DNA from: a virus
Direction: 5' to 3' (one strand)
Length of the DNA: 64,000 bases
Virus genome (UHGV): UHGV-0390448
A program made the translations under genes and the position numbers. The number at the start of each line of letters is the position of its first letter. Position 1 is the first letter of the stretch. Shown in pieces: positions 1 through 64,000 of the stretch. Below the pieces are notes generated by a model that worked only from the letters and a program-made list of their open reading frames with translations, made no database searches and was not told the DNA's origin.

Positions 1-360
1 GTGCGGGCCGTCTGAAGTTTCGTTGCGGTTGCCGCATTACCGGTTGTGCTCTGATTACCCGTTTTATTCACGCCAGGCAAGTCGATATTGGCGCTGCCAT
101 CAAATGCCACCCCGCCGATTGTGCGGGCTGTTTGCAGTTTTGTAGCGGTTGCAGCATTACCGGTTGTGTTCTGGTTACCAGCAATGTTCACACCCGGCAG
201 GTTGATATTGGCGGTGCCATCAAATGCCACCCCGCCGATCGTTCGGGCCGTCTTGAGCTTTGTGGCAGTATCTGCGTTTCCCGTCAAATTACCTGTAATG
301 CCACCACTAACTGTTACCCCATTACCGATGGACACCAACCCAGTTCTTAAGTTTATAGAA
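1..360. repeat. Three tandem ~120-bp direct repeats inside the tail fiber gene
   Basis: Units at about 1-120, 121-240 and 241-360 are near-identical (gccatcaaatgccaccccgccgat recurring); a more diverged copy lies near 600-700 and a second duplicated ~130-bp block at about 950-1330. Confidence 0.8.
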
Positions 361-1985
361 AATGGTCTTAATGGCCCGATGTCACCATTTTCACCCTCCC
401 CTTCATTTGTCGGGATAAGATGAAGATATTCCTCGGATCTCCTGAAGATAAGGCCAAAGGCCTGGTTAAATATTCGAAGGGCATTTATTGTGCCAATTTT
501 TAGCTGCCCCCCCATTGTGTCGCCAGAACGCTGAACGGCGTTACCAGCTTGAGAAGCAATATCCGTTAAGCCAAGATCTTCAGGGGTCAGAGTAATATCT
601 GCCGAACCGTCAAATGCCACACCGTTAATCTTTCTGGCTGTTTTTAATTTCGTCGCAGTATCGGAGTTCCCGGTCAGCGTACCAGTGATCCCCGCGCTGA
701 AAGTCTGGCGCGCACTCCAGGTATTAGCTGTGCTCAACAGAGGGATCTTTTCTCCGCTGGTTCCGAGTTCTCTTAAACCAAGGTATTGGATAACAGCCAG
801 TGTGCTTGTTTTAGCAAGAATATCGCGACCGACTGACGTTAAATCAGTCTGGGCTACAGTGTCTGTTCCGGTAAAGTACGGTAATTTATTTGCTCCCGTC
901 GCCAGGCCAGCGAGCGCGGTTAAGGTTGCGTCGAGAGGCTGCTTACCTGCCAGGGCATTTGTCATTGTAGTCGCAAAGTTCGGGTCATTGCCCAGTGCTG
1001 CGGCAAGCTCATTCAGGGTATCAAGAGCTTCTGGTGATGAGCCGACCAATGCAGAAATAGCGGCACGAACATAAGCGGTTGTTGCAATCTGAGTGTTGTT
1101 CGTACCTTGTGACGCCGTAGGAGCTGTTGGAATCCCCGTAAATGCCGGGCTTAATAACGGCGCTTTAAGAGCTAACGCATCATTAATCGTCTGGCTAAAC
1201 TGGGGATCATTGTTTATTGCATCTGCAATTTTTTTCAGCGTATCCAACGCTGAAGGAGAACCATCAATAAGGGCGGTTATTGCGGCCTGAACAAAGGCAG
1301 TGTTTGCGATTTGTGTACTGTTTGTACCTTGTTCCGGAGTTGGAGATTTAGGTATACCAATAAACTCCGGGCTATCAACCGGAGCTTTTAGTTTGTTTAA
1401 CGTGCTGATAGCAAGAGGTGTTGCGGCTTTATATTCTTCGTCACTATCCAAAGCACTGGAAAACTCAACACCTACAGCACGATTAGCACGATATTCAGTG
1501 CTAATCATATCTGCGGTAACGGCTTGAGCATTGTCAGGCACGATCACGCGGCATAGCTCAATCTGGTTAGATGCTATTTCCTCATCAACGAGAGCAATAA
1601 TTCTCGCTGCGCTAATATCCGATGAACTATCTACCTGGCTGGTTTTCACTCCATGTTCGTAATTAGCTTCAAGAACGATGATTGTCGTTACACCAGCTTC
1701 TACAGGAACAAGAACATCACTGACTTGCTGCACGGATATCTGACATTTACCCACGTCAATTGAAGCCGCCCCTCTTCCCTCTGTTTTCTCGGATGTAATC
1801 CGCACAAACAGACCACCCCCTGGCACCGGGTCAAACCCACAGTACACTCCGGGCAGAACGATATTTTTCATCTTCCTGTTTAGAGCTTCGGTGCTATACA
1901 GCTCAAAGTATTGCATGTCTGCAATTAGTGGAGCGGAAATGTCCGAAGATAAGGTGACAATATTCTTTACTTTATCTGCGCACAT
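1..1985 (-). CDS. Tail fiber protein, 5-prime part; ORF runs off the window edge
   Basis: Minus-strand ATG at 1985 preceded by GAGGGA RBS, directly after the stop of the upstream gene; frame stays open to position 1. Hand translation gives tandem ~40-aa repeats (ATKLKTARTIGGVAFDGSANI) typical of phage tail fibers. Confidence 0.75.
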   Translation of the reverse strand, partial: MCADKVKNIVTLSSDISAPLIADMQYFELYSTEALNRKMKNIVLPGVYCGFDPVPGGGLFVRITSEKTEGRGAASIDVGKCQISVQQVSDVLVPVEAGVTTIIVLEANYEHGVKTSQVDSSSDISAARIIALVDEEIASNQIELCRVIVPDNAQAVTADMISTEYRANRAVGVEFSSALDSDEEYKAATPLAISTLNKLKAPVDSPEFIGIPKSPTPEQGTNSTQIANTAFVQAAITALIDGSPSALDTLKKIADAINNDPQFSQTINDALALKAPLLSPAFTGIPTAPTASQGTNNTQIATTAYVRAAISALVGSSPEALDTLNELAAALGNDPNFATTMTNALAGKQPLDATLTALAGLATGANKLPYFTGTDTVAQTDLTSVGRDILAKTSTLAVIQYLGLRELGTSGEKIPLLSTANTWSARQTFSAGITGTLTGNSDTATKLKTARKINGVAFDGSADITLTPEDLGLTDIASQAGNAVQRSGDTMGGQLKIGTINALRIFNQAFGLIFRRSEEYLHLIPTNEGEGENGDIGPLRPFSINLRTGLVSIGNGVTVSGGITGNLTGNADTATKLKTARTIGGVAFDGTANINLPGVNIAGNQNTTGNAATATKLQTARTIGGVAFDGSANIDLPGVNKTGNQSTTGNAATATKLQTAR

Positions 1986-1987
1986 AA

Positions 1988-2434
1988 TTATCCCTCGACC
2001 TGTTCAATGGTCATGAGCAAGCTGTATCGCTTACCTTTGAATAAGGTGTCCTGTTGAGTGCAAACAACCCCAAAAGCCTGATCCTCTGCATCTACGAGAA
2101 CCAGCGTATTGAAATCGTAAGGTGTATCGTCCGGCATCGTTTCTTGTGGAAAAGCGGCATTAATCGTAATGACACCATCGAGGCTGGAAAGAATGAGATT
2201 GGATTCAGCAAAATGCTGTGCATCACTTAACTTGAAGTCGAGCGGAATATCAGAAATAGTCCAGCCACCAGCACTATTTACCGTCACAAGATCTGACTTG
2301 CACCAATAAGCCTTTGTCATAACAAAACGCTCACCCCTGCCGATTGCAGACTCTGCACGGCGAGAGTAGTAGTAAGAAAGGAGTTGCGCCTTGTAAATAC
2401 TTGAATCGCTTTGAGATTTTAAAGTTTCAGCCAT
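1988..2434 (-). CDS. Hypothetical tail/baseplate-associated protein
   Basis: 148-aa ORF immediately upstream of the fiber gene on the same strand with abutting stop/start; function by position only. Confidence 0.45.
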   Translation of the reverse strand: MAETLKSQSDSSIYKAQLLSYYYSRRAESAIGRGERFVMTKAYWCKSDLVTVNSAGGWTISDIPLDFKLSDAQHFAESNLILSSLDGVITINAAFPQETMPDDTPYDFNTLVLVDAEDQAFGVVCTQQDTLFKGKRYSLLMTIEQVEG

Positions 2435-2550
2435 AAGAACATAGCCCCTTTAACAAGCAATAAATCGAAGGGCAGTATGTTCAGTTTGTGATTTCCGGTG
2501 GTCTTCTATTTTAAGAAATGGCCCCACCCAGTTTGGCGGGGCCTGGTTTG

Positions 2551-3393
2551 CTAAGGTGCAAAATTATAATCCAGCGCCCAGGCGTCGAGCGGAAGTTCAT
2601 CGAGATGAAGCACTCTTTCCGTCGTCCGGTCTGGCCTTCCAGCGAACTGGATGCCGTCTAATTGAATGATCGTATCGCTAATAGATAGTTCATCGACCAT
2701 CTCTTGCGTCGTGTACACCCCCTCAATAAAGGACACTTCCGCAGATAAGCAATTCAGGATCTCCGCCATTTCCGGCAATGTTGCGCTCAACTGGAAAGAA
2801 ACACCATCAAACACGATATGCAATGGCAATAGCGGCGCTATAACCGTATCAAAATCAGCAAGTAGCTTCTGTACAGCAACGTCTCTGTCATCGCTATCAT
2901 AAGCTCGATACAGCTTATTTTGGTTGACGACAACCAGCCCTCTGGATGTCAGGAAAAACTCACCATATTGTGCCTGAGCGGTCGGTATTTCATTTGCGGT
3001 CGCGAAGAATGAACCATAGGGATGTTTTTCTGTATCGACAGGCGCATACAAAGGTTCCCATGAGACGGGGATTGTGCCAAATTCACGCCAGAACGTTTGC
3101 TCTATCGGCCTTACTGTTCCTTTGAAGTGCACCTCATCCAGTCGTTGAGCTAATAGCATTGGCCTGCGTGTTTTGTCCGTTTCTGTGATAACAAAGAAAC
3201 GACCATATTCAGCAATGCGAGTGTCCATATCCTCGCTTGCCATTGTGAAAAACGATTTACGGTTGCTTATTCGCGTGAGAATAGGTTCAACCGATTCATT
3301 CCACACGTCCTGAATCGTATCAACAAAGGCGGCCCACAATTTAGAATCCTGTTTAAATTGCGTCAGACGCTCTTTTAGCCAGTTATTCTGCAT
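2551..3393 (-). CDS. Putative baseplate protein
   Basis: 280-aa ORF in a co-directional tail module between a gp25/W-like gene and the fiber; positional inference. Confidence 0.4.
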   Translation of the reverse strand: MQNNWLKERLTQFKQDSKLWAAFVDTIQDVWNESVEPILTRISNRKSFFTMASEDMDTRIAEYGRFFVITETDKTRRPMLLAQRLDEVHFKGTVRPIEQTFWREFGTIPVSWEPLYAPVDTEKHPYGSFFATANEIPTAQAQYGEFFLTSRGLVVVNQNKLYRAYDSDDRDVAVQKLLADFDTVIAPLLPLHIVFDGVSFQLSATLPEMAEILNCLSAEVSFIEGVYTTQEMVDELSISDTIIQLDGIQFAGRPDRTTERVLHLDELPLDAWALDYNFAP

Positions 3394-3402
3394 TGTGACC
3401 TC

Positions 3403-4833
3403 TTACGGATAAGTTATGCTGAACGTTGATGATTCCACGTCCAGATAAACAAAATCATTAAAGTACACAGCTTCTTTCATGTTCTGCGTAGCCACGTCAT
3501 AAGACAGGAACATATCCAGCGATTCGATTACTCGCCAGATATCTTTTACTTTGACCTGTGCATAACATTGCTGTGAGTCGTCATCACTCTGCAATAGCTG
3601 GCTAAATGACATGGAGTCTTTACCGAAGTTCTCCTCCAGTGCCGCTTTAATTGCAGTTAGCGCGTCATCCACCAGCACACTCTTTTTTACGATACCGGTA
3701 AATTTGATGTTGAACGGCTGTTCATTGGTGGCGACGTATTCGAACTTCTTATTCAGCTCATTAGGGATACTCTCAAGGGCTGATAATATCTCTGTTTTCA
3801 GAGCTTCCTGTGTTACGCCGGGCTTATGCCCACAAAAGAAAATTTTGTTGATATTACGCACATCAAAGCCCGTTATTTTCTCCTGTAGCGCCTCCCCCCA
3901 CACGTTAAGCCATGACGTGCCACTGACCACGTTCTGAATGAACTGGCGGTAATCACCGCCCCAAACAACCTGCTCATCGTAGGCCACATAATACTGCGCC
4001 CTGTTTCGGGTTTCCTCGGTAGTTTCCATGCCACCACCGCCAGAAATGATCGAATCGGTTTTTACTTCCAGTGATTCGACATACCCGGAGATGTTCCCTG
4101 CTGGTTCAAGTTTCTGGCCTTCAGCCAGCGTGTAATCACCGAGGCTGGCCATAATATCAATGCGTACCTGACTCCCTGCCGCTGGCATCATCCCCATTGA
4201 TCCATCACCGAAGCGCACGCCGATCTGTTCTGTCGGCTTATAAACCAACACATAATGTTTACTGTTATCCCTGGACATGCGGAATAGGGGGTTATGTGTC
4301 CATTTTTCCTCGACACCATTAGTTATCACGACAACTTCCAGGCTGGCGACTTCTGCTGTTAACTCACGGGAAAGTAACAACGTCAGGAATGGTGTTTCTT
4401 GCACCACGTCGAACGTTATGCTGACTGCTTCATGCTGTTTTACTTCTATGCCGGATACTGTTTCACCAGCAGGGATAACAACACTACTGCTTGTTGCAAT
4501 TGGTGTCTGGTCACTTGTCAGTAATTCAGCCCCTCCGGGTAGCGTAATATCCCTGTCGGTTTTGTTGGTGATGGAAACAGTGCCGTATGACGCATCGACC
4601 AAACGACCGACATAGCCACGGTCTTCCGCTGCCGCGAGAATACTTGCTCTGCGCGTCGCGGTGGAAATGAATCCTTCTGTAAGTGCACGGCTTGCAAATG
4701 TACGCGCAATATAAACAATCTGCGCGCCAAAAACGGACTGCATTTGAATAAACTGGCTGTTTACAAATCGCGCCCACCAGGGGTTTTCGTTCAGCTTGGC
4801 ATTAAACTTGTCCAGTAATTCGGTAATACTCAC
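3403..4833 (-). CDS. Putative baseplate protein (J-like by position)
   Basis: 476-aa ORF immediately downstream of the gp25/W-like gene with 4-nt overlap, the usual place for a baseplate J-type protein. Confidence 0.4.
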   Translation of the reverse strand: MSITELLDKFNAKLNENPWWARFVNSQFIQMQSVFGAQIVYIARTFASRALTEGFISTATRRASILAAAEDRGYVGRLVDASYGTVSITNKTDRDITLPGGAELLTSDQTPIATSSSVVIPAGETVSGIEVKQHEAVSITFDVVQETPFLTLLLSRELTAEVASLEVVVITNGVEEKWTHNPLFRMSRDNSKHYVLVYKPTEQIGVRFGDGSMGMMPAAGSQVRIDIMASLGDYTLAEGQKLEPAGNISGYVESLEVKTDSIISGGGGMETTEETRNRAQYYVAYDEQVVWGGDYRQFIQNVVSGTSWLNVWGEALQEKITGFDVRNINKIFFCGHKPGVTQEALKTEILSALESIPNELNKKFEYVATNEQPFNIKFTGIVKKSVLVDDALTAIKAALEENFGKDSMSFSQLLQSDDDSQQCYAQVKVKDIWRVIESLDMFLSYDVATQNMKEAVYFNDFVYLDVESSTFSITYP

Positions 4834-5204
4834 GCTGTATCTCCGCTATCTTTCTGCATAACAACATTCACGGTGCCTCCTTTTGCCTGGAAGCTAATTA
4901 GTAACTGGTCTTCAGAGACAGTCGCGCAGCGGATCGCCTGGAGTCCAAGCCCTGGTAAGTCCTGCTGTAGCTTCGTCATCATTCGCGCTTCAATCGCCAC
5001 TTCAACAATGTGTGACGTATCAGAACCGAAGGGTTCGTGTTTGAACTCCTCCATCGGATTCCCCCATGACGGCAATCCGTAAACGCTGCCATTTGGTGTC
5101 CGTAGCCATTCATCGAGTCGGGCTATCCAGGCGTTTGTGTCGCCTTCAGCGATCACCACCCCGCTCTCGTTTGTCTGAAGGCGGGCATCAATCTCATAAA
5201 GCAT
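4830..5204 (-). CDS. Baseplate wedge protein, gp25/W-like
   Basis: 124 aa, contains GSVYGLPSWGNPMEEF resembling the conserved gp25/GPW motif; lies directly after the tape measure gene. Confidence 0.5.
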   Translation of the reverse strand: MLYEIDARLQTNESGVVIAEGDTNAWIARLDEWLRTPNGSVYGLPSWGNPMEEFKHEPFGSDTSHIVEVAIEARMMTKLQQDLPGLGLQAIRCATVSEDQLLISFQAKGGTVNVVMQKDSGDTA

Positions 5205-5209
5205 CGGTC

Positions 5210-8200
5210 TTAATCCTCCAGTAATTTGTCAAGAGATGGGTCATTGATAGTCGTGCTGGCACGCTGACGAGGTTGTGGTTGTGATGTGTTCACAACTTTG
5301 TCCTGATCGCCTTTGCGGTTGTCTTTGCTTACGCCAAGAATCTCTTTGAGAACGGAATAAACGTTCTCCAGTGCTTTCAACATAGCCGGATCGTTATTTG
5401 CGGTATCTGTTGTTAGCATCTGCCTTATTCCGCTTCGTGCGAGGTCCGTGACGGTTGGTAGCTGAGGAGGCATTGCAAGGAACGGTTCTTTAGCAGCCAC
5501 GCCCGAAGCAAACAGGCTTTGATTGATTGCACCAGTCGTGTCCCTGATCGTATCCGCCGTTTTCTGTATGCCACCATTCAGCCAGCCGCCAACACTTCTT
5601 GTTAACGGACTAATAGCGCGAGCAACATCGGTATTCTGTCCAGAGGACTGCAATACAAAGTCATTTAACATTCCGGTGCTATCGATACCGCCAACAAGTC
5701 GCGAGAGGTTATCTCCAACGGCGGGGAGGACGGCGGAGCCTACCTGTTTAAGCCCTGACACCGTTGAATCAAATAGCGAGCCAAAGAAGCCCCTGTCCTC
5801 ACCTTCAACCACCTTGTAGCCGTTGTCGTAAATCTGCACACCCGCCGGTGTCGATGTGGCACGCTTCCCGCTGATGGTTGCCGGACTCTCCGGAAGCAGG
5901 TCAATGGTTTCTGTATCGCGGTTAACGTTGCGCTTTTGCTGTATAGCCGTAGTGATATCGGCGATCTGTTCCGCCTTCTGGAAACTAAAGTTTTTGCCCG
6001 TTGCTCTGGATATTTTTTCAACAAGGAACTTATCCAATTGCTTGGCTTTTGCTGCTAACGAGGACATCTCTTCCGGAGAACTGACAGGGCCGAGATTTAG
6101 CCCCATATTGGGATCTCCCCCAACTATCCCGGCGATGACGCCCCCAACACCGTCTGCACTCATTAACCGATCCGTCAATTCGGCTGCGGCGGAAGATTTG
6201 CCACTAGCTTTCGCGTGGCTGATCGCCTGGGCATTTTCCTGTTGAGCCGCCTTCGGTTTTTTAGCTGCCTGTGCGTGTTGAACCACATCAGTAGGGGTAG
6301 GCATTACAGCCTGGGCTACGCTTGACGCAGGAATAGCAGAAGATGAGCCGTTGGCGTATTTGACTTTGCTACCGACACTATATTGGGAGTTGCGAGCGAT
6401 TAGAGGACCGCCCTTTTCCTTCTGGATTTTATTAATGTGTTCCAGTGTTTCATCATTGAATTGCCCTTCCCAACGCCCAGTTTTAGCGTTGAATGAACCA
6501 AGAGCTGTTTTGATGAAATTGTTGTTAACCGCCGGGTTCCCCCCCTCCTTCGTCGCAATAGCGCGAACAAGGTGCGTCATAACTTCAGGGTTACTAACGT
6601 CTATTTTATCGTTGGGGGATACCCCTAGATATTTGCTGACGTTTTCAATGTACTGATTGGTGTTGTTCTCTGTTGGTGGTGCCCATTTTGAAATGATGCT
6701 GGATACTGTTTGCAGCTTCTGATACCCGGCGGCAGCACTTGTACCGTTGTAATAACTCGATACCTGGTTTGCCAATGCCCGAATCCCTTCTTCGGGCGTA
6801 TTAAACCGCGCAAAACGCTGTTCGCCTTTCGCGTTCGGCGCTTCCAGCACCGCCCCCTCCTGATTTGCAAAAACCAGGTTCCCCAGGTTGTTATTCCGGT
6901 AATTCCTGTTCTTGGCGTTGCTTCCGCCTATATTCAGATCAGCCGTTATTGTATTTTTTTCAGGCGCTTTAAATTCGTCTGGCGATTTGTAGCCGTGTTC
7001 ACCCACGCCATCCTCACCTCTGCGCCCGCCCTGTAGCTGTCGGGCCAGATCATTAATTGCGGCTACCGTTTGCTTGGTGCCATCTTCAACGGCTTTCTTA
7101 ACCTGCGCAGTGCCTTCGCTGCTTGATGAGAACGATTCTTTTAGGCTGCTGAATGCGTTCTTCGACGCGTCGATAGAACTATTTATGCCGCGAGCGATAT
7201 TGCTGGTATCAAGACTCTGAAGTTTTTGTCCGACACCTTCAAAGCCTAGCGCGGACATCCCCTCGCCAATGAGGTTAGCCGCTCCCGTCACCAGACCGCC
7301 CATATCCAGGACGTTAGCAGCGGCGTAGGCGCTCTTTTGCTGTGTTGTAACGTCCTGCCCTTCCTTCAGGTTATAAGTCGCCCTCTGCGCTTCTGTGTCG
7401 CTGTAGCCGTCTACGGCATCATAACCAACCATAGCCACCTGGCCGATGACTGGAATCGCCCTGAATCCGGCCCTTGCGGCAACACCTCCGGCAGCTTTGA
7501 GAGCCACTTTTCCAGCTTCTTTTTTCGCGATGTTTTCACCAGTGGCAACGGCAACCTTACCCGCCTCTTTCCTGGTAAGGCTTTCCCCAGCGGAAGTTGC
7601 CGCTTTACCAGCGTCTTTCCCTGCCGCTCCACCAGCCGCCGTTTTGGCTACGCTTTCTTCAGTGACCTTACCTGCTCTGGTTTTAACTGAAGATTTATCA
7701 CCCGATGATTTTGGTGAGGTACTACCCTCGTTCCCACCAGCATTTTTTGTCCGATTTTTTTCCTCGCCCGCACTGTTGTTTTTGCCTGGCTGATTTTTTT
7801 TCCCCTCTTTGCCTTCCTGACTCCTGCCCGTCTCAGTAGGTTTGCTGGTGTTTTTTCCCTTCTTGCCCTTGTTTTCTTTACTGTCTCCAGTGCGGCCCGT
7901 GTTGCCACCACGTGCACTGCTACGACCGCGTGTAGGGGATATTTTGGAACGTAATCTGCCACCGCCGAGGAGGTCGCTCAGTTTTAGCCCACTCTCCTGC
8001 GACTTTCGTAGTTTCCGGATCTCTTCGGATACAGTTTCCAGCTCATCAATTATCTGGCTGTCGTTGCGTTGAAGAACTTTCGTTTGTTCTTCGATCGCAC
8101 GTACAGATTTTTCTTTAACGGCTTCAGTAAATGCCTTTGCTGAACCGGGCGCGTTATCTGGAGTCTTCCTTTCATTGTCAGGTGCCGGGTAAGTAATGGC

Positions 8201-9073
8201 GGGGGCTTTTGCGACCACCGGTGCGCCAGCCGCCTTGTCGTTGCCATTATCTATCCATTCTTTCAATGATTTAGCCTTACCAGTAATCTCGCGGCTGATA
8301 TCAAATACGCCCCGTGCTGCCATCCATAGTGGACCACCAGCCCCTACCCCGGCAGCATCGGTTACAGCTCCATCGTCGGCTTTCCCTGAACCATCAACCC
8401 CCATAATGGAACCGAGTTTTCGCAGGAACCCAACCTGTAGTTTTGCCTGTGCGCGTAGCTCATTCTGGCGTGCGAGATCCTCGTTTTTTTTCTGAGAGGC
8501 AAATCGTCCGTTGCTATCCCGTAACGGTGCACCAGAGGTGCTCTGGCTTTCTCTAACTGGTTGTTCTTGCCTTGCAGGCTGAATGTCAGGAGTGAGCAAC
8601 TGAATGCGCTCTGGCGATGACTTCGTGGCTTTGCCTTCAGCCAGTGGTGCTGTTTTTGATTCCGAATGAGCGGTGCGGTGATCTGCTGCTGCTTTTTGCG
8701 GATTATCTATCTCGCTAGTGTTGTTTATACGTAATCTCTGTTTCCTGGTAGGGAGCCGGTCTTTATACGGCCCCTGTGTGAAACTGTTGCGTTGCGCCCC
8801 TGCTTTTCCTGTTCGGGCCAAGCGACGACTTACGCGTCCTTGTGGTGCGTCGCTGGTATCAGGATTGCGTCCGTAAGACTCAAGTGCTTTTTTTATTTCT
8901 GAAAGCGCAGCTAGCTCTTTCGCGTTTGCCGTTTGTATTGCGTCGATTATCGCTATTCGGTCTTTTTTATCGTTCAAAATAACCTCACTTACATCGGCGG
9001 TGATCACCCTGTTTTTTTGGCGTGGGCTTTGTATTTCTCTTCCAGTGCTTTTTCCATATGGAGTGCCCGCCAC
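5210..9073 (-). CDS. Tail tape measure protein
   Basis: 1287-aa ORF with long low-complexity G/A/K-rich central region and coiled-coil segments, located upstream of baseplate genes. Confidence 0.8.
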   Translation of the reverse strand: MAGTPYGKSTGREIQSPRQKNRVITADVSEVILNDKKDRIAIIDAIQTANAKELAALSEIKKALESYGRNPDTSDAPQGRVSRRLARTGKAGAQRNSFTQGPYKDRLPTRKQRLRINNTSEIDNPQKAAADHRTAHSESKTAPLAEGKATKSSPERIQLLTPDIQPARQEQPVRESQSTSGAPLRDSNGRFASQKKNEDLARQNELRAQAKLQVGFLRKLGSIMGVDGSGKADDGAVTDAAGVGAGGPLWMAARGVFDISREITGKAKSLKEWIDNGNDKAAGAPVVAKAPAITYPAPDNERKTPDNAPGSAKAFTEAVKEKSVRAIEEQTKVLQRNDSQIIDELETVSEEIRKLRKSQESGLKLSDLLGGGRLRSKISPTRGRSSARGGNTGRTGDSKENKGKKGKNTSKPTETGRSQEGKEGKKNQPGKNNSAGEEKNRTKNAGGNEGSTSPKSSGDKSSVKTRAGKVTEESVAKTAAGGAAGKDAGKAATSAGESLTRKEAGKVAVATGENIAKKEAGKVALKAAGGVAARAGFRAIPVIGQVAMVGYDAVDGYSDTEAQRATYNLKEGQDVTTQQKSAYAAANVLDMGGLVTGAANLIGEGMSALGFEGVGQKLQSLDTSNIARGINSSIDASKNAFSSLKESFSSSSEGTAQVKKAVEDGTKQTVAAINDLARQLQGGRRGEDGVGEHGYKSPDEFKAPEKNTITADLNIGGSNAKNRNYRNNNLGNLVFANQEGAVLEAPNAKGEQRFARFNTPEEGIRALANQVSSYYNGTSAAAGYQKLQTVSSIISKWAPPTENNTNQYIENVSKYLGVSPNDKIDVSNPEVMTHLVRAIATKEGGNPAVNNNFIKTALGSFNAKTGRWEGQFNDETLEHINKIQKEKGGPLIARNSQYSVGSKVKYANGSSSAIPASSVAQAVMPTPTDVVQHAQAAKKPKAAQQENAQAISHAKASGKSSAAAELTDRLMSADGVGGVIAGIVGGDPNMGLNLGPVSSPEEMSSLAAKAKQLDKFLVEKISRATGKNFSFQKAEQIADITTAIQQKRNVNRDTETIDLLPESPATISGKRATSTPAGVQIYDNGYKVVEGEDRGFFGSLFDSTVSGLKQVGSAVLPAVGDNLSRLVGGIDSTGMLNDFVLQSSGQNTDVARAISPLTRSVGGWLNGGIQKTADTIRDTTGAINQSLFASGVAAKEPFLAMPPQLPTVTDLARSGIRQMLTTDTANNDPAMLKALENVYSVLKEILGVSKDNRKGDQDKVVNTSQPQPRQRASTTINDPSLDKLLED

Positions 9074-9127
9074 TGCGGTAATTGTTCAACGTCACTAACT
9101 GGCTGGTAGCCGTATAACGTCAGGTTA

Positions 9128-10075
9128 TTAATAATGGTTAGCCATCCATTCAGATCTAATTGATGGGATAAACTCTCTATTGAGAAATGGGGCGTACAGC
9201 GTGGTAGTCACGTCTGCACCCTCCTTAGCGTTTTTGCAGCGTTGTGGCGGTAGGATCAGGCGGCTTGTGCCTCGTTCAATAGCCATTTTTAAGCCGTGGC
9301 GAAGGTCTTTCTGCATGAGCTGAATGCGAGCTACCAGAGGGGTAAACTCGGTTTCCAGTGCCATGTTTTCAATGATATCGAATCGTCTGTTTGCAGCTTG
9401 TGTGAAGTCTTCTGGATCGTCGTTCAGAGATGTACACAAGGCCAACTCAGCTATGCGGAGACGAGCAACCTCAGCACTGTACTCTGGAGTTTTCATATCA
9501 GGCAAAGTGGCGCGCATACGCTCAAGCAATTCAGCGCCTTTCCCTGTTAGTGGTTTAAGCGTCCACTCGGTTGGTACTCCGTTTATAGGGACCATAGTTT
9601 TAATAAACGGCGGGACTGTCAGGATTTCTACCGTTTCGGCAAGGTCTGAAAGGTTAATATCTGCGTGATGAACGTTTCCACAGTGACCACACTCGTATGA
9701 GTAAGTCATTACGGCATCTGGTCTGGAATTGACAAAGATCCACCAAAGCGCGGTTCTGCGATCCTGAACTGTCCAGTTTGAGCTGTCGTTAATTTCGCCA
9801 TCTTGCATGGCGTTGAGGTATTCTGTTGTGGTTGCCTCGTCTTCTGCCGGATTGATGTCTGAATATTTCAGGGCATCTTTCACAGTAGGTGCATGAAACT
9901 GAATTTCTATTTCAGGCTGTGAAGGTAATGGGAATTTGGGAATGTTCAAGGATTCCTCCAGAAAAGTCGGTACTCGTTTGGCTGGAGGATAGGGAGTGTG
10001 TGATTTTGACTTTAACCTATTTATCCACAGGGTAGATCCAATAAATAGATCCCAAAGAGAACCAGTAAGATCCAA
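9128..10075 (-). CDS. Hypothetical protein (possible tail assembly protein by position)
   Basis: 315-aa ORF directly upstream of the tape measure gene; its 5-prime end overlaps the DnaA-box/GATC part of the replication origin. Confidence 0.45.
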   Translation of the reverse strand: MDLTGSLWDLFIGSTLWINRLKSKSHTPYPPAKRVPTFLEESLNIPKFPLPSQPEIEIQFHAPTVKDALKYSDINPAEDEATTTEYLNAMQDGEINDSSNWTVQDRRTALWWIFVNSRPDAVMTYSYECGHCGNVHHADINLSDLAETVEILTVPPFIKTMVPINGVPTEWTLKPLTGKGAELLERMRATLPDMKTPEYSAEVARLRIAELALCTSLNDDPEDFTQAANRRFDIIENMALETEFTPLVARIQLMQKDLRHGLKMAIERGTSRLILPPQRCKNAKEGADVTTTLYAPFLNREFIPSIRSEWMANHY

Positions 10076-10234
10076 AGAAGATCCCGGATCGCTGCGAGCC
10101 GCGCCATCACTGGCCTAAATGGAGATCAACATTGACTATGTGCGATTTAATGTTGACTATGTGCGATTTAATGTTGACTGTACGCGATTTAATGTTGACT
10201 ATATGCGATATAAACATTGACTGTATGCGATAAT
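10022..10234. promoter_or_regulatory. Plasmid replication origin: DnaA box, five GATC sites (four in AGATCC context), five ~21-bp direct iterons
   Basis: Perfect DnaA box TTATCCACA at 10022-10030; GATC at 10036, 10049, 10069, 10081, 10088; five tandem iterons (consensus aatgttgactatgtgcgattt) at 10131-10234, immediately upstream of repA. Confidence 0.8.
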
Positions 10235-10311
10235 TCTCTCAGCCCTCAGACGGCTGTGGATAAGTATCTTTCATTTGGCTATAAAGCCCCGTCAATCAAG
10301 GAAATAACAGG

Positions 10312-11196
10312 ATGGTAGATGACAAAAAAGGCTTTCTGAACGTTGAGGAAATATCAGGGAATACCGGAGAAATCCACAGCTTAAAGCCTAACAATAATAG
10401 CACTATTCAGCCGATAGCTTTGTTGCGGCTTGGGGTGTTTGTTCCCACATTGAAATCTACCAGTGTTGCTTTACGTCGCAAGAACGCCGGTTTAACTAAC
10501 TCCACTGATGCGACAGAAGAACTGTCCAGCCTGAAGATTGTAGAGCAGGAAGGGTATCAGGGTATTGAGATTCATGGGCCACGGCTGGATATGGATACTG
10601 ATTTTAAGGTGTGGATAGGCATTACATCTGCATTGTTTGACTATAAACCAGATAATGATGGTGTGATCACCCTGACATTCTCTGAATTTGTGGATCGTTG
10701 CGGTTATCCAAGGAAGCGGCTGTCCAAGGCTTTTCGCAAGAGCATTGGCGACTCTCTAACGCGTATTCAGCAGACGTTGCTGAAGTTCAACTTGCCCACC
10801 AGCAAAGAACATGTTCGTTATATCCAGATGAATTTATTGGCATTTAGTGAACTTGATACTGAAAATGACATTATAAGAATCCAACCGCAGAAGCAGTTGT
10901 CTGAGTTGTATTACGTTGACTATAAGCGAATATTGAAGCTCAAAATGCTCGATAAACTTGGCAGGAAAGAGACAGCCAAGGTGCTTTATACGTTTTTCGA
11001 AGCGTTACCTTCAAACCCTGCGCCAGTGAGTATTGAGCGCCTTCGCGCCAGATTGAACCTCAAATCATCGGTTAGCGTTCAGAACAGTGTGATTCGTAAA
11101 GCCATGAAAGACTTGGAAGCTGTTGAATATCTTAAATTTTCAGAGATAAAGAATGGTCGGAAAATAGGTTTCCAGATCCATAAACGAAATCCATAA
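10312..11196 (+). CDS. repA: Iteron-binding plasmid replication initiator RepA
   Basis: 294-aa ORF flanked upstream and downstream by iterons; sequence (QPIALLRLGVFVP, MDTDFKVW) resembles the RepA family of P1/RepFIB replicons as I recall it. Confidence 0.8.
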   Translation: MVDDKKGFLNVEEISGNTGEIHSLKPNNNSTIQPIALLRLGVFVPTLKSTSVALRRKNAGLTNSTDATEELSSLKIVEQEGYQGIEIHGPRLDMDTDFKVWIGITSALFDYKPDNDGVITLTFSEFVDRCGYPRKRLSKAFRKSIGDSLTRIQQTLLKFNLPTSKEHVRYIQMNLLAFSELDTENDIIRIQPQKQLSELYYVDYKRILKLKMLDKLGRKETAKVLYTFFEALPSNPAPVSIERLRARLNLKSSVSVQNSVIRKAMKDLEAVEYLKFSEIKNGRKIGFQIHKRNP

Positions 11197-11198
11197 CA

Positions 11199-11426
11199 TT
11201 GACTGTGTGCGATTCCAAGCGTTGACTATACGCGACAAACATTGATGCTGGCGGATTTAGTTATTAACTTTTTCACATGATCAATGGATAAACCAGCTAT
11301 TTCATTGAGTATTTGTCGCTTATAGTCAATCTTTCCTCATTTCTTGTCGTGTGTAGTCAATGTTTTGTGATCGGGATCGAGTACAGTCAACATTAGTTGT
11401 AAGCCATTTCGCCTATAGTCAACATT
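11199..11426. repeat. Downstream iteron cluster (incA-like copy-control locus), mixed orientation
   Basis: At least six copies of the ttgactRtRYgcga core: direct at 11199-11216 and 11222-11239, inverted (tagtcaa) at 11318-11332, 11349-11363, 11380-11394 and 11411-11426. Confidence 0.7.
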
Positions 11427-11442
11427 TCTCCATCAGCAGTCT

Positions 11443-11731
11443 TAAGGGCAATTTCTACACCTCTCTGTAGGTGTAGGATTTGCCCTTAAAGATGGGAGAT
11501 TGAGGGCAATTCTTACACCATTAGTGAGTTGGTTGGAGCTTTAACGGCTAACATCATTTGTAATTTATTGATTAATAAGTAATGTGTAAAAATCACCCTC
11601 AGATAGCATCGTATGTTATAGCTATTTTTATAGCACACCTGTTAAGTGTTTTTTGAATGTAACTCATTGATTTTGTTGTGATGTGTAAAAATGCCATCAT
11701 TGACGTAAACAGCAGGTGTAGAAATTGCCCT
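11443..11731. repeat. Unassigned repeat family AGGGCAATTTCTACACC (four copies incl. a 44-bp near-palindrome)
   Basis: Near-palindrome aagggcaatttctacacc-ctctctgt-aggtgtaggatttgccctt at 11444-11487; further copies at 11503-11519 and inverted at 11715-11731; AT-rich region with two tgtgtaaaaat copies lies between. Confidence 0.6.
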
Positions 11732-11775
11732 CAAGTTTGCCCCTTCCCCACCTTCTCGCACTTTAATATTGCATT

Positions 11776-12513
11776 TCAAAACTTGATCACGTTGCTGGCG
11801 GCGCTTTTAAGTGCGCTTGTTGCTAAACCAGCAGCTCCATTGACTAATGCGGACAGGCCGGAACCAGCAGATGTGTATCGCTGGAACGTGATCGGATAGG
11901 ACAAGAATTCGGACACCTGATCACGTGAGCGGCTGATCTCTCCTATTTGAGTAGGAAATACACGCATTTCCTCTTCCAGCTCTTTCCCGCCTTCCTGTGT
12001 AACGCGGTATAGCCTGATATTCATGAGATAATCTGGCGGCAGGTTTAGCGTACCATCGCTATTGGTTACACGGGCGCGGCGCTCCTTGAACCAATTCATT
12101 ATTTTGCCGTCTTCTGTGTCTCTGACCGTCATTGTTACCGGTCCGGCGGTTACGTGCGTTGGCTTATTGAACTCGACGCTACCAATGATTTTGCTTTCTG
12201 TTTCAATATTCCCGCTACTGTAAGTTATGTCCTTAACGAACATATCAAAGCCGCTTAATCCGTCTACATCTACCGTCCACTGCCAGCCCTGGGCATAGCG
12301 GATACGCATAGCCGTAGCAACTACGTTCTTTCCGTAAGCGATGTCATTGCCATAGCTCCCACTAACGCCACTGCCAGACACCGCTCTATCCAGAATGTCG
12401 CTGATAAGGTTGCTGGTGAACGATTTCGCGCTAAACGATACCGCACTGGCTAGCGTTTGCGTTGCAGCACTAAAAATACTCACGTAGCCCTCCGTGTTAA
12501 AAAATGGTAGCAC
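11776..12513 (-). CDS. Hypothetical virion structural protein
   Basis: 245-aa ORF in a long co-directional block with tail sheath and other structural genes; no motif recognised. Confidence 0.4.
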   Translation of the reverse strand: MLPFFNTEGYVSIFSAATQTLASAVSFSAKSFTSNLISDILDRAVSGSGVSGSYGNDIAYGKNVVATAMRIRYAQGWQWTVDVDGLSGFDMFVKDITYSSGNIETESKIIGSVEFNKPTHVTAGPVTMTVRDTEDGKIMNWFKERRARVTNSDGTLNLPPDYLMNIRLYRVTQEGGKELEEEMRVFPTQIGEISRSRDQVSEFLSYPITFQRYTSAGSGLSALVNGAAGLATSALKSAASNVIKF

Positions 12514-13048
12514 CAGGGATAATGGCCCGGTTGGCTGCCATTTTTTCTTCTATCTCCTGAACACGCGCGTAGAGCGTCGCCTCATCAGGAAGATCGGAGT
12601 AATCAAACTTGCCATCAATTGACGCCCTTCGCTGGCGGGCAACGTTGCGGACATTGATAAGTGCTTCAAGATATTCCTCAAGCATTCCGATAATCGCAGG
12701 TGGAACTTGCCACTCATCCAGGTTGCGATCGCGGAGATTTACAAGGTATTGCATCTTGAAAGGCCAGCGTTCAGAACCGGTAAGCTCAAGTTCGACAAAA
12801 CCGGCAATCTCGTCGGCGTAAACCAGAAGTCCGTTGTGGTCAGTGACGTGGATCAGAGACAGATAATCATCCGGAACAGGGATCGCCGTACCGTCTGCTT
12901 TCTCCAGCTTTAATGCCTTCACTACTCCCGCTCTGTCCTGGTAAGTAGTCAATGCTTTGATCAGGAATGCTTTCAGTGTCTCCTCTTCCCGTACAAGAAG
13001 AGGATTGAATCGCGCTTTAACGCTTTCTAATAGTTCAGAAGGTGTCAT
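12497..13048 (-). CDS. Hypothetical virion morphogenesis protein
   Basis: 183-aa ORF overlapping the downstream gene start; positional. Confidence 0.4.
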   Translation of the reverse strand: MTPSELLESVKARFNPLLVREEETLKAFLIKALTTYQDRAGVVKALKLEKADGTAIPVPDDYLSLIHVTDHNGLLVYADEIAGFVELELTGSERWPFKMQYLVNLRDRNLDEWQVPPAIIGMLEEYLEALINVRNVARQRRASIDGKFDYSDLPDEATLYARVQEIEEKMAANRAIIPGATIF

Positions 13049-13099
13049 AGATGCTCCGGACGGAAGGGGATAACCCCGCTCTTTTGAGCGGGATCGGTA

Positions 13100-13591
13100 T
13101 TACTCAACCCAGTTGTACACAATACGCAGGGTCGGTCTGACAACCGCCGTTACATCTTCTGATGAGAAATCAACGGCATCGGAATACACTTTGCAGTGTG
13201 AGTAAGTACGTGACAGACCTTTGCTGTCACCGCTGTTAGATTCAGCGGCAGCCTGGAAAGAGATATCCAGATATTTCTTCTCATAAACCATCTCTTTGAC
13301 GGCAGCGAGTACAACACCTTCAATCGTCTCCGCACAGGTAACCTGAAATTCACCTGAGTTACGCAGCGGGCCGTGTTGGTTGAACTTCATACCGCCTGGA
13401 GCGTAATCTTCTACGTCTTCACGCGTCATTTCCGGTAACTGCGCAGTGCGGATCAGCACTGACAGATTTTCGTATCCCTTAATGGTCATCCAGTATTCAG
13501 TGCCTATTAATTTTTCGCCTGCTGCCAGGTTCTTGTTGAATCTGGATTTCAGGAAGGCGAGATCGGCTTTTGTGTTTGAAAAACCGGCCAT
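13100..13591 (-). CDS. Hypothetical structural protein (tail tube candidate)
   Basis: 163 aa, size and position downstream of the sheath gene compatible with a tail tube protein; no diagnostic motif. Confidence 0.3.
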   Translation of the reverse strand: MAGFSNTKADLAFLKSRFNKNLAAGEKLIGTEYWMTIKGYENLSVLIRTAQLPEMTREDVEDYAPGGMKFNQHGPLRNSGEFQVTCAETIEGVVLAAVKEMVYEKKYLDISFQAAAESNSGDSKGLSRTYSHCKVYSDAVDFSSEDVTAVVRPTLRIVYNWVE

Positions 13592-13599
13592 AATTACTC

Positions 13600-14217
13600 C
13601 TAAACAAAAACAGATGAGATATTGCTGCGGTTAATAGATGTGTTACCACTGCATTGCAGAGTGACCGTGTTGTGGGTGAAATAGCCTTCCGATGTGCGTG
13701 GGGCGTCAAGCTGATAGCTCACGCTTTTGATCACAACGTTCGTTAACATCACGTTTCTGCCGATATTTATCGTTACGGCTTCCGGGATTCGACCAAAAAG
13801 AGCAACGTCGTTTAGTTCTGGCGATGCCATTTTCAGCAACGTCGTTATGGCGTCGTTTACCTCAGTTTTTGCGTTGGACATCGCTAAAAAATCCAGCACC
13901 AGGGTAAACTCCGGCGGCTGCTGCCCTTCCCACACAAGGGTGGAGTTGAGGCGGCTTTTGGTTGTGCGCCCGCTTATCACCTGTGCCACGCCAGTAAGAG
14001 CTGACGTCGCCTCGCTGATAGCGCCTAACACACTGCCCATTGCCTTATCTTCGAACGGCGACTGCCACAGAGACGTTAATTCGGCAGAGGAACCTTCTCC
14101 GATATATCCGATGACCATATCCTCGCTTGATATGATGTATGCTTTCATTAGCGGACTGATTCCGTCCGCAACGTTAGCGCCGCAAATCACTGCTATTTCT
14201 CCCAAACAGGCCACCAT
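13600..14217 (-). CDS. Hypothetical structural protein
   Basis: 205-aa ORF in the sheath-proximal module. Confidence 0.4.
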   Translation of the reverse strand: MVACLGEIAVICGANVADGISPLMKAYIISSEDMVIGYIGEGSSAELTSLWQSPFEDKAMGSVLGAISEATSALTGVAQVISGRTTKSRLNSTLVWEGQQPPEFTLVLDFLAMSNAKTEVNDAITTLLKMASPELNDVALFGRIPEAVTINIGRNVMLTNVVIKSVSYQLDAPRTSEGYFTHNTVTLQCSGNTSINRSNISSVFV

Positions 14218-14235
14218 TACAGGTGGCTTACATCA

Positions 14236-14982
14236 TTACAGACCGCGTTTTTTGCGAATGCGGATAGACTTACGGCGGCGAGTGTTAGCTATCGACGTAT
14301 GTGCCTTACGGCGAGCTTTTTTCAGCGCCTGCTTTTGTAAGGACGTCATGCGACGCGGGCGCGGGCGTTTGCGGATGATAGTAACCTTGCCATCACGAAC
14401 GACTTTTTTGCTGACAGCTTCGAGCATTGCGGCATTGCCACCAGCAACGGTGTAAATCGCAATGGCTTCTTCCATCATTTCACTATCGCTTTCTGACAGT
14501 GCGTCAAATACGCGTTCTGCTGCCGCGTCATCTTCGTCATCGATCATCTCGGTGACGTCGTCCTGATCAGCGCCCAGGGCCACAGCCGCGTTAGCCAACG
14601 CCGCGAGTGCGTCGTTATATGCGTCAACCTGTTCGTCGGTCAGTTCCGTGTCTTCGTCAATGTCGGCCAGGCCAGCCATTGTGATTGCCAGCGCATCAAA
14701 TGAATCCGCTTCAGGGTCGCCATCTTCTACCCAGCTCGCCAGCATTGAAGCTGCCAGACTGCGGATGTCACTTTGTGCACGGGATTCCACCGCTTCCATC
14801 ATTGCGGCTTCGATATCCGCGCCATCGGTTCCATTCTTGGCACTTTCCAGGATGGCGTTATCGCCACTTTCAAAACAACCAGAATCTTTGGCGCTTTCCA
14901 GTATGGCTGTATCTGCGTTACCGGCTGTTTTGCCTGCAAATAGCGCGCGCATGAATGGATCAACAACAGAATAGTTTTTCAT
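14236..14982 (-). CDS. Highly acidic protein with basic C-terminal tail (scaffold or internal virion protein candidate)
   Basis: 248 aa, long D/E-rich stretches followed by an R/K-rich C-terminus; immediately downstream of the sheath gene. Confidence 0.4.
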   Translation of the reverse strand: MKNYSVVDPFMRALFAGKTAGNADTAILESAKDSGCFESGDNAILESAKNGTDGADIEAAMMEAVESRAQSDIRSLAASMLASWVEDGDPEADSFDALAITMAGLADIDEDTELTDEQVDAYNDALAALANAAVALGADQDDVTEMIDDEDDAAAERVFDALSESDSEMMEEAIAIYTVAGGNAAMLEAVSKKVVRDGKVTIIRKRPRPRRMTSLQKQALKKARRKAHTSIANTRRRKSIRIRKKRGL

Positions 14983-15025
14983 TAGGAAACCTCATTCATC
15001 CCCGCGTTTCAGCGGGGAAGATAAA

Positions 15026-16681
15026 TCAACGCATCAGGATTGGTTTGCCGAGGATTCGACGAGCAGTGCCTGTTGGACACACGGACCATTCCACTTCCCA
15101 CAAGTCGATGTCTTTTTGAGTTACCTTGACCACATAAGGGTCAGAACCTTGAGATTCATCGCGTGGTGTAACCAGCGCACCAGCCGCATAAAAACGGTCC
15201 AGAAGATCTGTCAGTGCGTTAGTCAGACTTTCCTGCGTTACGCCATCAGGTTCATGCTTGATTGCCTGAGCAACTTCATAGAAATTGCGGGCAATTGCAT
15301 TCATCAGTGATGAAACGTGCTGGAATCGCAGATAGTTATTTTTGCTGTATGTCGTCAGGGAGTCGTCGATGTAGACAGAACCATCCGCTGCAACGCTTAC
15401 AGGGTTAATACGAGCGGTCACATACGCTTCACGATCGATTGTGCCAATCCCGGAGAGTCTGGTGATGTTCTGGCGATCAATGATTGCGCGAGACAGACCA
15501 GCCGGGGCGTAATGCCAGCCGCCTACATCAGACACAAGCGCAACGCCTTTAGCTTTTGCCACAAATGCGTCGCAACTGATTCCGTAAACCACATTCATAC
15601 CGCTGAAAGTGTCACGGCATGAGTACGGGAAGTGATAACGTGCAGCCTGGTGGGATTTGCCGAAACCATGTGATTTAGCTTCCGCGATAGCGTTATCACC
15701 AGTCTGAGCACATTTCAGGTCGTAGAACATATCCACGCGAACGTCTTCTGCCAGCGAATTAATTTTTGCCAGCACGGATGCGTCGTAGCAGCCCATAGAA
15801 AGCAGCGCGGTATAATTAACTTCTGACGCTTCGAGAACCTCTAACGCTTTCAGATAATCATCAGTGTCAATTGAGGACAGATCGCCATCTGTACCGCCTT
15901 CAAACGCTACATCTTCGAAAGTCAGCAAGTGAGCGGAGTCTTCGGCACCATCAGCCAGTACAGCTCCAAGCCTGGTGGACTGACTTTCTAACAATGCAGG
16001 AATCCATGCTGGCTGGCCCATATCGTTCGTTGCATCCGGATCGAAAGAAACCTGGTAGCTTTCCAGCGTTTCTACAGAACCATCGGTCTGTGTCTCTTTC
16101 AGTTCCAGAGTGAACAGGTCATTTTCTTCGTCCTCACGGGTCAGTGATAACGTGCGGTTTGTCGAAGCATCACCGTCCTTTATGTAGAAAATAGCCAATT
16201 CACTGCCGGAAATTTCAGGTGTTTCGCTTGCAGCGAAAGTTACCGGAGAAGTGGCTCCAGAAACGGCACGAACGGTCAGTGTATCGCCGATATTTACCGT
16301 TGCTTCGGTCGGAGCAATTTGCAGAGTTTTTGCTGACTTGGTGCTTTTCGACCTGGCCTGAACAGAAACGGCAATACCCGGTACTTTCATGTCTTTTGCG
16401 CATACGCGAACCACATAACCGGTGCCGCCTTTTACTGCGCGTTCAACGTGGCGATATGGTTCAAATGCGGCCCCGGTGCGCGGGTGAAGAGGTGAACCTA
16501 ACACGCTCTGATAGTTGGCTGCTGTAACCTGCAAAACCTTGCCTGGTGCTCCTCTGCGGGAAATCACCAGCCCGGCAAAGACGGAAGTACCGCCAGATGT
16601 GTTGGACAGAGTAGCATCGGCATTTACGTCCGCTACCGCAACGCCCGCCGCCTGACCAACAGAAAAACCAATTTTATTCAT
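15026..16681 (-). CDS. Contractile tail sheath protein
   Basis: 551 aa; C-terminal region has the PAG...INPV...DGSVYIDDSLTT pattern that parallels the conserved sheath C-terminal domain (T4 gp18-like PAGY...INPV...DGYV). Confidence 0.55.
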   Translation of the reverse strand: MNKIGFSVGQAAGVAVADVNADATLSNTSGGTSVFAGLVISRRGAPGKVLQVTAANYQSVLGSPLHPRTGAAFEPYRHVERAVKGGTGYVVRVCAKDMKVPGIAVSVQARSKSTKSAKTLQIAPTEATVNIGDTLTVRAVSGATSPVTFAASETPEISGSELAIFYIKDGDASTNRTLSLTREDEENDLFTLELKETQTDGSVETLESYQVSFDPDATNDMGQPAWIPALLESQSTRLGAVLADGAEDSAHLLTFEDVAFEGGTDGDLSSIDTDDYLKALEVLEASEVNYTALLSMGCYDASVLAKINSLAEDVRVDMFYDLKCAQTGDNAIAEAKSHGFGKSHQAARYHFPYSCRDTFSGMNVVYGISCDAFVAKAKGVALVSDVGGWHYAPAGLSRAIIDRQNITRLSGIGTIDREAYVTARINPVSVAADGSVYIDDSLTTYSKNNYLRFQHVSSLMNAIARNFYEVAQAIKHEPDGVTQESLTNALTDLLDRFYAAGALVTPRDESQGSDPYVVKVTQKDIDLWEVEWSVCPTGTARRILGKPILMR

Positions 16682-16717
16682 GCTGCTCTTTTCCTCTTTA
16701 TCGAGCGGATTAGAGAA

Positions 16718-16748
16718 GTCTCCCCATTTGCATGGGGAGACTTTTATC
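16718..16748. terminator. Stem-loop (9-bp stem) between the Ig-like gene and the sheath gene
   Basis: gtctcccca-tttgca-tggggagac followed by ttttat on the plus strand; on the minus strand it sits between two co-directional genes, so it may act as an attenuator. Confidence 0.4.
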
Positions 16749-17037
16749 AGGCTTCGCCGACCGTGAAGCTGTCACCTACCGTCACTTCTTTGGTTGACGG
16801 ATCAACGCTGACAGAACTGACACTTACTGCGGCTTCATTAACCGTTACAGTGCACGTTGCAGTTTTATTTCCATCTGTAGTTTTGATGGTTAGTACCGCC
16901 GTGCCTGCGGATACTGCGGTGCATGTGGTTCCGTCGACACGCACAATTTCCGGGTGGTCTGATTCGACAGTGAAGGTTTTATCTGTCGCATTTGATGGGG
17001 TAATAGTTACTTGGATATCAGCCATTTTTTCCTCCAT
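16747..17037 (-). CDS. Bacterial Ig-like (Big_2-type) domain protein
   Basis: 96 aa with threonine-rich beta-strand pattern (TVTVNEAAVSVSSVSVDP) typical of Big_2 domains found in decoration/structural proteins. Confidence 0.5.
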   Translation of the reverse strand: MEEKMADIQVTITPSNATDKTFTVESDHPEIVRVDGTTCTAVSAGTAVLTIKTTDGNKTATCTVTVNEAAVSVSSVSVDPSTKEVTVGDSFTVGEA

Positions 17038-17166
17038 ATAGCCCCCTATTCAGGGGCTTGTCTTACTTCTTTTTGGGTGTTTTTCGTGTCTTTGAAGTGC
17101 TCGCGGCGATAGTTTCACCTTCGTTTACTTCAATTGCCGTTGGTGAAACTGACACGTTCGCCACTG

Positions 17167-18864
17167 CTACTTTTTTTCGTTGATTTGCCCGCTCAACATG
17201 TCAATCGCACCTTCTTTCGAACGTGTCAGGCGAAGGCGAGTGAAATAGTTCTCACCGTTGCGCGGATGCACATCGTTGATTGCTTTGCCCCAAAAAGTGG
17301 TGCGGTTCACCAGGGCTGGATTTGTTTCGTGGACATACGGAATAGCAGGCACAGCATCACCTGCGACCAGGCCTGCTTTACCAATGCCTTCGCCACGACC
17401 ATAGAAATAGATGTCGTCCAGGCCGAAGTCGTAGCCATATTTCTGGAATTGTTTGCAGATAGGCTTCGGCACTTCGTAGATACGAATGGAACCAAACAGG
17501 GTGCCGATGTATTGAATGTACGGCGACTGTACATAGCCCGGTGCCAACTGGAAGTGCTGCGGCGGTAAGGAACGCAGGAAGTTAGCAGCATCGCCACCAG
17601 CAAAGCCACCACGGATACCGGTGGTCAGGGTGCGGTCAGCCATCTCCTGTGACAGCGCGTTCACAACATGGCGAATTAAACCAACCCACGACTCGTAGTT
17701 CTGCGCTTCTGGCAGTGCCACATCAAATTCACGACCGTAAACGGTGTGGAATACCAGAGTGCGCAGGCGCATCATATCGATTTCGTGGGAAATCCAGTTG
17801 CGCATTGCAGAGAATTGCAATGCTGCCAGTTCGAGTCCGTGTTCACGGCTCAGGTCAGATGCAGCCATAACCGTATGTTCGGATGCGATCACGTACTCCG
17901 ACGGGCGCAGGGCGTAATTGCGCATGGACTGGTTAATGACTGGTATCAGGTTCGGATTGCGTTCAATGTTGATTTCAACCTGAACAGCGATTTCAGTGCC
18001 TTCTGCTGGTGCTTCATTAAAGGTGATATCGATAACGCCGGTATCGTATCGAACCTTTGCCGTCACAGAGAAAGAGTTGCCGTTGACGTCTTTGTCGTTG
18101 AAATACAGGTTGCCATCACCATCATCTACTTTGGACGGTTTGCGGTTAATCAGCAGTTTGTTGTAGCCCTGGCGCAGCGGGCAGGCCTGGCCTTCGAAGT
18201 TCTGGATATCAAACTGGAAGGTGGTTTTGCTGCCATCGCCTTTTTCGGTCAGGATGTACAGGCGTTTCATCTGCGAATACACGCCAGCAGACTGCATGTT
18301 CAGTTCATCGCCCTGCTCGAATGTACCGAATTTTGTACCAGCAACGTTGGTCAGCTCGTAAATATTGGTTTCATCACGATCACAAGGGATAAACGTACAT
18401 GCGTCGCTGGTGGCTGCGCCGAGAGAAGCAGGCAGGATCAGTGCGGCATATTGTGCAACCTTCATTACACCATCGGAGGTGCGCATGTCCTTGGCTACTG
18501 ATTCAAACATGGCTTTGCCAGCGCCTTCATGCGTCTCTTTAGCGGACTCCATCATCAGGCGCTCAAGTGCCACATGGGCGTTGGCTAATACATCGCTTGC
18601 CGGATAATGCCCATACTGGCGTTTGTATTCATGAATAGACATGGCCCAGCTACCAATGATCTGGCGAGCTGCTTCTGGTTCAACGCCTTCAAACATAGGC
18701 TCTTTCTGGATAGCTTTTTCCAGGTTAGCCATCATCACTTCGTTGTCGGCAATCATGTTACCGGCAGCATCAGTGGTTGGATCGACGGTCATAGCCATGA
18801 CGCTTGCCGCCCGATTCATAATCTCGCGCTCGCGCTTACGAGCTGGCTCAATGTTCTTGTTCAC
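17167..18864 (-). CDS. Large virion structural protein (major head protein candidate)
   Basis: 565-aa ORF at the head of the structural block upstream of the Ig-like and sheath genes; assignment is positional. Confidence 0.3.
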   Translation of the reverse strand: MNKNIEPARKREREIMNRAASVMAMTVDPTTDAAGNMIADNEVMMANLEKAIQKEPMFEGVEPEAARQIIGSWAMSIHEYKRQYGHYPASDVLANAHVALERLMMESAKETHEGAGKAMFESVAKDMRTSDGVMKVAQYAALILPASLGAATSDACTFIPCDRDETNIYELTNVAGTKFGTFEQGDELNMQSAGVYSQMKRLYILTEKGDGSKTTFQFDIQNFEGQACPLRQGYNKLLINRKPSKVDDGDGNLYFNDKDVNGNSFSVTAKVRYDTGVIDITFNEAPAEGTEIAVQVEINIERNPNLIPVINQSMRNYALRPSEYVIASEHTVMAASDLSREHGLELAALQFSAMRNWISHEIDMMRLRTLVFHTVYGREFDVALPEAQNYESWVGLIRHVVNALSQEMADRTLTTGIRGGFAGGDAANFLRSLPPQHFQLAPGYVQSPYIQYIGTLFGSIRIYEVPKPICKQFQKYGYDFGLDDIYFYGRGEGIGKAGLVAGDAVPAIPYVHETNPALVNRTTFWGKAINDVHPRNGENYFTRLRLTRSKEGAIDMLSGQINEKK

Positions 18865-18939
18865 GGTTAAACCCTAAATTCGGGCGCGGCGTGAAGATTC
18901 TTTTGACGAGGTGACAATACTCACTTTGTTATTTAGTCA

Positions 18940-19024
18940 ATAGCATTAGAAAAATAATTTTCGTTAACAATCTTGTGTTAGTATGGTTTAATCTTAATTT
19001 TCTAACATAAAACATTAGAACAAT
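18940..19024. promoter_or_regulatory. Cluster of three operator-like sites (TGTTAGAAAA family) in a divergent promoter region
   Basis: cattagaaaaat at 18943-18954, attttctaacat at 18997-19008 (inverted), cattagaaca at 19013-19022; immediately upstream of the ORF at 19023. Confidence 0.6.
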
Positions 19025-19415
19025 GGCGTACAAGATCTTCGTTTCATACAAAAATGGTGCTAAAAGCCATTCTCTGAACACAAGCAGCAGATGCCTTGTA
19101 GAAGCTCAACTGTCATCAATCCTTACTGAAAGAGACATTCTTTCCTTGGCTGAACGAATCGTGATTCTCCATTCAGGTAAGGCTATTCTTAATGTTCCTG
19201 CGCTTACCCCGCCTTCTGACGTTTTGGCATCTGTTAAGTGGCCTCAAATCGGCACACCTGTAAGAGTGGAAGATCCTGTAACCACCACTCTTTATATGCC
19301 GAAGTCAGTAAGGGATTGGCTTGCTGCGGTTGGTAATGGGAAGGTCAGCGCGGGGCTTCGGAAGTTAGTGGAAATGGCTGATATTCCGGAGCTGAAAAAT
19401 GCATGGAGACAGTGA
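19023..19415 (+). CDS. Hypothetical protein under putative operator control
   Basis: 130-aa ORF starting directly after the operator cluster. Confidence 0.5.
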   Translation: MAYKIFVSYKNGAKSHSLNTSSRCLVEAQLSSILTERDILSLAERIVILHSGKAILNVPALTPPSDVLASVKWPQIGTPVRVEDPVTTTLYMPKSVRDWLAAVGNGKVSAGLRKLVEMADIPELKNAWRQ

Positions 19416-19885
19416 GCAGAGGACACATGAGTCACGCGAACCCATCGAAAACACAATATCGTTTAATGCTGGCTATCGCGTCAGCTATACCAACCAGCCT
19501 GAATCCACCCGCTGGCTATCCCGCTATTGTTGATGATTGTTTTCAGTATTACGGAGAAGACATCCTGAGCCAGTCCAAAGCGCTCAAGCAGTTATGTAAG
19601 GCAGGTATTCTTCACTGTATCGGAGATCCGGACGATTTTGTTGTTATGCTGGCGGATCGTGACTCTTTTCTGCTGTCATGGAAAGCCGGGGCGCGCGAAG
19701 CGCGTTTGGGCAATGGTATTGGCTACATCGACTATAGCGATTGTCCGCTGGCATTTGCTGGTGGATATATGCATTGGCATGAGCGAAATAGAGGCCGTCA
19801 GCGCCAGTATCGCTTGAGTGACTTTAACGTCTGTCACGGTTTCGAAGAAGCTGACAGCCAGGACATCTGGCTTCAGGAGCCTTAA
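19403..19885 (+). CDS. Hypothetical protein
   Basis: 160-aa ORF overlapping the previous gene end. Confidence 0.45.
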   Translation: METVSRGHMSHANPSKTQYRLMLAIASAIPTSLNPPAGYPAIVDDCFQYYGEDILSQSKALKQLCKAGILHCIGDPDDFVVMLADRDSFLLSWKAGAREARLGNGIGYIDYSDCPLAFAGGYMHWHERNRGRQRQYRLSDFNVCHGFEEADSQDIWLQEP

Positions 19886-20205
19886 CCCCCCTTCCCTTCC
19901 CAAATCTCCCTATTCCTTTGGTTATTCAGTACGTTTCGTTGGTTGCATTCATCGATAGTGCTGAATAACTGTTCAGTGTATGCCGGATACTTGTTTAACA
20001 GCACAGGCGTGTCCTCTGGCACTATGCAAGGGGTATAATCAATCAGATTTCCCTGCGGTTTGCTGGTGGCTTCTACGGTAATTTGCATTGGCACGCTGAT
20101 TGATTTCTTTTGCCCGTTCCCGCTGCATCCTGATAACGTCATCAGGCACACGCACATCATTAACCCCAGCATTGCGTAAAGCAGTTTCAAGACGAGTAAT
20201 TTCAT
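19882..20205 (-). CDS. Outer-membrane spanin (Rz1-like lipoprotein)
   Basis: 107 aa with signal peptide and lipobox LSGC; its start lies inside the i-spanin gene in another frame (overlapped spanin architecture). Confidence 0.7.
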   Translation of the reverse strand: MKLLVLKLLYAMLGLMMCVCLMTLSGCSGNGQKKSISVPMQITVEATSKPQGNLIDYTPCIVPEDTPVLLNKYPAYTEQLFSTIDECNQRNVLNNQRNREIWEGKGG

Positions 20206-20497
20206 TCTGGCTTTCCTCCCGTTGTTTGATCAGGCTGGTATTCAGTTCTGCTGTTTTGCGCTGGTACTCCTTCTCCAGTGTTTTAATTCTTTCGTTTTCA
20301 GCCATCATGGCAGATCGCGATTTTTCACTTAACTGCAATGCGGTAGAAAGCGTGTTGTTCTCGCTTTCAAGTTGTGATTTTGAGTCTTCCAGGGAACGGA
20401 TATACCTGATGTGATCGATAACTGCCGCCGTAGTACGGTAAATTCCATAAATGGCTAAAAGCGCAACTACTATCAAAATTATCTTTTTCAAAACCAT
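20039..20497 (-). CDS. Inner-membrane spanin (Rz-like)
   Basis: 152 aa, N-terminal transmembrane helix followed by a long coiled-coil periplasmic domain; overlaps the o-spanin gene. Confidence 0.7.
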   Translation of the reverse strand: MVLKKIILIVVALLAIYGIYRTTAAVIDHIRYIRSLEDSKSQLESENNTLSTALQLSEKSRSAMMAENERIKTLEKEYQRKTAELNTSLIKQREESQNEITRLETALRNAGVNDVRVPDDVIRMQRERAKEINQRANANYRRSHQQTAGKSD

Positions 20498-20567
20498 CCT
20501 CTTCAGATTTTTTGTTGGTGTGATATGTGTACCAATTTGTAACCATTTATGGGCTTAAATGGTGTGG

Positions 20568-21362
20568 TTATGGTTCCTTTTTAGTGTTGCTTTGGAGCGC
20601 ATCGATTACACCTTGTGGCATGATCAAACTGATTGCCGGACTCATTACTTCATCGCCCAGTAGAGAACCGGTTAACGTAATAGCTACAGCATTTTCCAGT
20701 CCCTGTTTGGCTTTTCCGGTAGAGTCCTTAACTTGCTGTGCAAGTGTTGAGAGACTACTGCTCGTGTTGTTTATTGCATTTATTTGTTCTGTTGCTGCTT
20801 CCACAGCGTCTTTTAGTGCTTTGATCTCTTCTTCTGTTAGTGCTGGTTGCTGTGTTGTTCCGGTGGAACTTCCGTTGCCTGAAGCCTCCCCGCTTGACGC
20901 CTGAACTTTTGCATTTATAGCGGTCATAGCTGAAGTGATTGGCACCAGTTCAAATGCTGCCAACGCGTCAATAAGCGATTGCGGATGCAGGGTATCTCCC
21001 ATAACTGTTACGAGAGCAAATTCTGGCGCAGGAGATAACTCATTACCTTTGACGTAACATTCCCAGCCAATTTTCATCTGAAGTAATTCAGTTGGCGAAG
21101 TATACGGAGACAGCGAGTCGGCTAAATTGGTTGCTTCTGCACTGACAGTTTTCAGTTGTTCTGAAAAGACAGAAAGCTGATTGACCCATGAAACCACCGA
21201 CGCCGGGTATGCTTTATCCTTCAGGATAAGAGCCTGGATATTCTCTTCCAGAGAACTGGCATTGGATGACGCTGTTTTACTTAGCGTGATAGATGCAGGC
21301 GTAGTTGTGCCTGATGCATTTAGAATTTTGAATGCGTTAACTTCAGCGATTGAATCAAGCAT
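20568..21362 (-). CDS. Hypothetical protein
   Basis: 264-aa Ser/Thr/Ala-rich ORF between the PAAR-like gene and the spanins. Confidence 0.4.
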   Translation of the reverse strand: MLDSIAEVNAFKILNASGTTTPASITLSKTASSNASSLEENIQALILKDKAYPASVVSWVNQLSVFSEQLKTVSAEATNLADSLSPYTSPTELLQMKIGWECYVKGNELSPAPEFALVTVMGDTLHPQSLIDALAAFELVPITSAMTAINAKVQASSGEASGNGSSTGTTQQPALTEEEIKALKDAVEAATEQINAINNTSSSLSTLAQQVKDSTGKAKQGLENAVAITLTGSLLGDEVMSPAISLIMPQGVIDALQSNTKKEP

Positions 21363-21646
21363 TATGACACCTGAAAAATTGCCTCACCATTAGCGATGAC
21401 TGAGCCACAAGAAAGGGGATCTCCCACACAAACAACTCCTTTCCCGCCTATTGCAAACCATGAGCGCGTCGATACGGCTGATCCGGGGTGCGCGCTATTT
21501 CCGTCTGTATGGCTGGGGAACGCTCCCCCATCTACAACCACTGGCTTTCCATTTACGGTAAACCAGGAAACTGTTTCTGCTACAGGTCGCGGAGGGAATC
21601 CTCCATGACCAGAACAAACTGTGTCACTGGTCGCAATTGCACTCAT
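21362..21646 (-). CDS. PAAR-repeat protein (spike tip)
   Basis: 94 aa with SGHGG...DGNSAHPG...GDPLSCGS, the characteristic PAAR-like Gly/His/Cys pattern. Confidence 0.6.
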   Translation of the reverse strand: MSAIATSDTVCSGHGGFPPRPVAETVSWFTVNGKPVVVDGGAFPSHTDGNSAHPGSAVSTRSWFAIGGKGVVCVGDPLSCGSVIANGEAIFQVS

Positions 21647-21704
21647 CTAACACCTCCTTTTTCTTAAATCTTCTCCACTTTGTGATTTTCACTCTTCAGA
21701 TTTC

Positions 21705-21880
21705 TTACTTCTCATATTTGTCTCTGATTTGTCTCAAAAGGGTATCATTGGTACATCATGTATCATCTAAGTCTCTTTTGTGTCTCTTTTGTGTCTCTAG
21801 TTTGATGCTTTTTACGCTATCTAACTTCTGGTCTTATTTTGTTTTCTCATATAAAATTCAATTCTTTCTCAAATGTGTCT
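21705..21880. promoter_or_regulatory. parC-like centromere/promoter repeats upstream of parM
   Basis: About seven copies of TTTGTCTC / TGTGTCTC within 170 bp in the position that parC occupies in R1-type parMRC loci. Confidence 0.55.
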
Positions 21881-21895
21881 CAGAAGTGGAGCAAT

Positions 21896-22855
21896 ATGAT
21901 GCGCATTTTTATCGACGATGGTTCTACCAATATCAAAATGCTGTGGGAACAAGACGGGGAAACTCGAACCCATATCTGTCCGAACAGTTTTAAACGTGGA
22001 TGGTCCGCCACATTTGGCGCAGGAAAGCCGTTTAACTACATCATTGATGACGAAAAATATTCATATGACTTGATCTCGCCGGATGTGCTGCCGACGAATA
22101 ACGTTGAATGGCAATACAGCCCGCTTAATGTGCTTGCTGTTCATCATGCCCTGCTTACAAGTGGCATTGAGCCTCAAGAAGTGGAAATAGTTGTCACGTT
22201 GCCACTGGCAGAGTTTTATGACGACGACGCACAATACAACATGAAAAATATTGAGCGGAAAAAGGCCAGCCTGATGCGACCAGTCACCCTTAACAAAGGT
22301 CAGGTTTTTACTATCAAAAAAGTGACTGTGCGCCCGGAGTCAATACCCGCAGGGATCGGTCTGTGCGACAGCCTTGTGCCAGCGCATTCTGTGCTTATTG
22401 TTGATCTTGGTGGGACTACTCTGGATGTGTCGATGGTCGCCGGGCAAATGACCGCCGTTTCTCGCGTATTTGGCGATTCTAATCTCGGCGTTTCGCTGGT
22501 AACTAAAGAGGTCAGACAGGCACTTGCAAAAGCGAATACCGAAACCTCTAATTATAATGTCGATCAATTAATCATTAATCGTGATGATGAGGATTATTTG
22601 ACCGACAATATTAACGATCCGTCTGCTATTGATGATGTTAAGAAAGCCATTTCGTCAAGCATAGAACGACTCCGTACACGCGTACTGGATGTGATCAGTG
22701 ATTTCAAAGGATACACGCATGTTATGGTCATTGGTGGCGGCGCGCCGCTTGTTGCTGATGCTATCCGTGAGCAGGTAAACATTCGTGACGATAGGTTTTT
22801 CGTTGCTGATGATCCACAACTTGCTCTTGTCTATGGTCTAAAATCTATCGGTTGA
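21896..22855 (+). CDS. parM: Actin-like plasmid segregation ATPase ParM/StbA
   Basis: N-terminus MMRIFIDDGSTNIKMLWEQ...NSFKRGW...VHHALLTSG closely parallels R1 ParM (MLVFIDDGSTNIKLQW...); start chosen at the ATGATG after RBS GTGGAG. Confidence 0.85.
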   Translation: MMRIFIDDGSTNIKMLWEQDGETRTHICPNSFKRGWSATFGAGKPFNYIIDDEKYSYDLISPDVLPTNNVEWQYSPLNVLAVHHALLTSGIEPQEVEIVVTLPLAEFYDDDAQYNMKNIERKKASLMRPVTLNKGQVFTIKKVTVRPESIPAGIGLCDSLVPAHSVLIVDLGGTTLDVSMVAGQMTAVSRVFGDSNLGVSLVTKEVRQALAKANTETSNYNVDQLIINRDDEDYLTDNINDPSAIDDVKKAISSSIERLRTRVLDVISDFKGYTHVMVIGGGAPLVADAIREQVNIRDDRFFVADDPQLALVYGLKSIG

Positions 22856-22865
22856 TGAGGTTGCC

Positions 22866-23231
22866 ATGTCTCAGGAACGTCGAAAAGTATTGTTTTATCT
22901 TCGTCCTGGTCTTAACGCCAGTGAGCAATATGCTGATGCAAAACTTGAGGGCCATCCATTAAGAGATCGCAATGATATGGCGCGCACAGCGATGCTTGCA
23001 GGTATCGCTCTTGGCGAGGTTGATAGCAGATTACCTCCCATGTTGGCATCGCTTTTATCCGGTGATAATAGCCCTGAAGTGATCAGAAAAATGCTGGTTT
23101 CATTTCTTGAAATTTCGCCTGAAGTTCGGGAAGCCTCTGAAGGAAACACCTCTGTCTCAGAGGATGTAAAAAAACCAGGCGTTCCGAAAAGCCGCTCTGC
23201 ACAGAATTTGGCAAACTCACTCCCTGATTAA
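22866..23231 (+). CDS. parR: ParR/StbB-like centromere-binding adaptor
   Basis: 121-aa ORF immediately downstream of parM, the invariant position of parR. Confidence 0.6.
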   Translation: MSQERRKVLFYLRPGLNASEQYADAKLEGHPLRDRNDMARTAMLAGIALGEVDSRLPPMLASLLSGDNSPEVIRKMLVSFLEISPEVREASEGNTSVSEDVKKPGVPKSRSAQNLANSLPD

Positions 23232-23248
23232 CCAATCTACATCTTCAA

Positions 23249-23273
23249 AGGCTGCAATTTGCAGCCTTTTTTA
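23249..23273 (+). terminator. Rho-independent terminator after parR
   Basis: ggctgca-att-tgcagcc stem-loop followed by tttttt. Confidence 0.7.
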
Positions 23274-23274
23274 T

Positions 23275-23515
23275 ACCGTTATGGTTCTGGTTTGGTGCTC
23301 TTTTAGTACCAAAACGGTGTTGTTATGGTGCTGCTTTGTATCTGGTTCCACTTTGGGGCTGATTTCGTGTTAAACAGGATGCAACAGAGGGCAAATTTAG
23401 AGTGTTTAGTGTTATACTTTTGCAAAGCATAGTGACTCCACTATAGAGCCAAAACCGCATCAATAAGGCTTCTGTTTGGAACCAGTTTGATACCAAAATA
23501 ACACCGAGGAACGGA
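23275..23515. repeat. Centromere-like repeats upstream of the ParA/ParG-type operon
   Basis: Repeated GTACCAAAACGGTGTT-like and TTATGGTKCTG-like elements (ggtaccaaaacggtgtt, gataccaaaataacaccg, ggaaccagtttg). Confidence 0.5.
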
Positions 23516-23516
23516 T

Positions 23517-24158
23517 ATGATTATATTGGTAGTCAGCCAAAAAGGTGGCTGTGGAAAATCAACCACAAGCGTAAACATCTGTGCGGAGCTTGCCCGCGAA
23601 AATAAGGATGTAGTGTTACTAGATGCAGACAAGCAAGGAACAGCTGCCCGCTGGGCAGCTGACCGTAACACGGCAGAGGTTTCTCCTGTAATTCATTGTG
23701 TCCAGAAGTTTGGTAATATTCGAGAAACACTTCTCGATCTGGATAAGCGTTATGAATTTGTAGTTGTTGATACAGCCGGGCGCGATAGCAAAGAGATGCG
23801 TACAGGCATAACCGCTGCAGATATTGTGTTGGTCCCATTCAGACCATCTCAACCAGATTTAGACACGCTGGCACACTTTGTTGAAGTGTTTGAAGAGGCT
23901 TTGGACCTGATGCCTAATCCTAGCATTAAGGCGTTCGCAGTCTTAACAATGGCCCCATCCAATCCGGTTGTGAATGAAACCAATGAGGCCAAAGAGTACC
24001 TAGCTGAATATCCGCAACTGAAGTTGCTGAAAACCATCATTCGTGATCGTAAGGTTTACCGCGATTGCATGGCTGAAGGGAAGGGCGTTGTTGAGATGGA
24101 CAACGGGAAAGCTAAAGGTGAAATCCAGATGTTGGTTAAGGAGTTATTAAGTGATTAA
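23517..24158 (+). CDS. Small ParA-family partition ATPase (ParF-like)
   Basis: 213 aa with deviant Walker A KGGCGKST near the N-terminus. Confidence 0.8.
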   Translation: MIILVVSQKGGCGKSTTSVNICAELARENKDVVLLDADKQGTAARWAADRNTAEVSPVIHCVQKFGNIRETLLDLDKRYEFVVVDTAGRDSKEMRTGITAADIVLVPFRPSQPDLDTLAHFVEVFEEALDLMPNPSIKAFAVLTMAPSNPVVNETNEAKEYLAEYPQLKLLKTIIRDRKVYRDCMAEGKGVVEMDNGKAKGEIQMLVKELLSD

Positions 24159-24438
24159 GCCTCGTAAATCGGTAAAAGCCCCCGAAGTAAAAGACCCCGA
24201 TCTTGAACGCCGAATTGAGGATTTTGCCAGTAAGGCTGATTTGGTGCCGGGTGAGCAACCAGAAGACAACAAAGTGCTCGATAAGGACGCCCCACGTGAT
24301 TTTAAATCCATTCGTGTTGGCTTCAATGAATACGAGTACCAGGTACTTGATGCGTTAAGCAAAAAGCATAATCGCAGCAAATTGAATATGATCCGCCATG
24401 CTATTCTCATGCTTGCAGAGTCTGAGGATACAAAATGA
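24151..24438 (+). CDS. ParG-like ribbon-helix-helix partition protein
   Basis: 95-aa ORF overlapping the ParA stop; disordered N-terminus and C-terminal RHH-like segment (NMIRHAILMLAE). Confidence 0.55.
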   Translation: MIKPRKSVKAPEVKDPDLERRIEDFASKADLVPGEQPEDNKVLDKDAPRDFKSIRVGFNEYEYQVLDALSKKHNRSKLNMIRHAILMLAESEDTK

Positions 24439-24444
24439 CGCCGG

Positions 24445-24550
24445 AATAACACCGTTTTGGTTCCATGTGTTATTTTGAAGCTATTTTGATGCCTTTTTAG
24501 TACCAGAATGGTGTTATTAGTGTACCGTAACGGTGCTTGTTTGATGTTAT
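24445..24550. repeat. Second copy cluster of the GTACCAAAACGGTGTT-family repeats downstream of the ParA/ParG-type operon
   Basis: aacaccgttttggttcc (inverted), agtaccagaatggtgtt and gtaccgtaacggtgctt. Confidence 0.5.
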
Positions 24551-24551
24551 A

Positions 24552-24575
24552 AAAGCCCCATATGGGGCTTTTCTT
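24552..24575. terminator. Bidirectional terminator between the ParG-like gene and dmt
   Basis: aaaagcccca-ta-tggggctttt: stem flanked by A-tract on one side and T-tract on the other. Confidence 0.7.
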
Positions 24576-26988
24576 AATTAAGCGTGGCTATAATGTCGTT
24601 AGCTATCATTCGCGTTGATGCTTTACAGGATACAGAGCGACGGGATGGCATAGGATACACCTTGAAGCCATTGCCAACGTAAAGTTCGCGAATGTTAGGC
24701 GCTCCACTGTTTGTTATCACAATTTTCGCCCCGCGTCTGTGAGCATCTACCAGCAGCGACACCAGCCGTTGTTGATCTTCAAACCTAAAGCTATGCCCTG
24801 AGTAATTTGTAAATCCGGTAGTGTCGGGCAATGGTTCATAGGGGGGATCGCAGAAAATCACATCATCATTCCCGGCAGCCTCAATTACACCAGCAAAATC
24901 GCCGGACACAAATTCCGAATACTTTGAAATATCGTCAGCCAGGAACGCCTCCATTTCCGCGAGAGGGAAGTAGGGAGATTTCTGCTTTCCATATCCGACG
25001 TTGAACTCTCCTTTACGGTTATAGCGAGTGACGCCATTAAAACAATGACGATTGAGATACAGGAACGCCGCTGCATGGTGAAGAGAATCATAAGCACCAT
25101 TGTTGAATGCATTGCGAACATTCAAAAATGCATCAGCAGAGTTGTAATCCTGAAAATAACGATATGCCAGTGTGATAAGAGAATACCCTTCACGCTGCAA
25201 TGTCTGATAGAAGTTAATCAGGTCACCGTTAATATCATTAAGCAGGTTGTGGCGAAAACCTGCATTCGTAAATACGGAACCGCCACCAACGAATGGTTCT
25301 ATTAACCGCTTGCCGTGTGGCAGATGCTCAAGCACTGTAGGCAACCCTGAGAATTTACCGCCTACCCATTTGAATATTGGGCGCTCATATTCATCCGGAG
25401 TCCGGAGTTTTCTAGTGTAGGTAATGGTATTTATTGTTTTTTGCTGTTTATCCGCCACGGTCGCAAGAATGCGACACCCAATCCATTGCATAACAGGAAC
25501 TGCCATGCTGTTGCCGATCGCTTTGTAACGCGGTCCGTCAGCTGCAAGCATCGCGGCCTCTTCTTCGCTTAAATCTGGATAGTGATTGCGCAGATATGCC
25601 AGTTCATCTGAATTAACTTTTTTACGCTTTTCCGTAGGGATCAACGTATGCCCATCAGGAAAACCTTGAAGTCTCTCACATTCGACAGGGGTAAGACGGC
25701 GGACAGCTACTTCTTCGTTTCTTACTTCATAGCAAACAGCAGTTGGATTTTGAGCCATTAGAGATGGTGAAGTATTCTTAGTTGCTGCATGTTGTGTACC
25801 ACTCATACGCTCAGGAAAAGCCAATGTAACAAGATGCCCATGGCTTTCTTGCTCACGCGCCCGCAATGTACCATGCCCTTCTGACCAAAAACCTGCTCCA
25901 GTGCTGCTAAAAACGGCAAGGTCAGTGGCATCTTTAAAGTCTCTTGCCTTTACTGTCGATGCGGTTTCATCGTCAATATATTCCCCAAATGCCGCCATCC
26001 TGAAACCGTTTACGGCTTTCGTCGATTTCATATCGGGGGACATGCCAGCGTGTAGGCATGGATTTAGGCTTTCGCCACTGATTGCAGCGCCATTTGCAGT
26101 AATGGCGGAAGCGATTTCCTTCTTTTTTCGGCTCGGCGCAATATTCCGGCGCACGCCTTCGAACTCAAAAAGTACCGTTGCGGGATCGAGGTCTGTTCGA
26201 GCACTTGCGACAACAAACACGCGTCGGCGTCGTTGTGCCACTCCGAAGTATTGGGCATCAAGGATTCTCCAGGCCACTTTTCGCTGCGGTCCATAAATAC
26301 AACCACACTGCGGCCACTTTGGAGCATGGCTACCGGTTTTGGCATCCCACCGCCAGAACGCGTTACTTTTTCGTGATTCAGGTCGATCACCAGGTTCGAA
26401 TGGCGCATTTTCTCCAGCCAATCCGGCAAGGAAACATCCGAATGCGTTATCTGCTGATGACAGGACTCCTGGGACATTTTCCCATACGATGACGGCTGGT
26501 TTGAGAAAGGACTCGGCCCGTTTGTCGTCAATTGCATTTGCAAGCTCCACATATTTTAAAGTTAGCGCGCCGCGCTCATCATCAAGCCCACCACGCAAGC
26601 CCGCGATACTGAATGCCTGACAAGGGGTTCCTCCGACGAGAACATCCGGGGCTTCAATTTTTCCAGCCCGGATCTTCTTAGCAAGTTTTGTCATGTCGCC
26701 AAGGTTGGTGACATGAGGCCAGTGGTGCGCAAGAACGGCAGACGGAAAAGGCTCGATTTCAGCAAACCAAGCCGGACGCATACCCAACGGTTCCCAGGCA
26801 ATGCTTGCGGCTTCAATTCCACTGCAAACCGAACCATATCGAAGATTAATGCTCTGCTTCACCGCCAATGGCCTCCACCAGCGAGCTAAACATCGCGGAT
26901 AATTCGCTTGTGAACAGAATGAAGTCAGCATCAAACCGCTGGGCAACATCTTCACGGTCGATGTCATCGTTCTGGTCATAGAGATCAT
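24574..26988 (-). CDS. dmt: Bifunctional DNA methyltransferase, N-terminal C5-cytosine (Dcm-like) fused to C-terminal N6-adenine (Dam-like) domain
   Basis: N-terminal part has CSGIEAASIAW (motif I-like) and GGTPCQAFSIAG (PCQ motif IV); C-terminal part has FVGGGSVF and DPPY. The true start is probably internal, since the ORF as drawn overlaps the upstream gene by about 140 nt. Confidence 0.8.
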   Translation of the reverse strand: MISMTRTMTSTVKMLPSGLMLTSFCSQANYPRCLARWWRPLAVKQSINLRYGSVCSGIEAASIAWEPLGMRPAWFAEIEPFPSAVLAHHWPHVTNLGDMTKLAKKIRAGKIEAPDVLVGGTPCQAFSIAGLRGGLDDERGALTLKYVELANAIDDKRAESFLKPAVIVWENVPGVLSSADNAFGCFLAGLAGENAPFEPGDRPESRKSNAFWRWDAKTGSHAPKWPQCGCIYGPQRKVAWRILDAQYFGVAQRRRRVFVVASARTDLDPATVLFEFEGVRRNIAPSRKKKEIASAITANGAAISGESLNPCLHAGMSPDMKSTKAVNGFRMAAFGEYIDDETASTVKARDFKDATDLAVFSSTGAGFWSEGHGTLRAREQESHGHLVTLAFPERMSGTQHAATKNTSPSLMAQNPTAVCYEVRNEEVAVRRLTPVECERLQGFPDGHTLIPTEKRKKVNSDELAYLRNHYPDLSEEEAAMLAADGPRYKAIGNSMAVPVMQWIGCRILATVADKQQKTINTITYTRKLRTPDEYERPIFKWVGGKFSGLPTVLEHLPHGKRLIEPFVGGGSVFTNAGFRHNLLNDINGDLINFYQTLQREGYSLITLAYRYFQDYNSADAFLNVRNAFNNGAYDSLHHAAAFLYLNRHCFNGVTRYNRKGEFNVGYGKQKSPYFPLAEMEAFLADDISKYSEFVSGDFAGVIEAAGNDDVIFCDPPYEPLPDTTGFTNYSGHSFRFEDQQRLVSLLVDAHRRGAKIVITNSGAPNIRELYVGNGFKVYPMPSRRSVSCKASTRMIANDIIATLN

Positions 26989-27751
26989 CGCAAAACGTCA
27001 GTGCTTTGATGCTCATGTCATCGTTTAACCTGAAGGTCGCGCGGTCCTGCCAGTTGATTGCAACTGTTGTTGCAACTTTTCCGGCTTCAATATGAGTCAT
27101 TATTTCCTCTGACTGTAGGTCTACTTTCTTGCAACGAACTGCGCCGCCGTCATCGAACAGAGATTTCAATATGGCTTCTTCGCCTGCTTTAAAGCCTTGA
27201 GGAAATGTTGACTTGAACCATTCGGTCATAGTCATTTCGAGCGGTTCTATCGGCGTGAATGGAATCACCGGAAGGCTGCCAAGTGATTTACGTAAGAGCG
27301 CCAGCATTTCTTCTGCTTTTCTGGCGCTGGAAGCTTCTACGAAGACCAGATAGTTGTCGCGATCAATAAGGATTCGCGACAATGATTTGCGAGTGAATGC
27401 GCGAGGCAACAAAGAGTGGAGAACTTCATCCTTCAGGGTGTTTTTTTCCGACTTCTTCAGCTTACGGGATTGCTCATTTTCGAGCTTTTCCACTTTTTTC
27501 TGCACTTCCTCCTTAATGACATGAGAGGGCAGGAGCTTAATTTCTCGCTGTTGCTGGAGAAGTAGAAAACCGTGGTATTCATGGATCAGGTTGTCAGCCA
27601 GAACCGGCACCCATCCGACTTTTGCCATTTCTTGTGATGCGCATGGAGTGAATGTGAATTGGCTTAAGGCATCACTAACGGTGGTTGAGTCCAGTTTAAT
27701 TTCGCGGGCAAGGCGATAGACGTATATGTTTTTAAATGCGACCAATCTCAT
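26846..27751 (-). CDS. RdgC-like recombination-associated protein
   Basis: 301 aa; extensive collinear similarity to E. coli RdgC as recalled (FKN..VYRL, FTPC.SQ.MAK.GWVP, LKDEVLHSLLPRAF, LRKSLGSLPV, DREDVAQRFDADFIL). Confidence 0.75.
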   Translation of the reverse strand: MRLVAFKNIYVYRLAREIKLDSTTVSDALSQFTFTPCASQEMAKVGWVPVLADNLIHEYHGFLLLQQQREIKLLPSHVIKEEVQKKVEKLENEQSRKLKKSEKNTLKDEVLHSLLPRAFTRKSLSRILIDRDNYLVFVEASSARKAEEMLALLRKSLGSLPVIPFTPIEPLEMTMTEWFKSTFPQGFKAGEEAILKSLFDDGGAVRCKKVDLQSEEIMTHIEAGKVATTVAINWQDRATFRLNDDMSIKALTFCDDLYDQNDDIDREDVAQRFDADFILFTSELSAMFSSLVEAIGGEAEH

Positions 27752-27752
27752 A

Positions 27753-27795
27753 TTTCGTAAAACTGTGTTAGAAAATAAAACTCAATTATCTAACA
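27753..27795. promoter_or_regulatory. Operator palindrome upstream of the rdgC-like/dmt operon
   Basis: Perfect 13-bp inverted repeat aaactgtgttaga ... tctaacacagttt separated by 17 bp, each arm carrying the TGTTAGA core. Confidence 0.6.
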
Positions 27796-27810
27796 CAGTT
27801 TTGTGTTTTG

Positions 27811-28488
27811 CTATCCCTTCACAAAGGAGAAATTGCTCGCTGTTGCTTTTAGCGCGCCACCAGCGTTCAGGGCTATATCACCATCAGCGGCGACGGTTAC
27901 ATTGCTGCCTTTTACATTAACGTCTCCATCGGAGGATACATTGGTTTTGCTGCTTGATTTGACGTTAACCTCACCTCCAGCATTAAGCACTATATTCGCC
28001 GGGCCGATTATGTAAATCTGGCCGGATTCGTTCATCCCTATCCTTGATCCTGCGGCGGTGTTTGCTATTTCATAGCCACCGCCAGCCGTTCTGACCTCAA
28101 GGATATTGTTTCGGTGAATAACAAAATCTTCAGTCGCCGAAAACTGGGGGCGGGCAGGAGCACCATCAACTTCTTCTGGCGACCATCCGTTTCCTTGTCC
28201 GGAGGCTTCCGGAGGCACATTTGGTACGCCTCCTGGGGCATCCTGCGCCGCGCCAACGATTAAAGGTCGGCGCGTGTCTATCCTGCCTTTAGCATCCAGA
28301 TAAGGAAATTCGACCCAGACTAAATCGCCGCTGACTGTAGGTGTAAAGGCGTTACCGATAGGCATTTGATACTCTGCCCATGGGAGGTCTTCATCCGGTA
28401 CACCGTTCCAGTCAGGCAGTATGCGGACCTGCGCTCGCATAAGTCCGGCAGGGTGTTTGGTCCCTACGATTTGCGCTCTGCGTTTCAC
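27811..28488 (-). CDS. Baseplate hub/spike protein (gpV/gp45-like)
   Basis: 225 aa; N-terminal OB-like segment followed by repetitive beta-helix-like C-terminus (NAGGEVNVKSSSKTNVSSDGDVNVKGSNVTVAADGDIALNAGG). Confidence 0.5.
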   Translation of the reverse strand: MKRRAQIVGTKHPAGLMRAQVRILPDWNGVPDEDLPWAEYQMPIGNAFTPTVSGDLVWVEFPYLDAKGRIDTRRPLIVGAAQDAPGGVPNVPPEASGQGNGWSPEEVDGAPARPQFSATEDFVIHRNNILEVRTAGGGYEIANTAAGSRIGMNESGQIYIIGPANIVLNAGGEVNVKSSSKTNVSSDGDVNVKGSNVTVAADGDIALNAGGALKATASNFSFVKG

Positions 28489-29465
28489 TGGTTGGGTACT
28501 CCTAATATCATTCGTGTTGTATAGCCGATCCGGTCTTCAAAATGGGCTACGTTTTTCACCAGCAGCTTACGAGGCAACGATTCGTCCAGCTTATTTTCCT
28601 GGTCGTAACGATACACGAGGATCTCAATAACCATTCCCGGCGTGATGTCGGGATTACCCGCGACCTCAATATCCATTTTGGGTACGAGCGACAATTGCAT
28701 ATTGCGCAGAGTTTCCATATCCGGATCGGATATATAGCGTATTGGAAGTGAGCTATCGCCATATTCGACATAGCCTTCAGTCATTGAATAGCCGGTAAAT
28801 CGATACTGAGTATTTGCCGTAACGGCATACTCTTGCTGTATAAGCCTCATTTTTGAAATCGTGTATTCTGCCCTGGGGTTGTTCCCTTCATAGGTGAATG
28901 ATGATTTAGCTTTCATAAGGTCAGCTAATGTATAAAAGTTAAACTGACCACGGCAGGCCCAGCATAAAGCGCCTTTGTCGCGGGCCATTTCAGATAGCAT
29001 TTTGGAGGGTTTTTCCCCGGCGGAAAGATGGTACGTACAGCTTCGTTTCAATGCGCTGGAGGAAACTTTCAGTGTACCGGTATACGTCTTGAAAATGGTA
29101 TCAGGCGTTTTGTTTGTATGCAGGTTAGCCCGTAGAGCGGGGATCTTAAATATCCGAACGTCTTCACTGACTGCAATGACCGTAATGACATCACCAGCCA
29201 GCACCGCAGATGTTACGAAAAAAGTTGTTTTAAACGTGCCTGAATTGCCTTGTGGATCACCCATCTCTGCAACCAGTGCTGCGCCGTATTTTGTTTTCCA
29301 GTCATCAATTATGGTGCCGGTAATATCGTGAATTTCCAGTTTCAGCAATGGTGCACGCAGGTTTGCCTTTTCCACATATACGGCAGTGAATATCCACTCC
29401 CTGGGCACTTTGTTTCCGTTGATGGTAACGGACTGTAGAAAGTATTGCTGTAGCTCCTGGGACAT
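28485..29465 (-). CDS. Putative baseplate protein
   Basis: 326-aa ORF co-directional with and overlapping the spike gene. Confidence 0.4.
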   Translation of the reverse strand: MSQELQQYFLQSVTINGNKVPREWIFTAVYVEKANLRAPLLKLEIHDITGTIIDDWKTKYGAALVAEMGDPQGNSGTFKTTFFVTSAVLAGDVITVIAVSEDVRIFKIPALRANLHTNKTPDTIFKTYTGTLKVSSSALKRSCTYHLSAGEKPSKMLSEMARDKGALCWACRGQFNFYTLADLMKAKSSFTYEGNNPRAEYTISKMRLIQQEYAVTANTQYRFTGYSMTEGYVEYGDSSLPIRYISDPDMETLRNMQLSLVPKMDIEVAGNPDITPGMVIEILVYRYDQENKLDESLPRKLLVKNVAHFEDRIGYTTRMILGVPNQ

Positions 29466-29468
29466 GGC

Positions 29469-30236
29469 TTACCCCATTCTCAGAGAGGTTTCAGTAATAA
29501 TTCGTTTCGCGTCCAGCTCCCAGGCCGTGATCACGTCTGCTATAACACTAATTGCCGTTTGTGCAGCATAAATACGCTCTTCCCCAATTGGGGCTGAAAC
29601 ATCAGTAAAACTGATGTCTTTAGCATCCTGAATCGCGCAAATTAGCGGGACGGGTACTCGTACCAGCGGGGTTGTTGCTGCAAACTGCGTTCCTGCCATC
29701 AAGCGAAGACGTGCTCCTAGCGAATTACACATCAGACTCATGGTCGCCTTATCCGTCGCCATTAACGTAACGTCATACGTCAGATTTGCCTGGGTGTATT
29801 CCAGGGCTACTAAAGGCATACCGCTGCCAGGTTCGCAGAAGTGATCACAGCTTTTGCGGTCTATCTGCTGGTCATTGTTGATATAGCTGATATCCATTGA
29901 GCGCGAGATATTAATCAGAGGGAGCGCATCGCGATTAATGTTCGGATTCTCTGGCTTTCTCCCTTGCCCGGCATTAGCACGGCGAACCGCTTTAAGGAAC
30001 TCGACCGCGTTATCAAAACGGGCAACATAAACACGTTCTGCTGGTGGGCGACTCAGGAATGATGCAAAGCGCCTTTCTTCTTTTGCTGGTTCCACCAGCG
30101 TTACGTCAGAAAAAATGTCGCTGATTAGCGTAGCAAAAGCGTTATCCACTCTTTCCAGACCAGTTGTCTGGAATTTTCCAGTACGCGTTGTCTGCCACTC
30201 GCCAATGCGGGACAGTAGAGTTTTGTTAGGTGTCAT
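29469..30236 (-). CDS. Hypothetical structural protein
   Basis: 255-aa ORF in the same module. Confidence 0.4.
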   Translation of the reverse strand: MTPNKTLLSRIGEWQTTRTGKFQTTGLERVDNAFATLISDIFSDVTLVEPAKEERRFASFLSRPPAERVYVARFDNAVEFLKAVRRANAGQGRKPENPNINRDALPLINISRSMDISYINNDQQIDRKSCDHFCEPGSGMPLVALEYTQANLTYDVTLMATDKATMSLMCNSLGARLRLMAGTQFAATTPLVRVPVPLICAIQDAKDISFTDVSAPIGEERIYAAQTAISVIADVITAWELDAKRIITETSLRMG

Positions 30237-31105
30237 TCGATCACTCCGTTTTGAGTGGTATCAAAGTTCCTGGCCGGGATGCAGTAATAAAGGGAACCAA
30301 CGTGTTGTGTTCCGTAGCTGAAGATTCGATGCACGTACCACCAGCGGCGGGCGAGGCCATTCGCCATTTCTTCGTTCCATTCCAGGATTGAACCAACAGG
30401 TACGTTGTTTGCAGCAATACGCAGGATTAGCACTTCATCAGCAAGACCATCCTGTTCTCCATCGGCATCAATGGCATGAAACGAATCCCTTCCGTCCGGG
30501 TTATCCAGGACGTATACGATTTCCGGTTCCAGATAGGTAAGCTCACGCTGGTTGTTGTCCAGTTGCGTGAAAGACTCTTCACCTGTTTCATCGTTTACGA
30601 CGCCATAGGTGCCATCAGCCGGGCGATATAAAAGCGCCTCGAATGCGTCAGGGCTTGATTCAATAATGAGCATCCAATCGGCGCGGATCTGGTCGTTGAA
30701 CGCTTTGTGTCCGTTATATCGGGTTTTAAGCTGCTGGTTTGGTTGTCTGTTAGCGAGCGATGCCGGTAGGGGGGCGATGTCAGGTTCAATCACTTCCGTA
30801 ACAGAGTCACCAGCATTATCAGGCCAATTATCATGGCGGCTATCTGCTTCGGTGGCAGCGTGTTCTTCCAGAATACTGAATGGCCCTGTACTGACCTTCC
30901 CATTTTCCGTTGTGCTTCCTTCATTCGCTTCAACCGTCGTTGTCTCTTCTCTCTGCGTGCTGTCATGTTCTGTTCCCTTTCTCATCAGGCTTGCATCATC
31001 AGCAAACCATTCATCAAAACGGCCCATAAGCGTCCTCAAAGGTCGATTTATCAGGTATCGAGGGGCATTGTCAGGAGATTGTGATTTCAATTCATATCCC
31101 AGCAT
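30233..31105 (-). CDS. Hypothetical structural protein
   Basis: 290-aa ORF, first gene of the minus-strand module ending at the rdgC-like/dmt pair. Confidence 0.4.
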   Translation of the reverse strand: MLGYELKSQSPDNAPRYLINRPLRTLMGRFDEWFADDASLMRKGTEHDSTQREETTTVEANEGSTTENGKVSTGPFSILEEHAATEADSRHDNWPDNAGDSVTEVIEPDIAPLPASLANRQPNQQLKTRYNGHKAFNDQIRADWMLIIESSPDAFEALLYRPADGTYGVVNDETGEESFTQLDNNQRELTYLEPEIVYVLDNPDGRDSFHAIDADGEQDGLADEVLILRIAANNVPVGSILEWNEEMANGLARRWWYVHRIFSYGTQHVGSLYYCIPARNFDTTQNGVIE

Positions 31106-31171
31106 GGGACTAAAGTGCTTTACATTGTCCCATATTGGGACTACTATACTTTCAGAGAGAAGGAATCTGTG

Positions 31172-31474
31172 ATGAAAATAATTTCGGTAAAAACACTAAG
31201 GGATTTCTGGGCGAAGAATCCCGATGCAGAACAGCCATTAAAGGCATGGGTTGATGAAGCAACAAAGGCTGACTGGAAAAATCCGGCTGAGATCAAAGAA
31301 CAGTACCGGACAGCCAGCATCCTTAAAAACAGGCGCGTGGTGTTCAATATTAAGGGAAATGATTACAGGTTAATTGTCGCAATTGCTTATCAGCGAGGAT
31401 GGATGTTCGTTAAGTTTATTGGAACACATAAGGAATACGATGCCATTGACGCGGATACAATAGAACTGGAGTAA
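31172..31474 (+). CDS. higB: HigB-family toxin (RelE/ParE superfamily)
   Basis: Start MKIISVKTLRDFW and overall pattern match HigB-type toxins; followed 4 nt later by an HTH antitoxin gene. Confidence 0.7.
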   Translation: MKIISVKTLRDFWAKNPDAEQPLKAWVDEATKADWKNPAEIKEQYRTASILKNRRVVFNIKGNDYRLIVAIAYQRGWMFVKFIGTHKEYDAIDADTIELE

Positions 31475-31477
31475 ATC

Positions 31478-31837
31478 ATGAACATTAAACCTATCCGTAC
31501 AGAACAAGATTATGAGGCCGCACTGCGTGCGGTCGAACCGATGTTCGATAACGAACCGGAAATGAACACCCCGGAAGGTGATTTCTTTGAGGTCATGTGT
31601 CTTCTCATTGAGGAGTACGAGAAAAAACATTACCCAATTGAGCCACCATCACCTATTGAAGCCATTAAATTCCGCATGGAACAGCAAGGGCTGACCGTGA
31701 AGGATCTGGAACCGGCAATTGGTAAGTCAAACCGTGTTTACGAAGTGCTAAATGGAACACGAAATTTAACGTTACCTATGATTCGTCGTTTACATTCCCA
31801 GTTTGGCATTCCTCTTGAAAGTTTGGTTGGTGTATGA
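31478..31837 (+). CDS. higA: HigA-family antitoxin (HTH)
   Basis: 119 aa with C-terminal HTH (SNRVYEVLNGTRNLTLPMIRRLHSQFGIPLESL) immediately downstream of the toxin. Confidence 0.65.
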   Translation: MNIKPIRTEQDYEAALRAVEPMFDNEPEMNTPEGDFFEVMCLLIEEYEKKHYPIEPPSPIEAIKFRMEQQGLTVKDLEPAIGKSNRVYEVLNGTRNLTLPMIRRLHSQFGIPLESLVGV

Positions 31838-31871
31838 GTTCGGCGGTCTGTATGACCGCCTTTGTTGTCAA

Positions 31872-33068
31872 TCAAGAACCTTTCTTCACGTACTCCATAA
31901 ACATTTTTTCAGCTTGCTCAGGTGACGTTCCTGTCATGACCAGCGCATCAATGAACGCTTGCTTCTTCAGTGCGAATTGATCGGCAAGGCGTTGCTGAAG
32001 CTCCTTGTTTTTCTGTTTCTCACGTTGCAAGGCTGCTTCTTTTGCTGCTGCCCGTTTTTTTTGTGCATCGGACAACTTTCTGGCCCTGGTCAGCTGGTCA
32101 CGTAGCTTGTCAATCTTGCCGTTGTCCTTTGCCAGTTTTGTGCTTAAAGCGGCCTGGCGTTTCTGATAGAGCTTCCATTCACGTTTAGCTGCCTCAACAT
32201 TCGTTTTGCTGCTACGGTTTCGATTGAACGCCTTCTCGTCTTCTTTTGTGAAGTGTTTTGTCGTGCGGCGGCGATCGTCACCAAAGGCAACTTGCGTTGC
32301 AGCTTTTTGCAGGGCGCGAGCAATACTCATCTGCCAACTGGCAGACTGTAGTCGTGTCATTGAGTGGATCACATGTTTACAGGCGACGCCTTGCAGCTTA
32401 GGGTTGCGAACTTTTGGATAGGCGTATTCTTTTGGCGGGGCCAGGGCAAAGTTACCCGCAGTGGCGATGTAGCGATACCAGTATTGATGGCGACCGCAGT
32501 CACAGTCGAAAGACACTCGCCCGGCACACAGTGATTTTGTGACTTTCAGGGCTGATTTATCATCTTCTGCGATGTCATCGACCATCTGATCCCATTCTTC
32601 AAAACGTACCCGGACAATGTGGTGCTGGTGAACGGATATATCGGACGCTTCCACTCGGATATTAATCACATTGTGACGAAGAGATACGGGCGTAGCTCTT
32701 TTGATACCAGAACCGTCGTCTACGGCGTTATTTGCTCGCTTAATATCGATAGCCTGGCTGGACGCTACCAGTTGTGCGTATGTGATGCCAGCCGTCTTGC
32801 TGTCATATTTTTCGCGTGCTTTGCTTCGCAGCTTTTCGAAGCCTTTCAGATCGTCACGCGTAAAGAACGTGCCGCCTTTCTTTTTCCCCAGCTTAAGAAT
32901 GTCTTCGGCTGATTTATTCCTAAGCCTGCCCGGCGTGAGTGTCCTGTGCGCCTGGCGGCGTTTGCGGTTTTGCTCTTTCCTGATGAGTTCAAATACGCGT
33001 GTGAAATCCTTAGAGGACAGACCGTTAGTGATATATCGCCCGTCCTGATTTTTCAGGAAGTCAGGCAT
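31872..33068 (-). CDS. SWIM-type zinc-finger protein with basic coiled-coil C-terminus, function unknown
   Basis: 398 aa; CxC...CxH arrangement (FDCDCGRHQYWY ... VACKHVIH) and a K/R/Q-rich C-terminal coiled coil. Confidence 0.45.
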   Translation of the reverse strand: MPDFLKNQDGRYITNGLSSKDFTRVFELIRKEQNRKRRQAHRTLTPGRLRNKSAEDILKLGKKKGGTFFTRDDLKGFEKLRSKAREKYDSKTAGITYAQLVASSQAIDIKRANNAVDDGSGIKRATPVSLRHNVINIRVEASDISVHQHHIVRVRFEEWDQMVDDIAEDDKSALKVTKSLCAGRVSFDCDCGRHQYWYRYIATAGNFALAPPKEYAYPKVRNPKLQGVACKHVIHSMTRLQSASWQMSIARALQKAATQVAFGDDRRRTTKHFTKEDEKAFNRNRSSKTNVEAAKREWKLYQKRQAALSTKLAKDNGKIDKLRDQLTRARKLSDAQKKRAAAKEAALQREKQKNKELQQRLADQFALKKQAFIDALVMTGTSPEQAEKMFMEYVKKGS

Positions 33069-33390
33069 TTTCTATCTCCGGTGCCGAGCCAGCGTAATCG
33101 CGAATCTTGTTTCTTAGCCATGCTGCGTCAGGAAGAGTTAACGTTGTCCCTACCGGCATTTCTTCCATTTCTGACTCATGGCCCACCAGCACGCGAAATA
33201 CCCAGCGCAAATCAGCATTGCCATAGGCGCGATAGGCCGCCAGGTCTGAGCGATAAACCTCATCAATTTTTATCGTGTACTGGAAATTATCGGAGTGATA
33301 CTCCGATACCCGCTTGATCATCTCCTGATGGAATAGTGCGCGCAGCACATCGTCTTCAATGCATCGATCGTCGAGCCTGCTGTAACTCAT
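33061..33390 (-). CDS. Hypothetical protein, first gene of the two-gene SWIM module
   Basis: 109-aa ORF overlapping the start of the SWIM protein gene; preceded by an 8-bp-arm palindrome (33393-33427). Confidence 0.45.
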   Translation of the reverse strand: MSYSRLDDRCIEDDVLRALFHQEMIKRVSEYHSDNFQYTIKIDEVYRSDLAAYRAYGNADLRWVFRVLVGHESEMEEMPVGTTLTLPDAAWLRNKIRDYAGSAPEIENA

Positions 33391-33482
33391 AACAGTTCCT
33401 CACAGTCATAACCTGTGGGGAACTGTATGCAGGGTGTGAAATGCGGGAAAGCAGCGTCACCTGGCCTGGTGACGCTGTAAAA

Positions 33483-33764
33483 TTATGCGTGGGAAAATAA
33501 TGGACGGATGTTTGGGCGAGCGGTTTGCGAAGCAACCCAAAGCTCATACTGGGATTGCATACCGGTCCACATTTCGGCACTGGTTCCAAGAGCGGACTCC
33601 AGACGAAGTGCCATATCAGCAGAAATACCTGTTTTTTCGTTCAGAATTCGGGAAAGTGCCGTGCGAGTAATGCCTAATGCAGCAGCTGCGTCTGTGACTG
33701 ACATGTCTCCCAAATATTCACGAAGAACCGCGCCTGGATGCGCGGGATTATGCATACGACTCAT
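33483..33764 (-). CDS. HigA/VapI-type HTH antitoxin-like protein (no cognate HigB adjacent)
   Basis: 93 aa with [13 protein letters not shown] and [38 protein letters not shown], the classical HigA signature. Confidence 0.65.
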
Positions 33765-34060
33765 ATGTGGAAAGCAACCCGTTTACCGGTTGGCAATTCA
33801 ACGTCCAGACTCAACTTTCCACCCATAGCCTCAACGTAACGTTTAAGCGTTGCTACTTTCAAGTCATTGCCTCGTTGTTCAAGTTTTGTGATGGCTGGTT
33901 GACTAATTCCCATCGCATCGGCAACTGTTTTTTGTGATAACTGAAGCTCCTCTCTCAACATCTGCAATCCGACTTCCAGAATCATTTCATCAGCCTGCTC
34001 TTTGATACGAGCTTGGCTTTCAGGGGATTGCGCAGCAATAACTTCTCTTAGAGTTCTCAT
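33761..34060 (-). CDS. XRE-family HTH antitoxin
   Basis: 99 aa with HTH ([21 protein letters not shown]), start overlapping the toxin stop. Confidence 0.6.
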
Positions 34061-34407
34061 TATTTTTTCTCAAGTTCTGCAAGATGGTTGGAAAATTCGT
34101 CGTCTGCAATCCGTATCATTCTTTCGTAGAACTTTTTATCGTTACTCTTATCTCCGGCGCACAGGATTATGGCTTGCCTTACCGGATCAAATGCGAAGAA
34201 TGCTCTGATAGGGCGACCAGCGTACTGAATCCGTAACTCCTTCATGTTTTTATGGCGTGAGCCTTTAACTGTGTCGGCATATGGCCTTGATAATGAAGGG
34301 CCATATGTTTCCAGATTGATCAGGTCAACCAGGATTTTTTCTTTTAATGCAGGTTCCTGTTCCTGGAACCATTCATCAAAAATTTTTCCAAAATAAATTT
34401 GCCACAT
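34060..34407 (-). CDS. RelE/ParE-superfamily toxin (Gp49/DUF891-like)
   Basis: 115 aa; toxin-first order with overlapping HTH antitoxin; sequence pattern of the phage Gp49-like killer family. Confidence 0.55.
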   Translation of the reverse strand: MWQIYFGKIFDEWFQEQEPALKEKILVDLINLETYGPSLSRPYADTVKGSRHKNMKELRIQYAGRPIRAFFAFDPVRQAIILCAGDKSNDKKFYERMIRIADDEFSNHLAELEKK

Positions 34408-34442
34408 AGTTATTCAAAATCCTTTTTAATAAACTACATGTT

Positions 34443-34479
34443 ATAAACTACAGGTTATATCATATAACCTGTAGTTTAT
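34443..34479. promoter_or_regulatory. Perfect 37-bp palindrome upstream of the toxin gene (probable autoregulatory operator)
   Basis: ataaactacaggttatat-c-atataacctgtagtttat, 36 nt upstream of the toxin start codon. Confidence 0.6.
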
Positions 34480-34512
34480 ATTTTCAAGGCCATTTTTTAT
34501 TCGATTTAGCAT

Positions 34513-35166
34513 TTAAAGTATCACGGTATCCTCATCAACTTCTTTCCCTGCCAGTGACTTTGGCTGGGAGGCTGCTGCTTTAACCTTCTCATGCCCAATA
34601 ATGGACAGGAACGAGGCCATTATCCCTGCTTTGTTTTCTTTCTCTACCGCTCCTGTCATTTGTTTCAGGTAATCCGCGCTGGCAACATTGTGGTATACCG
34701 TTGCATAGCAGCACAGAATCATCAGGATGTGCTCTGGTCGGATATCTTGCCAGTTAACTCGATAAACCTCTTCACCGTTGCCGTTGTATTCGGTATCGAC
34801 GATAGAGTCGGGGATCTCAAATGCCCCTTTGTTCTTGTCAGGCAGGGATAGCAGCCTTTGTAGTTTCAGCTCCCGGTATCTTTCCATGCCGACAATGATC
34901 GCCGCTCTGCCGTCGGCGTGCCGTGTTTTTAATGTTACCTGACTGGCACCTGTACCGGCTGAAATGGTTGGCGTGATTTCGTCAACCAGCACCTTAAATT
35001 CACTTTTACGCAGCTCGGCAATTGCTGGTGGAATTTTTCGTTTTTGTTCAATAGCAGATGCAGGGAGCGGCTTTACTTTGTCAATTACAAGCGCGCCGTC
35101 TTTCAGGACTGCCGTAGCCATCAGCGGCTTGTTAGTCGAAAGGCTGAATATTGCGATCTTTTGCAT
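34513..35166 (-). CDS. Hypothetical protein
   Basis: 217-aa ORF; no motif recognised. Confidence 0.45.
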   Translation of the reverse strand: MQKIAIFSLSTNKPLMATAVLKDGALVIDKVKPLPASAIEQKRKIPPAIAELRKSEFKVLVDEITPTISAGTGASQVTLKTRHADGRAAIIVGMERYRELKLQRLLSLPDKNKGAFEIPDSIVDTEYNGNGEEVYRVNWQDIRPEHILMILCCYATVYHNVASADYLKQMTGAVEKENKAGIMASFLSIIGHEKVKAAASQPKSLAGKEVDEDTVIL

Positions 35167-35190
35167 GGCTTTTACTCCACGATAGCAGGC

Positions 35191-35217
35191 ACAAAAAAAG
35201 GCCGCACATGGCGGCCT
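35191..35217 (-). terminator. Minus-strand Rho-independent terminator-like hairpin in the leader of the 34513-35166 gene
   Basis: Plus strand aaaaaaa-ggccgc-acatg-gcggcc; on the minus strand the stem-loop is followed by a U7 tract; lies only about 25 nt upstream of the start codon. Confidence 0.5.
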
Positions 35218-35431
35218 GCTTTGGCGTTATGACTCCCTACCGCGCATCGGCTGAAAGTTAGTCGTCAAAAGAACCTTCAACGGGAGCCGTTTGCGTAATG
35301 GATTTTGTCCAGATTGTGATTTCCAGAATAGTGTCAACAATTTTTTTGAATTTTTTATTCGCTCTGAATTTGGCCTAGGTCATTTTGGCGTAGATGTTTG
35401 CTTTTGTAACATAAAGCTTCAGTTTGTTTAC

Positions 35432-36055
35432 ATGAAGGATGGTTTTGTGAAGTTAAGGGTTTTGGGAGCAGTGCTCGCGGTTATATTGGGGGGAGTTTCT
35501 CTTAATGCTGCCTATGCAGGCGCGTTACCTGCAAAGTATGAGGCTGGGCTGAAGGTGTTACGAAACGCCAAAACAAACTATACGCCTGATGAAGTTTCAA
35601 ACTATTGCCAGAAAGAAAATATCCCACTGAAACCTGTAGAGCCATTCTTTAAAAGCAACATAGAGTTCTGTGTATTTGCGTATGCAGCAGATGAAACAGG
35701 AAAGGCCATACAAAAGACAGGGTATTCCACCAAAGACACAATGTCAGTGTTAAGTAACGGCGTGTTGCAGTTTGAGCTTTATCGTCAGCAAGGAATGGGA
35801 GATCTATTGCAGCCTTTGTATGGTCTAGCATTGGTGCCGGAAGGTCAGCAGTTTCTGATCAAAAAAGGCCTCATGAGGCAGGAAGATGTAGCTGGTTTCG
35901 ATGCCATCGTTGCCTATGAAAAACAACTCAAGGAACAGCGCAATAAAAAACCATCTGCCTCATGCGTGCAAAGCAAAACAGCAGAATACAGCGCAGTGGC
36001 TGGGCCTTTAGCCCCACAAATGGCAGAGCAATGGTGTAAACAATACGGGCAATAA
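35432..36055 (+). CDS. Secreted protein with signal peptide, function unknown
   Basis: N-terminus MKDGFVKLRVLGAVLAVILGGVSLNAAYAG is a typical Sec signal peptide. Confidence 0.55.
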   Translation: MKDGFVKLRVLGAVLAVILGGVSLNAAYAGALPAKYEAGLKVLRNAKTNYTPDEVSNYCQKENIPLKPVEPFFKSNIEFCVFAYAADETGKAIQKTGYSTKDTMSVLSNGVLQFELYRQQGMGDLLQPLYGLALVPEGQQFLIKKGLMRQEDVAGFDAIVAYEKQLKEQRNKKPSASCVQSKTAEYSAVAGPLAPQMAEQWCKQYGQ

Positions 36056-36075
36056 GTTACGCAGCGGAGGCAGAA

Positions 36076-36468
36076 TTGAAAAGATTAGCTATTGCTTTAT
36101 TGGCAGCTTTCCCTTTGATCGCTCACGCCGGGAATTTACAAGTGAAGTGCGGTAGGTTTGATATAAAAATCTATCCGAACGCCATATTTCTGAATGGGAA
36201 TAAGGTCGATAACGCGCACCGGAAAACTGAATCTGACGTAATGAGCTATGTGTTCCAGGAGTATGCCGAGATGGGGGGAACTTACACGTTGTACTCGCTG
36301 GATGTTCCATCTCGCGGTGATATGACGTTATCTCATCAATGGCAGAACGCCGATGGCGAAGCTCTGCGCGAGGTTAAAACAGAAAAATGTGGCACTTTCC
36401 ATTCTTTTAAAGGGAAAGCGCCCAATGTTAAATCTACGCTTGAAAAACAGCGTGCTGGTGAGCTTTAA
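36076..36468 (+). CDS. Secreted protein with signal peptide, function unknown
   Basis: N-terminus MKRLAIALLAAFPLIAHAG. Confidence 0.55.
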   Translation: MKRLAIALLAAFPLIAHAGNLQVKCGRFDIKIYPNAIFLNGNKVDNAHRKTESDVMSYVFQEYAEMGGTYTLYSLDVPSRGDMTLSHQWQNADGEALREVKTEKCGTFHSFKGKAPNVKSTLEKQRAGEL

Positions 36469-36803
36469 ACCCCTTTAATCACGGAGATTTCGTTTCCCGC
36501 ACGATAGCGGCGGGGAACGGAACTCTCCATCAGGTCACGAATTACTCCCGCTTCACGCAGTTCCTCTGTCTCCCAGTATCTGTTTGTCACCAGGTCAAGG
36601 CTGGCAATGACTTTATGCCGGTCATTCGGCATTGCTTCTTTTTCAGCCATTATCATCAGTGAGAACTCTTCATCCAGTAGAATTTGATACCAGACTTTTG
36701 ACAGTTCCAACTCTCTAATGAGGGTGAAGCGCCGCTCAATTGTGGCAGCAGAATAAGTGAAATCTATTTTTTTGGTGGCATACATTTTGCTGTGTCCGGT
36801 CAC
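36465..36803 (-). CDS. Hypothetical protein
   Basis: 112-aa ORF downstream of the antirepressor gene on the same strand. Confidence 0.4.
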   Translation of the reverse strand: MTGHSKMYATKKIDFTYSAATIERRFTLIRELELSKVWYQILLDEEFSLMIMAEKEAMPNDRHKVIASLDLVTNRYWETEELREAGVIRDLMESSVPRRYRAGNEISVIKGV

Positions 36804-36842
36804 TTAGTAGTTAAAGCCCCGGCATGACCGGGGCAAAAGCTA

Positions 36843-37769
36843 TTAACTAATAATCCAGTCGGTTGCTGCTACATCTTCTGGCTGCAAATCAATCGCACAG
36901 ATCTTACCGTCGCGAATGGTGCGCCAGTTTTTCCGTGAGCCTCTTTCGGGCCATACCCAGACACTTTCAGGCCAGGATGCTCGACGGCATACGGTTGCAT
37001 ACCCTGTTTTAATCTTCTCTCTGGCGGTATGCAACGACAGGTTTGCCTTTGGACTTTCAGGCACAGGATGGTGAATGGCCTGAAATAGCCCCATCCTGGG
37101 ATGATACCAGCGTTTGTTACGTGGTTCTGCCTCCGACATAACCTGCTTAAAGGCTTTCCGGAAGGGGGCCAGGGCCACAATGGAACGTCGCGCAAGCAAA
37201 CCGTCGGGAGTTAAAAACTCATGCGTATCAGTGGGTATCCGGTAAGCGTTGACCAGGTTACGGCATTTGGCTTCAGTCAGGCCACATTTCGCCGCCAACT
37301 GGCGGTAGCCAATGTAGCCTTCCGGAATATTGCCTTTCTTGATCTGCTCGACGGTTTCAGCGACTTTGGACACTTGTGCCGATACTTCGGCTACCTGGGC
37401 ATTAACAGCGTTGATCCGGCGTTCATGCTCAAGATGCATTTGCGCCATTTCAGCCAGGATTTCGGCTTTTGATTTTAACGGTCCCCTGGCATTCTCCAGT
37501 TCGCGCCAGCGGTCCACCAGCCGGGCGGTGAATTCCGGAGAGAGCTGTGCGACGACAATGATACTATCGCGCTTGCCTTGCTCGCCTTCGAAGACGTAAT
37601 AGCTCGCCGGGCGGCCTGCGGTGGGCTTTTCCTCAATTTGAGGAAAAGATATTACGCCCCGTTCCGCCAGGTGTTCAATGGTGCGTTTAACGTTATCAGG
37701 GCGCTTACCTACCAGTTCCGCGATCTCAATGCTGGTCATTGTCGCTTTTTGAGAGATGGACAGATTCAT
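36843..37769 (-). CDS. Rha-family antirepressor-like protein
   Basis: N-terminus MTSIEIAELVGKRPDNVKRTIEHL matches the phage Rha regulatory domain; position downstream of the icd-like ORF and c4-like RNA mirrors the P1 immI operon. Confidence 0.6.
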   Translation of the reverse strand: MNLSISQKATMTSIEIAELVGKRPDNVKRTIEHLAERGVISFPQIEEKPTAGRPASYYVFEGEQGKRDSIIVVAQLSPEFTARLVDRWRELENARGPLKSKAEILAEMAQMHLEHERRINAVNAQVAEVSAQVSKVAETVEQIKKGNIPEGYIGYRQLAAKCGLTEAKCRNLVNAYRIPTDTHEFLTPDGLLARRSIVALAPFRKAFKQVMSEAEPRNKRWYHPRMGLFQAIHHPVPESPKANLSLHTAREKIKTGYATVCRRASWPESVWVWPERGSRKNWRTIRDGKICAIDLQPEDVAATDWIIS

Positions 37770-37984
37770 CAGTGCACCTCCACGCAGTTCATCGGCAGAT
37801 TCCAGTAATTGAGGATCTCCATCGCATCAAGAGTGAAGCGAGCAGCAAAAATGCAGGGTTCTTCGGGAAGGTATGAGCGCGCTTCTGCTTCGGTAGCTGC
37901 CATGACGCAGATGTAGAGGTGTTTTTGGCAGGAATAGAAACGCCAGATAAATTCAGAATGAGTTGGGGTAGGGATAGTAGCCAT
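37769..37984 (-). CDS. Icd-like small ORF
   Basis: 71-aa ORF with a perfect SD (AAGGAGG), stop overlapping the antirepressor start; positional analogy to P1 icd. Confidence 0.4.
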   Translation of the reverse strand: MATIPTPTHSEFIWRFYSCQKHLYICVMAATEAEARSYLPEEPCIFAARFTLDAMEILNYWNLPMNCVEVH

Positions 37985-38165
37985 ATTGGCAGCCTCCTTT
38001 GACTAAGTTAAGGAGCTACCGCGTGAGGTTCCAATCTCAATGGCGGTAGCACTGACTGGGTTGGAACTACCGGCGTCAAAGGGAACCGGCCTGCCTTTCG
38101 GCAGCCCAGCCAGCACTACCATTGATCTCTGAGCTAAACGCTAAGTATGGCTGTGCGATGGCATG

Positions 38166-38235
38166 ACACAAAAAAAGACGCTTTCGGCGTCTGTGTCGCC
38201 TTTGACATTATCCGGGGTTCCAATCCCGGCACCCG
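38166..38235 (-). ncRNA. Candidate c4-like antisense RNA (stem-loop with AUUGGAAC loop plus intrinsic terminator)
   Basis: Minus-strand hairpin CCGGG-AUUGGAAC-CCCGG (38212-38229) followed by terminator AGACGCCGAAAGCGUCU + U7 (38169-38192); complementary GUUCCAA site at 38061-38067 on the same strand upstream of the icd-like SD. Confidence 0.4.
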
Positions 38236-38783
38236 TTTTTCTAAGGTGCCGTAGAAATATACCCCACGATAATGCCTGGGCGCAACAGTCTGTATTTTTA
38301 TGCTTTGGAGGATTTCTTCCGGGCTTGTTTGCAAGCGTAGGCCATTGCTTTAGCTTTCACTTCATCCAGCTTTCCGGTGATCACTTCTTTTCCGAGAGTG
38401 ACAAACCAGTCATAGCAACCGCCAGTGATGTTCTGGATTTGAAAGTTGAGGTAGCGAACGGTCATTTTGACACCCCCAGCGCGAGTAAAGAATGCAGATT
38501 ATCGCGTGAGTGGCGGACAATGAGTGATGGGGAAAGACAGTAGTTGTTCATAGTGTAGTGACTCCTTGCTTTCGGAGCCGCCATCGACTGTTCCACGGTC
38601 TGGTGGCGGCGCAATAAAGGCTGGAACACCGTGAGTCAACGGGGGCTTTTCAGCCACCTATATTGCACCGCCATTGGTATGGCGGCGGCAATCATACGAA
38701 AAACCAAACGGTTTGTCTCAAAAAGTTGACCGGTGTACCAATCGGTTGTGAATGTACAACGGTGAATTTCACAATTCAACTTA

Positions 38784-38800
38784 AAATGTTAGAAAACTAA
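38784..38800. promoter_or_regulatory. Operator-like site at the head of the immI-like operon
   Basis: aaatgttagaaaactaa matches the TGTTAGAAAAYTAA family. Confidence 0.55.
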
Positions 38801-39414
38801 TTTATTAATTCAGTCACCATCTGATACAACGTCATTTCATCAGCATTGTGCCGCCTGAAATCTGCTTTGCCGCCTATTTTTCCATCAGCATGAACAGGGA
38901 CCAACCAGGGGTATTGCTCGCGTATCTCTGCTGGCGCTGCGTGTTGATGGTGCCATTTACACAAAGGGAGAACGTATTTATGCGCGTTCTCTGCCGTTCT
39001 CCCGAAGATGTGGTGCAGGGATACCACAGGGCTATGCTGTCCGTGCATATGGCAGGCAATGCAGGGGAGGGCACCGATGGCAGTTTGTATCCGGCGCTCA
39101 TCTGCTGTGAGTGTTCTGCCTTTCAGGCCGCGTGACGCGCGAGTTTTTTTGACAGGAGCAGAAGCGGCCTTCTCTTTTCTTCGCTGTTCATATTGCTTCG
39201 CTTTTTCAATTTTCTTTTGCCGATATTCAGGCGATGCGGCTTTTTCTCGCGCACGCTGCTGCTGGCGTTGAGCTTGCTGAAGACGTTTTGCCCTTTGTTC
39301 CTCCCGCCATTTCGGATCAGCCAGTTTTTGCAGGGCTTTTTGTGTCTGTTTCTCCCAATAGCTTTGCTTCATAGAAATACCCGGTTTGTCTACATCGCCG
39401 CTATGGTTGATCAA
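38797..39414 (-). CDS. ref: Ref-like HNH endonuclease
   Basis: 205 aa; K/R/Q-rich disordered N-terminal half, C-terminal Cys/His cluster (CIACHMHG ... SLHHIFG ... PLCKWHH); perfect palindromic operator directly upstream. Confidence 0.5.
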   Translation of the reverse strand: MINHSGDVDKPGISMKQSYWEKQTQKALQKLADPKWREEQRAKRLQQAQRQQQRAREKAASPEYRQKKIEKAKQYEQRRKEKAASAPVKKTRASRGLKGRTLTADERRIQTAIGALPCIACHMHGQHSPVVSLHHIFGRTAENAHKYVLPLCKWHHQHAAPAEIREQYPWLVPVHADGKIGGKADFRRHNADEMTLYQMVTELIN

Positions 39415-39415
39415 A

Positions 39416-39449
39416 TGTGTTAGAAAATCAAAATTGATTTTCTAACACA
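39416..39449. promoter_or_regulatory. Perfect 34-bp palindromic double operator
   Basis: tgtgttagaaaatcaa-aa-ttgattttctaacaca, 2 nt upstream of the ref-like start and about 170 nt upstream of the divergent plus-strand genes. Confidence 0.7.
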
Positions 39450-39617
39450 AAATGAAGATACTTTTTTTCATACGCTATATCAGGAGGTCATGATGCTTGT
39501 CGCAATAAGTGCAATCCACCAGCAATCCGGTACAGAAATTGGGTTGCTATATGCCCTGTTTTTCACTGTCCTGGCGTTGTTTGAGCTGGGCATTGAACTC
39601 TTTGCTCTCATCAACTT

Positions 39618-40256
39618 TTGCGTAACGTTCCTGGGGAAACTTTGATGGCTATACGCATTATGAAAATTTACATCGCGGGTCCGATGACTGGTTATCCCGA
39701 CTACAACCGCACAGCGTTTTTTTCGAAAGCAAAAGAGCTGATGGAGGCAGGGCATATTGTTCTGAATCCGGCGCTGTTACCTGCTGGCCTCTGCCAGAGC
39801 GAATATATGGATATTTGCCTTGCTATGGTGCGTTCGGCTAATGCGGTCTATTTGCTCAAGGGGTGGGAGGAATCAGTTGGCGCTCGTGCAGAGCACGAGC
39901 TGGCTCAAAAGCTGGGGCTGAATGTAATTTATGAGTCACCAACCAACATTGAATGCCAGGTTGCTCCGCATATTTACCGGGAACTGGTCAATGCACTGCG
40001 TGATATCGCTGCTGTATATCACGGCACAGAACAGCTTCGTGAGCGTTTAGCCCATACCATTTCCTATTACCTGTCTGCATCTCATGAGCACAAGCTCCGT
40101 CAGAAGGTAATGATCAAATTTATCATGAGGTTATCGAAATCCCTGGCAAACGCCGATCCAAAGAATCCATTACCGAAAGAGGCAATGAATTACCTGAAGT
40201 CCTGCAACATTGTTTCTGAAGATGGCGTTCTTTTGGTTAGAAGGAGTTCTGCGTGA
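39618..40256 (+). CDS. DUF4406-like (nucleoside 2-deoxyribosyltransferase fold) protein with C-terminal extension
   Basis: Contains MKIYIAGPMTGYPDYNRTAFF...VLNPA, the signature I associate with DUF4406; start may be at an internal Met near 39660. Confidence 0.45.
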   Translation: MRNVPGETLMAIRIMKIYIAGPMTGYPDYNRTAFFSKAKELMEAGHIVLNPALLPAGLCQSEYMDICLAMVRSANAVYLLKGWEESVGARAEHELAQKLGLNVIYESPTNIECQVAPHIYRELVNALRDIAAVYHGTEQLRERLAHTISYYLSASHEHKLRQKVMIKFIMRLSKSLANADPKNPLPKEAMNYLKSCNIVSEDGVLLVRRSSA

Positions 40257-40570
40257 GCTGGCGGGGATGGGGAAGGGCAGAAATCATGATACTCCGCCAG
40301 TGCGCCGGGACTATGACAGTCGAGGGTATTGGGAGACTGATCGGGCGTACCGGTGGTGCTGTCAGGACTAAAGCGCGGCAATTGCGGATCAGCATGATTC
40401 TGAAAGGTGACTTTCACCAGTCAGCCAAATACCGGCAGAGCGATATAGAGCTGGCGCGGCAGCTTCATCAGTGTGGCGTTCCCCGCCGTGAGATCGCAGA
40501 AAAACTCGAAATGCCCCTGGGCATGATTAATCAGTACGTTTATTTCGAAAGGAGAGTGCATGAAGTCTGA
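40253..40570 (+). CDS. Hypothetical small DNA-binding-like protein
   Basis: 105-aa ORF, overlapping neighbours. Confidence 0.4.
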   Translation: MSWRGWGRAEIMILRQCAGTMTVEGIGRLIGRTGGAVRTKARQLRISMILKGDFHQSAKYRQSDIELARQLHQCGVPRREIAEKLEMPLGMINQYVYFERRVHEV

Positions 40571-41063
40571 AGGTTTAACGCCCGCACAACTGGCAGAGCG
40601 TAACGCTGAGTATGTAACGGAAATTTCCCGACTTGAGAAAGAGCGCGCGGCGCTGGCGGCGGAGAATGCACTTGCTCGTAAAGCTGTTCAGGCATTCTGT
40701 GATGTTGTTGGCGACAACACTGAGATTATCTCCGAGTTGGTTGGGCGAGATGGCGTTCTGGTTATTTTGGAGGCCATGAAAGTAACAGGAAATATGCCAG
40801 CCACCGACGCTTTCCTGGCTGAAATACGTGCGGAGGCACGCAACGAGGGGATTAACTACACCGCAAGCCGCCTTGCTGCCGCTTTCAACCACGGATTTAT
40901 CAATAAGTCTTTACGTGAAGTTTTCGACGTTACACGCATGATTCTGTCAGCGAAAGAAGAGTTGGCTAATGAACTGCACCCAATTGATGGCCTGTCCGGT
41001 GAATATGCGGAGAAATCCCTTGAAGAATGGGCGGAACAGATTCGCAAAGGAGTTCAGTCATGA
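40560..41063 (+). CDS. Hypothetical protein, paralog family with ERAALAAENA motif
   Basis: Shares LEKERAALAAENA and ATDAFLAEIRAE segments with the C-terminal part of the 42034-42741 product. Confidence 0.45.
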   Translation: MKSEGLTPAQLAERNAEYVTEISRLEKERAALAAENALARKAVQAFCDVVGDNTEIISELVGRDGVLVILEAMKVTGNMPATDAFLAEIRAEARNEGINYTASRLAAAFNHGFINKSLREVFDVTRMILSAKEELANELHPIDGLSGEYAEKSLEEWAEQIRKGVQS

Positions 41064-41293
41064 GCATCCGAACTGAACATGGATTTGGTCCGTCAACGGT
41101 CGAAGTCGAATGGCTTGATGATTGCCCTAAGTGCCAGCACGGCAAAGCCAAGGTAACAGGATGGTCGGTAACCAAAGATTCTTTGTGGGCGGGTGATGAG
41201 GCCGTCTGTTCCAAATGCGGTCACAAAGGTGAAATCGATGCTGATGGAGAGAATGCCTGGGTGGAATGGGACGAAATCGAGGAGGCACAATGA
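41060..41293 (+). CDS. Small zinc-ribbon protein
   Basis: CPKCQHG ... CSKCGH pairs. Confidence 0.45.
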   Translation: MSIRTEHGFGPSTVEVEWLDDCPKCQHGKAKVTGWSVTKDSLWAGDEAVCSKCGHKGEIDADGENAWVEWDEIEEAQ

Positions 41294-41712
41294 GCAACAT
41301 CGACATCGATACACTGGCGCTGCGTGAGGCGGCAGAAGCAATAAAAATAGCAGCCACACCACAAAAATTGCTGGCATTTCGTATGAAAGTCACACCTCAG
41401 GTTGTGCTGGCACTGCTGGATGAACGGGAAAGAAACCAGCAATACATCAAACGCCGTGACCAGGAGAACGAGGATATTGCGCTAACGGTAGGGAAGCTGC
41501 GCGTTGAGCTTGAAGCAGAAAAACAGCGGGCAAAGGTTCTATTTATGGAAAATGCTCGGCTTAAGTCAGGCATAGCCGGTCTGATACACCTCGGTATTCG
41601 ATATGCAGATGTTGAGGTCATGAAAATTGCTGGAGATGCCCAGCTTTCTACCCCATGCACTGACAGCATCATAAACAGCATTGCAACAGGCATTCGCATC
41701 AAAGGAGAGTGA
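41290..41712 (+). CDS. Ead/Ea22-like protein
   Basis: N-terminus [17 protein letters not shown] ... [38 protein letters not shown] matches the lambdoid Ea22 family pattern. Confidence 0.6.
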
Positions 41713-41713
41713 G

Positions 41714-42037
41714 ATGACCACATCGCATTCTGCAATCACCCAGGAAAAAGTATTTCGCTTGCTCGAACGTCTGGAGGCGCTCGCCACGGAGGAGGATATA
41801 TCCCCGGAGATGCTGGTCGAGTGCAGCCGTGTGATATTGCGTCGCAAGAACGACATCGCGCGGCTGACATCTGGCGCACCATCCGTATCAGCCAGTCCAA
41901 CGCTTTATTGCAGCTTCTGCAACAAATCCCAGCACACCGTTAAAAAGTTAATTGCCGGGGACAACGTTTTCATCTGCAACGAGTGCGTGAAAGATTGCAA
42001 CAACATTATCCAGGAAGAGCAAAGGGAATCAGCATGA
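41714..42037 (+). CDS. Small protein with ClpX-type zinc-binding-domain-like C-terminus
   Basis: C-terminal [36 protein letters not shown] parallels the ClpX N-terminal zinc finger (LYCSFCGKSQHEV.KLIAG..V.IC.ECV). Confidence 0.55.
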
Positions 42038-42741
42038 AATTTTCCAAATTTTCTGAGTTGGTGAATCGTATTTTGTCCAACAACCACAGCCATCGTCGCG
42101 ATATGGATGTAACGATCGTTGTTCATTCGCCTGGCAGCATTGGTTCAACACCTTCAGTTGAGGTTCAGTCAATTCACGCTGGTTTTGATTGGGATTCCGG
42201 GAAAGTGCTGATTTTCCCAGCACAGCCACTGACCACGCTAACACCAGAACAGATTACTGATATCACGGATAGTGTGCGCAAAGGTCAGTCTTGGCACGCA
42301 TACCAGGAATACAAGAAGCATAAAGAGCAGTTGGAAAAATTGTCGATTGAACTGGATGCTGCAAGACGGCGCATTACAGAACTGGAGAGCGAACGCGCGG
42401 TGCTGGCGGCGGAGAATGCGGAGCTGAAGTCTGTGCACCCTCAACCATTCGGAGCTGAGATGATGAAGGCTCTTGATGCGTATGAGAAGCATCAGGATGA
42501 AGTGCCAGAGACTGGAATGCTCAATGCATTTTTCATCTTGCGCGACAGCATCCGTGTTGAAACCCCAGCCACCGACTCTTTCCTGTCTGAAGTGCGGGCG
42601 CAGGGGGTGGAAATGTTTGCACAGAAATGTAACTCAAAATCCGCACAGTCGCTTGCATCTGATATACGCGATAACTGGAAACTACTCGGTGAACATGCAA
42701 CTGACTTTGCCGATGAGCTTCGAAGAGGAAGCAGCAAGTGA
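42034..42741 (+). CDS. Hypothetical protein (Ea22-family-like C-terminal half)
   Basis: [20 protein letters not shown] and [12 protein letters not shown] segments shared with paralogs in this window. Confidence 0.45.
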
Positions 42742-43013
42742 ATATCGACACGACAATAACGATCGATACGCTCCTAAATTCCGGTCTGGCACTTCTCGGT
42801 TGGCTTTACATCATGTCCCGTACATGGCGATGGCTGGGTTCCATTTTCCTGAAACAGTGGAAAAAACGGCGCAAACAGGAACTACGCCAGAAGGCATTAG
42901 AAGCGTTCTATGACGCATTTGAACTTGGCAGCATTGAACCAGGCACAACAGCGAGGATAGCGACAAAAGGCGACCTGATGATAGTGATGTTCAGACAGGA
43001 GAAAACAAAATGA
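42738..43013 (+). CDS. Small membrane protein
   Basis: 91 aa with a hydrophobic helix (LLNSGLALLGWLYIM). Confidence 0.4.
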   Translation: MNIDTTITIDTLLNSGLALLGWLYIMSRTWRWLGSIFLKQWKKRRKQELRQKALEAFYDAFELGSIEPGTTARIATKGDLMIVMFRQEKTK

Positions 43014-43234
43014 CAGAACAGACGATGACAAATCGCGAACTTGTTGATGCCGCGATTGAACTTGCTGGCGATTTTTATTCCATGATGGGTTACGAGCATC
43101 GACCTGGTTTTAAGTATTGGGAGTCACCGCATCCCCAAGAACAACAGGTGTTTGAAATGGCCTGCCGTGCTTTTGAGGTTATTCGCGGTTCTGATGTGAT
43201 GGACGCCGTTGCCGACTTGGAGGATGAAGAGTGA
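43010..43234 (+). CDS. Hypothetical small protein
   Basis: 74-aa ORF with ATGA-type overlaps on both sides. Confidence 0.4.
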   Translation: MTEQTMTNRELVDAAIELAGDFYSMMGYEHRPGFKYWESPHPQEQQVFEMACRAFEVIRGSDVMDAVADLEDEE

Positions 43235-43542
43235 GCATCATTGTAGAAATGCCGGTAGAACGTGATGAATATGGCTGCTGGACACATCCGGAGTATGAAA
43301 AGTTTTGTGCAGGGCGTGAATATATTTCAACGGAAGAATTTGACGCATGGTTGAAGGCAAATAATCTTCAGTGGACCATCCAAACTATGGATGAAGATGA
43401 TTTTAATCTGGACGCAGATGGTCCCGATATTGCCGCCTGGGAACCGGAGCGACCAGAGGGCGAAGGCTGGTTTGTTGGCTCTATTCATGACACTGAAGAT
43501 GGTCCGGTTTGTGTCTGGCTGCGGGAGAAGGTTGCCGCATGA
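43231..43542 (+). CDS. Hypothetical small protein
   Basis: 103-aa ORF in the same overlapping array. Confidence 0.4.
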
Positions 43543-44225
43543 CCCAGGTGCTGCATGAAGTGAATTTATATAGCCGTATTGATGGTTCAGGCTACAGAAA
43601 CATATGGGTTGTTGGTGATTTGCACGGTTGCTACACCCTACTTATGAATGAACTCCATCGTGTGGATTTTGACCCTACACAGGATTTACTGATATCGGTT
43701 GGCGACCTTATCGATCGCGGCACCGAAAATGTTGAATGCCTGGAGCTATTGCAGATGCCCTGGTTTCGGTCGGTTATGGGAAACCACGAGCGATTAATGA
43801 TCGATGCGTTAAGTCCCGCAGGCAACGTGAATAACTGGCTAATGAATGGTGGTCAATGGTTCTTCATGCTGGACGCTGATCGGGAAATATTAGCCAGGGC
43901 GCTGGTGGAGCTGGTAAGACGTTTGCCCTATATCATTGAGTTGAACACCGGGCATGAAACTATCGTTATAGCCCATGCCGACTATCCTGATAACGAATAC
44001 CAGTTTGGTAAACCTGTTAGCGATCTCAATGTTACCTGGCGGCGTGAGCGATTTTATGACGCGGTTGATGGTGTTGGTGGAATGATCACTGGCGCAGATA
44101 GCTTTATTTTCGGGCATACGCCAGTAAACAGCCCGAAATCTTTCTGGAACCAGCACTACATAGACACTGGCGCGGTTTTTTGCGGAAATCTGACGCTAAA
44201 GCAGGTGAAGGGAGGGCAGTTGTAA
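43539..44225 (+). CDS. Ser/Thr protein phosphatase (lambda-phosphatase-like metallophosphoesterase)
   Basis: GDLHGC, GDLIDRG and GNHE motifs in the canonical order. Confidence 0.8.
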
Positions 44226-44255
44226 TCCTGAACACATCGTTTATGCACTCAAAAT

Positions 44256-44288
44256 GATGTTAGAATATTGATTTTAATTTTCTAACAG
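44256..44288. promoter_or_regulatory. Inverted pair of operator-like sites
   Basis: gatgttagaatattgattttaattttctaacag upstream of the ORF at 44330. Confidence 0.55.
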
Positions 44289-44329
44289 ATTATTTTACCG
44301 CTCGGAACAAAACAGAGTCGGTATACATT

Positions 44330-45325
44330 ATGAGTGCAATAATCACACCTCATTTCGTAAACGGAGCTGGTGTGGCTGTCTTTCCGGTAGACAAGCCCAC
44401 CAGTAACTACATTGGCGCAGGTCGCCGTTTCATTATCTCTCCACTTCCGCGTGAACAGGCTGAAAACACGCCAGATGGCGTAGTGGATCTGAATTATTCG
44501 CTGGTTGCCAACCAGTCTCTGAAACCGTTTTTTCAAAGCGAGCGCGTATTTAACGCGTTGGGCGGTGAAGATTCGCTTGTTCATTGGGTAAGTTCCAATA
44601 TCCACGATTGCCAGGCGCACGATAAGCGCGATTGCAGCCACCAGCTAACCACTCATTTCTATAACGGCTCTGCCGTTCGCCTGTGCTGGAAGCATGATGC
44701 GGAATACATGATGAAGGGGTACGGCAAGCTGGACGACCAGTTATCCCTGAATCGTGCCAACTGGGTTATGAACTGGGCTGCGAGCGAGTTAAAACTACCG
44801 CCAGAACGCGATCTGAGCATGGTTGAACTCACTTTTTGGGCCATTCGCCGGAATCTGAAAGACGAGCTGCCAGATGAAGCCGGTCGCATTGCATTTTGTC
44901 AGCCAAAACAGGAAATCCCTACCGGCACACTGAAAGAATCGGATATCACCTGGGAGCACAGCACCCGTGAGCTGGTGGACATAACCGCAGAGCAGATCGT
45001 CAACCTGTCTGTAGATGAGGATTCCGGCCTGCTGTATATGCGCCGACCAAAAGCGGTTCTCGGTAAAAGCCCGGCTTATCTCCGGTTTGTGATTTCTCGT
45101 CCGTGCATCGGATGCGGTGGCAAAGTTAATCACCCGTTCATGTACCGCGCCCGCTCGTTAAACGAACACGATCGCTGGGCCGTTCCTCTTTGCGATGAAT
45201 GCGCCAGAAGCGCAGAAAACGATGTCCGGGCATGGGAAAAAACACATGGCATACGCCTTTACGTAGCCGCTAACCAGCTTTTCGACTTCGCCATCGAGCG
45301 CGGAGTGATCACGTTCAATAACTGA
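44330..45325 (+). CDS. Hypothetical protein with C-terminal Cys cluster, under putative operator control
   Basis: 331 aa; CIGCGG ... CDEC near the C-terminus. Confidence 0.45.
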   Translation: MSAIITPHFVNGAGVAVFPVDKPTSNYIGAGRRFIISPLPREQAENTPDGVVDLNYSLVANQSLKPFFQSERVFNALGGEDSLVHWVSSNIHDCQAHDKRDCSHQLTTHFYNGSAVRLCWKHDAEYMMKGYGKLDDQLSLNRANWVMNWAASELKLPPERDLSMVELTFWAIRRNLKDELPDEAGRIAFCQPKQEIPTGTLKESDITWEHSTRELVDITAEQIVNLSVDEDSGLLYMRRPKAVLGKSPAYLRFVISRPCIGCGGKVNHPFMYRARSLNEHDRWAVPLCDECARSAENDVRAWEKTHGIRLYVAANQLFDFAIERGVITFNN

Positions 45326-45329
45326 TGGA

Positions 45330-46064
45330 GTGGATCAAAAAATGAAAGAACGCGGGATGATTTTTAACGATGAAATGGTCCGGGCCATCCTCGAAGGAAG
45401 AAAAACGCAGACTCGCCGACCTGTAAAAAATGTCAGGGCCGATAACTGCCTAGTTATCCGTAAACCGACAAAGAAACGCAATGGTGTCTATACCCACGTT
45501 ATGGATGCACCTGAACATGGTTTATGCCCGTTCGGTAACGTTGGTGATCGCATATGGGTCCGTGAAGCGTGGGCGATATTAGGCAATGAGGATGGTTGCA
45601 GTGTGGACTGGAACGACAACCTTTGTCGTGGCGATGAGAAGAACGCAGCAAGGATTTATCGGGCCAGTTGCGAGCAAAAGCCTGGTGATTACGGCTTATG
45701 GTCGATACCCGATGATGCCGACTGGAAACCTCACACTGTGAATGAAAAGTTTGATGGCGGGTGGTGTCCATCAATTCACATGCCGCGATGGGCATCACGC
45801 ATTCTGTTGGAGATTACCAACGTGCGCGTTGAGCGGTTGAACGATATCAGCGAATGCGATGCAGGGGCTGAGGGCGTTCCGCCTGCTGGAAGTTTGCTTC
45901 CTGATTACCCGGAAACATTCCTTACTCCCAAGGGGGATTTCGCAATGGCCAAGGTTGCGTTCCAGCGTCTGTGGGAATCCATCTATGGTGAAGAAAGCTG
46001 GAACACTAATCCCTGGGTATGGGTAATCGAGTTTAAGCGTATTCAGGGGGCAACCTGTGAGTGA
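45330..46064 (+). CDS. Hypothetical protein (ASCH-like N-terminal motif, tentative)
   Basis: MIFNDEMVRAILEGRKTQTRRP N-terminus resembles a recurrent prophage protein family that I tentatively place in the ASCH-like group. Confidence 0.35.
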   Translation: MDQKMKERGMIFNDEMVRAILEGRKTQTRRPVKNVRADNCLVIRKPTKKRNGVYTHVMDAPEHGLCPFGNVGDRIWVREAWAILGNEDGCSVDWNDNLCRGDEKNAARIYRASCEQKPGDYGLWSIPDDADWKPHTVNEKFDGGWCPSIHMPRWASRILLEITNVRVERLNDISECDAGAEGVPPAGSLLPDYPETFLTPKGDFAMAKVAFQRLWESIYGEESWNTNPWVWVIEFKRIQGATCE

Positions 46065-46323
46065 GTCAAAATGCCAAATTAATGGCAACAAGATAGAACC
46101 GTGCGCGGCGTTGGCACAATCCCTGGAGCATGACGCTGAATACACGACGCGAAAAGGTCTGCTGAAATACAAAATCTATAACCATGCATTAATTCATTCA
46201 CAAGACCTGATCATGCTGCGGTCAGGCGAGTTTTCTAAATCGCCGATTCGAATTTCATTTTGCCCGTTCTGTGGTGAAAGTCTGAAAACGTGGGAAGCGG
46301 AGGCAACCAGTGAGCAAAATTAA
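46057..46323 (+). CDS. Small zinc-ribbon-like protein
   Basis: 88 aa with CPFCGESL near the C-terminus. Confidence 0.4.
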   Translation: MSESKCQINGNKIEPCAALAQSLEHDAEYTTRKGLLKYKIYNHALIHSQDLIMLRSGEFSKSPIRISFCPFCGESLKTWEAEATSEQN

Positions 46324-46768
46324 CTATCAAGAACTGCGCGAGGCGGCGGAACAGGCAACGCAAGATGAATGGGTAGCATATATTTTGCCGGGTCATAACG
46401 GCATTTATCCTGCGCGCACGTCTGAGGGTAGGCATTGCGGATACTTTATTGACTGGCCTGGCATTGATGGACAAAGGAATGCTGGTGCTAATGCCCGTTA
46501 TATCGCGGCTATCCCACCAAAAGTTGCGCTGGCACTCCTGGGCGAAATTAAGCGCCTGGAAGACACAAATATTGATGCCATGTGCCGAATTGCAGAACTG
46601 GAGAGCAATCGCGCGACGCTGGCGGCGGAGCAGCGTATTCAGATTGCAATAAATGAACTGGTTGCTCTGGCCCCGTGCCTGGATAAAAGAGCGATGGATG
46701 CACTCTCTGTGACTGTGGTGCACCTGTATAAACTGATTAATAAGGAGGCAACCAGTGAGCGAAATTAA
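46310..46768 (+). CDS. Ead/Ea22-like protein
   Basis: MSKINYQELREAAEQATQ ... KVALALLGEIKRLE ... LESNRATLAAE. Confidence 0.6.
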   Translation: MSKINYQELREAAEQATQDEWVAYILPGHNGIYPARTSEGRHCGYFIDWPGIDGQRNAGANARYIAAIPPKVALALLGEIKRLEDTNIDAMCRIAELESNRATLAAEQRIQIAINELVALAPCLDKRAMDALSVTVVHLYKLINKEATSERN

Positions 46769-47444
46769 TTACCAGGCACTGCGTGAGGCGGCAGTGAAAG
46801 CAACGTGGGGAGACTGGGACTCATATAAACCACACCGTGGCGCACGTGGTTATGAGGTCCGACTAAGTAGTCAGGCCATTGCGCAACACGTTCTGAAAAA
46901 CAACGCTGAATTTATTGCTGCCTTTAATCCAAAGGTTGCTTTGGCACTACTGGATGAGATCAACGCATTAGAGGAAACGCGTATCAACGATGTTTGCCGT
47001 ATTGCGGAACTAACAAAACAACTGGAGTCGGCAAAATCAAAACTCAACGAGCAGCGCGAGCTTTACGAGGGAGTAATCGCGGATGGAGGTAAGCGCATAG
47101 CAGAACTGGAAAAACAATGCGCTGAATCGGAGCGAAAAGCATTAAGCAACTTTGAAGAGTGTGCTGCGATGGCTGAACGTATCGAAGAGTTGGAGCAGGC
47201 CAACACAAGACAGGACGCCAATATAAACCACCAGCAGGAGGGCGTGACTCAATCAGTCACCCGATACATATATCACTACAACGCAGTGAATGGTTCTGAC
47301 TCTATGTCTGGAATTGCGCGGTTAAGTTTCATGATCAAATCACAATCTGACCTTGAAGAACTTAAAAGCGCGCTTAGGAATATTGGTGGTTTCCGTGCGA
47401 AAGCAATTAACTCTCTTTCATATCTTGGATGTGAGGAAGAATAG
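46755..47444 (+). CDS. Ead/Ea22-like protein
   Basis: MSEINYQALREAAVKAT ... KVALALLDEINALEE ... coiled-coil C-terminus. Confidence 0.6.
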   Translation: MSEINYQALREAAVKATWGDWDSYKPHRGARGYEVRLSSQAIAQHVLKNNAEFIAAFNPKVALALLDEINALEETRINDVCRIAELTKQLESAKSKLNEQRELYEGVIADGGKRIAELEKQCAESERKALSNFEECAAMAERIEELEQANTRQDANINHQQEGVTQSVTRYIYHYNAVNGSDSMSGIARLSFMIKSQSDLEELKSALRNIGGFRAKAINSLSYLGCEEE

Positions 47445-47450
47445 CAAACG

Positions 47451-47984
47451 ATGAAAAAAGGATTTAAAGATAATTTCGGTGCAGCGCAAAACACTGGAGA
47501 AATCATTGACGCATTTAATGGGGAGGAAATGCCCACTTTATTCAGAAAAGAATATCCGCGAAAGAGTAGAGCAATAGAATTGCTGTTTATCATTCTGTTT
47601 TTCGTGTTGCTGATACCAATAGCCTCAATATTAGTGACTGTTCTAATGGGAAGAGTATTTGAACCGTTAGTTGAACTGTATATCGATATAGTGTGGACCC
47701 CATTCAGGAAGCTACACAATAAAATTAACCCACATAAGGAAACAGATATGGCAACTTTGACAAAAGAAGATCGTTTTACCAAAAAACAAATCGCCGAGGC
47801 AAAAATCCTCGATAACAACGGAACCTACTTCATCAACGGTTCTATTCTTCCTGTTTATATCAATGAGGATGGAGACACTTACCTTATTGAAGAGTACGAA
47901 AAAGGCGAGCCGAGCGAACACCTCATTAAAGATTTGTTCGCGGATGGCGTTATTGTTGCGGTTAATCCAATCGGATACAACTGA
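47451..47984 (+). CDS. Hypothetical membrane-anchored protein
   Basis: 177-aa ORF with a hydrophobic segment (LLFIILFFVLLIPIASILVTVLM). Confidence 0.4.
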   Translation: MKKGFKDNFGAAQNTGEIIDAFNGEEMPTLFRKEYPRKSRAIELLFIILFFVLLIPIASILVTVLMGRVFEPLVELYIDIVWTPFRKLHNKINPHKETDMATLTKEDRFTKKQIAEAKILDNNGTYFINGSILPVYINEDGDTYLIEEYEKGEPSEHLIKDLFADGVIVAVNPIGYN

Positions 47985-47994
47985 GGCATAATTT

Positions 47995-48375
47995 ATGACC
48001 ACTTTAACCGACAAAGAACTGATTAAAGAAATCAAAGAGCGCATAGGCAGTCTGGACGTGCGAGACGATATTGAGCGCCGTGCTTATGAAATTGCTCTGG
48101 CATCACTGGAAGCAGAGCCGGTGGCGTGGCTTCATTCAGACAATGGCTTAGGTATTCCGGCAATAACGAGGAGTAAAAACATTGCTGACAGTTGGTTATC
48201 AAAGGGTTGGTATGTTCAGCCGCTATATATAGCCAAGCCAGTGCCAGTTGTACCGGAAGAAAAACCAATGCCTAACCCTCTTAGCAGGTACGCGGTTGAT
48301 GCTGTTGCCGCTATTGCAGAGGTGAGAGGCTGGAACGCCTGTCGTGCCGCCATGCTTCATGGTAAAGGAGAGTGA
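47995..48375 (+). CDS. Hypothetical protein (paralog of the 48583-49521 N-terminus)
   Basis: Shares ASLEAEPV N-terminal segment with the ORF at 48583. Confidence 0.4.
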   Translation: MTTLTDKELIKEIKERIGSLDVRDDIERRAYEIALASLEAEPVAWLHSDNGLGIPAITRSKNIADSWLSKGWYVQPLYIAKPVPVVPEEKPMPNPLSRYAVDAVAAIAEVRGWNACRAAMLHGKGE

Positions 48376-48376
48376 T

Positions 48377-48586
48377 ATGGCTATTGCCGCAAGTTACACC
48401 ATGCATCTCTATTGTGACTGCCGCCAGTGTACGGAAGGTGTATATCCAGTGCCAGACTTCGGTGAGTATATCGGTACGTCATGGTCTGGCTGTGCAAAAG
48501 AGGCACGTAAGGATGGCTGGCGAATAAGCAAAGACAAAACACGTGCTTTTGCGCCAGGGCATAAAGTTTTAAGGATTAACAAATGA
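48377..48586 (+). CDS. Small Cys-rich protein
   Basis: Start after RBS AAGGAGAG; contains CDCRQC. Confidence 0.35.
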   Translation: MAIAASYTMHLYCDCRQCTEGVYPVPDFGEYIGTSWSGCAKEARKDGWRISKDKTRAFAPGHKVLRINK

Positions 48587-49521
48587 CCACTATTACCAAA
48601 GAGTTCACCAAAGAGCAGTTGATTGAGCAGGCTAAGAAGAATATTGAGGTTCTTCGAGTTGCGGTGGAAAGAGTCCCAGGCGCTTATGATGCGGCGGTTA
48701 TTCATCTCAAGCTGGCTGAAATTACGCTGGCATCGCTGGAAGCAGAGCCTGTTCTGTATCAGTCCTGCACACGCCCCACCTGGAATAGCGGAGTTCCGTG
48801 GACGGAATGGAAAGAACGTAGTCGTGAGGGCTACGAAGACGATTTGCGCTTTACAGACACGCCTGACCATGCCGGTTGGATAAACAAATGTCGAAAACTA
48901 TATACCACTCCGCCAGCACCGATAGCGTTAGAGGCCATTGAAAACGCAATTGAATATATCCGCAGTATCGCTTTTCACATCGATGAAGACGATTACCACG
49001 GCAAGCATATTGCGTATTTCATGCGACAAGCACTGGTCTGGCTGGAAGGGCATTCATGCAGCAACGACAGACAGGGTAAAGCCGAGAATCAACCAGTACG
49101 CGGCAACCAGACTGCCGAATCCAATCGCGGTAATGAGTGGACCGGCAATCCTGATATTGATAACGCCATCATCATGCTCGATCGCATAGATACGCTGGAA
49201 AGTTGCGATGATGACCGTATTGAGGCGGTTAAGGCTGTTTTGCGTAGACTGGCTGGCAACTATCCGGTAACTCCGGATGGTTGGATAAGCTGTAGTGAGC
49301 GAATGCCAGAAATGGGAGAGCGACAATGCTATGTGTTAGCAGCTGACTTTAAAAACAACTACCCACCAAACATCCCCAACACTCAGGTCGGCGTATATGG
49401 CGACTGGTTTAATGATGGCAATCCCACTTGGGATGACGGTGATGGCGAAGACCTGTATCTCAAAGAGGTAACCCACTGGATGCGGCTACCGGAACCGCCG
49501 CAGGAGGTTAACCGTGGCTAA
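48583..49521 (+). CDS. Hypothetical protein
   Basis: 312-aa ORF; ATGA overlap with the upstream gene. Confidence 0.45.
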   Translation: MTTITKEFTKEQLIEQAKKNIEVLRVAVERVPGAYDAAVIHLKLAEITLASLEAEPVLYQSCTRPTWNSGVPWTEWKERSREGYEDDLRFTDTPDHAGWINKCRKLYTTPPAPIALEAIENAIEYIRSIAFHIDEDDYHGKHIAYFMRQALVWLEGHSCSNDRQGKAENQPVRGNQTAESNRGNEWTGNPDIDNAIIMLDRIDTLESCDDDRIEAVKAVLRRLAGNYPVTPDGWISCSERMPEMGERQCYVLAADFKNNYPPNIPNTQVGVYGDWFNDGNPTWDDGDGEDLYLKEVTHWMRLPEPPQEVNRG

Positions 49522-49697
49522 CCTGCAACTTATCCTCAAAGGTGAAAAGATTTGAGGATTCGCATCATTAATAACACCGACAAGCATCCGGAAGATTATT
49601 TGGATTGCTCGTTAGCAGAGCGCGTGGAATTGATATAAGAAAATCTCCGCACATCGGCAACACACAGCTAAATATGTTCGCAATAAAGGGTAAATCA

Positions 49698-50099
49698 ATG
49701 GCTAAATTTCGGAGAACTATTATTTTTCTGGCAATGTTATCTGCCTGCCATTTATCACATGCATCGGTTATTGTTGCAACCGCCGCAACAACGGCAGCAA
49801 TTAGCGCCTCAGCCGCAAGCGAGCAGGAGCAACGCACTGCAATCAATGCATCCGCAAATACTACCACTGTAGCAGTCACGCAAGATAAGCCAAATATAGG
49901 CTTTGTTACTTGCGGAAAACGGTATGGAGAGACGGTCGGTTCTCTTGGTTGCGCAGTGTGGCATGACGAACGAGCAGAAATTCCGTGGAAATCATGGCCT
50001 GGTTACATTCTTGGCGAAAAGATACCCACCAGCTATGAAGTAAATGCTATTTCGTTCGATCAATATAACAGAGTCGCAACGGTCTACTTTTCTTATTAA
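49698..50099 (+). CDS. Secreted protein with signal peptide
   Basis: MAKFRRTIIFLAMLSACHLSHASV N-terminus. Confidence 0.45.
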   Translation: MAKFRRTIIFLAMLSACHLSHASVIVATAATTAAISASAASEQEQRTAINASANTTTVAVTQDKPNIGFVTCGKRYGETVGSLGCAVWHDERAEIPWKSWPGYILGEKIPTSYEVNAISFDQYNRVATVYFSY

Positions 50100-50105
50100 C
50101 ACGGA

Positions 50106-50405
50106 GTGATTATGTGGCGCGGTAATAATCATGGCAGAAGCCATATGATACTTACCGAATATAAGCTAGACCACAAAACCAATAAATCACGCTCAGTATA
50201 TTTGCTTCGGCACAATAGCCGCGTAAGGAATACCGTGCTGGAGCAAAATCTGACCGTTGAAATGGATAATTTCGGGAATTTCAGGCCAACAATATCGCTT
50301 GATGATTTCCCACGTGGTTTAAGCGAAAGAGAAGCAATGCTGAAATTAGCAGAATGGCTACAAAGATTGAGTATTGTTATTGAAGATAACTGGAGTCAAC
50401 CATAA
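50106..50405 (+). CDS. Hypothetical small protein
   Basis: 99-aa ORF. Confidence 0.35.
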   Translation: MIMWRGNNHGRSHMILTEYKLDHKTNKSRSVYLLRHNSRVRNTVLEQNLTVEMDNFGNFRPTISLDDFPRGLSEREAMLKLAEWLQRLSIVIEDNWSQP

Positions 50406-50581
50406 TGAAAAACAGAAAGAAATTTTGGATTACTTTTTTGTTTGTATGCCTTTGTGGTTTATTTATTTTATTAGCTGGTGGTGTTAAATGGGGTACGGTG
50501 GGGTGTGGTTTTTGGAGCGGGGTTACTCTTTTCGCAGCCTGGCTTATTGCCAACTTTGAGTCAGGCGGAGGGTATTGGTAA
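50405..50581 (+). CDS. Small hydrophobic membrane protein (58 aa), below the ORF-track cutoff
   Basis: Hand translation MKNRKKFWITFLFVCLCGLFILLAGGVKWGTVGCGFWSGVTLFAAWLIANFESGGGYW; TAATG overlap with the upstream stop. Confidence 0.4.
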   Translation: MKNRKKFWITFLFVCLCGLFILLAGGVKWGTVGCGFWSGVTLFAAWLIANFESGGGYW

Positions 50582-50660
50582 GTGGTCTTATTCCCCACTT
50601 CATAACGGATATCACTCTCGTGATAACGGATATTCCAATTTTGATAACGGATAAGGCCAA

Positions 50661-50870
50661 ATGAAGCATTTTTTAAGACTGGCATTTGTTCTGGCGCTAT
50701 TTGCTCCTCCGGCTGCAATGGCTGGAGAACAGCAACATTGCACAAAAGAGAATGAACACCCTTTCATCGTTATTCAATGTGATGACGGAACGGTGACAGT
50801 AGTTAATGTAAGGGATAAACGTGCAGCCGTATGCCGTAAAGGCGAACCATGCAAGGAAATAAAACTATGA
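50661..50870 (+). CDS. Small secreted protein
   Basis: MKHFLRLAFVLALFAPPAAMA signal peptide, four Cys in the mature part. Confidence 0.45.
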   Translation: MKHFLRLAFVLALFAPPAAMAGEQQHCTKENEHPFIVIQCDDGTVTVVNVRDKRAAVCRKGEPCKEIKL

Positions 50871-51664
50871 CTAAAATCACTAAATTTCGCATATCAGAGA
50901 TTATTGCACGCATCGAAATGTATGGACACGGCGCTGGATACACGGCAGATGAGGTATTGGAGCTTGCCCAAATAGCGTTAGCAACCTGCAAAGACGGTGA
51001 GAGTATAAAGCTGATTGACTTGTTGGTGCTGGAGCTGCCAAAGCGTGGAGGGTGGCCTGATGATGTGCTCGATTGTCGCATGGTTAGAGAGGACTGCTGT
51101 GAACCATCATATGGTTTCTTTGCTTTTGGCTCTGATCCAGCGAAAAGCCCGCGTGGGCGCAATTTTTGCCTTGAGGTCAGGCTTCCGATAAGTAACCTTG
51201 ATCGCGAGGAATACACGGAAATAATTTCGCGCAAACAATACGAAGAGGCTCTTGAAGCATCCAATAAGTTAAATTTTGAGCAATGGCTGGGGCAACAACG
51301 CGAAAAAATCGACCTGGACTGCGGTTGTGTGTCTACTGAAACATTCATGCACTGGCTGCGAGTAGCCTATGAATCTGGCAACCGTCTGGATACTCATCCA
51401 CAAGAGGTGCCGAAGCCAAGAGTAAGCACAACTCTGGAAAGGAGCTATCTTGAAACTGCATTAAAGATTAAGGCAGGCCATACGCTAGGCGTCATTGATG
51501 CCATGTTGGTTCATGAAATGGCGAAGGCTTTACTACCAGAAATTCCCGCGAATACGCCTACGCAAGTTCTGGCGCTAATGAACCAACACAATCTGCCCAG
51601 GGAAGCATTCTGGTGCTTTGACCATGAACAGTGGAGATACTCATGCTATGAATGCCGGTATTAA
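50867..51664 (+). CDS. Hypothetical protein
   Basis: ORF with ATGA overlap to the upstream gene. Confidence 0.4.
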   Translation: MTKITKFRISEIIARIEMYGHGAGYTADEVLELAQIALATCKDGESIKLIDLLVLELPKRGGWPDDVLDCRMVREDCCEPSYGFFAFGSDPAKSPRGRNFCLEVRLPISNLDREEYTEIISRKQYEEALEASNKLNFEQWLGQQREKIDLDCGCVSTETFMHWLRVAYESGNRLDTHPQEVPKPRVSTTLERSYLETALKIKAGHTLGVIDAMLVHEMAKALLPEIPANTPTQVLALMNQHNLPREAFWCFDHEQWRYSCYECRY

Positions 51665-51720
51665 TGATGACTGGTGAGCTTGTAGTTCTGGCTACCCGCA
51701 GTACCCCTGGTTACTACAAA

Positions 51721-52071
51721 TCATTGTAGTGGGTGGCATTTAACGAAATCGATCACCCTATCCTGAACTTCAGAAAGAAGGGCTTTTTCACGCGCCAGGA
51801 CGTCAGGATATTGACGTTCTGGCCTTACCAGATGCCGGAGCTTCCCATTAAGCAGAATGGCCTCAGAAAACACTTTTACGCTGTGCTTTATCCCCTCTGT
51901 TTCACTTTTCAGCGTCAAAATAAAGCGCAATTGCTTATTAGCCTGATTCAGATTCAATACACGAATTTGCAGTTCGTCTATGCTGTTTCGCAATGGGATT
52001 GATGCCACCACACTGGTGCAGTCTCTGATTGTCTGAATTGAACGGCTAACATTGAGAACGTTATTGTGCAT
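51721..52071 (-). CDS. Hypothetical protein, member of a divergent paralog pair
   Basis: N-terminus MHNNVLNVSRSIQTIRDCTSVVAS parallels MLNYHDNTRSMQTIRTNTAVVDS of the ORF at 52381. Confidence 0.4.
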   Translation of the reverse strand: MHNNVLNVSRSIQTIRDCTSVVASIPLRNSIDELQIRVLNLNQANKQLRFILTLKSETEGIKHSVKVFSEAILLNGKLRHLVRPERQYPDVLAREKALLSEVQDRVIDFVKCHPLQ

Positions 52072-52103
52072 GTGCCTGATCCACTAACTCCTGGAGGTTT
52101 CTT

Positions 52104-52355
52104 GTGTCAGATCGAAATATAGCAGCTAAAAGCCAGGAAGAGCGAGACAAGGTGAACGTAGACCTTGCCGCCAGCGGCGTTGCTTACAAAGAACGGCTGA
52201 ATATACCTGTGATTGCAGAGCAGGTGGCCCGTGAGCAACCGGAAAACCTGCGCGCATATTTCATGGAACGGCTACGGCACTACCGGCAGTTAAGCCTCCA
52301 GTTGCCAAAAGGGAGCGATCCGGTGTATCAGAACGAGGATGCACCAAAAAAATAA
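52104..52355 (+). CDS. Hypothetical small protein
   Basis: 83-aa ORF between the paralog pair. Confidence 0.35.
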
Positions 52356-52380
52356 CGGCAAGATGGGGGAGACATTAAAC

Positions 52381-52731
52381 ATGCTTAACTATCACGACAA
52401 CACGCGTTCTATGCAGACAATCCGCACCAATACAGCGGTGGTTGATAGCTTTCCTGTACATACCCAAGGCCGTGAAGATACCGTGGAAGTGCGACGCATG
52501 TTGTGTCGCCGGTCACCAGGCCACCAGCACTTCATCGTAACGTTTAAAAGCGATGTAGAGCGCGCCGAAAAAATCTCTAACTCCACATCTCTGGTTAAGC
52601 CGTTGGCGGAGGTTATTGTGCGCAACAATAAGGCGCGCTTTGTCCTTGAGGAGCATCATTCTGATTTTAATGAAAAAATCGAGTCAAGCATTTTGCAATA
52701 TATGAATGGCACGTTCACGCCACCAATGTGA
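52381..52731 (+). CDS. Hypothetical protein, paralog of 51721-52071
   Basis: Shared N-terminal motif and equal length (116 aa). Confidence 0.4.
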   Translation: MLNYHDNTRSMQTIRTNTAVVDSFPVHTQGREDTVEVRRMLCRRSPGHQHFIVTFKSDVERAEKISNSTSLVKPLAEVIVRNNKARFVLEEHHSDFNEKIESSILQYMNGTFTPPM

Positions 52732-52830
52732 TTAGCCCCCAGCGTGGCGCGCGTACAAACCCCGCTTTCACAAACTATGCCTTTTCAATGTATACTGTAT
52801 GAATAAACAGTATTATTGAGGTAAAACGCT

Positions 52831-53220
52831 ATGGGCTTCCCTTCTCCTGCGGCGGATTATGCAGAGAGCCGTATTTCTCTTGATCAGCAACTAATCAGAC
52901 ATCCTTCAGCAACCTACTTCATGCGGGCGGCAGACAGCCATCACCGTGAGGGAATATTGCAGGGTGCTTTGCTGGTGGTTGATTCCTCACTTACTCCGGT
53001 TGATGGTTCACTGCTTATATGCGCTATGGAGGGGGAATATCGCGTAAAAAGATACCGGAAGTATCCGCGCCAGCACCTGGAGGATTTAAGAACCGGGAAG
53101 AAAGAGGCGTTACCAGTAGATGACGATGGATACACGGGCAGTAATGCTGTTTTTGGTGTGATCACTCATGTCATCAATGATGCCCGAAGTGGGGAATTTG
53201 ATGATTGTCCGGTGATTTAA
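52831..53220 (+). CDS. humD: UmuD-like S24 peptidase (HumD-type)
   Basis: 129 aa UmuD-prime-like domain; position directly upstream of phd-doc as in P1. Confidence 0.65.
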   Translation: MGFPSPAADYAESRISLDQQLIRHPSATYFMRAADSHHREGILQGALLVVDSSLTPVDGSLLICAMEGEYRVKRYRKYPRQHLEDLRTGKKEALPVDDDGYTGSNAVFGVITHVINDARSGEFDDCPVI

Positions 53221-53292
53221 GCTGCAAAGTGCTGGTGCTTTATGCCTGTGAAGTTTATAGTTGTGTACACATAACGAGTACACGAGGTGTTT

Positions 53293-53514
53293 ATGCAATC
53301 CATTAACTTCCGTACCGCGCGCGGCAACCTTTCTGAAGTGCTCAACAATGTTGAAGCCGGGGAAGAGGTTGAAATCACCCGCAGAGGCCGTGAGCCAGCA
53401 GTAATTGTCAACAAGGCTACTTTTGAAGCCTACAAAAAAGCGGCGCTGGATGCCGAATTTGCATCCCTGTTTGACACTCTGGACTCCACCAACAAGGAAC
53501 TGGTTAACCGATAA
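53293..53514 (+). CDS. phd: Phd antitoxin
   Basis: [39 protein letters not shown]... is essentially the P1 Phd sequence as I recall it. Confidence 0.9.
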
Positions 53515-53894
53515 TGAGGCATATATCACCGGAAGAACTTATTGCGCTTCATGATGCGAATATAAACCGCTACGGCGGCCTGCCGGGAATGTCAGATCCG
53601 GGTAGGGCAGAGGCCATTATCGGGAGAGTTCAGGCCAGAGTTGCCTACGAAGAGATCACCGACCTTTTCGAAGTCTCCGCCACCTACCTGGTGGCTACTG
53701 CGAGAGGGCATATATTCAATGATGCCAATAAGCGTACCGCGCTAAACAGTGCGCTGCTATTTCTACGCCGTAACGGTATACAGGTATATGATTCTCCCGT
53801 GCTGGTGGAACTTGCGGTTGGGGCTGCAACTGGTGAAATCCCCGTATCTTCAGTAGCGGAGAAACTACGTGAACTATATGGTTCCAATATTTGA
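53514..53894 (+). CDS. doc: Doc toxin (Fic-fold kinase)
   Basis: [87 protein letters not shown] matches P1 Doc. Confidence 0.9.
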
Positions 53895-53929
53895 AAAGAA
53901 GCCCGCTCAACCAGGCGGGCTTCCTACTA

Positions 53930-55036
53930 TCACTCAATGATTTTTTCTGCTGTCAGCCAGCTAATTTCTTGCCTGTCTTTCGGCGGTTTTAGCATGTGGG
54001 CGTATTCAGCGACATTCTCCCACGGAATTGTTTTTGCCCACTCAACGATAGCATTGTGATCTGCAGTGAAGAGTGGAATGGTGTGCGATTTCAACCACTC
54101 TAATGTTGTAACGCCATGTTTTTTTGCGTGGTGCTGTGCATGATGCCGGGCTATCACTTGTAATGGCATTGTCCATTCACTACCATCAGGCATCGAAAAG
54201 CGCATTGTTTTCGGCATATCTGATTCAAGAACAGCCTCCCGAATACCCGGGAACTCACCAAGAACCATGCGACGGTAATCATCGCCGATTTTACCACCAT
54301 ACATTTCTGCAATCCCATCAAGATAATCTTGAGTAAGCAGAGGTGATTCTTCTGCGTTCAGCTTGATGGCTGTATAAATACCACATGGATTTTCTTCAGT
54401 TTTTGCACGACCATGATGGGAATCGTAAAAGTGTCCATGTTCCTCCTCTGGAGGAGCGGACATTAAAAGTATACGTGAATCGTCACTCACTAAAGATGCT
54501 CTTAACATCCCGAATAGCCGATAGCTTACAAGAGCCGCGTCCATAACAATGATCAAAAGATGTTCAGCATAATATCCGGCTACATCTTCCTCATAATTTA
54601 GGCGATATGGTTTAATTTCGCAGCCCCAAGATTTTTGGTAACGATGATTGAGGCCATTTTGGTCGATTTGAAAATACTCTCCCAGTAATGGCGCTTTTGT
54701 ATTAGCTTTCTCCCAATACATATTCATGAGTGAGAGAGTTACCATTCCATTACGCTCAAAGTCTGGAGCGACCATGACCGTTTTAGACTCAGGCATCAGG
54801 ATCGTATAAAGGATACAAATGATAGCCAGAGCAGACTTATGTCCTATCCCAGTCGGTGTGGTAACGCTGACTGCTGAACCTTTTTGTTGAATCGCTTCAA
54901 CAATTAATTTTTGCTGGTGGGTTAACTTAACCCCCATCAACTCTTCTGCTGCTAATGCCCAGTCATGGCTATATTTGCTTACCAGCTCTCTCCACTCTGG
55001 TAATTCGGTGATGTTTTTAGGCGTCAGCATCAGCAT
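53930..55036 (-). CDS. Terminase-large-subunit ATPase-domain paralog with degenerate Walker motifs and no nuclease domain
   Basis: 368 aa, collinear with the first ~240 aa of the PacB-like terminase (shared AEHLL.I, MLSQPTRPSGYFYESHH vs LLMSAPPEEEHGHFYDSHH, NPEGVWTAIVLNSEESP vs NPCGIYTAIKLNAEESP), but Walker A reads PTGIGHKS and Walker B IIVMDAA (no DE); C-terminal 130 aa unrelated. Confidence 0.6.
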   Translation of the reverse strand: MLMLTPKNITELPEWRELVSKYSHDWALAAEELMGVKLTHQQKLIVEAIQQKGSAVSVTTPTGIGHKSALAIICILYTILMPESKTVMVAPDFERNGMVTLSLMNMYWEKANTKAPLLGEYFQIDQNGLNHRYQKSWGCEIKPYRLNYEEDVAGYYAEHLLIIVMDAALVSYRLFGMLRASLVSDDSRILLMSAPPEEEHGHFYDSHHGRAKTEENPCGIYTAIKLNAEESPLLTQDYLDGIAEMYGGKIGDDYRRMVLGEFPGIREAVLESDMPKTMRFSMPDGSEWTMPLQVIARHHAQHHAKKHGVTTLEWLKSHTIPLFTADHNAIVEWAKTIPWENVAEYAHMLKPPKDRQEISWLTAEKIIE

Positions 55037-55823
55037 CCTCCGCTACCTCTGCCTCCACATCTGCCGCGACTTCATCGGACTGTTCTTCTTTGGCCTGTTC
55101 TGCAATCGCCGCACGGCATTTCGCCCTGGCTGTAGCGATAGCCTCAACTTTCACGTCATTAGGAATACTTGAGGTGACATACATATCCAGTTCTTCAGCA
55201 CGGAATACTGTTTTGCCCAGGAATTCATCAAGCATCCAGGTTAAGGAAAAGTCGCAGGAAATCAGGTCTACTTCGCCTTCCGCGCCGTTTGGGAAATGGA
55301 TAAATATCTGTTTGCCCAGGCCAAGCACGCGACAAGCAGCCATCATTACTGCAAGTTCCAGGTCTTTGTTTTCACCTGCTACTGGTTGATCCACACCAGT
55401 AATAGTGCCGTTCAAATGGATATTATATGGCTGATATTTAGAGATACGTTCTACACGCCATGTGCCGGTTAAGGTTCCCTGGCGGAAGATTATCGGCGTG
55501 ACCGAAAGCGACAGCTCTCGAATGAGTTGTTGCGCTATGGCTGGGTCATACAGGGGATCTAACGCGATGCATCCATAAGACTGCGCCAGTTCAAACAATT
55601 CTTCCTGTGTGCACTGAATGCCTCTTGCCGTAATAAAACGTCTGACTCCCGTTTTTCCGTCACGCCAGATAGCAATGCCATTCTCACTATCTAACTCTTC
55701 GTCTAAGCCCAGGTATGTAAGGATGGTTCGCTCAATGGTGGCAAAGGGCAGGGACATATCATCGTTTACATCCACCAGCAGGCCGTTACGCAGGCGATAT
55801 TGAATGTTTTTGGTATTTTCCAC
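55017..55823 (-). CDS. Hypothetical protein with strongly acidic C-terminal tail
   Basis: 268 aa ending EEQSDEVAADVEAEVAEDADADA; overlaps the start of the terminase-paralog gene. Confidence 0.45.
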   Translation of the reverse strand: MENTKNIQYRLRNGLLVDVNDDMSLPFATIERTILTYLGLDEELDSENGIAIWRDGKTGVRRFITARGIQCTQEELFELAQSYGCIALDPLYDPAIAQQLIRELSLSVTPIIFRQGTLTGTWRVERISKYQPYNIHLNGTITGVDQPVAGENKDLELAVMMAACRVLGLGKQIFIHFPNGAEGEVDLISCDFSLTWMLDEFLGKTVFRAEELDMYVTSSIPNDVKVEAIATARAKCRAAIAEQAKEEQSDEVAADVEAEVAEDADADA

Positions 55824-55829
55824 GTTAAA

Positions 55830-56492
55830 TCACTCCACAACAAACCAGTCACAGGCCAGCAGGTCGCCAACTGAAGGCACCCACGGAACAACTACACCTT
55901 GTGCATTTTTTAAGGCGAAATAAGCACCATACGGAACGAGGTCGCCGGGGAAATATCCCTTAATGGCTTCCATTCGTGCCGGGTACTGTCCTTCAGGAAC
56001 CAGCCAGCAGAATTGGTTTTCGCCGTTCCACCCGCGTCGAGCAACTTTCTTGCCATCCTTCAGCCACATCAGCGCGTCAGAAAAGTCGGCTGCTTCAAGG
56101 TCGATTTCTTCTTGTAGAGTAGCGATACCGCCAGCAGAAATAGTTACGTCCCTGGCTGTAATGAATGTCACCCCATTGTGACCTTCAATGCTGAGCAATG
56201 TCCCATTTTCGAAGGCGTCGTTAACCCGGCTATAGCATTTTTCAAATGCTTTCTCTGGCACATAGACCAGATAGCCATTTTCAGCAGTGACGAGATATCC
56301 TCCTATTTGCGGGCGGAATTTTTCCAAGAACACACCATCAACACGAAGCGTCATTCCTTTTGGCTCAACGACTTCGATACTGCCAAAAATGGGCGCATAA
56401 TCTTCGCCGACAATAACAATATCTTTGATTTTCGATGCCCGAATGATGCTGTGGCATTTGTATTTGGGGAACACCTGAAAAGTGCTGACCAT
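55830..56492 (-). CDS. Two-domain protein with C-terminal DUF2829 (Tad2-like) domain
   Basis: C-terminal ~85 aa (FSDALMWLKDGKKVARRGWNGENQF...VPYGAYFALKNAQGVVVPWVPSVGDLLACDWFVVE) matches the DUF2829 signature; N-terminal ~130 aa unassigned. Confidence 0.55.
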   Translation of the reverse strand: MVSTFQVFPKYKCHSIIRASKIKDIVIVGEDYAPIFGSIEVVEPKGMTLRVDGVFLEKFRPQIGGYLVTAENGYLVYVPEKAFEKCYSRVNDAFENGTLLSIEGHNGVTFITARDVTISAGGIATLQEEIDLEAADFSDALMWLKDGKKVARRGWNGENQFCWLVPEGQYPARMEAIKGYFPGDLVPYGAYFALKNAQGVVVPWVPSVGDLLACDWFVVE

Positions 56493-56506
56493 AATCCTTC
56501 CTCTAC

Positions 56507-57001
56507 TTAAAACTTTTCGTACTGAAGCGGTGTACGCTTGATTTCAACGCGGCCTTCCGATGTGCTACCAAAACCACCAGCACCTCGCTCTGTTTCATCG
56601 AGTTCATCAACTTCTACCAGCGATACCGGTTCAACACGCTCAAAAATGCCTTGCATGACCGCCATTCCAGGCTTGAGGCAAACACCTTCACCACCGGGAT
56701 CTGTAATCAGTTTTGCCATGATTTCACCGCGATAATCGGCGTCGATAATTCCTACGCAGTTAGCCAGGCGCGTATGCTTTTTGCAGCCCAATCCGGAACG
56801 AGGATAAAGTTTCAGACACCAACCAGGAGGGATCGCCATAGCGAGGCCGGTATGCACCCACCAGCTTGAGGAAATAGCGCCATTGCTATCGATACCAGGC
56901 GTTATTTCAACAGCAACAAAATCCATCGCCGCCGATCCGGCGGTGGCGTAAACGGGGAGTTTTGCCGCCGGATGAAGGCGTTTCACTTTCACGTTAATCA
57001 T
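56507..57001 (-). CDS. dut: dUTP diphosphatase (dUTPase)
   Basis: 164 aa; LPVYATAGSAAMDF, RSGLG, IDADYRGE and C-terminal GFGSTS motifs collinear with E. coli Dut. Confidence 0.8.
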   Translation of the reverse strand: MINVKVKRLHPAAKLPVYATAGSAAMDFVAVEITPGIDSNGAISSSWWVHTGLAMAIPPGWCLKLYPRSGLGCKKHTRLANCVGIIDADYRGEIMAKLITDPGGEGVCLKPGMAVMQGIFERVEPVSLVEVDELDETERGAGGFGSTSEGRVEIKRTPLQYEKF

Positions 57002-57486
57002 TGCTTTTTAGCTCTCCGGGTAAATGTATAAATCCGGCGTTTGATATGCGGAGCGGTCGGAACGGAGACGCAGGTATTCTCGATAACACCTTGCTCCTCC
57101 AGCGATCGCACAGCACGCAAGAACTGTGATGCATCGCCACCGCCAGATAGCCAGAATTTGCGGGCATAGACGCTGCCATTACGGATAATTTCTGCGATCA
57201 CCCGCGCTTGCGTCTGGCTTTCTCGATAGCCAAAGAGTTCTCTTGCCTCTCCTTGTGGGATAGCCAACTGATAGCCTTTCCCGCTACGGTGACGGACAAA
57301 ACCGTGAGCAATGAGGTTCTTCAGCTCATTTCGGGTGCGGATACACCCGTACTCAGGGAACTGTGTGTTGATATCACCAGGCTTATGCCATTCATCAGGG
57401 CTATCAGCCAGGAGGGACAGAAGTTTCCCTGACAGCTCAGGATTAGTGGTTGGATAGCAGTTCAGGGATGGGTAGTAAGTTTTCAT
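56998..57486 (-). CDS. Hypothetical protein
   Basis: 162-aa ORF, ATGA-overlapped on both sides within the operon downstream of the recombinase. Confidence 0.4.
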   Translation of the reverse strand: MKTYYPSLNCYPTTNPELSGKLLSLLADSPDEWHKPGDINTQFPEYGCIRTRNELKNLIAHGFVRHRSGKGYQLAIPQGEARELFGYRESQTQARVIAEIIRNGSVYARKFWLSGGGDASQFLRAVRSLEEQGVIENTCVSVPTAPHIKRRIYTFTRRAKKQ

Positions 57487-57827
57487 TTGCGCCCCCTTGC
57501 CGGATAGCGCCCGGCATTTGCATCAGGGGCAATGAAGCCGCTGGTGGGGCGAGTGAAAACATGGTTAATTTTCTCGGTCATAGCGCGATAATTTTCCTGA
57601 TAGTGGGCCAGGAGTTTTTCAGCAGCAATGACGGTTACTTTCCGGACGTAGCGTTCAGCTTCCTCCAGATTTCGCCAGTTTTTTTCGAGGGTAAACACGG
57701 GAACGGCATCAAGTCCGGTCATAACACCGAACACCACGACCGCCTGGTCGCGCTTAACGCCCGCAGTGAAGGTTATGGTGTAACCGTCAACAGTGAAGCG
57801 TTTTGATTCCGTAATACGATTGTGCAA
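57483..57827 (-). CDS. Hypothetical protein, first gene of the operator-controlled operon
   Basis: 114-aa ORF; tandem operator-like sites 57870-57900 lie about 60 nt upstream. Confidence 0.4.
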   Translation of the reverse strand: MHNRITESKRFTVDGYTITFTAGVKRDQAVVVFGVMTGLDAVPVFTLEKNWRNLEEAERYVRKVTVIAAEKLLAHYQENYRAMTEKINHVFTRPTSGFIAPDANAGRYPARGRK

Positions 57828-57869
57828 AGTACCCTCCGCAATAGGCGAGGGTACTTTACATTAAAATGC

Positions 57870-57900
57870 ACTGTCTAAAAAGATTGTTAGAAAATTAATT
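57870..57900. promoter_or_regulatory. Tandem operator-like sites between the recombinase gene and the downstream operon
   Basis: actgtctaaaaag + attgttagaaaattaatt; the second is a full match to the TGTTAGAAAAYTAA family. Confidence 0.55.
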
Positions 57901-58928
57901 CAGGAATCCATCAGGCGACTATTTGCACCAACGGATGCCCCGCTACGGCGCAAATATCGCATAAGTGTTTCGGGCTTTTTCCATGTGCCTTCCTGCATGA
58001 TCTCGACCATTGACACCTGTTTCTCAGCCATATCAATTGCCGCACCAACACGCGCACTATGACCTGTCCACGTCCGGTATCTTCCTTTGTTCGGCGTGGC
58101 ATCTCGCTTATTCAGCAATCCCCAGGCATCGCTGAATATTTTCTCCATCGCAGGAGCAGTAAGAGGCGTTGTCGTGATTCTGGCTTTATTACTGCGGTGT
58201 ATTGGCGGGAATAGCACCGCGTCCGGATGTTCACGAAGTCCGGACACCTCCAGCCAGTCGTTTAGCACGGCGGTAGTGCAACGAGAAAGCACCTTATCAA
58301 GTCCGGCGGCGGTCGTGATGGTCTTCGTGTGTGAAATATGCAGCGTTACAGTGTCACCTGTTTGGTCCAGATCTCCGACACGGATGCGCGAGATTTCTGA
58401 CATACGCATCAGGGTATTGTATGCCACGAAGAGAAACGCCCGATTGCGCAGGTCCACCAGCCGCTCGGAACGGGACAGCAATACGTCGAGCAATTTCAGA
58501 TCATCCCACCGCAACGGTATAGCCTGGCCTGTACGCTCGCCTTTTTCCGTTGCCGCTTCGCGCCGGATGCGCCGCATGGCCAGAGATACACTTTTATCGT
58601 CTGACAGCGGCGGTAGGCCGCATTGCGAAAGCAGCATGTTAAGCATGGCATAGTGCTTATCAATGGTGGTCGAAGCCAGATCGGCTTCATGCAACTGGAG
58701 AAGATACTCGCGGGCCATTTCCGGCGTAATCGGGAACCAGGGGCGCTGGCGCGAATTACACCACCGCGCCCAGGAATGAAAGACCAGACGGAGATCACGA
58801 AGTGTATTTGGGGCATAAGCTCCCTGGTCGTTCATGAACTGCATAAAGTTTTTTGCAGCTTCCTGGTATTCGGTGCCAATATCGCGCAGAAAACCGCCAG
58901 AACCGCCGGAGATAACTAGTTCACCCAT
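57900..58928 (-). CDS. Cre-family tyrosine recombinase (Dre-like)
   Basis: 342 aa, collinear with P1 Cre (WFP..PE..R.YLL.L, VSL.MRRIR, IRNLAF..AYNTL.R..EI.RIRV.D, W.GHSARVGAA.DMA, EIMQ.G.W, .Y.R.); about 45-50 percent identity by eye; catalytic R/H/R/W/Y positions conserved. Confidence 0.9.
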   Translation of the reverse strand: MGELVISGGSGGFLRDIGTEYQEAAKNFMQFMNDQGAYAPNTLRDLRLVFHSWARWCNSRQRPWFPITPEMAREYLLQLHEADLASTTIDKHYAMLNMLLSQCGLPPLSDDKSVSLAMRRIRREAATEKGERTGQAIPLRWDDLKLLDVLLSRSERLVDLRNRAFLFVAYNTLMRMSEISRIRVGDLDQTGDTVTLHISHTKTITTAAGLDKVLSRCTTAVLNDWLEVSGLREHPDAVLFPPIHRSNKARITTTPLTAPAMEKIFSDAWGLLNKRDATPNKGRYRTWTGHSARVGAAIDMAEKQVSMVEIMQEGTWKKPETLMRYLRRSGASVGANSRLMDS

Positions 58929-59079
58929 GAAACTATTAAACCTCTATATACAGATGACGCTACGTGAAAAATAGAAAACTGACAGGGTAGTTATAAGTTA
59001 ATTTTCAAAATTCAAGCCTTTGATTCGAGGCATGATTTTTCATCCTTGTCAATACTACCTGTTTACTGGAGATTATAGC

Positions 59080-59113
59080 CTAACTTTAAATAATGCCAAT
59101 TATTTAAAGTTAG
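59080..59113. other. lox-type recombination site (rox-like): 13-bp inverted arms around an 8-bp spacer
   Basis: cTAACTTTAAATA-ATGCCAAT-TATTTAAAGTTAg; arms are perfect inverted repeats and share TAACTT...ATA with loxP arms; the 32-bp core equals the rox sequence as I recall it; 150 bp upstream of the recombinase gene. Confidence 0.85.
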
Positions 59114-59194
59114 AAATCGGGACTTTTTTCCCAAAAAAACACCGGCAAGATCACTTCGCAAATCTGTCAGCCATGCGGTAGCCGTTTCCTGGTT

Positions 59195-59297
59195 ACATTT
59201 TCTAATAGGAACAATCAAAAAAAAGCGGTTTTATCCTTTACTCACCTTGTTATTCAGCATAAATTTGTCACAGGACTTTTATGTTAGAAAACTAAAT
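59195..59297. promoter_or_regulatory. Two operator-like sites upstream of the 59310 ORF
   Basis: acattttctaatagg (59195-59209, inverted) and ttatgttagaaaactaaat (59279-59297). Confidence 0.55.
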
Positions 59298-59309
59298 CGA
59301 GTAGGAATA

Positions 59310-60347
59310 ATGAGTAAGAAGTCGATCGAGAATGAGTACAAACGGTTCCTGCAAACCGCTGAACGGTGGAAAGAGCTGGTGGTCGCAAACTCTGTTTTCC
59401 ATGATACCAGTTACGTTGGCGAGGAATTTCGCCATGTTGCATTAACACATGATCCGGCTGTATTAGAAGAAGCTGAAAAATGCATAGCCGAATGGAAAGC
59501 CTTTGTTGATCTGTGTCGCAAGGATGATGACAAAGCCTCAAACATTGTTGAGTCGGTTTATTTACCGATCCCATTCATTGTTGAGGATACTAATCAGAGT
59601 ACGCATATCGTTATGCAAAGCGCAACCACAACGAGAACATTTACGCGCGAAGACCTGCTGAAAAAATACGATAAAACTATAAAGAAAAGCATGAAAAACA
59701 GGATCTTTTCACAGGTTGTCGGTGCGCTTGAAGAAGAACGCAGATTCTTCGCCGCAGAACGTGAGGGCGAGGTATACCGCGCAAGAAAAGAAGGTTATAC
59801 CGATGTGGTGATTACCACCAATATCGAGGGCAACAATGGACTTTCACGCTTCAGAGTGGGTACGCACGGTGCGCTGATCTTTGCAAAAAAAGCAAACACA
59901 GAGATTCCCGTTGTTAACAACGTTGGTGAGCGCCGCACCCTTACCATTTACACTGGCATTAAACCGCTTCCGTGCGGACTTCTCGGCGAATTTGACCTTT
60001 ATCGGGTTCGTGACCTGGAAAAGCAGCAGCCAAGCTATGTCGTGAAGTCATATATCCTGAGAAACATTGATATCCGCAATCAGAGTTTAAAAAACAAATC
60101 AGAGAAAATGCTGTCCGAAGCCGATCCAGCCATACACCAGATCGTTAGCCGGAAAATTCAAGAAGCTAAAGATGCAATGGCAAGGCTGGATAAAATGGAC
60201 CTGGAACTACTGGAAGTTATGATTGCCTCCGGCGATGACCTGACAGGCATCCGCCTTACTGAAGCCAGGAAAAAATACGGTAAAAGCGTTGAAGAACGCT
60301 ATGGGTACACATTCACACAAACGATGTACGCGGCAAAACTCTGGTAA
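59310..60347 (+). CDS. Hypothetical protein in the position of the immunity repressor (between lox-like site and pacB)
   Basis: 345 aa from ATG 59310 (RBS AGTAGGA); operator-like sites in its 5-prime region. I could not recognise similarity to P1 C1, so the repressor assignment is positional only. Confidence 0.4.
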   Translation: MSKKSIENEYKRFLQTAERWKELVVANSVFHDTSYVGEEFRHVALTHDPAVLEEAEKCIAEWKAFVDLCRKDDDKASNIVESVYLPIPFIVEDTNQSTHIVMQSATTTRTFTREDLLKKYDKTIKKSMKNRIFSQVVGALEEERRFFAAEREGEVYRARKEGYTDVVITTNIEGNNGLSRFRVGTHGALIFAKKANTEIPVVNNVGERRTLTIYTGIKPLPCGLLGEFDLYRVRDLEKQQPSYVVKSYILRNIDIRNQSLKNKSEKMLSEADPAIHQIVSRKIQEAKDAMARLDKMDLELLEVMIASGDDLTGIRLTEARKKYGKSVEERYGYTFTQTMYAAKLW

Positions 60348-60364
60348 TCGCAAGCCACCCACAA

Positions 60365-60386
60365 GCCCCGAATCGCCGGGGCTTTT
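60365..60386 (+). terminator. Terminator between the convergent 59310 ORF and pacB
   Basis: gccccg-aatcgc-cggggc followed by tttt. Confidence 0.6.
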
Positions 60387-61893
60387 AAATGTCAATATCA
60401 GGAATATCCACTTCTGCCAACACCTGATCGCGGAATGTTGCTAGTTCTGCGCCAATGTCTTCATTAGCAGGCACGTAATCCACCAGCATAGTGAAGCAGT
60501 AGGTATCCCATCTGTCCGGCGACTTGATGTTTAACTTCTGCCGCATGTGCTCCTTGCGCATCATCGCCACCTTCCCTTCTTCGTTAAGCATATACGGGAT
60601 TTTTGATGCCTGATCGGCAGTTTTGGGGTCACTATCGATACGCATACGCCCTGATTTAATGGCATCCCCTGCCATAATATTGGCGTAAGCACGCTGATTG
60701 ACAAAGCGTTCTCTGTCTCTTAGCGCAAACATAGGTTTACCCCAACGGATGCGAACGGGATTAGCACCACGGCGGACAAGCTGCGCACACGTATCTGAAC
60801 CAAAGCCATCAGCATCCACAGCAATGGTGATGTTCGGGTATTTATCAGGAGTGCATTCGTTATAGATAAAGTCGGCAAAAGCCAACGGGTCCATAGTGCC
60901 TGGCATCTCCAGTATCTTAAAGTTCACAACACGTCGTTTCTCACGATAACCGGATACTTTGCATATATTGAGCACCGATTTGTCGCGACCATTACCGACG
61001 TCAGCGGTCGCTACCCAGCCCCAATCTTTCTCCAGCAACACTTTACGCCGTGCGGCGCGGTCGCACTCATCACGACCAAGCAAATACCCGTTAATTGCAC
61101 GCGGGAACTGGCCCAGCACCTTAACCATGTACTCCAGCGAATCCCTGCCGCCGTACTCCAGCAATTTCTCACGAATAAAGCTCGGTTCAACGAATGGAGA
61201 TTCTTCAGAGTTAAGGACTATTGCCGTCCAGACTCCTTCCGGATTGCCTTCTGCCTTTGCCCTTGAATGGTGGGATTCATAAAAGTAACCGCTTGGACGC
61301 GTAGGCTGGGAAAGCATGAGCATACGGTTATCTTTCTGCGTTAACGCCCCCGTCATGACGTTAATCGCCTTATCTGATATGCCCGATGCTTCATCAAGGA
61401 TTAGCAGTAAATGCTCCGCGTGCTCCCCCGCCAGTGCCTCTTCGTTACCGAGTCGATAACCTTTACAGAGCACTTCCCATATCCCTTTACGGGAACGCTC
61501 ATAAAACATGGTGTCAGACAGGACAAAATAGGTCTGTAACCAGCCGTGGCGCTTAACAGCATTCGCCCAAAACTGTTTCACGTATTTGAATACGCCTGTT
61601 TTTACCTGGCCTATTTTGTTCGCAACAATAATGACGCGGGCGTCGGGGAACAGGATCATAAAAATTAGTAGCAACATCGCGGTAAGGGACGACTTACCCG
61701 TTCCGTGTCCGGACGTAACGGTCGTCCTGCTCCCCGTCTCCTGCACTGACTGAATGATCTGCTGCTGCTGGTGGGAGGGGAACATCCCAAAAATATCGAC
61801 AACCGCCTGGGTAAAGTTGTATCGATACCTGATAACCATATCGCGCCAACGTGGATCACTGGTGACGCACTTAATCTTACGACCACCAGCCAT
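60385..61893 (-). CDS. pacB: Terminase large subunit (PacB-like)
   Basis: 502 aa; N-terminal ATPase with Walker A-like SGHGTGKSS and Walker B LLLILDEA, C-terminal RNaseH-like nuclease region with conserved acidic residues; start overlaps the upstream stop (TAATG). Confidence 0.8.
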   Translation of the reverse strand: MAGGRKIKCVTSDPRWRDMVIRYRYNFTQAVVDIFGMFPSHQQQQIIQSVQETGSRTTVTSGHGTGKSSLTAMLLLIFMILFPDARVIIVANKIGQVKTGVFKYVKQFWANAVKRHGWLQTYFVLSDTMFYERSRKGIWEVLCKGYRLGNEEALAGEHAEHLLLILDEASGISDKAINVMTGALTQKDNRMLMLSQPTRPSGYFYESHHSRAKAEGNPEGVWTAIVLNSEESPFVEPSFIREKLLEYGGRDSLEYMVKVLGQFPRAINGYLLGRDECDRAARRKVLLEKDWGWVATADVGNGRDKSVLNICKVSGYREKRRVVNFKILEMPGTMDPLAFADFIYNECTPDKYPNITIAVDADGFGSDTCAQLVRRGANPVRIRWGKPMFALRDRERFVNQRAYANIMAGDAIKSGRMRIDSDPKTADQASKIPYMLNEEGKVAMMRKEHMRQKLNIKSPDRWDTYCFTMLVDYVPANEDIGAELATFRDQVLAEVDIPDIDI

Positions 61894-63257
61894 TAGTCAT
61901 CCTCCGGCTGGTCTATCGCAATCTCGTCATCTACAGCATCAAAACCGGTATCCCCCGCGTCATAATCACCGTAGATATCAGCCGTGGCGGAAGGGTCTAT
62001 ATTCAGGTCTTCATCATTGGCCTCAAATTCACCGGCTTTACGTTCTCCGTTCCGGTCGTAATCCCCCATCCCAAGCCTATCAACGATTTTCGCTACTTCA
62101 GCCCGGCGTTGTGCAAGCCATTGTGGGAGTCCAGCTTGTTGCTCGGCAAACTGCTTCGCCTCTTTATCCAGTTGCTCATCATCAACATCGTTAACGTCAG
62201 AAACCGGAGGCTCCAGAAGTGAGATCGCTTTTGCCGCTCGTGCCGCCAGGATAGCCGGGACACTGACGCCCTGCCGCTCGATATATTCAGCAACGCCTAT
62301 ATCGTCCAGCTCCTCGCGCTCACGCATACGTATAGCGGCGGCGATAACTCTGGCGGCGCGTGCGTCAGCGCCAATGCGATACTCAATCTCTTTGCCACGC
62401 TGCTCGGCTTGCAGGCGAGTAATCGCCAGTTTTTCTCTGGCCTCAGCCTCTCTGAATGCCTGCTGGCGCGCGCCCTGCGCAAGTTTTTCATCCCCCTGGC
62501 GTAGCTTCTGCTCGGTCTGGTAGATGGCAGCCAACCTACTGATAAAGTCATTCATGTAGTAGGCCGCATCGCTTATTAGGCCGAGAAGACGCTGCCCTGG
62601 GTGCATTCCCTCTGGCTGTGTATCGCCGAGGGCGTCAATCTCTTCCTGTAGTCGTTCCGCTTCCTGGTCAACGATGGCCTGATACTGAATTGCTCGTTCC
62701 TGCGCCATCTGTATCGCAAGTCGTAAATGTTCAGTCGCGCCGTTCTTCATCATCTCACGGGCGACGTTGGTGGCAGGCAAAGTGGCGCTTTGAGCTGATG
62801 AGTCAGGGATCATTTGCAATGATCCCTTGTTTCGTTGGGCTTTTTCGCTGCTTTTAGGGATCATTTCCCCCATTTCATCACAAAATGATCCCCTTACATC
62901 CTTGTGTATCTTATTGTTATTACTTGGCTTTTCTTTGTGATCCGCATTTTGTTTTTGCGGCATGGCGCGGAATCGTCCACCAGCTAACGATTTGTCAGTT
63001 TTTGTAAATTCTGTGCTTTTATCAGCCTTTTTTTGCTCTTTTTTTGGGCTTGTGGCGCTACTTTTTGCGCGCTGTTTTGTACTTTTCCCGGCAGCCTTAG
63101 CTTTCGCTTTAACCTCGTTTTTTTTCATATTGAGATGCTTTCTGGCGGTGTTAAAGCTGAGGTCATGCTGCTCGCAATATTCTTTTATGGTGATCCCGGT
63201 TTCTTCTCTTAACTCCAGGAACTTAGCTCGATGCGCTTCCCAGTTAATTAACGTCAT
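61893..63257 (-). CDS. pacA: Terminase small subunit-like protein (PacA-like) containing the candidate pac site
   Basis: 454 aa, N-terminal HTH-like region, immediately upstream of and translationally coupled to the large-subunit gene; GATC-heptamer cluster inside the coding sequence. Confidence 0.6.
   Translation of the reverse strand: MTLINWEAHRAKFLELREETGITIKEYCEQHDLSFNTARKHLNMKKNEVKAKAKAAGKSTKQRAKSSATSPKKEQKKADKSTEFTKTDKSLAGGRFRAMPQKQNADHKEKPSNNNKIHKDVRGSFCDEMGEMIPKSSEKAQRNKGSLQMIPDSSAQSATLPATNVAREMMKNGATEHLRLAIQMAQERAIQYQAIVDQEAERLQEEIDALGDTQPEGMHPGQRLLGLISDAAYYMNDFISRLAAIYQTEQKLRQGDEKLAQGARQQAFREAEAREKLAITRLQAEQRGKEIEYRIGADARAARVIAAAIRMREREELDDIGVAEYIERQGVSVPAILAARAAKAISLLEPPVSDVNDVDDEQLDKEAKQFAEQQAGLPQWLAQRRAEVAKIVDRLGMGDYDRNGERKAGEFEANDEDLNIDPSATADIYGDYDAGDTGFDAVDDEIAIDQPEDD
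62805..62946. other. Candidate pac site: five GATC sites in TGATCC(C)/GGGATCA heptamers as inverted pairs
   Basis: agggatcatt-tgc-aatgatccct (62805-62827), tagggatcattt ... aaatgatcccct (62855-62894), tgtgatccgc (62937-62946); analogous to the hexanucleotide/Dam-site architecture of the P1 pac site. Confidence 0.5.
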
Positions 63258-63646
63258 AGGGAAGCCTCACGTTTTTTCACAGCGGCGTTCCATAGCTGGT
63301 TAGTCATCGCCACCAACTGACGCTGCTCCTTTCGTAATTGAGCTTCTATCTTTCGGTTGGTGTTTTTCACCAACAGCCGACCGAATTCAGGAGTGCGCCC
63401 GCGCACCTTGAACTGGTATCCATTCAGGCCATGTAGCCAATATTTCCGGGGGTATACGCGGTCGTCTATTTCGCAAATGGCACGACTGGAACGAACAAAA
63501 AAACGTATGATGTTATTTACGTTTACGCGCGACACATGAAGGTGAGGATATTGTGCTTTTGCACGGCTGGTGATTTCGGTGACCGTCAGATAGCAGTCAG
63601 CCCTGATCATGATATCCGCTATTTCGGCGCTACTGATTTGCTCCAT
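63254..63646 (-). CDS. Hypothetical protein upstream of pacA (late-promoter-activator position)
   Basis: 130-aa ORF with ATGA overlap to pacA; operator-like site about 80 nt upstream; Lpa-like role inferred only from P1 gene order. Confidence 0.35.
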   Translation of the reverse strand: MEQISSAEIADIMIRADCYLTVTEITSRAKAQYPHLHVSRVNVNNIIRFFVRSSRAICEIDDRVYPRKYWLHGLNGYQFKVRGRTPEFGRLLVKNTNRKIEAQLRKEQRQLVAMTNQLWNAAVKKREASL

Positions 63647-63721
63647 TTATCCCCCGGATAGAAAAAGACCGAGGGGATGATAATCAGCTTGTTAATACTG
63701 AGAAGACTGTCAAAAACATGA

Positions 63722-63740
63722 TGTATTAGAAAATTAATAT
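63722..63740. promoter_or_regulatory. Operator-like site upstream of the 63254-63646 / pacA / pacB operon
   Basis: tgtattagaaaattaatat. Confidence 0.5.
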
Positions 63741-63753
63741 TAACTTACTAACA

Positions 63754-63999
63754 CTACCAGCGGGATAAACGAACAACATGCTTAACTTTTGCCTCCCACT
63801 TCCCTTTATGTTTGTTGATCACCGCCTGCGCCATCTTCAGACTGGCTTCAAAATCGGCTTTTCGACCACTATTGCCCACCAGCAACGCTCCGTCTATTTC
63901 GGGTAAGCATAAGTAATCCTGCTCGACGGTAAGCGGCATTGATGATGTAACCTGGCAGGCTTTCCATCTGAAGCGTATGCGCACACTCCTGACTGACAT
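63754..63999 (-). CDS. Hypothetical ORF, possibly extending past the window end
   Basis: 81-aa ORF whose first in-window Met is at the window edge; cannot tell whether the true start lies beyond. Confidence 0.3.
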   Translation of the reverse strand: MSVRSVRIRFRWKACQVTSSMPLTVEQDYLCLPEIDGALLVGNSGRKADFEASLKMAQAVINKHKGKWEAKVKHVVRLSRW

Positions 64000-64000
64000 C

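Follow-up and report, generated by a model that had tools for sequence, protein, structure and literature searches.

The window, by which we mean the whole 64,000-nt stretch of DNA analyzed here, carries a packaging module on its minus strand that opens with lpa (63254..63646), which encodes a late-promoter activator (Pfam BPP1_LPA, 3.7e-50) and whose stop codon overlaps the start of pacA by 4 nt (ATGA). The pacA gene (61893..63257, minus) encodes a 454-aa small-terminase-like pacase subunit, and pacB (60385..61893, minus) encodes the 502-aa large terminase/pacase catalytic subunit, which is 56% identical to P1 PacB and also matches the phrog_2 terminase large subunit (4e-41). Downstream of pacB lie a c1-like gene, then rox (59081-59112), a 32-bp site identical to D6 rox, and then the gene for a Dre/Cre-like tyrosine recombinase (57900-58928), giving the synteny lpa-pacA-pacB-c1-rox-dre. 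The window shares 77% nucleotide identity with phage D6 over lpa-pacA and is 99.3% identical to a pig-derived E. coli plasmid, NZ_AP027414.1. Judged by its sequence, the window is a D6-like phage-plasmid; the complete element measures ~90 kb. A further gene, at 24574..26988 (minus), encodes a Dmt-like bifunctional DNA methyltransferase of 804 aa, whose N-terminal domain is of the C5-cytosine type and whose C-terminal domain is of the Dam-family N6-adenine type. This ORF matches Pfam MethyltransfD12 (2.5e-50) and DNA_methylase (6.7e-37) and reaches 221 bits against TIGR00571 dam, for which the cutoff is 114.85. By its predicted domains, the Dmt-like enzyme is a phage-encoded source of the predicted GATC methylation.

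The pacA ORF matches phrog_1711 “terminase” (E 9e-168), while Pfam and NCBIfam searches returned no family for PacA, and neither PacA nor its N-terminus gave a significant match in the PDB, by sequence or by profile. The protein is 74% identical in amino acids to D6 PacA and 21% identical to P1 PacA (pairwise E 2e-8). When PacA was searched by tblastn against a phage collection, D6 was the sole match at E <= 1e-5, P1 being missed at this threshold because its PacA is too divergent. The architecture of PacA comprises an N-terminal helix-turn-helix, a predicted disordered linker (~residues 61-166) whose coding segment carries the elements described below, and long C-terminal helices. Matches to helix-turn-helix motifs were sub-threshold in 8 of 12 PacA N-termini. 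A single-sequence AlphaFold model of PacA, of low overall confidence (mean pLDDT 60.5), predicts three helices with confidence at the N-terminus (pLDDT 82-89), leaves residues 61-166 unstructured (pLDDT <50) and has long helices beyond.

In the 5′ third of pacA, the gene immediately upstream of pacB, lies a cluster of GATC sites which a script scan of the sequence places at 62808, 62821, 62859, 62887 and 62939 (first letter of each), bearing out an earlier sequence-only reading that had noticed five GATCs in ~140 bp of a small-terminase-like gene. The five elements of this candidate pac region (62805..62945) span 135 bp with a largest internal gap of 48 nt, and they fall at pacA codons 106, 123, 132, 145 and 149, so that the cluster covers codons 106-150. 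The form TGATCC is present, on one strand or the other, at all five sites; four of them repeat a 9-10-nt element, AATGATCCC(T), which can also be written (AA)TGATCC(CT), and these four are arranged as two inverted pairs. The fifth site, GTGATCCG, is a weaker match to the element and comes first in coding-strand order (element 1; 62938..62944, plus, TGATCCG, GATC 62939-62942, pacA nt 316). It is followed by element 2 (62884..62893, plus, AATGATCCCC, the one copy of this form in the cluster; GATC 62887-62890, pacA nt 368) and its inverted partner, element 3 (62856..62865, minus; GATC 62859-62862, pacA nt 396), and then by element 4 (62818..62827, plus; GATC 62821-62824, pacA nt 434) and its inverted partner, element 5 (62805..62814, minus; GATC 62808-62811, pacA nt 447), with elements 3, 4 and 5 all reading AATGATCCCT. 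A repeat search delimited the two pairs as perfectly complementary (100%) arms of 10 nt, at 62805-62814 and 62818-62827 with a 3-nt spacer, and at 62857-62866 and 62883-62892 with a 16-nt spacer. The two inverted pairs described in the sequence-only reading are thus real, while the term “heptamer” that it used for them falls short, since the core is 9-10 nt. From GATC to GATC the spacings are 52, 28, 38 and 13 nt, a 1+4 layout. The P1-type TGATCA/G, with which the same reading had contrasted the TGATCC(C) seen here, does not occur at the cluster; on P1 that reading agrees with the P1 sequence, which holds TGATCA four times, then TGATCG, TGATCA and TGATCA.

Elements 1 and 2 are separated by an AT-rich gap (62894..62937; 44 bp, ~70% AT), inside which a partly conserved island, AATAACAATAAGATA, lies at 62907-62921. 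An outlying sixth TGATCCC (63191..63197, plus), an uncertain member of pac, is found at pacA codon 21, where the gene encodes the helix-turn-helix. Its GATC is kept in 35/35 D6-like sequences, but the protein segment there (G-I-T) is itself well conserved, and the site is missing from the Enterobacter relative L083. The five clustered elements sit in the coding sequence of the probably disordered linker, and such a linker would explain how there is room for a DNA signal in pacA coding sequence.

We assessed the cluster against chance with 2000 dinucleotide-preserving shuffles of the window. At least five GATCs per 140 bp arose somewhere in 27% of the shuffles, and the bare GATC count was therefore dropped as evidence. 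Five TGATCC in 140 bp were seen in none of the 2000, and neither were four TGATCCC, for which the shuffle maximum was two. Exact copies of AATGATCCCT number three in the 64-kb window, all of them within the cluster. No P1-type TGATCA cluster was found anywhere in the window, and no comparable cluster in the remaining 26 kb of the plasmid, as read from NZ_AP027414.1 (99.3% identical).

The window also holds a denser cluster, of six GATCs, at 10035-10127. This second cluster lies at the plasmid origin, and GATC clusters are typical of Dam-controlled origins, which makes it conceivable that the sites in pacA serve replication or segregation, as an origin-like SeqA/Dam-controlled site that happens to fall in this gene. 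Such a function is extremely unlikely in our estimation: the pacA cluster comes with neither a DnaA box nor iterons nor an AT-rich unwinding element, the origin-like cluster is elsewhere and is built on AGATCC, and the position of the cluster is tied to pacA in all lineages examined.

We next turn to conservation, using a codon alignment of five D6-like lineages whose PacA proteins are 53-75% identical. The most variable part of pacA is at ~codons 45-165, and there the GATC codons stand out as islands. Among four of these lineages (PacA 67-75% identical), the GATC columns are invariant in 20 of 20 cases, compared with 43% of the other linker columns, and fully invariant windows of four columns make up 13%. 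Of 35 distinct full-length D6-like pacA sequences, 34 or 35 retain each GATC of the cluster (35 for elements 1, 4 and 5, and 34 for elements 2 and 3), the remaining pacA GATCs in these sequences being lineage-specific; since the D6-like lineages are few (~4-5 independent), these figures make the conservation look more independent than it is.

The elements lie in frame, and every D6-like PacA has the residues M-I-P, G/R-S and D-H, so the GATCs might be a by-product of codon choice for peptide motifs that PacA needs (G-S ... M-I-P twice, D-H), with no role as DNA. Several observations speak against this. The linker around the motifs is hypervariable and predicted to be disordered. At element 4, Gly/Arg swaps retain GGA/AGA-TCA, which keeps the DNA motif and not the residue, and the synonymous third positions of the element GATCs are fixed. 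In the Enterobacter relative (L033/L083), from which the GATC of element 1 is missing, the GGGATCA motif is read in all three phases, and distant PacAs with GATC clusters encode other peptides, for example D-H and D-Q repeats. We regard a purely peptide-driven origin of the sites as very unlikely and read the alignment as pointing to a cluster that is conserved at the level of DNA, not for protein.

Conservation as DNA could also reflect a Dam/SeqA-sensitive or structural regulatory element, such as mRNA hairpins acting on pacA-pacB translation, an antisense terminator or an operator, instead of a packaging site. The perfect 10-bp inverted repeat is operator-like, 62805-62827 (plus strand) is picked out by a terminator scan, and the coding-strand RNA of 62780-62960 folds better than its shuffles (z = -3.2). 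The hairpin arms of D6 and of lineage L039, however, change on one side only and are uncompensated, and the Enterobacter relative does not have the same inverted spacing; the RNA-structure reading was rejected on the lack of compensatory changes in relatives. As for the terminator-like match, it is antisense to pacA, has four G-C pairs and a weak T tract, and is equally frequent in shuffles. A promoter scan revealed no promoter-like site overlapping the cluster, and the combined promoter and terminator scan gave nothing beyond shuffle expectation. A search upstream of pacA for the “-22 box” of the P1 late promoter found matches with two mismatches only and was uninformative. Given that the family-wide pattern described below fits the experimentally defined P1 pac, we consider a regulatory role in place of packaging unlikely.

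To place the cluster within the PacA family, a PacB alignment was used to fetch loci from genomes and viral contigs, and the upstream pacA was extracted from each. Clustering of the PacA proteins at 90% identity gave 28 clusters, 25 of which were compared, P1 included; the three left out had truncated pacA ORFs only (672-981 nt; L051, L109 and L123). Over the 25 lineages, GATC density is 16.0/kb at pacA nt 100-520, compared with 4.0/kb over the remainder of pacA and 4.2/kb over pacB, and at least four GATCs are present at nt 100-520 in all lineages except one (24/25). The arrangement is bipartite in most lineages, with a left array, often of 12-bp periodicity, a gap of ~80-200 bp and a right cluster. 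Two classes of element can be told apart: TGATCA (or CGATCA / GCGATCA), found in P1, Pantoea, Serratia, Xenorhabdus and others, and GGGATCA/TGATCCC, found in the window, D6, L081, L032, the Enterobacter lineage L033/L083 and L085. The results suggest that the P1 pac paradigm may hold across the whole PacA family.

The bipartite arrangement of relatives also bears on a different possibility, namely that the real pac of D6-like phages is elsewhere, or further upstream in pacA, and that the cluster is an accessory array for pacase binding or autoregulation. The pacA cluster of the window lacks the left array seen in its sister lineages L083 (3+5) and L085 (5+1), the conserved sixth GGGATCA lies 250 nt upstream (63191-63197), and the geometry is unlike that of P1. 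Against this, the whole element holds no second cluster of the repeat, and sites 2-5 of the window are homologous to the right-hand cluster of L083. A contig break falls within the cluster in one draft genome, a weak point in the same direction. In this genome (IMG 2537562191), the D6-type element is split into two contigs with a 10-nt overlap immediately 3′ of the element-1 GATC, which maps to ~62929-62938 of the window; with n=1, the break is weak evidence and may mark a genuine end or be a common assembly artifact. A metagenome scan for physical ends, covering 13 loci, found no contig ending in pacA, which counts against the pac reading of the cluster. Altogether, a D6-like pac at another place seems to us quite unlikely.

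The location of the cluster in pacA, its conservation as DNA, the comparison across the family and the presence of a Dam-family methylase gene in the window all support the P1-like pac proposed in the sequence-only reading. On this basis, we consider it likely that a D6-like phage-plasmid of the P1 family initiates packaging at this cluster, as a P1-type, Dam-gated pac site with an altered element and layout. Points against it are the departure from the P1 layout and the lack of a match to the IHF consensus, both described below, and the low identity of PacA to its P1 counterpart (21%). In the mechanism that we propose, PacA would bind the AATGATCCC(T) repeats via its N-terminal helix-turn-helix, at two head-to-head pairs and at a weaker upstream element, head-to-head binding being suggested by the inverted-pair layout. 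Adenine methylation of the element GATCs, by host Dam and the phage Dmt, would gate both binding and cutting, such that full methylation licenses cleavage by PacA and PacB, while hemimethylated, newly replicated sites would be bound and left uncut. PacB would cut close by, perhaps within the AT-rich stretch that separates elements 1 and 2, and headful packaging would then proceed toward pacB-c1-rox, which would bring rox, ~3.8 kb off, inside the terminal redundancy of the first headful. We infer binding, methylation dependence, cut position and packaging direction by homology with P1, and the mechanism also leans on the work of Sternberg and Skorupski on that phage. More speculatively, the gap at 62894-62937 is one candidate for a cleavage or bending core, since elements flank it on both sides, which would fit if they are needed on both sides as in P1.

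The putative recognition helix of PacA differs between the two element classes. It reads ..NTARR(E/Y)L in 18/18 lineages with the A flank, and ..NTARKHL, ..STGRKKL or ..NTLRKHF in 7/7 with the C flank. This tracking of element class by the helix is suggestive and not proof, because perhaps only about two independent transitions underlie it. A broader model can be drawn from these data, in which the pacases of the P1 supergroup form specificity classes, the ..ARR.. and ..ARK.. helices having co-evolved with the TGATCA and TGATCC flanks, respectively; in the D6 class, an asymmetric 9-10-nt element would be recognized in head-to-head pairs, with the cut made within the AT-rich gap separating elements 1 and 2, and the pac cassette would last across the family because the segment that holds it, coding for a disordered linker, tolerates it. 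We put this model forward tentatively, as possible rather than probable. If true, nature would already offer pac/pacase pairs that are orthogonal to one another and gated by methylation.

E. coli and Salmonella commonly carry D6-like phage-plasmids, and our plasmid search for such elements retrieved 111 records by DNA sequence and 140 by the PacA protein. Knowledge of a D6-type pac would allow prediction of transducible DNA, pseudo-pac sites included, as well as the design of D6-based phagemids orthogonal to P1-based ones, and it would provide a natural comparison set for the evolution of terminase DNA specificity and of Dam gating.

Arrays of GATC heptamers, in which methylation state gates a DNA transaction, are known from P1-type oriR and from oriC. 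The origin cluster of the window (10035-10127) differs from the candidate pac cluster in its unit, AGATCC(C/A), which is repeated in direct orientation, and in the DnaA box and iterons that go with it. Headful pac sites within the small-terminase gene are known from P22 (gene 3) and SPP1 (pacL/pacC/pacR). Sites of this type resemble the present candidate in lying inside the gene of their own recognizer, and they have repeated TerS boxes near an imprecise cut; in contrast, they are not known to be built of Dam sites or gated by methylation, and their TerS proteins are unrelated in sequence to PacA, save for weak N-terminal PHROG matches.

Neither of the two D6 records (AY753669, MF356679) has a pac annotation, and no description of a D6-type pac was found in the open-access literature, an earlier account being possible in Sauer & McDermott 2004, Gilcrease & Casjens 2018 or Lobocka 2004. 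D6 shares with the window the same module, five GATC elements at the same codons and an identical rox. It differs in sequence (77% nucleotide identity) and in the greater degeneracy of its elements (GAGATCA, GGGATCT), which makes perfect 10-bp palindromes a feature of the window's own lineage.

The pac site of P1 is textbook knowledge. It is given as 161-162 bp inside pacA, with PacA/PacB as the pacase (work of Sternberg & Coulby 1987 and of Skorupski et al. 1992, 1994, cited in PMC10028697), and the GATC cluster of P1 pacA is this experimentally defined pac (PMC10028697; PhageTerm PMC5557969). In the P1 locus compared here (L002), four TGATCA lie on the left and TGATCG/TGATCA/TGATCA on the right, with cleavage at 4805-4814 and an IHF site at 4785-4797 of that locus (PMC10028697; PMC5557969). 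The candidate of the window is like P1 pac in occupying the 5′ third of a pacA gene that precedes pacB, in its short repeats that each carry a Dam GATC, in the presence of a phage-encoded Dam-family methylase, and in the gene order lpa-pacA-pacB-c1-recombination site; its distance to rox (~3.8 kb) is also close to that between pac and lox in P1 (~4 kb). The two differ in the element, which is the palindromic TGATCA/G in P1 and the asymmetric AATGATCCC(T), in both orientations, here, and in the layout, which in P1 is 4+3 (GATC spacings 7, 12, 15, 96, 12 and 11) around a ~90-bp core that holds the cleavage sites, and here is one element plus two inverted pairs. P1 further has an intergenic late promoter, LPpac, whereas here lpa overlaps pacA and leaves no such intergenic space. 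No match to the IHF consensus WATCAANNNNTTR with at most one mismatch was found in 62700-63260, a weak scan as IHF sites are degenerate; the conserved TATCTTATTGTTA between elements 1 and 2 has two mismatches to this consensus, to be read with the same degeneracy in mind. Because the element differs, the layout is not 4+3, no IHF consensus was found and lpa overlaps pacA, the cluster is best filed as a variant of the P1 kind and not as a strict member. As such, it would extend the P1 pac paradigm to a divergent branch and overturn nothing.

Besides the five GATC elements of the candidate pac site, pacA carries a sixth TGATCCC at 63191-63197, in codon 21, within the segment coding for the HTH. 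The GATC of this outlying element is kept in all 35 distinct full-length D6-like pacA sequences, and Serratia lineages display a similar GGGATCAC at pacA codon 18. The sixth TGATCCC may be a component of pac, or may merely reflect the conserved G-I-T residues. Within the candidate pac site itself, the D6-type element of the draft IMG genome 2537562191 is divided between two contigs, the break coinciding with the end of L152 and with the start of L029 and L109. The break falls at the equivalent of window ~62929-62938, and the two contigs overlap by 10 nt, ATGAAAATAA, directly 3′ of the GATC of element 1. Such a break may mark a physical end or else an assembly artefact.

Arrays of GATC elements are also found in other pacA lineages. 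In the pacA genes of Pantoea and Serratia and in related pacA (loci L036, L041-L044, L103, L106, L038 and L048), there are 4-6 (T/A)GATCA elements at nt ~150-260, set at a strict period of 12 bp and encoding D-H or D-Q dipeptide repeats; the left cluster of P1 is far less regular than these arrays. An extreme case is L121 (IMGVR_UViG_3300027985_000978), with 14 GATCs in ~330 nt (pacA nt 187-520), including seven copies of GCGATCA, at a spacing of 16-26 nt, and with a PacA whose putative recognition helix differs (..NSVRREF). A distant PacA lineage, L117 (IMGVR_UViG_3300011830_000001), harbors only two composite elements, TGATCCGATC, at pacA nt 157-166 and 362-371, in inverted orientation and with 200 nt between them; this pair is a minimal, symmetric form of the element arrangement.

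The densest GATC cluster of the window lies elsewhere, in a region (10020-10240) that looks like a P1-type plasmid origin, based on its motif content: a DnaA box (TTATCCACA, 10023-10031), four AGATCC(C/A) heptamers plus one GGATCG, together giving six GATCs in 93 bp, and, after these, five direct iterons of ~19 bp each (ATGTTGACTRTRYGCGAT). P1 is partitioned by a ParA/ParB system, whereas the window encodes a ParM/StbA-type actin-like partition protein (21839-22855, plus strand; StbA_N, 2.4e-69), and the plasmid-maintenance module therefore appears to differ from that of P1.

Further genes of the window can be set beside their P1 and D6 counterparts. A bifunctional methyltransferase of 804 aa (24574-26988, minus strand) resembles P1 Dmt in its two-domain make-up: its N-terminal domain is of the C5-cytosine type, and its C-terminal domain belongs to the Dam family. 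The genes lpa and pacA overlap in an ATGA (63254-63257) that holds the stop of the former and the start of the latter, an overlap likewise present in D6, whereas in P1 the two genes are separated by an 85-nt gap with the late promoter LPpac. Finally, a 32-bp rox site (TAACTTTAAATAATGCCAATTATTTAAAGTTA, 59081-59112), an exact copy of D6 rox, adjoins the gene for a Dre/Cre-like tyrosine recombinase of 342 aa (57900-58928), and its distance to the candidate pac site, ~3.8 kb, is the same as that between lox and pac in P1.
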